35,810 nucleotides of DNA, taken from UHGV virus genome UHGV-1374208. One strand, given 5' to 3'. Numbering within the stretch: the first letter of the stretch is position 1; every line of letters begins with the position of its first letter. Positions 1 through 35,810 of this stretch are shown in pieces. The notes beneath the pieces were generated by a model that was not told the origin of the DNA, ran no database searches, and worked only from the letters and a program-made list of their open reading frames with translations. This DNA comes from a virus. Position numbers and translations under genes: made by a program.

Positions 1-1
1 A

Positions 2-409
2 AAATCCCATGGACTTTGTGATGTCTCGAAGCTCATCATTACTCTGCCGGATAAACCCCTCTGTGAGCTGTTGTAACTCCTCGTTGTCCTCATAGGGGAT
101 ATATTCTGCATTAATCTGCTCGTAGATGTCTTTATTACGGACATATTCCCAATCAATAACCTTGTCATACAGCTCAAACACCTCCGGATAGGACAGGTTC
201 AGCGTGGTTTTTATCATCTTTTCGATGTCCTCAGAAGAGTACCCAATAATCTGTAGTCGGTTAATCTGCCAGTCGGCTGTGCTTGTGATTTTTCCCGCTT
301 TTTTAATCCGGCGAACAATGTCCTCGAGAATCATCTGTTCCAAATCAAGAAAATGCTTCTCGATCTGTCCGGATAGCTGCTTTTTGTAGTCTTCCCTCAA
401 TTGGTTCAC
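2..409 (-). CDS. Head morphogenesis protein (SPP1 gp7 / MuF-like), N-terminal part; continues across the window junction into 35017..35808
   Basis: The minus frame is open over 2..409 with no in-frame stop. A GTG start at 409-407 follows the portal stop and has a GGAG 4 nt upstream. The frame joins the 35808 ORF exactly: pos 1 plus 35810-35809 form the codon TAT. Its position after portal matches the SPP1 gene order. Confidence 0.6.
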   Translation of the reverse strand, partial: MNQLREDYKKQLSGQIEKHFLDLEQMILEDIVRRIKKAGKITSTADWQINRLQIIGYSSEDIEKMIKTTLNLSYPEVFELYDKVIDWEYVRNKDIYEQINAEYIPYEDNEELQQLTEGFIRQSNDELRDITKSMGF

Positions 410-1762
410 CTACTCCATTACTTCGATCTGCTCTGGCAACATCTTTTTCGCTGTGGCTTCGTCCTCGTTGTACCACTTCATGCGGTATTCCAAATGCGAC
501 ATCACTCCCATACTCACGTCCTGTCTGTCCTGCTGACGCTCTGTTTCCTCATCGGTCAGTATGGAATCGTTGAATTTGCAAGAGAACTCATATCCCGAAT
601 TAAGCATACTGTTGTAGAATGCAAGCCCTGCGGCAAAGTCCTCTAAGCAATCGTATAAGTTGTTCTGGATCGCCGTCACTCGGTTGTACTTGCGGTTCTT
701 CGATGCCTTGATCTCCGTAGCTGTCTTTGCTACTTCCTGCGCATCTGACAGGTCTCCATAAGCAAGACCTACGGAAAATTCAATCTCACGTTTGTATTCC
801 TCCAACCCACGCTTAAAGGCTTCGTCCCTCATTTCTGGGGAGTATTCTTTTAAGAGTTCTTGGTCTTTTCCAACGTCCAGATTCATTCCTCGATACAATT
901 TGTTTTTGAGTTTTGGGAGTCCAAACTTCCCGGTTGCCTTATCTTGTTTAAGTGCTCTATTATCCACATGGATAGCACGCTCACCCGATTCGTATTCCCA
1001 GTCAAGCCTTGCTCCCTGTGTATCCGCTTTCCGGATCAGTGTAACTGCAGACTCGTACACCGACACTCCGCAGGCGGAACCATCTATTTTATTTTTAATT
1101 GGATTGCGATAATATCCAAAGTCCATACGGTTCATGCCGGGATAGGTAATCGGTCCAGGTAGGATATTCTCCCATTCTTCCACCGCTTCTAGGCTGCACG
1201 GAAGACCGATATCATTCGCTGTCTGAGAGTGGAAACACTTGTTTTCTATAGTCAGATTCCCGTCAATGAAATAGTGCCGTTCAAGCCTTGTGAAATAATC
1301 AGCGTCCCCAACCTTTTTTACGGTCAGAAATGCAATATCATTTGGCTTTCCATCATCCCCAAAGCTGATCGGTATGATCTTGTCGGCTGAAATAAATTCA
1401 GCAGCCGATTCTCCCAGTGGCTTAAGAACGAATGACCCAAGCGCAAGCCCTTCCTGCAGGTTTTCATTCAGACTCACGATATTCTTCTGATAAATCTTGT
1501 TCAGACGTTCATTTGTTACACTGGTTTCCATTTCAACCAGTGCACAGTCCGCAAACTCTCGGCAGATTCCATCTTCAATCCCGAGGGAAACAATGCTGTC
1601 AGAAATCCAATCTGCATCACCATTTAACATCTGTCTCCATCTGTTGATTGCATCTATCATGTCGTTGGATAGTGCGATATCTTTGCCGATGATCTGTTTT
1701 AATGTCGTGTACCCAAACATCCTCATGATTCCTTTCCATAGTTTCTTAATTCCATCAAACAT
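410..1762 (-). CDS. Portal protein (SPP1 gp6-like)
   Basis: A 450-aa ORF lies immediately downstream of terL with an overlapping stop/start. Its size and its place between terminase and the head morphogenesis gene are typical of siphovirus portals. Confidence 0.75.
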   Translation of the reverse strand: MFDGIKKLWKGIMRMFGYTTLKQIIGKDIALSNDMIDAINRWRQMLNGDADWISDSIVSLGIEDGICREFADCALVEMETSVTNERLNKIYQKNIVSLNENLQEGLALGSFVLKPLGESAAEFISADKIIPISFGDDGKPNDIAFLTVKKVGDADYFTRLERHYFIDGNLTIENKCFHSQTANDIGLPCSLEAVEEWENILPGPITYPGMNRMDFGYYRNPIKNKIDGSACGVSVYESAVTLIRKADTQGARLDWEYESGERAIHVDNRALKQDKATGKFGLPKLKNKLYRGMNLDVGKDQELLKEYSPEMRDEAFKRGLEEYKREIEFSVGLAYGDLSDAQEVAKTATEIKASKNRKYNRVTAIQNNLYDCLEDFAAGLAFYNSMLNSGYEFSCKFNDSILTDEETERQQDRQDVSMGVMSHLEYRMKWYNEDEATAKKMLPEQIEVME

Positions 1763-3089
1763 CTTCCACCTCTTCGATTAGGTATTTCATGTCACGTTCG
1801 ATTGTGTATTCGAACGCATCCAAGCTGTCAATGTCAGTGCTGCCGTCATCCAAACGCTCATCTTTCCCGACAGCTTCTTTGTTCCAAACTGCATCCGAAA
1901 AAGCAGTTTGCAGAGATTCGCAGTCTTTTGTAATAAAAAACCGCCCAGCCCCCATGAGCTTGACGGTGCATCTGATTCTGTCGTTTATAGGTCTTTTCTT
2001 TGCTGGTTTGACAGCTATCCACGGAAATTCCTTTTCCACGGCATTGCGGATAGAATTACCAAGGACGGTTTCTGCATTGTCCCAGAATACGGACTCTACG
2101 TTACAATACTGTACATAGTCTCCACTCTTCACGCACACAGAGTAATCATCTATCACTTCTTGTACAAACTCGCAGAACAGCTTGTTCAGTCGATTACTGT
2201 CGATGTCCTCGTTTTCATCCTTAGCCATGACTCTTCTGGATTTTAAAGCAATCACGTCTCTGTAGTTGTCCGTATATCCTCTGGCAACGAATGAGTGACC
2301 AGATTGATTACCACCAAAGTCCAAGCCAATCTCGATTGATGTGATATCCTCTTTTCGGAATTGCTTATGCTCTGATTCCTGCGAGAACTCATCCACGATT
2401 TCGCACTGGAACGCTTCCGGATTGTCTGCGAACTTCTTGTAGATTGATCCGTCAGCCCTTTTCCATAACCCCAGGATGAGGCGGTCATAATAGATTGTAC
2501 CATCGTATTCCTTGCAGAGTTGCTTAACAAATTCTGGATCCAGAAATGGATTATCAAATATGGTGTACTTTTGGAGATAGATGTCCAGCTCTACATTGTC
2601 GATGAACTCTTTGAGCCAGTGTGTCGGATGTTCTGGGTTGCAAGCTCCATCAAAACAGGAGTACGTCTTATCGAGACGGGATTTCAGCATCTGGAACACC
2701 TCTTTGTTCCATTTTGCTATCTCATCTCCGTAGCAGTACTTAATGGATGCTCCCTGTATCTTCGCGACCTGACTGACCTTTTCTGCACCGAGACAATAAA
2801 CATCCTCTCCGCATACTCTTGCCACATTCCGGTTGTTAATGTTCCCGATTAGATCACTGGTATAGATCTCTCTCATCGGTTGGAGTACGTTTCGCTCTAT
2901 GGATTCTTTGGAGACACCCATGATTACATTTAAGCCAGGGAGTCCATCTCTCTCTCGGATTCTTTTCGGGACGATATAAGCGGTATCAACAAAAGACTTT
3001 CCAGAACGAACCGCTCCGGACTTGATATTCCATCTATGAGTTGCGTTTATGATGTATTCATTCTGTTTTTTGCTTAGCTGCATTGTCAT
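1755..3089 (-). CDS. terL: Terminase large subunit (PBSX-like)
   Basis: The 444-aa product has a Walker A motif KSGAVRSGKS near the N-terminus. Its length, its C-terminal nuclease-like region and its position between terS and portal fit terL. Confidence 0.85.
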   Translation of the reverse strand: MTMQLSKKQNEYIINATHRWNIKSGAVRSGKSFVDTAYIVPKRIRERDGLPGLNVIMGVSKESIERNVLQPMREIYTSDLIGNINNRNVARVCGEDVYCLGAEKVSQVAKIQGASIKYCYGDEIAKWNKEVFQMLKSRLDKTYSCFDGACNPEHPTHWLKEFIDNVELDIYLQKYTIFDNPFLDPEFVKQLCKEYDGTIYYDRLILGLWKRADGSIYKKFADNPEAFQCEIVDEFSQESEHKQFRKEDITSIEIGLDFGGNQSGHSFVARGYTDNYRDVIALKSRRVMAKDENEDIDSNRLNKLFCEFVQEVIDDYSVCVKSGDYVQYCNVESVFWDNAETVLGNSIRNAVEKEFPWIAVKPAKKRPINDRIRCTVKLMGAGRFFITKDCESLQTAFSDAVWNKEAVGKDERLDDGSTDIDSLDAFEYTIERDMKYLIEEVEDV

Positions 3090-3459
3090 GCAATCCTTTC
3101 AAGATTTCATCCAACTTTTCAATCGCTGTTCTGTCCTCGTATTCCTGCTTATCTCTCCACTTGTCTGGTTTCCGGTTCTTCAGCCAAAAGATCTGGGCTG
3201 TAATATTGCCATTTATCGCATTTTCGAACAGTGCGTTCTCCACCTGCCTATCCGCAACATCCTTGTTTCTTTTTAGGGACTCACAAATCTCACTATACTT
3301 CTTTTTCCATTCGTACAGTGTTTTCGCGGTTATTCCCATATTCTGCGCAATCTGCTCATCTGTCAGTCCGTCTCTCGCCCATCCCTCTATCTTTAGCAAG
3401 CCTTCCGGCTCTATCCATTCCTGATATTTACCTTTCGCCATCCGACTCACCTCTTTCAT
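3058..3459 (-). CDS. terS: Terminase small subunit
   Basis: The 133-aa product has an N-terminal HTH-like segment (LTDEQIAQNMGITAKTLYEW). It overlaps the terL start and has an RBS AAAGAGGTGA. Confidence 0.65.
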   Translation of the reverse strand: MKEVSRMAKGKYQEWIEPEGLLKIEGWARDGLTDEQIAQNMGITAKTLYEWKKKYSEICESLKRNKDVADRQVENALFENAINGNITAQIFWLKNRKPDKWRDKQEYEDRTAIEKLDEILKGLHDNAAKQKTE

Positions 3460-3539
3460 TATTTTTTATTCTTCTTGTTCATGTTTTGTATAGTCCATCT
3501 ATTCGCCATATCGTTGATATTTTTAGAACTTATCCACAA

Positions 3540-3612
3540 CGGGTATAGCAGGACTCGAACCTGCGACACATCGGTTAACAGCCGATTGCTCTGCCAACTG
3601 AGCTATACACCC
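3540..3612 (-). tRNA. tRNA-Asn (anticodon GTT)
   Basis: The reverse complement folds as a cloverleaf. The acceptor stem is GGGTGTA/TATACCC, the D stem GCTC/GAGC, the anticodon stem ATCGG/CCGAT with loop CTGTTAA, and the T stem GCAGG/CCTGC with TTCGAGT. No CCA is encoded. Confidence 0.85.
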
Positions 3613-3798
3613 ATAGGATGCCCTTTATCGACATCCTTTACCCTATCCGCACTCGGGTACGCTGATTACACTAAATATAGATTGCTGAATCTATTTTTGT
3701 TTGTTTTGCAGATCTGCGGATATCTGCGTTTTGTGATATCACTCCGTAGCACTTCCACGGCATTCCGGATTTTTAATATTTACCGTGATATGCTACAA

Positions 3799-3843
3799 AA
3801 CCGTGTGCAGGGATCGAACCCGCTTGTCCCAACTGACCACGGC
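3799..3843 (-). pseudogene. Truncated tRNA-like remnant (acceptor stem plus T-arm only, anticodon arm missing)
   Basis: The minus-strand sequence is GCCGTGG-TCAGTTGGGACAA-GCGGGTTCGATCCCTGC-ACACGGT. It has an intact T-arm (TTCGATC loop), a 6/7-bp acceptor stem and a D-loop-like AGTTGGG, but only 13 nt where the D and anticodon arms should be. Confidence 0.35.
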
Positions 3844-3886
3844 GTAAAAACACCGCCAGACAAGAAAGGGTAAAAGTCCGGCGGTG
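3844..3886 (-). terminator. Rho-independent terminator after the late-activator gene
   Basis: On the minus strand the sequence is CACCGCCGGAC-(15-nt loop)-GTCTGGCGGTG followed by TTTTTAC. This gives an 11-bp GC-rich stem with one G-U pair and a U-run. Confidence 0.6.
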
Positions 3887-3950
3887 TTCTGAATGTTTGG
3901 AAAGATTGTTTTAGAACAATATACAATCGTCCTAGAATAATTATAGCATA

Positions 3951-4379
3951 TTATTTTTGTGAAAAGTGTGAAAGTTTAAGATAGTCACTTATTTTTTTCG
4001 ACACGTAACTTCTGTCAATATTTACTATCTCCGCAACTTCATCCTGCTTCTTACCCTCGAGAAACGATAACTCAAATATCTCCTTAATCTCCGGATCATC
4101 AATCCCATTTATGTAGTCCTCTACTTCTTTTTGCTCTTTCAGGATCCGCAGCCTGTCCGCTTCTTTTCGCCTAATCTGCTGTCTTACATTCTCTTCTTCG
4201 TAAGGGTCATACATTTGTACAGATGTTCTCACTTCGGTGTACGGAAAATCTGCGCTGGATCCCGTTACCTTCCCCATGACAACAGTTGGTTCCCGTTCGC
4301 AGAGTTCTTGTATCTGGTTCTCAATCCGGATAAGTCTATCTTTGTTTGGTTTGTACTTTTTCAGTGTTTTCTTGTCCAC
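3951..4379 (-). CDS. Late-gene transcriptional activator, ArpU/RinA-like (sigma-70 region-4-like HTH)
   Basis: The C-terminal segment EIFELSFLEGKKQDEVAEIVNIDRSYVSKKISDYL resembles sigma region 4. A product of about 142 aa results if translation starts at GTG 4379, which has GGGAGGTGA 5 nt upstream. Its position just upstream of terS is typical of RinA/ArpU activators. Confidence 0.55.
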   Translation of the reverse strand: MDKKTLKKYKPNKDRLIRIENQIQELCEREPTVVMGKVTGSSADFPYTEVRTSVQMYDPYEEENVRQQIRRKEADRLRILKEQKEVEDYINGIDDPEIKEIFELSFLEGKKQDEVAEIVNIDRSYVSKKISDYLKLSHFSQK

Positions 4380-4380
4380 C

Positions 4381-4560
4381 TTAATCACCTCCCGGAATCG
4401 GTTCTTTGATGTTATGCTTTTCTGCAATGTATTCCAGAGTGTCCTTATTCGCCCTCTCACCGCCTTTAAAGTCGCAGGCAAAGGCTTTATGCCCCTTTTG
4501 CTTTAAAGCTGTCTCACAGGGCTTTTTCGTTGCCATAGTGTATGCTTCTATTTTCTTCAT
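4381..4560 (-). CDS. Small hypothetical protein (59 aa)
   Basis: An ATG-to-TAA ORF has its stop overlapping the GTG start of the activator gene (TAAGGTG). An AAGGAGA motif lies upstream, a little far from the ATG. It is not in the ORF track because it is under 60 aa. Confidence 0.3.
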   Translation of the reverse strand: MKKIEAYTMATKKPCETALKQKGHKAFACDFKGGERANKDTLEYIAEKHNIKEPIPGGD

Positions 4561-4596
4561 GATGTCCGCTGTCTCCTTTCTGCATCTAGCTTATTA

Positions 4597-5040
4597 TCAC
4601 CATTCACTCACCCTCACAGGAAGTATGATGCCTATTATTTCTCCGTAGCGTGTAAACACGGCATTGTAGTATTCAGAGTTTCCTGGGTGTTTAATAAGAT
4701 TTGGCGTGCATCCGTCGAACATTTTCAAATATTTATTATCAAACCAAGCGTATCCCCCTGTTGTCTCGTCTCTTATTGCTCTCAGAATGCTTTTGCCAGT
4801 TGTAAGCATTCTGTTTGACAACTTGGCCGCCCTCATTTGGCTCTGAATATTTTCTGTGGAAAAATGTTTCACCCCATCTTCTGGCAATTTCTTCTGCTTA
4901 TCTATGTCGAGCAAGAAATCTTCTTTCTTCACAAATACAATATATCTACCTTGCGTAATCATCACTTTTCCGTCTATCTCGCCCATCATATACGATCTTG
5001 TCTTCACTGCTTCTATCTGCACTTTATCTTCGATTAGCAT
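4597..5040 (-). CDS. Hypothetical protein
   Basis: A 147-aa ORF is tightly packed in the minus-strand early operon. No motif was recognised. Confidence 0.45.
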   Translation of the reverse strand: MLIEDKVQIEAVKTRSYMMGEIDGKVMITQGRYIVFVKKEDFLLDIDKQKKLPEDGVKHFSTENIQSQMRAAKLSNRMLTTGKSILRAIRDETTGGYAWFDNKYLKMFDGCTPNLIKHPGNSEYYNAVFTRYGEIIGIILPVRVSEW

Positions 5041-5077
5041 TTTCTCTTCTCCTTCCTGCGTCTCATGGTTTCCCTGT

Positions 5078-5683
5078 TCATGCCGTCACCTCAATCTCTT
5101 CTCCGGTCAGCTCTTCCAACTTCTGTCGCATTTCTTCCACTGTCATTTTCTTTGGTTCTTTGCGCTCCCAGATGAGTTCAAGGTTGCTTTTAATAAACAC
5201 ATCTTCTATGCATCCGAGTGATTCCGGAGTAATTCTATAGACTTTAACGATGTCTCCTCCTGTATAACCTGTACAACCTTCCCATTTCAAGTCATCAGTG
5301 TAACCGTCTATACGATTGCATCTGCCTTTTCTTACTGCCTTCCCAGCCAATACAAGATACATGTTTCCATTTTTTTGTTCAACTACCATCCCATCTTCCA
5401 AATCTGCCTTGGTAAATTCTTTGTCCATGTAATCACTCCATTCTAAGATTTTATAATTGTACTTTTCCGCAAAATCACGAGTCGAATATTCTCCGCCTCC
5501 GTAATAACACGTTCCTTCGTTGCGCATATAATTTGTATTTTTCAAATAACTTTTTCCGTTACACCACTTCATCCTATGTTCGTGCATCTGCTTGCAGAAG
5601 TCTTTCGCTTCTTCCTCAGTCTTACAGTGCACCGCAATCTTATTGTATTTATTTTTAAATTCTTTCCATTTAAACTTTTTCAT
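5078..5683 (-). CDS. Hypothetical protein
   Basis: A 201-aa ORF whose stop abuts the start of the 5688..5879 gene. No motif was recognised. Confidence 0.45.
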   Translation of the reverse strand: MKKFKWKEFKNKYNKIAVHCKTEEEAKDFCKQMHEHRMKWCNGKSYLKNTNYMRNEGTCYYGGGEYSTRDFAEKYNYKILEWSDYMDKEFTKADLEDGMVVEQKNGNMYLVLAGKAVRKGRCNRIDGYTDDLKWEGCTGYTGGDIVKVYRITPESLGCIEDVFIKSNLELIWERKEPKKMTVEEMRQKLEELTGEEIEVTA

Positions 5684-5687
5684 CTTC

Positions 5688-5879
5688 CTACCTCACTATC
5701 TTTCGCACAATCCAATCCAAAAACACCACAAATAGCAGTATCGGGAATCCCGCAGCCAGAAGGTAATCCGCGCCTTCTAGTTTTACATCCTCTTCGATTC
5801 CTGTCTTTAAAGTAATCACGGTTCCAAGCCCCAGGATGTAGTACAGGGCTAGGAATGCGATTGTGATTAAAATGTCCAT
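5688..5879 (-). CDS. Small membrane protein (2 predicted TM helices)
   Basis: The 63-aa product has two hydrophobic stretches, ILITIAFLALYYILGLGTVI and LLAAGFPILLFVVFLDWIV. Confidence 0.45.
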   Translation of the reverse strand: MDILITIAFLALYYILGLGTVITLKTGIEEDVKLEGADYLLAAGFPILLFVVFLDWIVRKIVR

Positions 5880-5880
5880 G

Positions 5881-6354
5881 TTATTCCTCCTTGTATGGTT
5901 CTATCTGTTCTTTCGGCATCCACGCTGTCACGACATCGTACACTGTCCCCTTATCTGTCCCAAATTCTTTTACACATTTTACACAGGTGTTTTCCGAATA
6001 TTGATCATCATAGAATCTCCATTCTCCTGTTCTGCTCAGATATCCATCATACACACCGTATTCTTCCGAATGGTATGTCTGTTCTTCTTCTGGAACCCAG
6101 TCTGAATCGTAGTCCGCAATCCATTCGGATGAGTGTACGGTAACTTTTACCATTTTCCCGACTTCCGGCAGCCTTTCACTCACTGGAATCCAGCCAGCAT
6201 TATTATCCGGAACATCGTCCATGTGGGAACGGATGATTTCCTCGATCTTTTTAGTTCCGATCGCTTTAAAGTATTTATGCGGTAATCCCACAGTAGACAC
6301 TTTAATTGATGCATTTCCTATCTCTTCCAAAATCTTCTCTAGTACGTTCATCAC
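5881..6354 (-). CDS. DUF551-like phage protein
   Basis: The motif WIPVSERLPE is characteristic of the DUF551 family found in phage early regions. Confidence 0.5.
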   Translation of the reverse strand: MMNVLEKILEEIGNASIKVSTVGLPHKYFKAIGTKKIEEIIRSHMDDVPDNNAGWIPVSERLPEVGKMVKVTVHSSEWIADYDSDWVPEEEQTYHSEEYGVYDGYLSRTGEWRFYDDQYSENTCVKCVKEFGTDKGTVYDVVTAWMPKEQIEPYKEE

Positions 6355-6414
6355 TCCACCTCCAACAGTTCAAAATATTTTTCCAAATGCTCTTCTGAAA
6401 TTTGGAATAATAAT

Positions 6415-6624
6415 TTACTTTTCCATCACTTCCTCAAACAGTTTCCTCGGGAGTATCTTGCTACAATCGATACACTGTTTCCTGCGTCCTGCATAATCTG
6501 TAACATCTTCTGTTCCTCCGATCGGTTCGCCGTCAAAATCAAACAGCAACGCCCTATGTACTCTTTCAATCTGGTAATACCCTCTGTTGGAACCACAAAA
6601 TGGACATTTCTTCAATTCTTCCAT
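6415..6624 (-). CDS. Zinc-ribbon protein, Lar-like (restriction alleviation family) candidate
   Basis: The 69-aa product has an N-terminal KKCPFCGS and a distal CIDC, a CxxC...CxxC ribbon. The CPFCG start resembles Lar-family proteins. Confidence 0.4.
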   Translation of the reverse strand: MEELKKCPFCGSNRGYYQIERVHRALLFDFDGEPIGGTEDVTDYAGRRKQCIDCSKILPRKLFEEVMEK

Positions 6625-6630
6625 GTTATG

Positions 6631-6813
6631 TTATTCCTCCTTATCCACATACTTCTCTACGACATCTACTGCACAAGTCAGCCCATAAATATAGCTTTCC
6701 AAGCACTCCGCTACACCACTTTCCCCATGTTTTCGCTTTTCTTCCTTCAAGGTTTCGTAGGCGTCATTTTTCGTGGATTCGATTTCTTCCACGATTTTCT
6801 CCGGTATATTCAT
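6631..6813 (-). CDS. Hypothetical small protein
   Basis: A likely start is ATG 6813 (MNIPEK) with GGAGAGGG upstream. The track's upstream codons MKWRGK are probably the RBS region. Confidence 0.4.
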   Translation of the reverse strand: MNIPEKIVEEIESTKNDAYETLKEEKRKHGESGVAECLESYIYGLTCAVDVVEKYVDKEE

Positions 6814-6979
6814 TTTCCCTCTCCACTTCATTATCGTATTTCATGCACTTTCCATCCTTGTACGCTACACATTTCTCTTTAATACACGGATTCAGCACTG
6901 GTCTGACAAAATCCCCATTCCCAATAAGCATTGCTTTTATCTCTTCTTTTCCCGTTAAATCAGGGCAAAATAAAATCAT
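6764..6979 (-). CDS. Cys-rich small protein
   Basis: A 71-aa ORF with RBS AAAGGGGTGG and a start directly after the methyltransferase stop. It has four Cys residues arranged C...CxxxxC...C. Its 3' end overlaps the next gene by about 50 nt. Confidence 0.4.
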   Translation of the reverse strand: MILFCPDLTGKEEIKAMLIGNGDFVRPVLNPCIKEKCVAYKDGKCMKYDNEVERENEYTGENRGRNRIHEK

Positions 6980-7609
6980 CTATTCCACCCCTTTCATATA
7001 GCATCCCCAGAATGTCTTACTCTTCTTTCCACTTCTGTGTCCAAATAATGGCTTCTGTCCAATTGCATCCCATACTTCGCTTGCCGGTATGTCATACTCG
7101 CTCCACTTAAAAATCAGTACCCCGTCTTCTTTTAGAACCCTCATACATTCAGCAAATCCATCATGTAACATTTTTCTCCAGTTTTCTCCAAGTTTTCCAT
7201 ACTTCTTGGATAGCCATGCAGTCTCTCCAACTTTCTTTAGGTGCGGCGGATCGAATACTACCAGTGAAAAGCTATCATCTCCAAACGGAAGATTCGTAAA
7301 GTCGCACTGTATGTCTGGATCTATAGAGCACAGTCTTTCAGATGCTTTCCAGATTCCTGAAAAAGATTCTCTTCTCTTGTCACAATATATCACAGACGGA
7401 TTTTCTTTATCGAACCAAATCGTCTTGGATCCACAGGTTGCATCTAATATTTTCTTTCCCTTGCAATCTTCCTCATATTCCGGACACTCCACACAATACT
7501 CATACCGGTCCATTCTTGCACACTGCTCTTTGCACACTTCGTTTTCTGGGCATTCTATGCAGCAACGATCGGATCCGCATATACTTGTTAATTTACATCT
7601 TCCCATCAT
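6980..7609 (-). CDS. DNA methyltransferase (N6-adenine or N4-cytosine class) with Cys-rich N-terminal extension
   Basis: The product has a motif-I-like LDATCGSKT and a motif-IV-like FDPPH. Its N-terminal 50 aa hold 11 Cys (CIECPENEVCKEQC...CVECPEYEEDC). A probable start at ATG 7609/7606 has AAAGGA upstream and overlaps the upstream stop. Confidence 0.65.
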   Translation of the reverse strand: MMGRCKLTSICGSDRCCIECPENEVCKEQCARMDRYEYCVECPEYEEDCKGKKILDATCGSKTIWFDKENPSVIYCDKRRESFSGIWKASERLCSIDPDIQCDFTNLPFGDDSFSLVVFDPPHLKKVGETAWLSKKYGKLGENWRKMLHDGFAECMRVLKEDGVLIFKWSEYDIPASEVWDAIGQKPLFGHRSGKKSKTFWGCYMKGVE

Positions 7610-7611
7610 GA

Positions 7612-8019
7612 TTATTCCTTTCTCAAATCTATCCTCTGTCCGCAATTCGGGCAGTGATCATATTCATCGTAATCTACTTCATACCTTGCTCCACAGTTCG
7701 GGCATAACCATTCATCCCATACAAATGTTCCGTCTGGCGCATATCCGTCCCCTTCATACGTTGGTTTCTTCGCCGTATCACGCTCTTTCAGCTCGTGCAT
7801 CTGCTCCAACAGCTTCGCACACTGGCTGTTTGTAAAATCATTCACCTTGTTATATTGGTTCAAAATATCGCGCACAAACCGTCCCATCTTACACTCTGCG
7901 CATTTATCTTCCAGTTGCTCTCCGTTTAACTGATCTGGATACTTGCACAGGTTGTCGCAGATATGCTCCATCATTTCCGTTGTGATCCCATCCATCCATG
8001 TTTCTTCTGTTTTCGCCAT
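7612..8019 (-). CDS. Zinc-finger protein (CxxxC/CxxC N-terminal, CPNCG...CPNCG C-terminal ribbon)
   Basis: The 135-aa product has two Cys clusters. Function is unknown. Confidence 0.45.
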   Translation of the reverse strand: MAKTEETWMDGITTEMMEHICDNLCKYPDQLNGEQLEDKCAECKMGRFVRDILNQYNKVNDFTNSQCAKLLEQMHELKERDTAKKPTYEGDGYAPDGTFVWDEWLCPNCGARYEVDYDEYDHCPNCGQRIDLRKE

Positions 8020-8237
8020 TAGTCATTCCTCCTACACCTCATATCTTTGCAGAAATACGATTCCGTCCCTCTCTTTGTCTTTACATACTCAAAATCTCCG
8101 ATAATTTCCCGTCCGCAGGAAGAACAGATATGTACTTCATTTTTCTTCGGATTCTCTTTCTTTTTTTCATAGCCTACTGTAAATACCTCCGCATTAATAT
8201 CCGGTTTGGATTCGATACCGCCCTGTTGAGTCGGCAA
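8019..8237 (-). CDS. Small zinc-ribbon protein
   Basis: The product has CSSCG...CKDMRC. Its 5' end overlaps the upstream gene, so the true start is uncertain. Confidence 0.35.
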   Translation of the reverse strand: MPTQQGGIESKPDINAEVFTVGYEKKKENPKKNEVHICSSCGREIIGDFEYVKTKRGTESYFCKDMRCRRND

Positions 8238-8656
8238 CTTGTCCGCACCCAGCCCTCGTGAAACTCCATGTAATTTGCGATTGTTCCAAAGATATCCTTA
8301 ACCGAAGTTTCTTGTTTCTTTGACTCAGGCAGCATATCATTGTCTTTTAAAAAGTTTTTGAACGTTTCAATACTTGCATCTATTCCGCTCTCTTCTCTTA
8401 TTGCTGCATAGATGTTCTGGATCGTAAGTCCGTATTCGATCATGCACTTAATTTCTCCCTTGTACGGTTCGTATTGTTTTCTTTTATTTTCCATTTTTCT
8501 TAACCACATCCTCTTGTTTGCTATTACCCTCTTTTTCACTTCTTTTCCAGTAATATCCTCAAGTACTCTGCAGATATGCTCATCCGTGCATCCGAGTTTT
8601 ACCATCTCTTCGATCTGGAACTTGTAGGGATCCAGAAAGTGTCCTGGTCTACTCAT
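8174..8656 (-). CDS. Hypothetical protein with two HTH-like segments
   Basis: The 160-aa ORF has its ATG overlapping the TGA of the upstream small basic ORF. Confidence 0.45.
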   Translation of the reverse strand: MSRPGHFLDPYKFQIEEMVKLGCTDEHICRVLEDITGKEVKKRVIANKRMWLRKMENKRKQYEPYKGEIKCMIEYGLTIQNIYAAIREESGIDASIETFKNFLKDNDMLPESKKQETSVKDIFGTIANYMEFHEGWVRTSCRLNRAVSNPNRILMRRYLQ

Positions 8657-8781
8657 TTCCCTCTCACCCTATTCTTTCTCTTCCGCTTTGTACTGCCGCG
8701 CGTAAACAAATCCATATTTCCGTGTCTCAATCCGGTAGGCTGTTTCCTATAGACTCTAAAACCGTATCTTTTTCTGTTCAT
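8654..8781 (-). CDS. Small, highly basic protein (42 aa, K/R-rich)
   Basis: ATG 8781 has a strong RBS TAGGAGGC. The product is MNRKRYGFRVYRKQPTGLRHGNMDLFTRGSTKRKRKNRVRGK. Its stop overlaps the next ATG (ATGA). Confidence 0.35.
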
Positions 8782-8790
8782 GTTTGCCTC

Positions 8791-9522
8791 CTAACTGAAA
8801 CTTACTTCCGGCTCTTCCTCTGGACATATTTCTCCACCTGCTTCCATTTCGTTTATGATGATTTTCGTTCCCGCTCTTTGTAATCTCAGCAACAGCATGT
8901 CAAATTCCCCAAGGTATCTCAACGACTTAATGTCTACACATCCCAAACTGTCAAGTGTATACTCTTTCTCAAAATCCCATTTCGATATCGGAATTTCCAT
9001 ATTCAACTCTTCATCGTGTTCGTTTTCGAAAATGATTACCGCCCTATGCAGGGAGCTCCAAGTAGATCTTTCACACTCTTCTATTAGCATCTCGCAACTG
9101 ACCGATTCGTAGTGTGGTCCATCGTCAAACTCCACTTCCAGACCAGTTGTACTGATCTTCTTTTCGCACATTGCAATCCATGCATCAAACAGATCCGTGA
9201 CTTCCATTTCTTTTTCTTCCTGCTTGATTGATAATTCCTTAAAATTTTCTAGAATCTTTTTATTCTCAATGCAAGCATCGGAATTTACGATTTCTGTAAG
9301 CACCGTATCCAACTTTGGAAGGTATTCCGAAAAATCATACTTCTCTATGTACGGCACCATGACATCGTTTATCTTTTTCTTCAGTGCCTTTTCCGCATCT
9401 CCCCATCTAAACGCTGATCCTATTGCCGATTCTATCGATTCCTTAAATTTCTTTTTGAGTATTTCCTTTACTTCTTCCTCGGAGAGACACTCCTGTGCCA
9501 TTTTTAATAATTCTTCTTTCAT
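8791..9522 (-). CDS. Hypothetical protein
   Basis: A 243-aa acidic protein encoded just downstream of the replisome organizer. Confidence 0.45.
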   Translation of the reverse strand: MKEELLKMAQECLSEEEVKEILKKKFKESIESAIGSAFRWGDAEKALKKKINDVMVPYIEKYDFSEYLPKLDTVLTEIVNSDACIENKKILENFKELSIKQEEKEMEVTDLFDAWIAMCEKKISTTGLEVEFDDGPHYESVSCEMLIEECERSTWSSLHRAVIIFENEHDEELNMEIPISKWDFEKEYTLDSLGCVDIKSLRYLGEFDMLLLRLQRAGTKIIINEMEAGGEICPEEEPEVSFS

Positions 9523-9533
9523 TTTGCTCCTCC

Positions 9534-10403
9534 TTAATTCGAATTCAACAGCTGTTCTTCCAGAGAGTCCATGTCGTATCCTCTGCGTTCGAAGTTGTTT
9601 AAGTTTCTGCTTACTGGCGGTTTTGCTGGCACTTTTTCCGTCTGCTCTTGGTTAAGATAAACATCGAAATTACTGCCGAACAGGGTTTTTGGTCTTAGAT
9701 ATATCCTCATATCCTTAATGCCGCGCTGTAATTCCTCTTTTGTCGGCTTTCTGCCCCACTCATTGTATTTTTTATCAATCACCGTCTTAAAATCATCCAG
9801 AGTGTATCCTTCATTGAATCTGGCTTTTATTTCCTTTTGGTTACTCTTAACATCCCATCTTAGTTTCTTGCCTGTCTTTTCATTCAGGTAAGAAATGATC
9901 TCTTTGTACGGGACATATATATTATTATCTTTTTCTTTATCTTCTTCTTTATCTATATCTGAAACAGCGACGTAAGACGTTCTTTCAGACGACTTGTCAG
10001 ACGATTTTTCAATCAAAGCTCTCTGTTTGGCTCTTCTTTCCTCTTGGTACAGCCTGTCACGCTCCTTTTTTCGTTCATAAGCATCCAATGTCTGGTGCTT
10101 GTTCCAGTTCGGGATCGTGATTATTCCCTCCACTATCTCAATCATTTTGAATTGCTCAAACGCATTCAAAGCCAACTTTACAGTAGATTCATTCATTCTA
10201 AAGATTGTAGCCAGCATCTTGTCTGTGTAGGGAATCTTGTCATTCATCAGGAATACGCCACCGTTATTTTTCTTCCCGGCAAGACATAACAACTTGAACC
10301 AGACTGTTATAATTGCATAAGCATCTGGCAAACCCTCTATCAGCAATATCTTTTCATCATCAAAGATATCCGTTGCTATCTTTATCCACTTCACTTCTGC
10401 CAT
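9534..10403 (-). CDS. Replisome organizer / DnaD-like replication initiator with phage C-terminal domain
   Basis: An N-terminal DnaD-like region is followed by a low-complexity E/K/D linker and a conserved phage C-terminal region (YVPYKEIISYLNEKTGKKLRW). Confidence 0.65.
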   Translation of the reverse strand: MAEVKWIKIATDIFDDEKILLIEGLPDAYAIITVWFKLLCLAGKKNNGGVFLMNDKIPYTDKMLATIFRMNESTVKLALNAFEQFKMIEIVEGIITIPNWNKHQTLDAYERKKERDRLYQEERRAKQRALIEKSSDKSSERTSYVAVSDIDKEEDKEKDNNIYVPYKEIISYLNEKTGKKLRWDVKSNQKEIKARFNEGYTLDDFKTVIDKKYNEWGRKPTKEELQRGIKDMRIYLRPKTLFGSNFDVYLNQEQTEKVPAKPPVSRNLNNFERRGYDMDSLEEQLLNSN

Positions 10404-10813
10404 TACTCATCCTCCGCAATATAGACCACCACGCAAGGCTCATCAGAATACACTTTTTCGATTTCCATACTGGTCACCTGCTTATCATCCGTATATGCGA
10501 CTCCATTCAGTCCATCCAAAATGATTTTTGCGATATTATCTAAGTCTGGCTTTTTATTTGGCATTATTTCGCCTTTTAAAGCTTTCTCCTTATTCTTCTT
10601 AGACCAGCTCTCTGGAATCGGAAATTTCGCTAAAATTCGGACTCTCAGAGGGATGTCCGTGTAAAGCACGCCTATACTCTGCTTGTAAATCCTTGCAACT
10701 TCCTTTTCGTACTTTTTATTTTCTGGTGGCGTATATGTAATGACTTTAAATCCGGCTCTGCGGAATCTCGGTCTTGCTTTTCCAACCGGTTTGCCCGGAA
10801 TTGTAATTACCAT
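10403..10813 (-). CDS. rusA: Holliday junction resolvase RusA
   Basis: The N-terminus IPGKPVGKARPRF and the overall size of 136 aa match the RusA family. Confidence 0.8.
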   Translation of the reverse strand: MVITIPGKPVGKARPRFRRAGFKVITYTPPENKKYEKEVARIYKQSIGVLYTDIPLRVRILAKFPIPESWSKKNKEKALKGEIMPNKKPDLDNIAKIILDGLNGVAYTDDKQVTSMEIEKVYSDEPCVVVYIAEDE

Positions 10814-10923
10814 TTATTCTCCTTTCTGCTCCCGGAATTACCGGGAGACAATGAATCTGGCTTACTTAAGGTATTTGTGACGTACTGTGCAGCCATGAAC
10901 GGGTTACAATTTATAGCGAAAGG

Positions 10924-11304
10924 TTACCCTTTGCTAACATAGTGAAATTCTTGTCGGAACTGCTCTTCTGTTCCGTAGTGCTGCAAATAATACTCTTTGC
11001 AGCGTTTTCTTAAGTATCGGTCAACTTTTGATGCATTCTCCCCTGCCCTTGTTCCGTTTGGATGCAGGTCTGGTCTCAATGGAGCGATAAAACCATAATC
11101 CTCCGAAAGCTCAATTTCTTTCGATGTGTGGCTGAAAATGTGATGCCTCTCCACTCCGTAAGCTCCGGTGTACATGCAGTGATCCATATCTTCTGTAAAT
11201 ATGCTCCACAGCTTCTTTGGTCTGCCGGATGCTCTTTGATGACCTTTTTTCTTTTTCTTGCACTTTGGCTTAGGGAATGCCATGTCACTGTAATCAATGC
11301 TCAT
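10924..11304 (-). CDS. Hypothetical protein with HNH-like motif
   Basis: The segment CMYTGAYGVERHHIFSH resembles an HNH nuclease core. It is preceded by a lysine-rich tract. This is weak evidence. Confidence 0.3.
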   Translation of the reverse strand: MSIDYSDMAFPKPKCKKKKKGHQRASGRPKKLWSIFTEDMDHCMYTGAYGVERHHIFSHTSKEIELSEDYGFIAPLRPDLHPNGTRAGENASKVDRYLRKRCKEYYLQHYGTEEQFRQEFHYVSKG

Positions 11305-11843
11305 AGTTCAATTCCCCATTTCTGCTTAAGCTCTTCTTTTTCATCTGGGGTCAAAAGGTCTGCATCTGGTATTCCAACCTCTCTGCAATCTTCCAACACG
11401 CCTTTGATGAGTCTGCTCATTTCTTTTGTGTTATACTTGCTTGACCCTTTGTAGCATTGCAGAGTGTGTAATGTTTCAGTTCTCCCTTTTAGGTCTTTTA
11501 CTTCCTGTGCTCCACGATCTATCACAATCCGGAACACTGACTGTGCCAGATAGATGTCTTTTTCCCGGAGCGGTATGTACTCAAAAGCACCGTGGGATTT
11601 TAATTCATTTAGGTACGCTTGCCACCTAGTGATGTCCAACTTTTCCGCTAATTTATCGAGTAACACCCACAAATAAGAGTTCGCGTCAAGGCTTCTCTTT
11701 GCTCTGTATGGCTTTATTTCAAGCGTTAATTTCTCATAATCTTTCAACTCATCATAGGCTTGTCGGAAGTCCTCTTCGGATTTGAATAGGATGGTGTGGC
11801 AATCTATCAAACGGCCTTTTAATTTTCCTGTGAATTTCATCAA
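11301..11843 (-). CDS. ninB: NinB/Orf-family recombination mediator
   Basis: The segment AKRSLDANSYLWVLLDKLAEKL parallels lambda NinB (RSLDQNRKLWACLGDVS). It lies next to the SSAP and rusA genes. Confidence 0.55.
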   Translation of the reverse strand: MMKFTGKLKGRLIDCHTILFKSEEDFRQAYDELKDYEKLTLEIKPYRAKRSLDANSYLWVLLDKLAEKLDITRWQAYLNELKSHGAFEYIPLREKDIYLAQSVFRIVIDRGAQEVKDLKGRTETLHTLQCYKGSSKYNTKEMSRLIKGVLEDCREVGIPDADLLTPDEKEELKQKWGIEL

Positions 11844-12460
11844 TCATCACCGTAAGTCCTTTTTATTGTGCTTAACATTGTTGCAGCTTCTGTCTCGGTA
11901 AGTGTCTGCTCAGTCCTATTGTTTTCTCTCAACCAGCGTTCAAGATTGATACCGTGAGATACGCATAGATTCTTGAGAGTCTTGATTTTCGCTTCAGACG
12001 CTCTGTTTTCCCCCGTTTCCGGTATTTGAGCATACATCTTGTTGTATTCCTCTTTAAGCCACAAATCGAACCCTAAGCCGGTATGTATTGCTACGCACTT
12101 CACAAACGCCCTGCACATGCTGTTCCAGACTCTTTGCTGACTCATAGAGTTGTCTTTTACAGGGTTTGCCCCATTCATCACAGGTGTTTGCATCTCGTAC
12201 ACTTGATCATCTATCACAACACGGATTCTGGTCTCGTAACATCTATTTTCAACTCCGTTTTTATCTTTAAACACCGCTTTTGTCATCCTTAGGCTACTTC
12301 CTGTTTCTGGGTCTGGAATCGGAGTAAAATAAACATTTTCAGCCCCATTTTTATGTAATAAATCAATGCACATTGCCCAGTTTAAATAGTCCATACCATC
12401 TCTTTTTTCGAGGTATGGTTTTACATCTACTTTCCTCATTTCTTCATAGCTTTTAAGCAT
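11840..12460 (-). CDS. Single-strand annealing protein, Rad52-like (DUF1071/Sak-type)
   Basis: The motif DGMDYLNWAMCIDLL resembles the ylsWa signature of phage Rad52-like SSAPs. It sits in a recombination module with ninB and rusA. Confidence 0.45.
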   Translation of the reverse strand: MLKSYEEMRKVDVKPYLEKRDGMDYLNWAMCIDLLHKNGAENVYFTPIPDPETGSSLRMTKAVFKDKNGVENRCYETRIRVVIDDQVYEMQTPVMNGANPVKDNSMSQQRVWNSMCRAFVKCVAIHTGLGFDLWLKEEYNKMYAQIPETGENRASEAKIKTLKNLCVSHGINLERWLRENNRTEQTLTETEAATMLSTIKRTYGDD

Positions 12461-12638
12461 AGGTTTCCTCGCTTTCTTCCTTTACCCAACTCCCGGAGTA
12501 AAACCATTCCACCAGCATTTCTTTAAATTCTTTTTGGTCATCTGGTGTTCCATGCAAGCATCTCTCCAGTGCATATTCAAACGCCTGGTCTTCTGTTACT
12601 ACCGTGTCTTTCTCTGGTCCGATACCTACATACATCAT
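12453..12638 (-). CDS. Hypothetical protein
   Basis: A 61-aa ORF in operon context with overlapping stop/start. Confidence 0.35.
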   Translation of the reverse strand: MMYVGIGPEKDTVVTEDQAFEYALERCLHGTPDDQKEFKEMLVEWFYSGSWVKEESEETYA

Positions 12639-12901
12639 TCGTCCTCCGTCTTGTCCACTGCCATTTCCAGCAATACCCCAACTAAAATAATTGCATCATC
12701 TAGTTGCTTATCTGTTGCAATACCGTCAAACAAATCGTAATCTCCATCAGTAACAAATCCGTTTTCTTGTGCGGTTAAAAATATTCTGCTACCGTAGTTC
12801 GAAAATTCAATGTTTACGTACGGATACCCATTCCTACCTTCTCCACGCTCTTGAATCTCAAGAATTAAGTCTAAAAGTTTATGTATTTTTTCTCTATCCA
12901 T
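12635..12901 (-). CDS. Hypothetical protein
   Basis: An 88-aa ORF in operon context. Confidence 0.4.
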   Translation of the reverse strand: MDREKIHKLLDLILEIQERGEGRNGYPYVNIEFSNYGSRIFLTAQENGFVTDGDYDLFDGIATDKQLDDAIILVGVLLEMAVDKTEDE

Positions 12902-12947
12902 TGCTTATCCTCCTAAAATCTGTTAATATATTCTTGATTTTTTTCCT

Positions 12948-12988
12948 GAGTGCTCGAGGGTTGCCGCCCTGTGACAGCACTCTTTTTT
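12948..12988 (+). terminator. Plus-oriented intrinsic terminator-like hairpin inside the minus-strand early operon
   Basis: The sequence is GAGTGCT-(21-nt loop containing an AGGG/CCCT sub-stem)-AGCACTC followed by TTTTTT. A T-run follows the stem only on the plus strand. The T-run overlaps the TAA of the 12987..13175 gene. Confidence 0.4.
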
Positions 12989-13175
12989 AATACCCAAACA
13001 CCAGGTACCACGCCAGTAGCACCAAGATAAACCCGATCACTGCCACTCCAGCTCTGATCCAGTAAGGCTTGTCCTTTTCTTCTGGCAGCTCTACGGAGAC
13101 TGACCGGATATCCCAACTGTTTAAAGCGTTGGGCTGTTGAGTAGTCTGGCAATGATAAGTTCCTTTAATTTCCAT
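12987..13175 (-). CDS. Small membrane protein (C-terminal TM helix)
   Basis: The 62-aa ORF has a strong RBS AAAGGAGGAAG and a C-terminal hydrophobic stretch AGVAVIGFILVLLAWYLVF. Confidence 0.5.
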   Translation of the reverse strand: MEIKGTYHCQTTQQPNALNSWDIRSVSVELPEEKDKPYWIRAGVAVIGFILVLLAWYLVFGY

Positions 13176-13350
13176 GTTCTTCCTCCTTTAATTTCACGGA
13201 TTTTCTTCCTTGATACTCCAGTTCCCTGCAGTAATTGTTTAAACAGGCGATTGCGTGCAACTTTTGCTCCTCAGAATACCAACCAAACCTTTCTGTGGAT
13301 TCCAGTGTCTGGATAAATTTCTCGATCTTGTTTACTGTTAGCCTTTTCAT
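13165..13350 (-). CDS. Hypothetical protein
   Basis: A 61-aa ORF preceded by GGGAGGA. Confidence 0.4.
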   Translation of the reverse strand: MKRLTVNKIEKFIQTLESTERFGWYSEEQKLHAIACLNNYCRELEYQGRKSVKLKEEEHGN

Positions 13351-13372
13351 AGCTTGTCCTCCCTTCTACCGC

Positions 13373-13486
13373 CTAAGCGGTTTTCTCTTCTGTCCTCTTT
13401 TCGAGTGTGTAATCAATTTTCACATGTTCTTGTTCTTCGATAAGAGATATCAACACTTGTATGATTTTTTCCATATCTGGCTTCAT
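13373..13486 (-). CDS. Small hypothetical protein (37 aa)
   Basis: An ATG ORF with RBS AGAGAGGTGA. It is not in the ORF track. Confidence 0.3.
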   Translation of the reverse strand: MKPDMEKIIQVLISLIEEQEHVKIDYTLEKRTEEKTA

Positions 13487-13538
13487 AAAATCACCTCTCT
13501 AATATGTATGATGGTTAGATTGTCCATGATATGTTGTC

Positions 13539-13694
13539 CTAGTCATCTTCTTTTTCTTTATTTTCTTCGTTCTTCTGGCTCTTCTGCGATGCCATAGCTT
13601 CTGCAAAGCCGAGAAAATAACCTTTATTCATGTCGGACATATCCGGCAGTGCTTGCGCTACTTTTCTGATGATTTCTTTCTCTTTTTCGCTCAT
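13539..13694 (-). CDS. Small hypothetical protein (51 aa)
   Basis: An ATG ORF with a strong RBS TAGGAGGT, immediately downstream of the antirepressor gene. It is not in the ORF track. Confidence 0.35.
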   Translation of the reverse strand: MSEKEKEIIRKVAQALPDMSDMNKGYFLGFAEAMASQKSQKNEENKEKEDD

Positions 13695-13703
13695 GTGTAC
13701 CTC

Positions 13704-14417
13704 CTATGCTACATTCAGGGATTTGTTGATAAAATACTGCTGTCCTTTGCCGGTTACTTTTGTGGTTTTGTTAATCCGAACGGAACCATCTGGATTCATA
13801 GCTGTTGTCTCTTTCACTTCAAACAGCCCTAAATTCATAGATTTCTGTGTGGGCGAGTTCCATTCCGTTCCTTTTCTCTTACTCAGATATCCATTTTCAC
13901 GCAACCACTCAAATAAGCGCTTCTGCCCTGTTTCAACGCCGTTCTGTTTCAAAATCTTCGCCAGATCGCCGATTAAGATGGATGTATGACTGGTAGCGAC
14001 AGCATCCGCAAATATCGCTTTCGGCTTCATTTCCTCAATCTGTGCTGTCTGCTCTTCAATGGTCTTCTGCGCTTCCAGAACTGCCAGTGCAAGAAGTTCT
14101 TTACCCTGCGGAACGTGCTCTTTGATGATATTTTCCATCTCATGAAACCGTTTGATGTATTTTGCTGTGAACTCCGTCCCTTTGACTCCTGTGAGTTTGT
14201 GGGCGATAAATTCGCAGCCCTCTTTTGTGATTAAATAGCACGGGTATTCTTTTCCGCGACGCTTATATGTAGATTCACGGAAGAAATCTGACGGCTCAAA
14301 ATTGAGCTGTGAAAATTCTTCTAAATACCCTCTTATGTCTCTGATGATGTTCTTGTGTTCCTTTCCAACCATTTCAGCCACTTCTCGGCTATCTAATTTT
14401 TGCTGCAATTTGTTCAA
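13704..14417 (-). CDS. Antirepressor (Rha-like N-terminal domain plus KilA-C/ANT C-terminal domain)
   Basis: The N-terminus REVAEMVGKEHKNIIRDIR resembles Rha. The C-terminal region FADAVATSHTSILIGDLAKILKQNG resembles the ANT/KilAC domain. It uses a TTG start with AGGAGGT upstream. Confidence 0.7.
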   Translation of the reverse strand: MNKLQQKLDSREVAEMVGKEHKNIIRDIRGYLEEFSQLNFEPSDFFRESTYKRRGKEYPCYLITKEGCEFIAHKLTGVKGTEFTAKYIKRFHEMENIIKEHVPQGKELLALAVLEAQKTIEEQTAQIEEMKPKAIFADAVATSHTSILIGDLAKILKQNGVETGQKRLFEWLRENGYLSKRKGTEWNSPTQKSMNLGLFEVKETTAMNPDGSVRINKTTKVTGKGQQYFINKSLNVA

Positions 14418-14467
14418 TACCTTTTACCTCCTATTCTTTTATTGCCGTCGTAACCTCCGTGGCGGGA

Positions 14468-14506
14468 TTGCTTTCTTTTTGTTTATCTCCTATACTGTAA
14501 ATACAG
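14468..14506 (+). promoter_or_regulatory. Sigma-70-like promoter (TTGCTT-17-TATACT) with overlapping palindrome CTGTAAATACAG
   Basis: The -35 is at 14468-14473 and the -10 at 14491-14496. A 12-bp palindrome at 14495-14506 covers the -10 and +1. It drives the plus-strand gene at 14546. Confidence 0.4.
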
Positions 14507-14545
14507 GGCACTGCCATGCCTGAGTATTACGAAAGGAGCGATTTT

Positions 14546-14773
14546 ATGAGACGTTGTAATTCACCTTTTAACGGAAAGCAATTTGTTTTAAACAAAAACA
14601 CTGGAGAAATTCACGATCTAGACCGCGAAACACCGCAATGTCAAATCGATGAAATAAAACCAGAACATGTTTTTAACTGCGACACTTATACAGAAGCTGT
14701 GATTTTTGCTTCCATGCTTGCTGTAAACAGAAACGGCTGTGCTTACTGCATGCCTGAAAAGAATAGAGGATAA
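14546..14773 (+). CDS. Small Ada-N-terminal-like zinc-binding domain protein (75 aa)
   Basis: The RBS is AAAGGAG. The segments FVLNKNTGEIH...C and NGCAYCMPEK parallel the Ada Zn-binding domain (VRTTGIFCRPSC...GFRPCKRCQPEK). It is antisense to the early operon and overlaps the 3' end of the 14743..15099 gene. Confidence 0.45.
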   Translation: MRRCNSPFNGKQFVLNKNTGEIHDLDRETPQCQIDEIKPEHVFNCDTYTEAVIFASMLAVNRNGCAYCMPEKNRG

Positions 14774-15099
14774 TCACTTTCTTGAGCTGCTTCTAATGTA
14801 TGTCGCAGCTCTTCCTCTGAAATTTCCTTTTTTAAAGCCTCTTCCAGCTTTTCAGGCGTTTTAAATTCTTCCGCCAACGCAATGATCATCTCACTGAATT
14901 CTCGTTCAGCACTAATCGCTTTTAAAAGTTCGAAATTATTTACAATCCCTTTTCTCTTTCGATTTAAAAATCTTTCTACGAATTGCCATCCTTGTGTTTC
15001 TTTCAATTCTTCCCACTCTTTTTCGGGAAGCTCAAAAGATATTGCTGCGATGGATTCTCCTTTTAAAAATGTTTTGCGTGTGCAAAAAATTTCATGCAT
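14743..15099 (-). CDS. Hypothetical early protein
   Basis: A 118-aa ORF with a strong RBS GGAGGAGTG. It is the second gene of the early operon. Confidence 0.5.
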   Translation of the reverse strand: MHEIFCTRKTFLKGESIAAISFELPEKEWEELKETQGWQFVERFLNRKRKGIVNNFELLKAISAEREFSEMIIALAEEFKTPEKLEEALKKEISEEELRHTLEAAQESDYPLFFSGMQ

Positions 15100-15117
15100 C
15101 TCTTCACTCCTCCTTCC

Positions 15118-15399
15118 TTATATTCTGTCCTCTGCATTTCCGGGCTCGGAACCGGCTTCGGCTGCATTACAGTGCCAGAATGCGTCCGGCGGTTTATCAG
15201 AGCTGTTGTCATTTTCTTCAAGCCCAAGATCAATCAACATATCATTGAATTGATTGGAAATCTTTAAAATAAATTTTGTTAAAATAATAAGAGATTTCAC
15301 ATTCCCGCGATCTGATATCTTCCTGTGAGCTGATAGCAGATTTTTTATAACTGTCTTTCTAATGTAAAATCCAAACTCTTCTTTTGTTTTCATTTCCAT
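15118..15399 (-). CDS. Hypothetical early protein (first gene downstream of the early promoter)
   Basis: A 93-aa ORF with start ATG 15399 or 15393 and GTGAGG upstream. No HTH was recognised, so it is not an obvious Cro. Confidence 0.45.
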   Translation of the reverse strand: MEMKTKEEFGFYIRKTVIKNLLSAHRKISDRGNVKSLIILTKFILKISNQFNDMLIDLGLEENDNSSDKPPDAFWHCNAAEAGSEPGNAEDRI

Positions 15400-15431
15400 T
15401 TCCTCACTTTCAGTTTTTGTTTGTGTTGTTT

Positions 15432-15536
15432 GAGTTTACAAACTCATAATACATCCATTTTTAGAGTTTGTCAACCCTATTTCTTAAAAATTTATTTGTT
15501 TTTTGAGTTGATAAACTCATGCAGTTATGATATAAT
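15432..15536. promoter_or_regulatory. Genetic-switch region: divergent consensus promoters with 14-bp operators (GAGTTT-NN-AAACTC)
   Basis: O1 is GAGTTTACAAACTC at 15432-15445 and O2 is GAGTTGATAAACTC at 15505-15518, with a half-site GAGTTTG at 15464-15470. The minus promoter reads TTGACA (15474-15469), a 17-nt spacer, then TATTAT (15451-15446). The plus promoter reads TTGATA (15508-15513), a 17-nt spacer, then TATAAT (15531-15536). Confidence 0.6.
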
Positions 15537-15559
15537 GTATTTTGCAAGGAGGTGATAGA

Positions 15560-15940
15560 ATGGAAATGTTCGAGCGAATAAAACTCCTCCGGACTGAACA
15601 ATTACATATGACACAGACCGAATTCGGTGAAGCTCTTGGAGTAAAAAGAGACGTTATAAATAATATTGAAAATAACCGTTTGAAAAATCCAGAGAAACAG
15701 GAACCGATTTATAGGTTGATGTGCGAAAAATTTAATGTAAACGAAAAATGGTTAAGAACCGGAAACGGTGAAATGTTTATCCCGTTGACAAGAGACCAGT
15801 TGATTACAGACTTCGCTGCTGATCTTATAATGGAAAACGATACATTTAAAAAGAGATTAGTAGAAGCTCTTGCAAAGCTGGATGAAAGTGAATGGGATGT
15901 CCTAGAAAAGCTCGCAGAGAGCTTAATTAAAAAAGACTAG
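15560..15940 (+). CDS. CI-like repressor (XRE-family HTH, no peptidase domain)
   Basis: The N-terminal HTH is MTQTEFGEALGVKRDVINNIENNR. The RBS is AAGGAGGTGA. The gene diverges from the early operon and lies just downstream of the operator-containing promoter. Confidence 0.65.
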   Translation: MEMFERIKLLRTEQLHMTQTEFGEALGVKRDVINNIENNRLKNPEKQEPIYRLMCEKFNVNEKWLRTGNGEMFIPLTRDQLITDFAADLIMENDTFKKRLVEALAKLDESEWDVLEKLAESLIKKD

Positions 15941-15952
15941 GGTTTCCCCTAG
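15937..15952 (-). terminator. Minus-strand terminator-like hairpin at the 3' end of the repressor gene
   Basis: On the minus strand the sequence is CTAGGG-GAAA-CCCTAG followed by TCTTTTTT. A U-run follows the stem only on the minus strand. It overlaps the repressor stop codon. Confidence 0.4.
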
Positions 15953-16243
15953 CCTAAAAGCTTTATGCAGAATCGGTACACAAGTTCCAACACCTCAATA
16001 TTGTTGGACTTGTTGACCAATTCGATGATAAGTTTTTTGTAGTCCATTCGCGATCCCCCTAACTGCAAAAACACTTGTTCGAAATCCCTGAACATATAAT
16101 ACTATCTCAGGGGACAAAAATCAATATTTTGTTCGAACATTTGTTCTGTTATTTTGTGGCAATGTTTTTGCCCTCTATTAAATAAACAGTTAAAATTCGG
16201 GAAACTTACGCGAAAATGGACAATCGTCCCAGATGTGGGACAC

Positions 16244-16441
16244 TTATTGATATGGAGAGTCGATAAGGTCGGAAATTCGGACTTTTAAGCCCTTGGCAAG
16301 CAATTCCAGCGTGTCAGCTGTCGGCGATATTTTACCATTTGCAATGCGGTTAATCGTTGATTTTGATATTCCAGTTGCAATGGATACTTGCCGAGTAGAT
16401 AGGTTTTTATCGTGCATGATCTTATCGAGTAGTATTTTCAT
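16244..16441 (-). CDS. Small XRE-family HTH protein (Cro-like), convergent with the repressor gene
   Basis: The 65-aa product has the HTH LSTRQVSIATGISKSTINRIANGK. There is no obvious SD sequence. A hairpin GTCCCA-GATG-TGGGAC lies just 3' of the stop. Confidence 0.6.
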   Translation of the reverse strand: MKILLDKIMHDKNLSTRQVSIATGISKSTINRIANGKISPTADTLELLAKGLKVRISDLIDSPYQ

Positions 16442-16453
16442 AGTGTAATTATT

Positions 16454-16481
16454 GTAGTATATTCCAAATCTGGAAACTACA
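16454..16481. promoter_or_regulatory. 28-bp imperfect palindrome in the divergent promoter region between the Cro-like and DUF4236 genes
   Basis: The palindrome is TGTAGT-ATATTCCAAATCTGGAAA-ACTACA, with outer 6-bp arms and an inner near-palindrome TTCCAAATCTGGAA. It lies 13-40 nt upstream of the Cro-like ATG. Confidence 0.35.
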
Positions 16482-16574
16482 GGTAAATAATGGTAATGAT
16501 ATAACCGCTTCGGCGTTTATATATAAATTGCGGGAAAAGTACAGGAGAGAAAAAGAAGGTGAATTAAGAAAGGA

Positions 16575-17600
16575 ATGGGATTTCGTTTCAGAAAAAGTTT
16601 TAAAATTGCTCCCGGTATAAAGTTTAATCTTAACAAGAATAGCCATAGCTTCACGTTTGGTGGAAAAGGAATTCACTACACTGTTAATTCTGATGGAAAA
16701 CGGACAAAAAGCTTTGGAATTCCAGGGAGCGGACTGTATTACACAGAAACCAAAAACGGAAAAACTAAAGAAAACAAGGGGAAAACAATGAGTAAAGCAT
16801 CGAATAAGAGTGGTGGTGGATGCCTTAGTGTTATTGCATTGCTGATAATGCTCTCTATTGCACTTGTAGTGTATTCTTTTTTATGGATACCAGCGATACC
16901 GGCATTGATATACTGTGTTGTATCCAAAAAATTCCGGCCATACAGGATCAGGAATACTGTGATATGCTCGATTGTGTTTGCAACATCTCTAATTATCTTT
17001 ATATGGCTTGGATCTCCGTCTGAATTGAACTCTATATCTGCAGAGTGGGGGAAAGAAGAATTTAATATCGGAGATGTAACGGAGGTGAAAATTACTCCAA
17101 GCCCGTCGGACGCAAAAATCGAAAGCTTGGAATTATCCGAAAATAATATCGCAGATCTCGAATATAAGGACGGAAAAGCCGTCATTACATTTACGGGTTC
17201 TGGGAATGCATCACTATTTTTTACGGCGAATGGAGAAATTAAAAGCAGTTCGAAAACTATTACCGTTATAGATCCGGAAGAAGAAGCGAGAATAAAAGCC
17301 GAGGAAGAAGAACGGATTAGGTTGGAACAGGAAGCTCAAGCAGCTGAACAGGCGCGTATCGAGCAAGAACAGGCTGCGGCTGCTGAACAGGAAAGGATTG
17401 CACAAGAGCAAGCTGCAGCGCAAGCAGCACAAGAGCAGGCTGCACAGCAAAGCCAAGATGACCCCATCGTGTATATAACAAACACTGGGGCAAAGTATCA
17501 TAGCGCTGGATGCAGAACTTTGAAATCTAAGATAGAAAAACATCTGTCTGAGGTACGCGGAGTTTATGAACCGTGCGGCATTTGCCATCCACCACAATAA
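16575..17600 (+). CDS. Multidomain membrane protein: DUF4236 N-terminus, 2 TM helices, Ig-like region, EQ/A-rich coiled-coil repeat, C-terminal Ada-like Zn-binding domain
   Basis: The N-terminus MGFRFRKSFKIAPGIKFNLNK carries the DUF4236 signature. The hydrophobic stretches are LSVIALLIMLSIALVVYSFLWIPAIPALIY and ICSIVFATSLIIFIWL. The repeat is EQEAQAAEQARIEQEQAAAAEQERIAQEQAAAQAAQEQ. The C-terminal segment IVYITNTGAKYHSAGC...VYEPCGICHPP parallels the Ada Zn-binding domain. Confidence 0.6.
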   Translation: MGFRFRKSFKIAPGIKFNLNKNSHSFTFGGKGIHYTVNSDGKRTKSFGIPGSGLYYTETKNGKTKENKGKTMSKASNKSGGGCLSVIALLIMLSIALVVYSFLWIPAIPALIYCVVSKKFRPYRIRNTVICSIVFATSLIIFIWLGSPSELNSISAEWGKEEFNIGDVTEVKITPSPSDAKIESLELSENNIADLEYKDGKAVITFTGSGNASLFFTANGEIKSSSKTITVIDPEEEARIKAEEEERIRLEQEAQAAEQARIEQEQAAAAEQERIAQEQAAAQAAQEQAAQQSQDDPIVYITNTGAKYHSAGCRTLKSKIEKHLSEVRGVYEPCGICHPPQ

Positions 17601-17769
17601 AATAAAAACCGCCCCTGCGCCAACAGAGACGGTATACATATCCGAAGATATGCTATTGAAATCCACGAATATTGTATCATCTTCGGGGCAGTCACGCAAG
17701 CGGAACGTTTGTTTTGCGCTGGCTGTTATTTTTGTACCAATTTTAAATATATTTTACAAAAGGAGAGTG

Positions 17770-19170
17770 ATGCAAATGCCAGAAAAAATACTGCGGTGTG
17801 CCATATACATCCGCGTCTCCACATTTGAGCAGAGCGTACATGGCAAGTCTCTGCAAGCACAGAAAGAATGCCTGGAGCAATACGCAACAGACAACAATAT
17901 GTCTATAGTAGGTGTCTATGCGGACGAGGGAAAGACTGCCAGAAAAGAATTGAAGAAAAGAAAAGCCATACACGCTCTTGTAGAGGACGTAAAAAGGGAT
18001 AAAATTGATGTGATAATTTTCTGGAGACTCGACAGATGGTTTCGAAATCTGTCAGATTTCTATAAGGTCCAGGATGTACTTGATGAGCATGGAGTGCGTT
18101 GGATCTCGGTTTCCGAGCCAGGAATAAACATGGAGACCAGAGACGGACGATTGCAGTTAAATGTAGTGCTGTCGATCGGGCAAAATGAAGTAGACACCAC
18201 ATCCGAGCGAATTAAATTTGTGAATGAAGCATCTATAAGACAGAAAAAGCTAATATTTGGAGATGCAAATATGCCTTTTGGTTATAAAACAGGTGTTGTA
18301 GATGGAAAGAAATGCATGGTTAAAGATTCGGAAACAGAACACATGGTGGAAGATTTTTTTGAATATTTTAGAAATCATAACTCCAAGAAGGGCGCTATCC
18401 GGTACATGCAGGAAACCTATGGAATTGATTTTAGCTATGGCATGTTACGGACGATGTTATCCAGCGAATTTTATAAAGGGACGTACAGAGGATACCCTTA
18501 TTGTCCAGCATACCTGTCAGAAAAAGAATGGGATGAGATGCAAACTATATCGAAAAGAAATATTAAAAACACGCCGTCTGGTAGAATATACCTATTTACA
18601 GGTTTGATGCGCTGTCCTGTGTGCGGACAGAAATTAGTTGGCACCGGATGCTCATCAATTATCAACCGTAAAACCGGAGAAAAAAGAACATACTGCTACT
18701 ACCGTTGCAACAGAGCGCTTATTGATCATATTTGCACGTATAGGCATAGGGTAAGCCAGAACCTTATCGAAAAATATCTGCTCGAAAATCTTGAAAGAGA
18801 GTACGAAAAGTATAAGGTCCGCACCAACCAGATCAGCGAAGAGTTAAAAAAGCAAAAGAAAGCGAAAGATCCGAAAAAGCTTAGAAAAGAAATGGAACGA
18901 TTAAATATATTATTTCAAAAAGGGCGGATCTCTTACGATTACTACGATAAGGAGTACCAAAGATTGGAGAGAGAATATTCCGCTTCTGCTGCTTTTTGCG
19001 AGGAAGAAGAGACGAGAAACCTGCATTATGTAGAAGAACTATTAAAAACTGACTTTCGCCAGATGTATGATTCGCTGTCTCCGGAAAACAAGCGTTCTTT
19101 TTGGAGATCCACGATACAGGAGATTTACCTAAATGATGACAATACGATTAAAGCTGTAGATTTTTTATAA
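17770..19170 (+). CDS. int: Large serine recombinase (integrase)
   Basis: The resolvase-type catalytic N-terminus is AIYIRVSTFEQ with the Ser nucleophile. It is followed by a recombinase domain, a zinc ribbon (CPVCGQ...CYYRC) and a C-terminal coiled coil. The start at ATG 17770 has an RBS AAAGGAGAG. The track ORF from 17566 is treated as an upstream in-frame extension. Confidence 0.9.
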   Translation: MQMPEKILRCAIYIRVSTFEQSVHGKSLQAQKECLEQYATDNNMSIVGVYADEGKTARKELKKRKAIHALVEDVKRDKIDVIIFWRLDRWFRNLSDFYKVQDVLDEHGVRWISVSEPGINMETRDGRLQLNVVLSIGQNEVDTTSERIKFVNEASIRQKKLIFGDANMPFGYKTGVVDGKKCMVKDSETEHMVEDFFEYFRNHNSKKGAIRYMQETYGIDFSYGMLRTMLSSEFYKGTYRGYPYCPAYLSEKEWDEMQTISKRNIKNTPSGRIYLFTGLMRCPVCGQKLVGTGCSSIINRKTGEKRTYCYYRCNRALIDHICTYRHRVSQNLIEKYLLENLEREYEKYKVRTNQISEELKKQKKAKDPKKLRKEMERLNILFQKGRISYDYYDKEYQRLEREYSASAAFCEEEETRNLHYVEELLKTDFRQMYDSLSPENKRSFWRSTIQEIYLNDDNTIKAVDFL

Positions 19171-19177
19171 TCTGTTT

Positions 19178-19227
19178 TGTACTAAGTGTTTAGCTCCATT
19201 TGGAGCAGTATAATTAGTACAAAATAA
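19178..19227. other. Candidate attP: 50-bp imperfect inverted repeat with central TT, 8 nt after the integrase stop
   Basis: The outer arms TTTTGTACTAA / TTAGTACAAAA are perfect 11-bp inverted repeats. The inner arms GCTCCA / TGGAGC are perfect 6-bp repeats. The flanks are mismatched and the symmetry centre falls between 19202 and 19203 (TT). No T-run follows, so it is not a canonical terminator. Confidence 0.45.
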
Positions 19228-19239
19228 ATGATACAATAT

Positions 19240-19419
19240 TCAGGACGGCAGATCCATCCGTCCAACACTCATATACACCGCACGTAAAAAGGTGTGCATC
19301 ATTTCGGTTGTCAGAGTCATACCTTCTGGCAGCCGGAACTTGAATGTATTACCTGGTATCTCCAAAAACTCTTGGTAAAGCAAAAATGTATCGTAAGATT
19401 CGTATATTTGATATTCCAT
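19240..19419 (-). CDS. Small hypothetical protein (59 aa from ATG 19419); RDF/Xis role is speculative
   Basis: ATG 19419 has a strong RBS GGAGGGG. An extended -10 TGATATAAT lies at about 19441-19452 on the minus strand. The gene sits between the attP candidate and the moron promoter. Confidence 0.35.
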   Translation of the reverse strand: MEYQIYESYDTFLLYQEFLEIPGNTFKFRLPEGMTLTTEMMHTFLRAVYMSVGRMDLPS

Positions 19420-19492
19420 ATCTATCCCCTCCATTTATTCCATTATATCATAAAAATATTTTAAAAACTTTTCATTTTCCTATTGACTTTAC

Positions 19493-19526
19493 GCCTTATA
19501 AGACGTATAATAAGGCCATAAGATAA
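19493..19526 (+). promoter_or_regulatory. Consensus sigma-70 promoter (TTGACT-17-TATAAT) with overlapping inverted repeat GCCTTAT-N10-ATAAGGC
   Basis: The -35 is at 19493-19498 and the -10 at 19516-19521. The inverted repeat arms are at 19503-19509 and 19520-19526, spanning the spacer, the -10 and the +1. The RBS AAGGAGA and ATG 19546 follow. Confidence 0.6.
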
Positions 19527-19545
19527 AGCAAAGGAGATACGAAAA

Positions 19546-19971
19546 ATGAAAAAATACAACTTATCAAAAATTATGAAAAGAGCATGGGAACTGGTAAAGA
19601 AAACATCCTTCGGAATCTCCGAAGCTTTAAAGAAAGCGTGGAAAGAAGCGAAAATGGGAGGAACAAAAATGACAGGAACAGAGAAACAGATCAGTTTCGC
19701 AAACGATCTGATCAAAAAAATGAACGAGCAGTTTGATGCTCTGATCGCAGAGTGCAAGGCAAAATATCCGGAAAGCGTGAGCATGTGGGAATCTCGCAAG
19801 GAAGAATACAACAGAATCCTTTCCGAATCTGATGCCGGACTCGTAATTGATCTGCTGAAGTGGAACAATGAAACAGCTTACATGAAATACTACCAGAGAC
19901 TTATGTTTGATCTTAAACACGAACGCAATACAATGTGCAGAAGAATTTTAAGTGAAGTTTACGGAAAATAA
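19546..19971 (+). CDS. Hypothetical protein (141 aa), first gene of the moron operon
   Basis: The gene has a strong RBS and no signal peptide or recognised motif. The product is basic, lysine-rich and helical. Confidence 0.5.
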   Translation: MKKYNLSKIMKRAWELVKKTSFGISEALKKAWKEAKMGGTKMTGTEKQISFANDLIKKMNEQFDALIAECKAKYPESVSMWESRKEEYNRILSESDAGLVIDLLKWNNETAYMKYYQRLMFDLKHERNTMCRRILSEVYGK

Positions 19972-20049
19972 TTACAAGAAAGACATTGTAGCAAGACGCA
20001 AGTGATGTATATGCTGACCTATCGGCTACGGGGAGAAAGAGGTAGAAAA

Positions 20050-20343
20050 ATGAAAATCAATGGAATCGGAACAATTAAAAAAGAAGAAGCAATGAAGATT
20101 TTAACGAGAGAAGGAAGGGAGGCAGTTAAATCTGGGGAAATTACAACTGAAGAGCTTGGACGCATGTATAAGCTGGAAATGGTTAAGAAATTATCTAAAA
20201 TCGGAAAATACGGTTGTACGTTTGCCGAAAATTATAATAGAGTGCCGCAAGAAATCGCCGATAAGTTATCACCGGAAGAGATTGCCGAATTAGTAGATAG
20301 TTTTTATGATTGCTATAGTGATGGGAGAAAGAGGGGTGAATAG
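20050..20343 (+). CDS. Hypothetical protein (97 aa), second gene of the moron operon
   Basis: ATG 20050 is preceded by GGGGAGAAAGAGG. The track ORF begins 16 codons upstream at a weaker site. Confidence 0.45.
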   Translation: MKINGIGTIKKEEAMKILTREGREAVKSGEITTEELGRMYKLEMVKKLSKIGKYGCTFAENYNRVPQEIADKLSPEEIAELVDSFYDCYSDGRKRGE

Positions 20344-20344
20344 A

Positions 20345-20548
20345 ATGAGGGAACATTTAAGCAGCGTGCAAAGATTAAGAAAGGCTACAGGGCTAACGCA
20401 ACAAGAACTTGCCAATAAGACTGGTATTAACATTCGGCAGATACAGAAATACGAGTACGGAGAGTACGATACCGGAAAAATGATGCTCAGGAACGCAATT
20501 GCTCTGGCAGATGCGCTGGAATGCGATGTACGGGAATTGATCAGATAA
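20345..20548 (+). CDS. Small XRE-family HTH regulator (Aca-like position: last gene of the operon)
   Basis: The HTH is LTQQELANKTGINIRQIQKYE. ATG 20345 directly follows the upstream stop and has a GAGGGGTGAA RBS. The product is 67 aa. Confidence 0.6.
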   Translation: MREHLSSVQRLRKATGLTQQELANKTGINIRQIQKYEYGEYDTGKMMLRNAIALADALECDVRELIR

Positions 20549-20646
20549 AAAGAAAAGGATAAGCATTAAGCCTATCCCTATCTTTTAGCTATTTAAAGCT
20601 ACTTCTAATATTTCAATCCGCGAAACTGTGATTTGCTCAGTCTCCG

Positions 20647-20680
20647 CAATACAGAGCATCATCTGTATTGGACAGTTTTA
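20647..20680 (+). terminator. Hairpin (9-bp perfect stem CAATACAGA/TCTGTATTG) followed by T-rich tract
   Basis: A perfect 9-bp inverted repeat with a 6-nt loop is followed by GACAGTTTTAT. It may terminate the plus-strand moron operon. Confidence 0.3.
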
Positions 20681-20736
20681 TAATACCACATTTGTACGGG
20701 TGTGTAAATACATTAGTAGTAATTGCGCGGAAATTT

Positions 20737-20774
20737 CACCCCTCAGAGAGCTGATCTCCGAGGGGATTTTATTA
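20737..20774. terminator. Terminator-like hairpin between the convergent moron operon and the lysis genes
   Basis: The sequence is CACCCCTCAGAG-(loop)-CTCCGAAGGGG, a bulged stem of about 10 bp. It is followed by ATTTTATT on the plus strand. On the minus strand it sits directly after the endolysin TAA. Confidence 0.4.
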
Positions 20775-21512
20775 GATAGATGTAGTATCTTTCCTGTTTA
20801 GAACCGCCATCAGTCTCGCGTACCACGGAGCGCTTGGACTCCATTTGTAGCACGGCATATCTTTTCCGTTGTTGTCCTTGTAAATCTGCTGAACGATTTT
20901 TAGCTCGTCCGGATGCGCCAATGTGATTACTTTATATCCATCAAAATAAAATACTGCACCTTTTCCCTCAACTGTAAATAAACATCTCATCTCTTCATTT
21001 TCTCCTTCCTGATCCGCTGATGCGCTTTGGCTTCCGCCCACAAGCTCCTTGATACGGTTAATAAAATAGGCTTTTGTCTGCGCTGCACCACCGTGAATCT
21101 CCACTGATCTGTGCGGACAAGCTGTTGCGTACACCTCCTGATGTAACATGATTGTGCTTTCACTTGGTACGATTCCGTATTGCTTACATTTCTGCGCTGC
21201 CAACTGTAGTGCTTTTTCTTCGTTCGCCTTAAAGGTATCTAAGTCCCCCATGCTCTGGCAGACCTCTACACCTAAAAAATTAACGTTTCCGTTTGTATCC
21301 CCGCAATGCCAAGCACAGTTAGAATCATCCTCTGCTTGCAGAATTCCATCGTTACACACATAGTAGTGAGCAAATCCGTTTTCCAAGTTTGCGTTTTGTA
21401 AGTAATTCCTGTAATACGCTGTCGTAGCATTCTGACCGTCTGCCCCATTATGAATAAAAATACCGACAGGATTTTTACCTCTCCTGCCGGCAATTCCTCT
21501 ACAGATACTCAT
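20772..21512 (-). CDS. Endolysin: N-acetylmuramoyl-L-alanine amidase (Amidase_2/PGRP-like) with C-terminal binding domain
   Basis: The N-terminal catalytic region has AHYYVCNDG, Zn-ligand-like H/C residues (WHCGD, ACPHRS) and GVEV. It is preceded by the holin gene. Confidence 0.8.
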   Translation of the reverse strand: MSICRGIAGRRGKNPVGIFIHNGADGQNATTAYYRNYLQNANLENGFAHYYVCNDGILQAEDDSNCAWHCGDTNGNVNFLGVEVCQSMGDLDTFKANEEKALQLAAQKCKQYGIVPSESTIMLHQEVYATACPHRSVEIHGGAAQTKAYFINRIKELVGGSQSASADQEGENEEMRCLFTVEGKGAVFYFDGYKVITLAHPDELKIVQQIYKDNNGKDMPCYKWSPSAPWYARLMAVLNRKDTTSI

Positions 21513-21610
21513 TATTTCTCCTCCTGTTCTTCCTCCTGCTCTTCTGTCTCAAATGCTTTTTCCAGTTCCTCTGCTGTTGTTCTGCCAAATTCGTTCTGTT
21601 CGCTCATGTT
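21512..21610 (-). CDS. Tiny acidic ORF (32 aa) between holin and endolysin
   Basis: ATG 21610 has a strong RBS GGAGGTGAGAAC. The product is MSEQNEFGRTTAEELEKAFETEEQEEEQEEK. Its TAA overlaps the endolysin ATG by 1 nt. Confidence 0.3.
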   Translation of the reverse strand, partial: NMSEQNEFGRTTAEELEKAFETEEQEEEQEEK

Positions 21611-21652
21611 CTCACCTCCTACCGTGCGATGTCGCACAATAAAAGAGGACGA

Positions 21653-22105
21653 TTACTCGCCCTCCTGCTCCTGTGATTTATTTGTTAAAACATCCAGTGC
21701 TTTTTTTAACGCTTCCGGATATTTCACACCCATAATTCCAACATTTTCCAAAATCGAGATACCCTCATTTGCTATAAATGCCAGTACTACGGCTGTACGG
21801 ATGTAGTCTACGCCGAGAGTGACATCCAGCCGATATGCAATAAGTACGATCAGTAGGGATACCCCTTTTCTGCACAAACCTTTCCACGCTGAGTAGCTGC
21901 TTAGCGCACCGTTCTCTGATTTGTTGCTCTTTTTCCAAAAGGCAGCGATCAGTAACCCGAGTACAAAATCTACACCCATAAAAATAAGTAATGTAGTCAA
22001 GTCCTCAGACCATCCTCCGATCAGGTTTACGAAACCTCCTGCAATAGCTCCAAACACCATGCATAAAAACGCTTTTACGTTTGCTAACTGTTCCATTTTC
22101 TTCAT
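21653..22105 (-). CDS. Holin (multi-TM; TcdE/phage_holin_4-like)
   Basis: The product has 3-4 hydrophobic helices (AFLCMVFGAIAGGFVNLIGGW, LLIFMGVDFVLGLLIAAF, LLIVLIAYRL, VVLAFIANEGISIL) and a charged C-terminus. It lies immediately upstream of the endolysin. The start is probably MKKMEQ at 22105. Confidence 0.7.
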   Translation of the reverse strand: MKKMEQLANVKAFLCMVFGAIAGGFVNLIGGWSEDLTTLLIFMGVDFVLGLLIAAFWKKSNKSENGALSSYSAWKGLCRKGVSLLIVLIAYRLDVTLGVDYIRTAVVLAFIANEGISILENVGIMGVKYPEALKKALDVLTNKSQEQEGE

Positions 22106-22187
22106 ATCCTCACTTTCCTTTCTGATTTTAAAGTATAAAAATAAGACCATCACGGTCTTGCTCTAATCTCCATATTCGCTCCTTTAA

Positions 22188-24701
22188 TCAATCATCTGTA
22201 ATCCACGTGAACGCTGCGTGACGTTCTGTCCATCCGGCATTCTCCACATAAATCTTGATCCCCCCATCTTTTCCTATGCCGTATCTTCCCGTTCCAAATA
22301 TGTTAGGTCCTGAAACTTCACTATAGGGAGCAAAGAAATCCACAACCGGTCGATATCCTACTGGAATTTTCACCTCGTTGAATGGCCCGTATTCGCCACT
22401 TCCCGGAAATTGTGCAAGCATTGTGATCTTGCATGTTACCATACATCCTCTTCTTTTTAGTTCTATACGGATGTTATTAGCGGAGTTTGCACTTGTATAT
22501 GGACCTTTCACGGTGCCGGAATCGTAATTGCGATACGCATATATGCTTATACCTGGGGATACAGAATTTCTTGCATATATCATTTCATCCTCAAACTGGA
22601 TTGTCGTTGCTTTTCTCGTATTTTCATTTGTAAACATGATGTTTTGCAAGTTCACGCTCATAGTAGCTCGATCTATTGTCGGAGCCTTACCAGAGAAAGC
22701 CAAATACGCATTACTCAATGACGCAACATTTTCCACTGCTCCTTGCACGATTTTCTTGCTAATAATCTTTCCGGATGTAACATCGATAAGCATTGTTCCA
22801 TTCTTATCCTTAATAAGTCCGGCAGTTACAGTTCCAAGATCTGCCGCTATCGCACTTAAAGTCTGTGCGTTTAAGTTATCAACAGAAATATAATAGATCA
22901 CCCACTTGCTTCCATCCCATCTCTTAATCGGCTCTCCACTTGCGGTCTGCCAGAGCTGTCCTACCTTTGGATTTTCTGGTGCTGTCGGAGATATAATAAT
23001 CCCACTATCCCCTGTCTCGCCGTTATCCCCACGCACACCGATAATCACAGGCGTGGTCTTGGTTTCCGTGCTATTGGTGTACCGGATAAGGTCGTAACTC
23101 CATAGGTTTTTCTTGGTTTCGGTCATGTCTTGCTTCGTGTCCGTCCATCCCGGAGAGGATACCGTGATTCCTGTGCTTTTTTCGGATGCCAGATAATACT
23201 TGGTCACACTCTCGATTCCTACACCGTCCTTTCCGTCATCCCCGTTTTTTCCAGGTTCTCCCGGTGCTCCATCGTCCACCTTGGTGATTGTTACCTCATA
23301 ATATCCACGCCGGATTCCATTTTCAGTGGCTACAAAAGAGTATACCGCCTTGGTATCCACATCCTCTGCATTTACTGTCACGCTCCTGCCTACATAAAAC
23401 TCCTGTCCGTCTTTGCTCCAACGGAACTGCAGGTTACTTGACACGTCTGTACCGTTGTTGTAAGCGTAAGCAGTGAGAGTAGTGCTGCCAACTCCATTTT
23501 TAAAGATAACGCCGTTGTTTGTTGAGATAGAGCAAGTATAAACCTTATTTTTATTAATAAGGTCTTGCATCCTCTGTAATAAGCTGTCCGAAATTTCCGA
23601 TGTCAGCTCTTTGTAGTTTGTAAATACCGTCTTTGCAGTTTTTGGATTGGTAAGACTCCTGATCTGTTCTGATACTCTTGCCTGTAGATAAAGGACTGGT
23701 GTCCACTCCTGATCCTGCATCCTTACCGTATCCCCGATGTTGGTGTCAAAATATCCGTCCACCTCGTAAGTCACCACCGGTTCAGATGCTGTTTTAAGAT
23801 CAGACAGAGCCATGCTATAGAGCTTGTCCTTGCTGTCTGTATCGTACTCTTTACGCATCAGGATATAAGCATCAGCCTTATTTACGATGTTGGATGGGAA
23901 CCGGTCCCTTGCCTGCGGTGCGCGGATGATCGCACCGTCTGTAAAGTACTCGATATTGCCGTTTTCATCGTATTCTTTCTTGTCAAGACCATTGATTGTC
24001 AGACCGTCCTTTCCGGTCGGCTGGATGCAGGTGTAAAGCTTCTCGGCATCTGTGGTTTTTCGAATTCCGGTAATTCCTTTCCCGTACCGCAGTACAATGT
24101 CATTCCGGTATTCTCCGACTCCGCTGTCTGTATCGGAGTGTTTCCGATATACATTTAGGACAATCTCTTTTAAAGAGTAGTCTCTGTTCAGTACTGTCTC
24201 AAATTCGATCTCCGCAGAAAAAACATTGGCCAGAGAAAATAATCTCTTTAACACGGTCGTTGTGCCAGTCCATTCGTTGGTAATCCGTTTGTCCGACACC
24301 TCATTGAGTCCCAATTTAAGCGTTCTCTCAGCGTCAAACACGGCAAGGTACTCTTCAAAGCTCATTGCCCTTCCGGCTTTGTATTCGCCAGCATCCTCGT
24401 TAATAAGCTCAAACGACAGCGACCATGCCGTAGCAGTAATTGTCTTCTCCGTCTGATCGGTATTTACAATATTTAAGTAGTATGATCTGCCTTTGTAAGT
24501 AAATGCCACCTTGTTTCCGACTGTAATATGCTCTGCGTCTGGATGTTTGGCATTAACTGTAAAGGTGCATGTGTTCGCTGCTCCCTGTAAATATTCGTGT
24601 AGCTCATCATCCCAGTAGTGCATGGACTTTTTGTGTGCATTATCCATAAATGCTACAGGCGTGTTATTTGCACTTAAAATTGCAATTCTAATACTGTCCA
24701 T
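22188..24701 (-). CDS. Tail-associated lysin/tail fibre protein (Tal) with collagen-like G-X-Y repeats
   Basis: The 837-aa protein follows Dit. Its N-terminal region resembles prophage tail endopeptidase proteins. Collagen-like tracts are GAPGEPGKNGDDGKDG and GVRGDNGETGDSG. The C-terminal distal domain is likely receptor-binding. Confidence 0.7.
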   Translation of the reverse strand: MDSIRIAILSANNTPVAFMDNAHKKSMHYWDDELHEYLQGAANTCTFTVNAKHPDAEHITVGNKVAFTYKGRSYYLNIVNTDQTEKTITATAWSLSFELINEDAGEYKAGRAMSFEEYLAVFDAERTLKLGLNEVSDKRITNEWTGTTTVLKRLFSLANVFSAEIEFETVLNRDYSLKEIVLNVYRKHSDTDSGVGEYRNDIVLRYGKGITGIRKTTDAEKLYTCIQPTGKDGLTINGLDKKEYDENGNIEYFTDGAIIRAPQARDRFPSNIVNKADAYILMRKEYDTDSKDKLYSMALSDLKTASEPVVTYEVDGYFDTNIGDTVRMQDQEWTPVLYLQARVSEQIRSLTNPKTAKTVFTNYKELTSEISDSLLQRMQDLINKNKVYTCSISTNNGVIFKNGVGSTTLTAYAYNNGTDVSSNLQFRWSKDGQEFYVGRSVTVNAEDVDTKAVYSFVATENGIRRGYYEVTITKVDDGAPGEPGKNGDDGKDGVGIESVTKYYLASEKSTGITVSSPGWTDTKQDMTETKKNLWSYDLIRYTNSTETKTTPVIIGVRGDNGETGDSGIIISPTAPENPKVGQLWQTASGEPIKRWDGSKWVIYYISVDNLNAQTLSAIAADLGTVTAGLIKDKNGTMLIDVTSGKIISKKIVQGAVENVASLSNAYLAFSGKAPTIDRATMSVNLQNIMFTNENTRKATTIQFEDEMIYARNSVSPGISIYAYRNYDSGTVKGPYTSANSANNIRIELKRRGCMVTCKITMLAQFPGSGEYGPFNEVKIPVGYRPVVDFFAPYSEVSGPNIFGTGRYGIGKDGGIKIYVENAGWTERHAAFTWITDD

Positions 24702-26173
24702 TACAAGTAAACCTCCCGTATTTTTGCTTTAATCTGTGGCGGCGGAGAGGAGAAAGAAGAGTAGCAGAACTGCACTTCCGTTGTTCCAGGTGGAACTTTT
24801 GGATAATTGGATCCATTAATCTCATCTCCTTTTGCCGGCATCCCGTTTACATAGACCTTTGTACTCTCTCCGTCTATAGTCACCACGTCACCGGCACGAT
24901 ACCGGTTCGGCACATCTCTGTATTTTTCCACGTTATCTTTGCGGAACCAGATACTTTTTAAATAATTGTGTGTGACCAGCTGATTTCCAAGATCTCTACT
25001 TCCCCACTGCCCGATCCAGACCTGTATCTTCTCACACACCATGTCTTTAATCTCCGGGATAGTAAAGTAATAATACTGACCGTACCAAAAGATCCGTAGC
25101 CTGTCACCCTCTTTTAAAAAATCATTATGCCCGCCACCCATCTTTAAATTAAACGGGTTTCCCTCATAAGCTGTCGGCTGGAAATCCAGTGTCTTGATCT
25201 TCTTGTTTTGTGGTGCGAACCAGTCCACATGTGCCGTATTGCCAACCGTATCACTCTTGTTAATAGACATGGCGCATATCACCTTGTTATCTCCAGTCAG
25301 GAATGCAATGGTCTGTGCTCCTGTCTGCCCCATCAAGCCGGTTTCGAACCAGTGCTGGGTGTAACAGTAAAAGTTCTTCGCTCCACGTCTGCCCTCGCTG
25401 TCCACCGGGATAGTAAGGGTTTTCATTCCACCGTTCCAGTATCCGGATGTTGCTTGTCCACCTTTTAATGCCATCACATTGTATCCAGCAACATTCTTGA
25501 CTTCAAGTGTTCCCTGTGTGGTGTTTTCCGGATTCTGATAGGAGGTCCCATGATCGTCTTGAAACAGACTGTAACCGTTAAACAGTTCTTCAGATGCTTC
25601 GTAATTCTCTCCGTCCGCCTCTTCTTGCTTGCCTAGCTGGATCACTCCATACTGGCTGACCAATCCAATAAACCCGTTTTCATGCTGGTGCGTGATCTCG
25701 TAGTCCACATCCGCCCATTCGGTGCCGTTGTTTTGGATGGTAATTGTCTGGTAGCCGCTCTGCTGGACTCCATAAAAGTCGAATTCTGCGGTGGAGTATG
25801 CTACCCCGTCAGGGATGAGCCATGTGATCGTGCCTTTCCCAAACATTGCAACCTGTGTTATATCAAAATTACCGTCAGGGACAGCATAAAAATAGCGATC
25901 CGGATAATTCCCAAACACAAGCCTTTTCGGCTCTGTGACGTTCAGGATTTTCTGAATCGCGTCATAGCTTGCCAAGATATCGCCTTTAATTTCAAAGGGC
26001 ATTTCAAGCGTCTTTGATTTATATGTTATGTAGCCAAAATCCTCTCCTTTTGCACTTTCTGCTCCGTCAAGGAGTTCCGACTCTCTATTTACTCCGCTAA
26101 ACGGAGAGAACCCGGACAATACACTTAAGTATCGCCCGAGTTCCTGATCGTCAAATTTTACTGATAGGCTCAA
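24701..26173 (-). CDS. Distal tail protein (Dit), extended form
   Basis: The 490-aa protein is encoded directly after the TMP gene with overlapping stop/start. Its size suggests an evolved Dit with an inserted carbohydrate-binding module. Confidence 0.6.
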   Translation of the reverse strand: MSLSVKFDDQELGRYLSVLSGFSPFSGVNRESELLDGAESAKGEDFGYITYKSKTLEMPFEIKGDILASYDAIQKILNVTEPKRLVFGNYPDRYFYAVPDGNFDITQVAMFGKGTITWLIPDGVAYSTAEFDFYGVQQSGYQTITIQNNGTEWADVDYEITHQHENGFIGLVSQYGVIQLGKQEEADGENYEASEELFNGYSLFQDDHGTSYQNPENTTQGTLEVKNVAGYNVMALKGGQATSGYWNGGMKTLTIPVDSEGRRGAKNFYCYTQHWFETGLMGQTGAQTIAFLTGDNKVICAMSINKSDTVGNTAHVDWFAPQNKKIKTLDFQPTAYEGNPFNLKMGGGHNDFLKEGDRLRIFWYGQYYYFTIPEIKDMVCEKIQVWIGQWGSRDLGNQLVTHNYLKSIWFRKDNVEKYRDVPNRYRAGDVVTIDGESTKVYVNGMPAKGDEINGSNYPKVPPGTTEVQFCYSSFSSPPPQIKAKIREVYL

Positions 26174-28053
26174 TTTCTATCCCCTCCTAACATCTTCCGA
26201 AAACTAGAATTCTTTTCTATTTGTTTTTCCATTGGTGTTGCGAGTACTCTGGATGTCTCTACGGAATCGATTTTATTGATAATTTCAAGCGGCCGGTTTG
26301 CGAGTCTAGATAATCGATCTACCGCGTAGAGTAGCTCACCATTATCTGTCGTTCTGACTGCCGATCTGGAAGCAACATATCCACTTGCTGTCGGTCTTGC
26401 AGACGTTGTAACACCAAGAGCAGCTCCCTGTATCCGGGACACCATCTTGTTTGCCTGTTTTTCCATGTCTTTGTACGGGATATTATCCTTAAATCCAACC
26501 CCGATACCGAGAGCTATGTTTTTCCCGACCTGATCCCTAAATACACGAGATGGGGAATGAATTCCAAGTTTGCTTTTAACCCAATTCAGGGCATCTGTAG
26601 CAGCGCCCACAGCGGCATCTACTAGCTGTCCAGCCGCAGAAGCGACACCGGATGCAATGCCCTTTATGATGTTAACTCCAACGCTGAGCCAATCTACACT
26701 CAAAAAAGCATCTTTTATCGCAGAGATGATCTGTGGTATTTTCCCAACCAGGTTCGGTATTGCTCGAATCAAACCAGAGGCTAACTCTCCGATAATTTTA
26801 ATTCCTGTGGATAAAATCTGTGGAAGATTACTTGCAATGCTTGCTATAAAACGTGCTATCGCCTGAGCTGCAGCTGATATGATAGCCGGTAGATTGTTTA
26901 TAATTCCATCCACAAGACGTAAAATCATCTGGACACCGGATTGCAATACTGACGGAAGTGATGACAAGAGTCCATTTACAAAATTTGTAATTACCGCCGC
27001 TCCCTGCGTAATCAACTGTGGGAGGTTTTGCAGGATGCCAAGAGTAAGTTGTGTTACAATCTCAAAGCCTTTGGTGAGCAGTGTCGGAATCCCAGTTGCA
27101 ATTCCAAGCAGAAACTGGTTCAGCAGTTCCATTCCAGTAGAAATAAGCAACGGAGCATTTTCCATTATTCCGGCAAACAATCCATTTACAATGTTTCCGG
27201 CAGCCTGAATCATACCGGAAACGCCATTTTCCTCAAATCCTTGCGTAAGCTGCTCAATCGCGCTGATCGCCGCAGGTAATAACGATTCCGTGAGTCCATC
27301 AGATATAGGTTTAACAACTTCGCCTAAGAGCTGTTGTGCATTGTCTTTCAGGGTTGAGATGAGTCCGCTAAACGTCTGACTCTGCTTCTCCATGCTTTGG
27401 AAATACTTACCGCCCTCAGATGTTGCTCTCTGCATGGAAGCGGTAATCTCATCCACAGAGATTGTCCCTTTGCTGATCCTGTCATACAAGGATGCCATTG
27501 ACTCCCCTGTACTCTCGGAAATCTCCTGCAATGGGTTAAATCCAGCTTCAATCATCTGCTTGACATCTTCCAGATACACTTTTCCGGCGGATGACATCTG
27601 TCCGTAAGCAGTGGCAATTCTGGACATCTTATCAGCTGAGCCTTGCGAGATATCACCAAGCATCATCATTTTGTCCATGGCTTCGTCTGCACTAAAACCA
27701 TAATTCATCAACAGCTGTGTAGTATCTGCTAAATCCTGAAGTTCAAACGGCGTTTCCGCTCCTACTTTCTTCAATTTGTCGATTACTTCCGCTGCTTTTT
27801 CCGCGGATCCAGTCATAACCTCAAATGATGTCTGGTAAGACTCTATGGATGCATTGTATTTTACTCCGGCTACAACACCAGCTCCAAGCGCAGCCGTCAC
27901 AGCACCAACCGCAGCAACTGCCACTCCTGCACCTTTCTTGGCTATTCCACCAAGTTTGGAAATTCCGGAATTAAATCCAGATTCATTTATTTCCGTGTCA
28001 AATTTTAATGAGCCATCATAACCCATACTATCCCTCCTATTCTTGGATAGCAC
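26170..28053 (-). CDS. Tape measure protein
   Basis: The 627-aa protein has a glycine/alanine-rich TM-like stretch near the N-terminus and a long helical repeat-rich region (…GIASGVASAAGQLVDAAVGAATDALNWVKSKLGIHSPS). It follows the tail chaperones. Confidence 0.85.
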   Translation of the reverse strand: MLSKNRRDSMGYDGSLKFDTEINESGFNSGISKLGGIAKKGAGVAVAAVGAVTAALGAGVVAGVKYNASIESYQTSFEVMTGSAEKAAEVIDKLKKVGAETPFELQDLADTTQLLMNYGFSADEAMDKMMMLGDISQGSADKMSRIATAYGQMSSAGKVYLEDVKQMIEAGFNPLQEISESTGESMASLYDRISKGTISVDEITASMQRATSEGGKYFQSMEKQSQTFSGLISTLKDNAQQLLGEVVKPISDGLTESLLPAAISAIEQLTQGFEENGVSGMIQAAGNIVNGLFAGIMENAPLLISTGMELLNQFLLGIATGIPTLLTKGFEIVTQLTLGILQNLPQLITQGAAVITNFVNGLLSSLPSVLQSGVQMILRLVDGIINNLPAIISAAAQAIARFIASIASNLPQILSTGIKIIGELASGLIRAIPNLVGKIPQIISAIKDAFLSVDWLSVGVNIIKGIASGVASAAGQLVDAAVGAATDALNWVKSKLGIHSPSRVFRDQVGKNIALGIGVGFKDNIPYKDMEKQANKMVSRIQGAALGVTTSARPTASGYVASRSAVRTTDNGELLYAVDRLSRLANRPLEIINKIDSVETSRVLATPMEKQIEKNSSFRKMLGGDRN

Positions 28054-28078
28054 AGGCTCATAGGCTCACTTAAGTGCT

Positions 28079-28225
28079 TTATTTCTTAATTTCTATTTCT
28101 TTCTTACAAGTCCGACATTTTACGTAGATACCGTGGCTTTTGGCTGTATTGTCTGCAATAGCAAGTTTGCAGCCGCACACAGGGCATCTAATCCAATCTC
28201 GGACTAATATTGGTTCTTTTTTCAT
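28079..28225 (-). CDS. Small zinc-ribbon protein (48 aa) between tail chaperone and tape measure genes
   Basis: ATG 28225 has an RBS AGGTGGA 4 nt upstream. The product is MKKEPILVRDWIRCPVCGCKLAIADNTAKSHGIYVKCRTCKKEIEIKK (CxxCxC...CxxC). It is not in the ORF track. Confidence 0.4.
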   Translation of the reverse strand: MKKEPILVRDWIRCPVCGCKLAIADNTAKSHGIYVKCRTCKKEIEIKK

Positions 28226-28232
28226 GATCCAC

Positions 28233-28787
28233 CTACATAAAAGCGTCACCGATTTCAAAATCAGTCAATTCTTCCTGTTTTAACTCGATCAGTTTTTTAA
28301 TTTTCTGGATTCTCTTTTTCTCTTCCGGATCTTTAACTTCGCTCAGATCAATCCCTCTGTACATAATTCTTTTCTTGATCTCATTGTCCTCTGATAATCC
28401 ATCAAAAAGCATTCGAAATTTCCACCAGTGCAGATATTTAATATCAATCAGGTCGATTCCGTAATCGCGCAAAAATGCTGATAATATATAGGGATAATCG
28501 ATGGGAAAAGAAAAAAGATTCTTTTGCCTCACTGTTCCGGTTTGACTGACTTCTCCGTCTGAAAAATCAGCACTCATAAAGTCGCATAATGCGTCAATTG
28601 CAGGCTGCGATATTTCGATATCGTCAAGGAAATACTCACTCAAAATCAACAGCTTATCCACAGACTTGACATCTTTATCTTTTAACATGTCCAAAAGAGA
28701 AATATACTCTCGAAAATCGGTTCTGATTCTCACAGGCTTTCCATTTACAATTACCGATGTCGGGAGTGATTCATAGAAGAGGTTCAT
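28233..28787 (-). CDS. Tail assembly chaperone (gp15/GT-like position)
   Basis: The 184-aa acidic protein lies between the major tail protein and TMP genes. Its ATG overlaps the upstream TGA (ATGA). Confidence 0.5.
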   Translation of the reverse strand: MNLFYESLPTSVIVNGKPVRIRTDFREYISLLDMLKDKDVKSVDKLLILSEYFLDDIEISQPAIDALCDFMSADFSDGEVSQTGTVRQKNLFSFPIDYPYILSAFLRDYGIDLIDIKYLHWWKFRMLFDGLSEDNEIKKRIMYRGIDLSEVKDPEEKKRIQKIKKLIELKQEELTDFEIGDAFM

Positions 28788-29146
28788 CGGTTCTTATTCG
28801 CCCCTCTCCTAGCTTTCCTGTTTGGTGTATATTTGTTTACCATACTGTTATATCTGGACTGCTCGCTGTTCCGTAAATCAAACAGTGAATTGGCGGCCTT
28901 AACTCTCATGTCCATGCTGTTTTTCCCTAGAAACATTTTTTCGCTTGTTCCGTCTCCGAATAATCGGTCATAGAAATCATTAAAAACCTTGCATTGCGCC
29001 CTCGTAATCTCGGACACTTTTCCAACTTTCGGCACTTTTTCGGATTCCTCAACCATTTTTTTGTAGCAGCCCTCAAATTTTTCCATAAAATCTGCGTCTG
29101 TAAAATCGATGTCTGTTTCAAAATTATTAAATTTCCACTGGCTCAT
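28784..29146 (-). CDS. Tail assembly chaperone (gpG-like position)
   Basis: The 120-aa protein is encoded directly downstream of the major tail protein gene. Confidence 0.45.
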   Translation of the reverse strand: MSQWKFNNFETDIDFTDADFMEKFEGCYKKMVEESEKVPKVGKVSEITRAQCKVFNDFYDRLFGDGTSEKMFLGKNSMDMRVKAANSLFDLRNSEQSRYNSMVNKYTPNRKARRGANKNR

Positions 29147-29201
29147 TGGCTCACTCTCCTATTCTTTCCTGTGTTTTTTGCCACCTTAAAATCGGCGGCA
29201 G

Positions 29202-29726
29202 CTACTCCCCCATGTAATCACCCTTAGTGTAAGTGACTGTCTTAGATGTAATATCAGTCTCTGTAACATATCCTTCCTCGATGTCGGACACAGATTTAAG
29301 AGATCCGCTATACACAAGCGCATCCGTTCCGTCTCCGTCCGAATCCGGGATAACCGCATAGGTTCTTTTTGTAGCGTAACACTTATCGCCCTTGTCACTT
29401 TTCTTGAAGAAATCGACAACTACAACCTCTACATGTGCGTCATCTCCAAGTTTTTCACCATCGTGGATTGTTGCGATTTTTTCGTGTACCGGGTTGTTTG
29501 TGTACCGGTCAAACGAATATTCAATTGCCGGCGCGTACCCCACAACGTCTGCACGCTCCGCGATCTCATCCACGTACTGTCTGGAATACTCTTTCGGGTT
29601 TTTCCCGTTTGTCATTGTTGTAAAATTCGTCATGCGTTCGAATTTTGGTGAGCTTCCAGTAGCGTCCGTGTTCATGTATGCCACCCGTTTGTGGCGTCCA
29701 ACTAATTCAGACTTTTTCTCTGACAT
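29202..29726 (-). CDS. Major tail protein
   Basis: The 174-aa product from ATG 29726 (MSEKK) has a strong RBS CAGGAGGT. Its position, size and Thr/Gly-rich composition are typical of siphovirus major tail proteins. Confidence 0.65.
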   Translation of the reverse strand: MSEKKSELVGRHKRVAYMNTDATGSSPKFERMTNFTTMTNGKNPKEYSRQYVDEIAERADVVGYAPAIEYSFDRYTNNPVHEKIATIHDGEKLGDDAHVEVVVVDFFKKSDKGDKCYATKRTYAVIPDSDGDGTDALVYSGSLKSVSDIEEGYVTETDITSKTVTYTKGDYMGE

Positions 29727-29728
29727 AT

Positions 29729-30148
29729 TTATACCTCCTGTGCATAAATTAAACGGCACTCTATGCGATACTTGGCATTTTCACCATTCATATCGTACAG
29801 ATAGCCGCTGTTTAAAGTTTCGATCGATATTGGATTCTTCTTTTCTCCGAGTTCCGGCAGATTCCCATTAAAACTCTGCTGTTCCAGCCATTCTTCAAAG
29901 CTCTGAAAGAATCCGCTGTTCTCGATGTTGATTCTTGCGTCCTGATCGTATTCCTCTTGGCTTGTAAATGCAAACTGAAACTGCTTTTTTGCTCCACCAT
30001 CCATATATCTCTGGATAATTGGATCACACGGAAGAGGGTCGATTGAATATCCCATATCTGTTCCGATATAGTCCACATTTACACGCCCATCACTTAAAAA
30101 CGGGCACATGAGGATGTACGATCTGACACTGTCAGTGAGATTTGACAT
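29729..30148 (-). CDS. Tail component (tail terminator-like position)
   Basis: The 139-aa ORF lies between the head-tail joining genes and the major tail protein gene. Confidence 0.45.
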   Translation of the reverse strand: MSNLTDSVRSYILMCPFLSDGRVNVDYIGTDMGYSIDPLPCDPIIQRYMDGGAKKQFQFAFTSQEEYDQDARINIENSGFFQSFEEWLEQQSFNGNLPELGEKKNPISIETLNSGYLYDMNGENAKYRIECRLIYAQEV

Positions 30149-30533
30149 AGTTCGCCGCTCCTTTCAGTATAGAGTCTTTGTGACGATTTTTCATACGCTC
30201 AAACCATCGTGATTTTTCCTTATGCTCATAATATTGTCTACGTGCATAAGGTGCAATCTGATTGATCTCACCACTTCCAATTACGGTGCCAAGGGTTGGT
30301 GACTTAACCAGTACTCCTGTCCGTCTTGGAGTCTCCGGGTTCATACGCCGGATGCACTCAGAATCAACAAACTCCTGTGCATTTGCGAAACCGGATTCCA
30401 TATTCGGTCTAAAGTTCGGATTCCAGTCGAGTCTCGCTATTGTCCTTCCTTTCAAATTTCCCTTGGAAATCGTGTAAGTTGATATCTTACCTCTCGGCGT
30501 CTCAATCTGGAATTTTTTCTTTCCTTTTGCCAT
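30132..30533 (-). CDS. Head-tail joining protein (HK97 gp10-like position)
   Basis: The 133-aa basic protein is the third gene after the capsid gene. Confidence 0.45.
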   Translation of the reverse strand: MAKGKKKFQIETPRGKISTYTISKGNLKGRTIARLDWNPNFRPNMESGFANAQEFVDSECIRRMNPETPRRTGVLVKSPTLGTVIGSGEINQIAPYARRQYYEHKEKSRWFERMKNRHKDSILKGAANYVKSH

Positions 30534-30868
30534 TACACTCCCACCACCTTTATATGCGGATTGCCGCCAAAAGTATTGTAGTTTGCAGATGTAATTCTAG
30601 TCTTGTCCAGTCCGTCCAAGTCCTTAATCGTCTGCATGTCAACCTTGCAATCACCTTTTACAAGGTAATCATCTTTCTTAATTTTCACGCTCGTATCCGG
30701 GATTCTGACAGTGTAAGTGTCCGCTTGCTTTAATCCATCTGTCGTGATCTGCGACTTTTCATTTTTATACCACCATACCTCAGGTATGTAAGCTCGCTCC
30801 CACTCATCCAGTCTGGTTTCAGAGTTGTACTTTCTGCTGTACAGTGTTGCATCTGTGTTGGTTATCAT
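30533..30868 (-). CDS. Head closure / head-tail joining protein
   Basis: The 111-aa ORF is the second gene after the capsid gene, with overlapping stop/start. Confidence 0.45.
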   Translation of the reverse strand: MITNTDATLYSRKYNSETRLDEWERAYIPEVWWYKNEKSQITTDGLKQADTYTVRIPDTSVKIKKDDYLVKGDCKVDMQTIKDLDGLDKTRITSANYNTFGGNPHIKVVGV

Positions 30869-31254
30869 GATTCTACCCCCATATACAAGAGTCTGGTCGG
30901 CTCAAGATAAAGCAACAATGTATCAAATATATTCCTTTTAAGCAGATCGTCTGTTGTTTCTCCATTTCCTCCGCTTTCGTAGCTGACGGAGTATCCATCC
31001 GTGTTTTCAGATGTGACCACACGTCCAGAATGCTTGCTTCTGACCTTTTCATCATTGGCAATCAAATCGCAGACAGCGCAGGTGGCAAGCTTTACTTCTT
31101 CCATTTCCATATTGTCATCAGCGCGCCCGAAGGTAATCCTTCGGACATAAGCTGATGCTGGAATAACAGATTTATCAAATTCTTCATCTGTTAAATTTCC
31201 CCTATATTCAGAGACGTAAAATGTATAATCCGCATACAAGTTCATTTGCATCAA
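30865..31254 (-). CDS. Head-tail connector/adaptor (gp6/gp15-like position)
   Basis: The 129-aa ORF is encoded directly after the major capsid protein gene. Confidence 0.5.
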   Translation of the reverse strand: MMQMNLYADYTFYVSEYRGNLTDEEFDKSVIPASAYVRRITFGRADDNMEMEEVKLATCAVCDLIANDEKVRSKHSGRVVTSENTDGYSVSYESGGNGETTDDLLKRNIFDTLLLYLEPTRLLYMGVES

Positions 31255-31263
31255 CTCCTATTT

Positions 31264-32121
31264 CTACTCCACTGCAGTATGTACATAGATAGCCACTTTC
31301 TTGTTATCTTTCGCCTCTGCGATACCTACGGTACGATATCCGAACTTCCAAGCATCTGCATCCTGATTCACTTCCGGAGTAATGATCTTAGATACAGTGT
31401 GCTTCTGATTCTGGATTACTGCATTCTTGTCAACAATCAAGAAATCAATCTTCTTACCGCCTGTTGTTGTAAAGCCGCCGGCTCCAGATGCTGTCAACGT
31501 GACTTTGTCGAAAAATCTTCCCTCAGGAACTTCAATCACTCCAGCCCAGCCTTCCAGAACTTTCTTGGATGCCGTTGTATCAAGGTCCTCAATATCCCCT
31601 TTGAGTGCGGCAGAGATATACAGATAACAGGTTTCCGGCTTTGCCTCCGCATTTTTAATAGCGGTCTTGCCTTTTCTAATTGCTGCAATTCCGGCTTTAG
31701 CATCTGCAATCGCTGCTGCCACTTTATTAGCAGATAGTGCGTATCCTGCATAAGATGCAAGCCTCCAAGCGTCAAGCTCCGGAACAACCTGTGTTCTCAA
31801 AAATTCTCCAGAAAGACGTCCGAAGGCAACACCTGCAGACTCGATATTGTCCATAGCGTCCACAGTGAACATACGGCCTCGATCATAAGTACATTTCTTA
31901 GTCTCGTACTCAAGTGTCACGTCACCTGCAACATATCCTGTCTGCTTATTGTAATTTGCAAGACCGGACATCGTCATTTTCGGAATCAAAATTTCATTTG
32001 CGTTTGCACCCTCTTTTACAAGTTCGTTTGGACCGTCTAATACGGCTGTAAGGGATGCCAGTTTATAAACCTCATCAAGCATAGTAGAATATGCTTTTCT
32101 TAATGCAATTGTATTTGTCAT
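31264..32121 (-). CDS. Major capsid protein
   Basis: The 285-aa protein is encoded directly after the scaffold gene. Its size and composition are typical of small siphovirus coat proteins. Confidence 0.75.
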   Translation of the reverse strand: MTNTIALRKAYSTMLDEVYKLASLTAVLDGPNELVKEGANANEILIPKMTMSGLANYNKQTGYVAGDVTLEYETKKCTYDRGRMFTVDAMDNIESAGVAFGRLSGEFLRTQVVPELDAWRLASYAGYALSANKVAAAIADAKAGIAAIRKGKTAIKNAEAKPETCYLYISAALKGDIEDLDTTASKKVLEGWAGVIEVPEGRFFDKVTLTASGAGGFTTTGGKKIDFLIVDKNAVIQNQKHTVSKIITPEVNQDADAWKFGYRTVGIAEAKDNKKVAIYVHTAVE

Positions 32122-32146
32122 ATCTTTTTACCTCATTCTTTCAAAA

Positions 32147-32716
32147 TTATTTTTCTGCCGGAAGCCCCATAGCTGCTCTGATCGCCGAGAAATTATCTCC
32201 ACCTGTGCCAGAGCCGCCAGTTGCTCCTACTGGGTTCTTAAAAGGCTCATCAGAGCCAAATAAATAAGCATCAGACTCCTTTACGGTTTCCAATGCTTTC
32301 TTGATGTCCTCAGACTGGTTTTTCGATCCTTTCAAAGCGTCAATATCAAGCATAGCCATGACCGCTTTTTCATTGCGTCCCCCGGCTGTCTTGATTGCTT
32401 CTTTGATCGTGTCGGAAAAGATGCGATCTGCTTCTTTGGCGGCATACTCAGCATCCTTGTCTTTCAGCTGCTGATTCAGCTTATCAATTTCTCCCTGCAT
32501 AGCTGTTGGGTCAACATCTTTAAACTTTTCCAAAGATTCCGTTGTGGTCTCAAGCTGACTCTTATAATTGTCACGCTCCCCCTCTGCTTTGGTAGTCTTT
32601 GCCTTTTCAGCGGCAATGTCTTTCCCGTTCTCTGCCATGATTTTATCAATGACATCCTGCTCCAATCCAAGTCCTTTTAAAAATTCTGTTTTCATGTTTC
32701 CATTCTCCTTTCGCAT
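32147..32716 (-). CDS. Scaffolding protein
   Basis: The N-terminus MKTEFLKGLGLEQDVIDKIMAENGKD is typical of siphovirus scaffolds. The protein is highly charged and helical with a Gly-rich C-terminal tail. It lies immediately upstream of the capsid gene. Confidence 0.8.
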   Translation of the reverse strand: MRKENGNMKTEFLKGLGLEQDVIDKIMAENGKDIAAEKAKTTKAEGERDNYKSQLETTTESLEKFKDVDPTAMQGEIDKLNQQLKDKDAEYAAKEADRIFSDTIKEAIKTAGGRNEKAVMAMLDIDALKGSKNQSEDIKKALETVKESDAYLFGSDEPFKNPVGATGGSGTGGDNFSAIRAAMGLPAEK

Positions 32717-32822
32717 TAGGTTGTTTAAGGTGTGTAACCATCCACCACGAATTGACTGTTTAAGGTCTCATCTACTGACCAAAAAGGCATAAAAATAATA
32801 CATATCTCTATGTGCTAATCTC

Positions 32823-32921
32823 CTAAAGTAACGCCTGCACCTGCTCTTTCAAGCTCTCCGGTACTTCATCAATCGTTAAGTGTCCACCTTTAATCCTGTT
32901 CGCCAAAAACTGTGCCATCAT
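32823..32921 (-). CDS. Tiny ORF (32 aa) upstream of scaffold gene
   Basis: The ATG overlaps the TGA of the upstream gene (ATGA) and has GGAGGTGAA upstream. The product is MMAQFLANRIKGGHLTIDEVPESLKEQVQALL. This is speculative. Confidence 0.25.
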   Translation of the reverse strand: MMAQFLANRIKGGHLTIDEVPESLKEQVQALL

Positions 32922-33208
32922 TTCACCTCCGCTTCCATTGTTGCTAAAATCAGCTCCTGAACCGCCTGATCTGTGACTTCCTGCGCCGCCTGTGTTGCTT
33001 TCAAGTCTTTCTGCAGCTTGCCGTAGGCGCTCATACCATCGTCCACTGCTTCATACTCTTTTATTACATTCTCATCTGTCTCCGTATATCCGACAAAGAC
33101 CAGATTACTAAATCCCTCTGGTTTCTCTTCCTTGAGTGGTTTGTAGCCCTCTTTCTTGATGGAGCTGATTCTCACAGTTCCGTTTTCCATTATTTTTGCA
33201 TAGTTCAT
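32918..33208 (-). CDS. Hypothetical head-module protein
   Basis: The 96-aa ORF has its start overlapping the stop of the 514-aa gene. Confidence 0.45.
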   Translation of the reverse strand: MNYAKIMENGTVRISSIKKEGYKPLKEEKPEGFSNLVFVGYTETDENVIKEYEAVDDGMSAYGKLQKDLKATQAAQEVTDQAVQELILATMEAEVK

Positions 33209-33209
33209 A

Positions 33210-34754
33210 TTACTTCTCCTTTCGGTATGTTACTTTAATATCGGGGTCAAGCTCCCCTCCGTCAACTGTGATGACTGTGGTAGGGTAGTAGGTTTTTAAT
33301 GCTCGGATAGCGTTCTGCTCGGATTCTGAAAGTGGGACGAATTCTTCGGAATCGCCCTTATACAGAACGTGCAATGGATTATCTGCCAAATACTGTTTAT
33401 ATGCATCCAGTGTAAGTTCCACCTCTTCTGGGAGAGTTATACATAGGATTCCTAAATTATTTATAGTAATACCTGTATCTTTTTTGTATCCTCCCATTAA
33501 ATAGTCATATCCTAACAGTTCGATGCAGAACGGTACAACTATTGGGAAAGTAATGTCTGTCCTATAGAATATTTTAGTCGCAGGTTGAATTGACCACTTT
33601 CCTGTTTTTCCGTCAATCGTTTCATTTGCAGAATTATACAACCACCCAATCTGTCCGCCCTGTTCGACCAGTCTGTCCCATTTTGTAATAGGGCGGTCGG
33701 ATGTGAGGGTGAGGGATTGTTCTTTGTAGGATTCAAAAGCCGTTCGACTTGCCCCGATCTCCACTTGCAGTCCACCGCAAACTCCAATAGCATCATTAAG
33801 CGATGTTTTGTTGCATCTAACATAGATATAATCCTCTGTTGCAGTAAATGTGTGCGTATCTTTGGAATTCGGATAACCGGGATAGCATATAAAATATTTA
33901 AAATCTTCAGAACTCTTTAAAGCCACTCCGTAATAATATAATCCTGGATTATTGATTTTTGTATTATTAGATACTGTTACAGTGCTTCCAGCGCAGACAT
34001 AAACTGCAAACTCCACAAAGCCCGCACCATTTGCAGATGTCGTCCAATTCGATTTCTCTTTTGCTTTTTCGTAATCAAACAGATTCTTTCCGGTAACTTT
34101 CGCACCAACTTCATACTTTTGCGTATCTGCATTCAGCTTACCGGTGTTCTTTACCTCCTGCTGATACTCTTGACTTGGGGATGGTTTACCGCCTGTGTAG
34201 GGTTCGTAAGGCTTAGCAGCAGAACCTTCGTTAATGATGATTCCGCCAGTGTTTTGTATCATACTCTTCACTCTTTCGAGACTGTTATTGACTCCTAAGT
34301 AAATGTTTCCATCTTCTGGCGTCAATGTCTTATATTTGGAAATAGCCGCAGATCCGTGCGATAGCCATGTTTTATCGCTACCGTCCGGTTTTATCCCTAC
34401 TGTCAGATATTCGCCATTTTTATTTGCATTTTTAGTAGATGCTGTAACCGTACCGTTTACCGGAAATTTATAATAATAAAATCCGCTTCCTGATTGTGTT
34501 TTATCATAATTTTCGCTATCAAAATCTAAAAGTAACTTTTCGTCAAATAGATTCGCTCCTGTAGTCTGCACCTGCTCCGTCTTCCCACCAAGCTCCAACC
34601 TCTCAAGCGGTGCATCCAAGCTGTTCGGAAGTACCAGCATCCCTGTACCCTCTAGCTCTACCCTGTCATAATTCGGTGGCTGCGGAGCGGAGACTCCTAG
34701 AGGGCAGATCATATCCACTCCTATGATTCCTGTTCCATCTACCATTTCAAACAT
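33210..34754 (-). CDS. Large structural protein in head module with lectin/carbohydrate-binding-like C-terminal region
   Basis: The 514-aa protein has an N-terminal LERLELGGKTEQ motif reminiscent of phage fibre proteins. It is rich in G/T/N/Y and likely forms beta-sandwich domains. It lies between the gp7-like and scaffold genes. Confidence 0.5.
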   Translation of the reverse strand: MFEMVDGTGIIGVDMICPLGVSAPQPPNYDRVELEGTGMLVLPNSLDAPLERLELGGKTEQVQTTGANLFDEKLLLDFDSENYDKTQSGSGFYYYKFPVNGTVTASTKNANKNGEYLTVGIKPDGSDKTWLSHGSAAISKYKTLTPEDGNIYLGVNNSLERVKSMIQNTGGIIINEGSAAKPYEPYTGGKPSPSQEYQQEVKNTGKLNADTQKYEVGAKVTGKNLFDYEKAKEKSNWTTSANGAGFVEFAVYVCAGSTVTVSNNTKINNPGLYYYGVALKSSEDFKYFICYPGYPNSKDTHTFTATEDYIYVRCNKTSLNDAIGVCGGLQVEIGASRTAFESYKEQSLTLTSDRPITKWDRLVEQGGQIGWLYNSANETIDGKTGKWSIQPATKIFYRTDITFPIVVPFCIELLGYDYLMGGYKKDTGITINNLGILCITLPEEVELTLDAYKQYLADNPLHVLYKGDSEEFVPLSESEQNAIRALKTYYPTTVITVDGGELDPDIKVTYRKEK

Positions 34755-35020
34755 TGCACTTCTACTCCTTTTTCGCTTGTTGCTGTGGGGATGATCTGGA
34801 CGATGTTGCTCTTTCCACCACCGTAGGAACCGTACTGCAATACCTGTGCGGTCTGTGCCGGAATCAGTACGCTTTGTTCTTTTGTTGCGTCCCTTTCCAG
34901 AGATGCGTAAATATCACCATCCGTAAAATTCTTAACCAGAAATTCGGATGATGCTGTCTCAAATTCAAAAATCAATGTTTCTTCCGCTGTCGGCTGTCTG
35001 ATTACTTTTACTTTACTCAT
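34739..35020 (-). CDS. Hypothetical head-module protein
   Basis: The 93-aa ORF overlaps both neighbouring genes by a few nt. Confidence 0.4.
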   Translation of the reverse strand: MSKVKVIRQPTAEETLIFEFETASSEFLVKNFTDGDIYASLERDATKEQSVLIPAQTAQVLQYGSYGGGKSNIVQIIPTATSEKGVEVQCLKW

Positions 35021-35808
35021 TTCCTAAACCTCCTAAATCGTTTTGGTACGGGTGCCACTCTGCCGCGCATATCGTAATAGATGCGCTCTCTTTCTTGTTG
35101 TAGACCCATTTTCTTGCAAAATCTGGTGTATTCTCCCAGTTGTCCTTGATACTTTGCTTTCGCAAGCATCACATCGTCTGGATCAGCTCCGCCCTGTTTT
35201 AGTAGCACAGCCTTTTCTCTCTGTGCCCTCATAGCGGTTTCCATTTTCCTCTGTTGCTGTCTGGCTTCGTATAAGGTGTATTCCTTGCCGTTAAACGTCT
35301 TAGGTATACTTTCCTTTCGGTTCTGCTCTGCAAGCCAAGAATCAGACCAATTCCGCTCCGAGACGCCTTTCACAAACGGGTAATATTCGTGATAGCAGTT
35401 CGCTCCAAGCAGTCCAGTGACTGTTCCAAGACCACATACCGTAACAAGTTGTTCCTTTGACCAGACCTTCCCTTGCCAGACAGCGTGTGATGGTCTCGCC
35501 CCTGCGTGCCACGCAATCTCAAAATGTTCTGTTCCTAACTTCTCGGCGTTCATTTCTGTGATTTTCCCTGTAAGCTGTGATACTCCTGTCATAACCGCTC
35601 TCCTTGCCGCCACATCTACCCTGCTATGCCACCCAGAAGCGTAGTCAATGCTTCTGAGTCCGCTGTTTGTGAGTTGAGTAACCACCTTGCGAATCATGGT
35701 ATTGTAGTCAAATGCACCGTAAACCACTCCCGTGATAGCCTTATCAAGGTATCCTTGGTAGATGTCGGATAATAGAGTCATGACGAGCCTACCGCCGCCG
35801 TAATCCAC
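35017..35808 (-). CDS. Head morphogenesis protein (SPP1 gp7 / MuF-like), C-terminal part; N-terminal part is at 2..409 across the junction
   Basis: The segment TEHFEIAWHAGARPSHAVWQGKVW resembles the gp7/MuF core. The frame runs to the window end and joins the 2..409 frame without a stop. Confidence 0.65.
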   Translation of the reverse strand: MDYGGGRLVMTLLSDIYQGYLDKAITGVVYGAFDYNTMIRKVVTQLTNSGLRSIDYASGWHSRVDVAARRAVMTGVSQLTGKITEMNAEKLGTEHFEIAWHAGARPSHAVWQGKVWSKEQLVTVCGLGTVTGLLGANCYHEYYPFVKGVSERNWSDSWLAEQNRKESIPKTFNGKEYTLYEARQQQRKMETAMRAQREKAVLLKQGGADPDDVMLAKAKYQGQLGEYTRFCKKMGLQQERERIYYDMRGRVAPVPKRFRRFRK

Positions 35809-35810
35809 AT

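What the first reader, a model, noticed from the sequence alone, without database searches (positions are those of the whole stretch)
16575..17600. DUF4236 / transmembrane / Ig-like / EQ-rich coiled-coil / Ada-Zn-like chimeric membrane protein in the lysogeny module
The gene lies between the Cro-like gene and the integrase, the classic position for superinfection-exclusion or lysogenic-conversion genes. It joins a DUF4236 N-terminus, two TM helices, a probable Ig-like domain and a low-complexity E/Q/A repeat (RIEQEQAAAAEQERIAQEQAAA...). Its C-terminal module strikingly parallels the Ada N-terminal Zn-binding domain (TGAKYHSAGC...VYEPCGICHPP versus TTGIFCRPSC...GFRPCKRCQP). I do not recognise this domain combination as a described system.
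Basis: partly seen in the sequence, partly recalled or inferred. Interest (0 to 1): 0.7.

Follow-up and report, generated by a model that had tools for sequence, protein, structure and literature searches.

The report
Prophage surface protein with Ada-like zinc tip
A gut-bacterium (Ruminococcus gnavus) phage carries, in the slot next to its integrase where sister phages carry a known "keep other phages out" gene, an uncharacterised membrane protein that probably holds a small zinc-binding, DNA-repair-like module outside the cell on a long stalk; its function is untested but it is a reasonable candidate for a new phage-exclusion or cell-surface factor.

Summary
The ORF is real: window 16575-17600 (+), 341 aa, dN/dS 0.08 across 14 alleles.

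- **DUF4236:** residues 3-57, E=2e-19.
- **Membrane region:** three hydrophobic helices, not two. The charge pattern indicates N-terminus in, C-terminus out.
- **Ig-like domain:** a Big_2-type sandwich, supported at fold level only.
- **E/Q/A-rich helix:** 59 residues, better read as a variable-length spacer (31-98 aa in relatives) than as a coiled coil.

His replaces Ada Cys38. The module type is usually secreted or membrane-anchored, is very common (about 23,000 cluster representatives), and was described in 2025 as the ECOD "ADA_N-like" group.

In all nine further contexts examined, the gene lies between repressor and integrase. Sister phages share the flanking DNA but carry an Ltp-type superinfection-exclusion gene there instead.

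The function is inferred from position only. Most likely it is a prophage-expressed surface protein acting in superinfection exclusion (about 0.4). It is an uncharacterised but widespread family of moderate interest.

The parts
16575..17600 (+). Whole gene: a 341-aa membrane protein (DUF4236, three hydrophobic helices, Big_2-like domain, helical stalk, ADA_N-like HCCC module), stop codon included
   Evidence: ORF list. AF2 model with pLDDT 80.8. More than 691 homologues. dN/dS 0.08 over 14 distinct alleles.
16581..16745 (+). DUF4236 domain (residues 3-57): beta-rich, net charge about +9, inferred cytoplasmic
   Evidence: PF14020 at E=2e-19. N-terminal PHROG matches. Six strands in the AF2 model. 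11 K+R against 2 D+E. dN/dS 0.02. Present in 73 of the best 120 homologues.
16776..16790 (+). Possible internal start: Met72 (ATG 16788-16790) preceded by AAGGGG (16776-16781) with a 6-nt spacer. It aligns with the start Met of homologues that lack DUF4236.
   Evidence: M72 is invariant among close homologues. Short homologues begin at this point. DNA read directly. Use of this start is inferred only.
16821..17012 (+). Membrane region (residues 83-146): helix 83-101, short helix 104-116 after the conserved W104-x-P106 turn, a K/R-rich loop 118-127, and helix 121/128-146
   Evidence: AF2 helices. Invariant G82, C83, W104 and S138. K+R counts across 55 homologues are 3.5 in the N flank, 4.6 in the loop and 0.9 in the C flank (D+E 4.2 there), which gives N-in/C-out. 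The topology is inferred.
17022..17273 (+). Big_2-type Ig-like beta-sandwich (residues 150-233), inferred extracytoplasmic
   Evidence: pLDDT above 90. Foldseek PDB hits 7quz, 8gyr, 9e99 and 2l04 at E about 5e-4. BFVD BIG2 proteins. No Pfam hit.
17274..17450 (+). E/Q/A/R-rich single long helix (residues 234-292): a stalk or spacer
   Evidence: AF2 helix 234-292. Length 31-98 aa in relatives, 87% E/Q/A/K/R, and 5 hydrophobic residues in 62. The TolA full-length model hit (E=5.6e-7, below its cut-off) is compositional. No DNA tandem repeat beyond a 9-nt unit in 2.7 copies.
17460..17597 (+). ADA_N-like zinc module (residues 296-341) with ligands H309, C313, C334 and C337
16244..16441 (-). 65-aa Cro/C1-type HTH gene, divergent from the target and co-inherited with it; a possible dedicated regulator
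   Evidence: PF13443 at E=2.7e-13. Found next to the target in 17 of 24 loci, including distant ones (L007, L053), while the cI-like gene and the integrase vary. It lies in a 340-bp stretch that is absent from the phiRg phages carrying other cargo.
16442..16574 (.). Divergent intergenic region with weak promoter-like sites on both strands and a 10-4-10 dyad (16499-16522, ATATAACCGC-TTCG-GCGTTTATAT). The part 16496-16574 is shared with sister phages that carry other cargo.
   Evidence: Promoter scan. Inverted repeat. Conservation. Function is inferred.
17601..17769 (.). Conserved spacer between cargo and integrase (right flank of the cargo slot), with a GC-rich hairpin at 17608-17633
   Evidence: 87-88% identical by BLAST to phiRg phages with different cargo and a tyrosine integrase (four-sequence alignment A7, mean column identity 81%). 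The hairpin is terminator-like on the minus strand. No Rfam match.
17770..19170 (+). Large serine integrase (466 aa from ATG 17770, RBS AAAGGAGAG)
   Evidence: PF00239, PF07508 and PF13408. PHROG_95 integrase at E=7e-99. Start read from the sequence.
15542..15940 (+). cI-like HTH repressor candidate (132 aa) at the head of the lysogeny-strand block
   Evidence: HTH_3 and HTH_19. PHROG_8 and PHROG_4. Strong divergent promoter-like pair at 15446-15536.

Best explanation
**What it is (shown).** The gene is a cargo ('moron') gene of the lysogeny module of a temperate Ruminococcus/Mediterraneibacter gnavus siphophage.

- It is transcribed on the same strand as the repressor candidate and the integrase.
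- It is a conserved, purifying-selected gene.
- Its domains are DUF4236, three hydrophobic helices, a Big_2-like sandwich, a long helix, and a remote Ada N-terminal homologue with H-C-C-C ligands.

**How it sits in the cell (inferred).**
- The basic DUF4236 domain stays in the cytoplasm.
- Helices 83-101 and 104-116 form a hairpin, and helix 128-146 exports the C-terminal 195 residues.
- The Big_2 domain sits on the outer face of the membrane.
- The 59-residue helix acts as a stalk of roughly 9 nm.
- The stalk holds the zinc module in the cell-wall zone.

**What it does (inferred from position and analogy).** In the lysogen it interferes with a superinfecting phage at the envelope. The most likely step is DNA entry: the module would bind the ejected DNA or the tail-tip/tape-measure complex. 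That is the step blocked by the Ltp-type protein that occupies the same slot in sister phages.

The linked 65-aa HTH protein probably controls the divergent promoter region.
For: **The gene is real and maintained.** (dN/dS 0.02-0.16 in every domain).

**Architecture.**

**The C-terminus is outside the cell.**
- The positive-inside pattern holds across 55 homologues.
- Stand-alone copies of the module often carry signal peptides or lipoboxes.
- The module co-occurs with SNase (10 of 80), PG_binding, LytR_cpsA_psr, ChW and Lactamase_B domains.
- Pei et al. 2025 report ADA_N-like domains in signal-peptide proteins, including Cwp27 and a ComEC/Rec2 protein.
- Big_2 folds are typical of surface proteins.

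**Position.**
- In nine further contexts the gene lies between the repressor (with or without ImmA) and a serine or tyrosine integrase at the prophage end.
- In IMG/VR prophage-form contigs it lies about 1.7 kb from the contig end.

**Slot equivalence.**
- phiRg507T2_3 and phiRg507T2_2 share the flanks 16012-16155, 16496-16574 and 17591-17747 at 80-89% identity.
- Between those flanks they carry either a protein with two Ltp repeats (PF07553, E=1e-50; annotated as a superinfection exclusion protein) or a lipoprotein plus a Zn-finger membrane protein.
- In L032 an Ltp-domain gene sits directly beside a homologue of the target.

**Link to DNA handling outside the cell.** SNase fusions and the ComEC fusion.
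Against: - No experiment or homology ties this family to exclusion. PADLOC gives no hit, no Pfam Sie model hits it, every matching PHROG is of unknown function, and no annotated Sie protein appears among the BFVD fold matches.
- The slot also carries genes unrelated to exclusion, such as Uma2, RhuM and a sigma factor. Position is therefore weak evidence.
- Average dN/dS shows no arms-race signal in the ectodomain.
- The co-occurrence with Ltp in L032 could equally mean a different, non-redundant role.
- The topology is inferred from charge bias. The middle helix is only about 13-14 residues long.
- Zinc and DNA binding are untested.
- Expression in lysogens is not shown. The promoter-like matches are weak, at 9 of 12.
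Confidence: 0.4

Rival explanations
1. Lysogenic-conversion surface factor unrelated to phage exclusion. The stalked ADA_N-like module binds a polyanion in the envelope, such as extracellular DNA or a wall glycopolymer. This would change aggregation, biofilm formation or gut colonisation of the lysogen.
For: The surface architecture is the same as in the best explanation. The module occurs in many non-phage secreted and cell-wall proteins: PG_binding, LytR_cpsA_psr, ChW, SNase, and arrays of up to 17 copies. Cwp27 and ComEC carry it too. Purifying selection without an arms-race signal fits this reading.
Against: All nine contexts examined and 16 IMG/VR contigs are prophage or phage. None is in core chromosome. 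The same slot in sister phages holds an Ltp-type exclusion protein. No ligand has been identified.
Confidence: 0.25
2. Transmembrane sensor working with a linked transcription factor. The extracellular module senses a cue, and the cytoplasmic DUF4236 domain modulates the divergent 65-aa HTH protein (or, in some phages, an ECF-like sigma factor). This would tune integrase expression or the lysis-lysogeny decision.
For: The 65-aa HTH gene is co-inherited with the target in 17 of 24 loci while cI and integrase vary, and it is absent where other cargo fills the slot. A conserved dyad lies in the shared promoter region. In L056 a Sigma70_r2/r4 protein sits directly upstream of the target. DUF4236 is the most constrained domain, with dN/dS 0.02.
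Against: About 40% of the best 120 homologues lack DUF4236 altogether. Several contexts have neither the HTH gene nor a sigma factor. DUF4236 has no resemblance to known anti-sigma domains, and no interaction has been tested. A divergent small HTH gene may simply autoregulate the cargo promoter.
Confidence: 0.12
3. Abortive-infection type membrane effector. The cytoplasmic DUF4236 domain detects an infecting phage component, and the three-helix membrane domain then damages the membrane.
For: Prophage defence genes cluster next to the repressor and integrase (established knowledge). The protein has a polytopic membrane domain with invariant residues G82, C83, W104 and S138, and a conserved basic cytoplasmic domain.
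Against: The large, conserved extracellular part (Big_2, stalk and zinc module, all under purifying selection) has no role in this model. There is no PADLOC match. Many homologues lack DUF4236.
Confidence: 0.08
4. A chance or degenerate chimeric ORF with no function.
For: Low-complexity E/Q/A segment. No Pfam hit beyond DUF4236 for the window protein itself.
Against: More than 691 homologues have the same domain order. dN/dS is 0.08 with dS 0.72. The AF2 domains are confident. The zinc ligands are invariant.
Confidence: 0.01

Closest known systems
Ltp-type superinfection-exclusion lipoproteins (Streptococcus phage TP-J34 Ltp; PF07553; here phiRg507T2_3 gp22)
   Same: Both are prophage genes in the repressor-integrase slot. 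In R. gnavus phages they lie literally between the same conserved flanks. Both are anchored in the membrane with a nucleic-acid-binding-type fold displayed outside the cell. That Ltp blocks DNA injection is from my own knowledge.
   Different: There is no sequence or fold similarity and no PF07553 hit. The target has a polytopic anchor plus a cytoplasmic DUF4236 domain instead of a lipid anchor. It carries Big_2, a stalk and a zinc module instead of HTH-like repeats. The exclusion phenotype is untested.
ECOD 'ADA_N-like domains' (Pei, Schaeffer, Cong and Grishin 2025, PMC12353581): C-terminal domains of C. difficile Cwp27 and a ComEC/Rec2 protein, and of M. tuberculosis ArfC
   Different: That paper does not describe a prophage protein, the DUF4236-TM-Big_2-stalk architecture, the consistent His at the first ligand position, or arrays of up to 17 copies.
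E. coli Ada N-terminal domain (N-Ada10; PF02805; PDB 1adn, 1eyf, 1u8b)
   Same: The fold and ligand spacing match. H309, C313, C334 and C337 align with C38, C42, C69 and C72, and the 'SEA..G..PCxxC' motif is shared.
   Different: The first ligand is His, not Cys. Cys38 is the methyl acceptor in the N-Ada/DNA structure as I recall it, whereas Pei et al. name Cys69, which is retained here. The module is C-terminal and extracytoplasmic, and it is not followed by AraC-HTH or methyltransferase domains. The window's own sequence does not reach PF02805.
Big_2 Ig-like domains on phage and bacterial surfaces (lambda gpV C-terminal domain, N4 decoration protein, Leptospira LigA)
   Same: Same beta-sandwich fold at E about 5e-4. 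These domains are typically surface-exposed.
   Different: Here the domain is part of a host-membrane-anchored prophage protein, not a virion protein. There is no Pfam Big_2 hit.
Small membrane Sie proteins of lactococcal P335 phages (Sie2009 type)
   Same: A membrane protein encoded between the integrase and the repressor of a temperate Gram-positive siphophage (my own knowledge).
   Different: Those proteins are much smaller, have a single span and lack these domains. No similarity was tested or found.

Membership tests
DUF4236 (PF14020) | Match to the Pfam model above the gathering score | tested here: met
   70.2 bits against a cut-off of 27, E=2e-19, residues 3-57 covering the full model 1-55.
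Ada_Zn_binding sensu stricto (PF02805, N-Ada) | Match of the window's own sequence to the Pfam model | tested here: not met
   No PF02805 hit even at E<=10 for the isolated module or at E<=1 for the whole protein. However, 35 of 64 and 32 of 80 related module-bearing proteins do hit it, with best E-values of 3.7e-7 and 1.2e-14.
Ada_Zn_binding sensu stricto (PF02805, N-Ada) | Four cysteine zinc ligands (C38, C42, C69, C72) | tested here: not met
   The ligand set is H309, C313, C334, C337. The His is invariant in 55, 64 and 45-sequence alignments and aligns with C38.
Ada_Zn_binding sensu stricto (PF02805, N-Ada) | Cytoplasmic context, N-terminal position, followed by AraC-type HTH and/or methyltransferase domains | tested here: not met
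   The module is C-terminal, lies after three hydrophobic helices, and is inferred to be outside the cell. No HTH_18 or methyltransferase hits.
ECOD X-group 'ADA_N-like domains' | Remote sequence homology to Ada N-terminal by profile methods | tested here: met
   hhalign gives 95.4% probability over 48 columns. A profile search of PDB sequences returns only Ada chains, at E=0.01-0.014.
ECOD X-group 'ADA_N-like domains' | Same fold as N-Ada | tested here: met
ECOD X-group 'ADA_N-like domains' | Binds zinc | not testable with these tools
   This needs metal analysis of purified protein. Only the invariant ligand pattern is shown.
Big_2 (PF02368) Ig-like domains | Match to the Pfam model | tested here: not met
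   No Big_2 hit. The only weak hit is Invasin_D3 at E=0.05.
Big_2 (PF02368) Ig-like domains | Big_2-type beta-sandwich fold | tested here: met
   Foldseek PDB hits 7quz, 7r3t, 8gyr, 9e99 and 2l04 at E 5e-4 to 1e-3 over 86-94 columns. BFVD BIG2 proteins also match.
Ltp-type superinfection exclusion proteins (PF07553) | Ltp repeat domain | tested here: not met
   No PF07553 hit for the target. The positive control phiRg507T2_3 gp22 gives E=9.6e-51.
Superinfection-exclusion genes as a functional class | Encoded in the lysogeny module between repressor and integrase of a temperate phage | tested here: met
   True in the window and in nine other contexts. The slot is shared with an Ltp gene.
Superinfection-exclusion genes as a functional class | Expression in the lysogen, and protection against other phages without loss of adsorption | not testable with these tools
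   This needs RNA-seq of lysogens and plating, adsorption and DNA-entry assays.
Known anti-phage defence systems (PADLOC-DB) | Match to any defence-protein model | tested here: not met
   No family at E<=1.
Coiled-coil proteins | Heptad pattern of hydrophobic core positions, and oligomerisation | tested here: inconclusive
   Only I240, I248, L250, I262 and I275 are hydrophobic in 62 residues, and the composition is 87% E/Q/A/K/R. The AF2 monomer shows one straight helix. Oligomerisation was not modelled.

The most novel reading that the evidence does not exclude
The protein is a new kind of superinfection-exclusion device. A prophage-encoded membrane stalk presents an extracellular Ada-derived zinc module that binds nucleic acid outside the cell. 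It would capture or misdirect the DNA, or the DNA-conducting tail tip, of an incoming phage before the DNA crosses the membrane. The cytoplasmic DUF4236 domain and the linked 65-aa HTH protein would couple this to regulation of the cargo-integrase operon.
Probability: 0.13. Interest if true: 0.75.

Novelty: new member of a known kind. Interest (0 to 1): 0.45.

Why it matters
R. gnavus is a prevalent gut species linked to inflammatory bowel disease, and phage-based manipulation of it is being explored (PMC10072058, PMC13435783). Those authors suspect that prophage-mediated exclusion limits phage host range, but they name no factor beyond an Ltp homologue.

This family is widespread in Lachnospiraceae prophages, with more than 691 homologues. 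It occupies the same cassette slot as Ltp, which makes it a concrete candidate that can be tested cheaply.

It would also give a first biological handle on two very common but functionless modules. DUF4236 is one. The other is the secreted ADA_N-like zinc domain, which has about 23,000 cluster representatives and is fused to secreted nucleases and ComEC.

If the gene turns out to be an ordinary surface moron, the result still documents a cargo slot with conserved flanks in these phages.

Tried and rejected
- **Single-sequence searches of the C-terminal module gave nothing.** Pfam, NCBIfam and PDB all failed. Only family profiles revealed the Ada link.
- **The TolA hit is compositional.** The NCBIfam full-length TolA model matched residues 235-291 at 29 bits against a cut-off of 59. 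I rejected it as an E/A/K/Q-rich artefact.
- **No defence annotation.** PADLOC found nothing. All PHROG matches are of unknown function. BFVD returned no annotated exclusion protein.
- **Genome-wide synteny scan did not work.** It failed with the broad alignment. With a narrower alignment it mostly returned unrelated proteins that share only the zinc module. Synteny therefore rests on nine look-ups, not on a census.
- **The invariant G82-C83 is not a lipobox.** It precedes rather than follows the hydrophobic segment and has no [LVI][ASTVI][GAS]C context.
- **Two-TM topology with a cytoplasmic C-terminus rejected.** The 118-127 loop is the most basic segment, and the module family is typically secreted.
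- **Recent tandem duplication as the origin of the stalk rejected.** TRF finds only a 9-nt unit in 2.7 copies.
- **The conserved cargo-integrase spacer is not a known RNA**. It is not attP either, because it lies inside integrated prophages.
- **The 130-aa ORF upstream of the target in L007 is not a sigma-factor relative.** It shows no similarity to the L056 sigma factor.
- **Literature.** A search for DUF4236 found one irrelevant paper. A search for secreted Ada-like domains with thermonuclease found nothing relevant.
Full report
**1. The observation**

The ORF at 16575-17600 (+) is present as described, with an ATG start and 341 codons.

The window is a temperate Ruminococcus (Mediterraneibacter) gnavus siphophage.
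- It is about 93-95% identical across this region to phage RG-TP1 (PQ571303). The orthologue there, gp43, is annotated 'hypothetical protein'.
- Identical or near-identical copies occur in 16 IMG/VR contigs.
- Across 14 distinct alleles from those contigs, dN/dS is 0.08 overall at dS 0.72. By domain it is 0.02 for DUF4236, 0.16 for the membrane region, 0.10 for the sandwich, 0.03 for the helix and 0.03 for the zinc module.

Every part of the gene is therefore under purifying selection, and it is not a chance ORF. A word-indexed search found 691 homologues at E<=1e-3 among only 8,000 scored candidates, so the family is large.

**2. Anatomy**

*DUF4236.* Pfam places DUF4236 at residues 3-57 (E=2e-19).

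*AlphaFold2 model.* A model built on a 55-sequence family alignment has mean pLDDT 80.8. It shows:
- a six-stranded N-terminal domain;
- helices at 83-101, 104-116 and 121-146;
- a beta-sandwich at 153-232 with pLDDT above 90;
- one unbroken helix at 234-292;
- a small alpha/beta module at 298-333.

*The sandwich.* It matches Big_2-type Ig domains in PDB: Big_2-CBM56 7quz, LigA 8gyr, the phage N4 capsid decoration protein and the lambda gpV C-terminal domain, at E about 5e-4. It also matches BIG2 proteins of phages in BFVD. No Pfam Ig model reaches it.

*The helix.* It is 87% E/Q/A/K/R, has five hydrophobic residues in 62, and ranges from 31 to 98 residues among homologues. I read it as a variable-length spacer. 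A coiled coil is neither shown nor excluded.

*Invariant residues.* Across the family these are G82, C83, W104, S138, F206, G210, H309, C313, C334 and C337.

*DUF4236 is optional.* 73 of the best 120 homologues carry it. The others start exactly where the window protein has Met72. Met72 is invariant among close relatives and is preceded by AAGGGG with a 6-nt spacer. An internal start or an old gene fusion is possible, but neither is shown.

**3. The C-terminal module**

The window's own module hits nothing in Pfam, NCBIfam or PDB sequences. A profile of the module behaves differently.
- It finds only the four Ada N-terminal entries among 177,635 PDB sequences, at E=0.01, with H309, C313, C334 and C337 aligned to Ada C38, C42, C69 and C72.
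- hhalign against E. coli Ada 1-92 gives 95.4% probability.
- PF02805 is hit by 35 of 64 short module-only proteins and by 32 of 80 longer module-bearing proteins. DUF6233 is hit by 28 of those 80.

It is not an Ada-type domain in function, for three reasons.
- The first ligand is always His.
- The module is C-terminal.
- Its relatives are typically secreted.

Many stand-alone copies have signal peptides or lipoboxes. Partner domains include SNase (10 of 80), PG_binding, LytR_cpsA_psr, ChW and metallo-beta-lactamase.

An exhaustive profile search found 22,985 cluster representatives at E<=1e-3, with up to 17 stretches matched by the search in one protein.

This class has been described. Pei et al. 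2025 created the ECOD 'ADA_N-like domains' group for C-terminal domains of C. difficile Cwp27, a ComEC/Rec2 protein and M. tuberculosis ArfC. They noted signal peptides and left the function open.

One caveat applies to the His substitution. I recall Cys38 as the methyl acceptor in the 1u8b work, whereas Pei et al. name Cys69, whose equivalent is retained here. Loss of methyl-acceptor chemistry is therefore an inference.

**4. Topology (inferred)**

Across 55 homologues the charge pattern is as follows.

| Segment | K+R (mean) | D+E (mean) |
|---|---|---|
| 15 residues before helix 1 | 3.5 | 1.2 |
| Loop 118-127 | 4.6 | 0.8 |
| 20 residues after helix 3 | 0.9 | 4.2 |

Taken with the secreted nature of the module family and the Big_2 fold, this points to one arrangement: N-terminus and loop inside, a 21 + 14 residue helical hairpin turning at the conserved W104-x-P106, and the C-terminal 195 residues outside. 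The short middle helix is the weak point of this model.

**5. Surroundings**

*Local gene order.* The + strand block runs cI-like HTH (15542-15940), target gene, then serine integrase. The integrase's real start is most likely ATG 17770, behind AAAGGAGAG. A 65-aa Cro/C1-type HTH gene (16244-16441) lies on the minus strand, divergent from the target. The 133-bp spacer between them contains a 10-4-10 dyad.

*Other contexts.* In nine further contexts, from different phages with different replication modules, a homologue lies between the repressor (often with ImmA) and a serine or tyrosine integrase at the prophage-host junction. Its neighbours in that slot include:
- an Ltp-domain protein (L032);
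- a DUF4352/DUF5067 lipoprotein (L036);
- Uma2;
- RhuM;
- in one case an ECF-like sigma factor (L056).

*Slot equivalence.* This is the most telling result. Phages phiRg507T2_3 and phiRg507T2_2 share the flanks 16012-16155, 16496-16574 (which runs up to the start codon) and 17591-17747 at 80-89% identity. Between those flanks they carry one of two things:
- a protein with two Ltp repeats (PF07553, E=1e-50), annotated and published as a superinfection-exclusion protein;
- a lipoprotein plus a Zn-finger membrane protein.

The target is thus one alternative cargo of a cassette slot with conserved expression flanks.

*The linked HTH gene.* The 65-aa HTH gene lies in a 340-bp stretch absent from those phages. 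It accompanies the target in 17 of 24 loci while cI and integrase vary. It probably belongs to the cargo.

**6. Mechanism**

*Shown.* A conserved protein with the stated domains, encoded in the lysogeny-module cargo slot.

*Inferred.* The protein is expressed in lysogens. The N-terminus is inside and the ectodomain outside. The stalk holds a zinc module in the wall zone.

*Best guess (0.4).* Superinfection exclusion at the envelope, most plausibly at DNA entry. This follows by analogy with Ltp in the same slot, and from the recurrent fusion of this module to extracellular DNA-handling proteins (SNase, ComEC).

*Rivals.*
- A surface factor that serves host fitness, through eDNA or wall binding (0.25).
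- A sensor coupled to the linked HTH protein or sigma factor (0.12).
- An abortive-infection membrane effector (0.08).
- A non-functional ORF (refuted).

*Against the exclusion reading.*
- No homology links the family to any tested exclusion or defence protein.
- The slot also holds unrelated cargo.
- There is no elevated dN/dS.

**7. Comparison with known families and novelty**

By membership the protein is a DUF4236 protein and carries an ADA_N-like domain and a Big_2-like fold. It fails the tests for PF02805 sensu stricto, for PF07553 and for PADLOC families.

By likely mode of action it is closest to Ltp-type exclusion proteins, but this is untested.

The family and its architecture are not described in the searchable literature. 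Its parts, however, are known, and its genomic role as cargo in the repressor-integrase slot is a well-known kind. I rate it a new member of a known kind, of moderate interest (0.45). It is a good, cheap experimental target rather than a surprise.

Noticed in passing
window 17601-17769: The spacer of about 150 nt between cargo gene and integrase is 87-88% identical by BLAST (aligned in A7) in R. gnavus phages that differ both in cargo and in integrase class (serine here, tyrosine in the phiRg phages). It contains a GC-rich hairpin (17608-17633, terminator-like on the minus strand) and an 8-bp inverted repeat CCGAAGAT...ATCTTCGG read directly from the sequence. There is no Rfam match. It may be a recombination joint, an integrase promoter or leader, or an antisense terminator.
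   Followed up: partly
window 16244-16441 (-) and 16156-16495: A 65-aa Cro/C1-type HTH gene lies in a 340-bp stretch that is absent from sister phages with other cargo. It travels with the target gene in 17 of 24 loci. The matching DNA is present in RG-TP1 (83% identical by tblastn), but no feature is annotated there.
   Followed up: partly
window 16499-16522: A 10-4-10 dyad, ATATAACCGC-TTCG-GCGTTTATAT, lies in the divergent promoter region between the HTH gene and the target. It is conserved in close relatives. It is a candidate operator or 5'-UTR hairpin.
   Followed up: partly
window 17566-17769: The mechanically listed integrase ORF starts at 17566 and overlaps the target. The start at ATG 17770, behind AAAGGAGAG, is far more likely: the Resolvase domain then begins at residue 11. 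RG-TP1 gp42 is annotated with the long form.
   Followed up: yes
proteins P0203-P0229: Proteins of 590-1,260 aa carry 7-17 tandem copies of the H-C-C-C ADA_N-like module. Many begin with a short basic beta-rich N-terminus such as 'MATRQLGKLKYNISKRGIAYKWGDGE'. Arrays of this length are not mentioned in the ECOD paper.
   Followed up: no
L056 4413-4964 (+): In one prophage an ECF-like sigma factor (Sigma70_r2 and r4_2, with a weak Phage_antitermQ match) sits directly upstream of a DUF4236-family homologue. The layout resembles a sigma/anti-sigma gene pair. This was seen in only one of nine contexts.
   Followed up: partly
L007/L008/L055, about 10,930-11,140 in L007: The serine-integrase prophages carrying the P0084/P0088 homologues abut a 68-aa Mn_catalase fragment next to cotJA and cotJB. 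This suggests integration into, and disruption of, a cotJC-like spore-coat catalase gene.
   Followed up: no
window 15446-15536: A strong divergent pair of promoter-like sites (each 11 of 12 matches) lies between the cI-like gene (15542-15940, +) and a 93-aa minus-strand ORF (15118-15399) that has no detectable HTH. This is probably the genetic switch, with an unrecognised Cro analogue.
   Followed up: no
window 14516-14773 (+): An 85-aa Cys-rich ORF matches PHROG_28292 (unknown function, E=6e-33). RG-TP1 annotates its counterpart as '3-hydroxyacyl-CoA dehydrogenase', which looks like an annotation artefact for a protein of this size.
   Followed up: no
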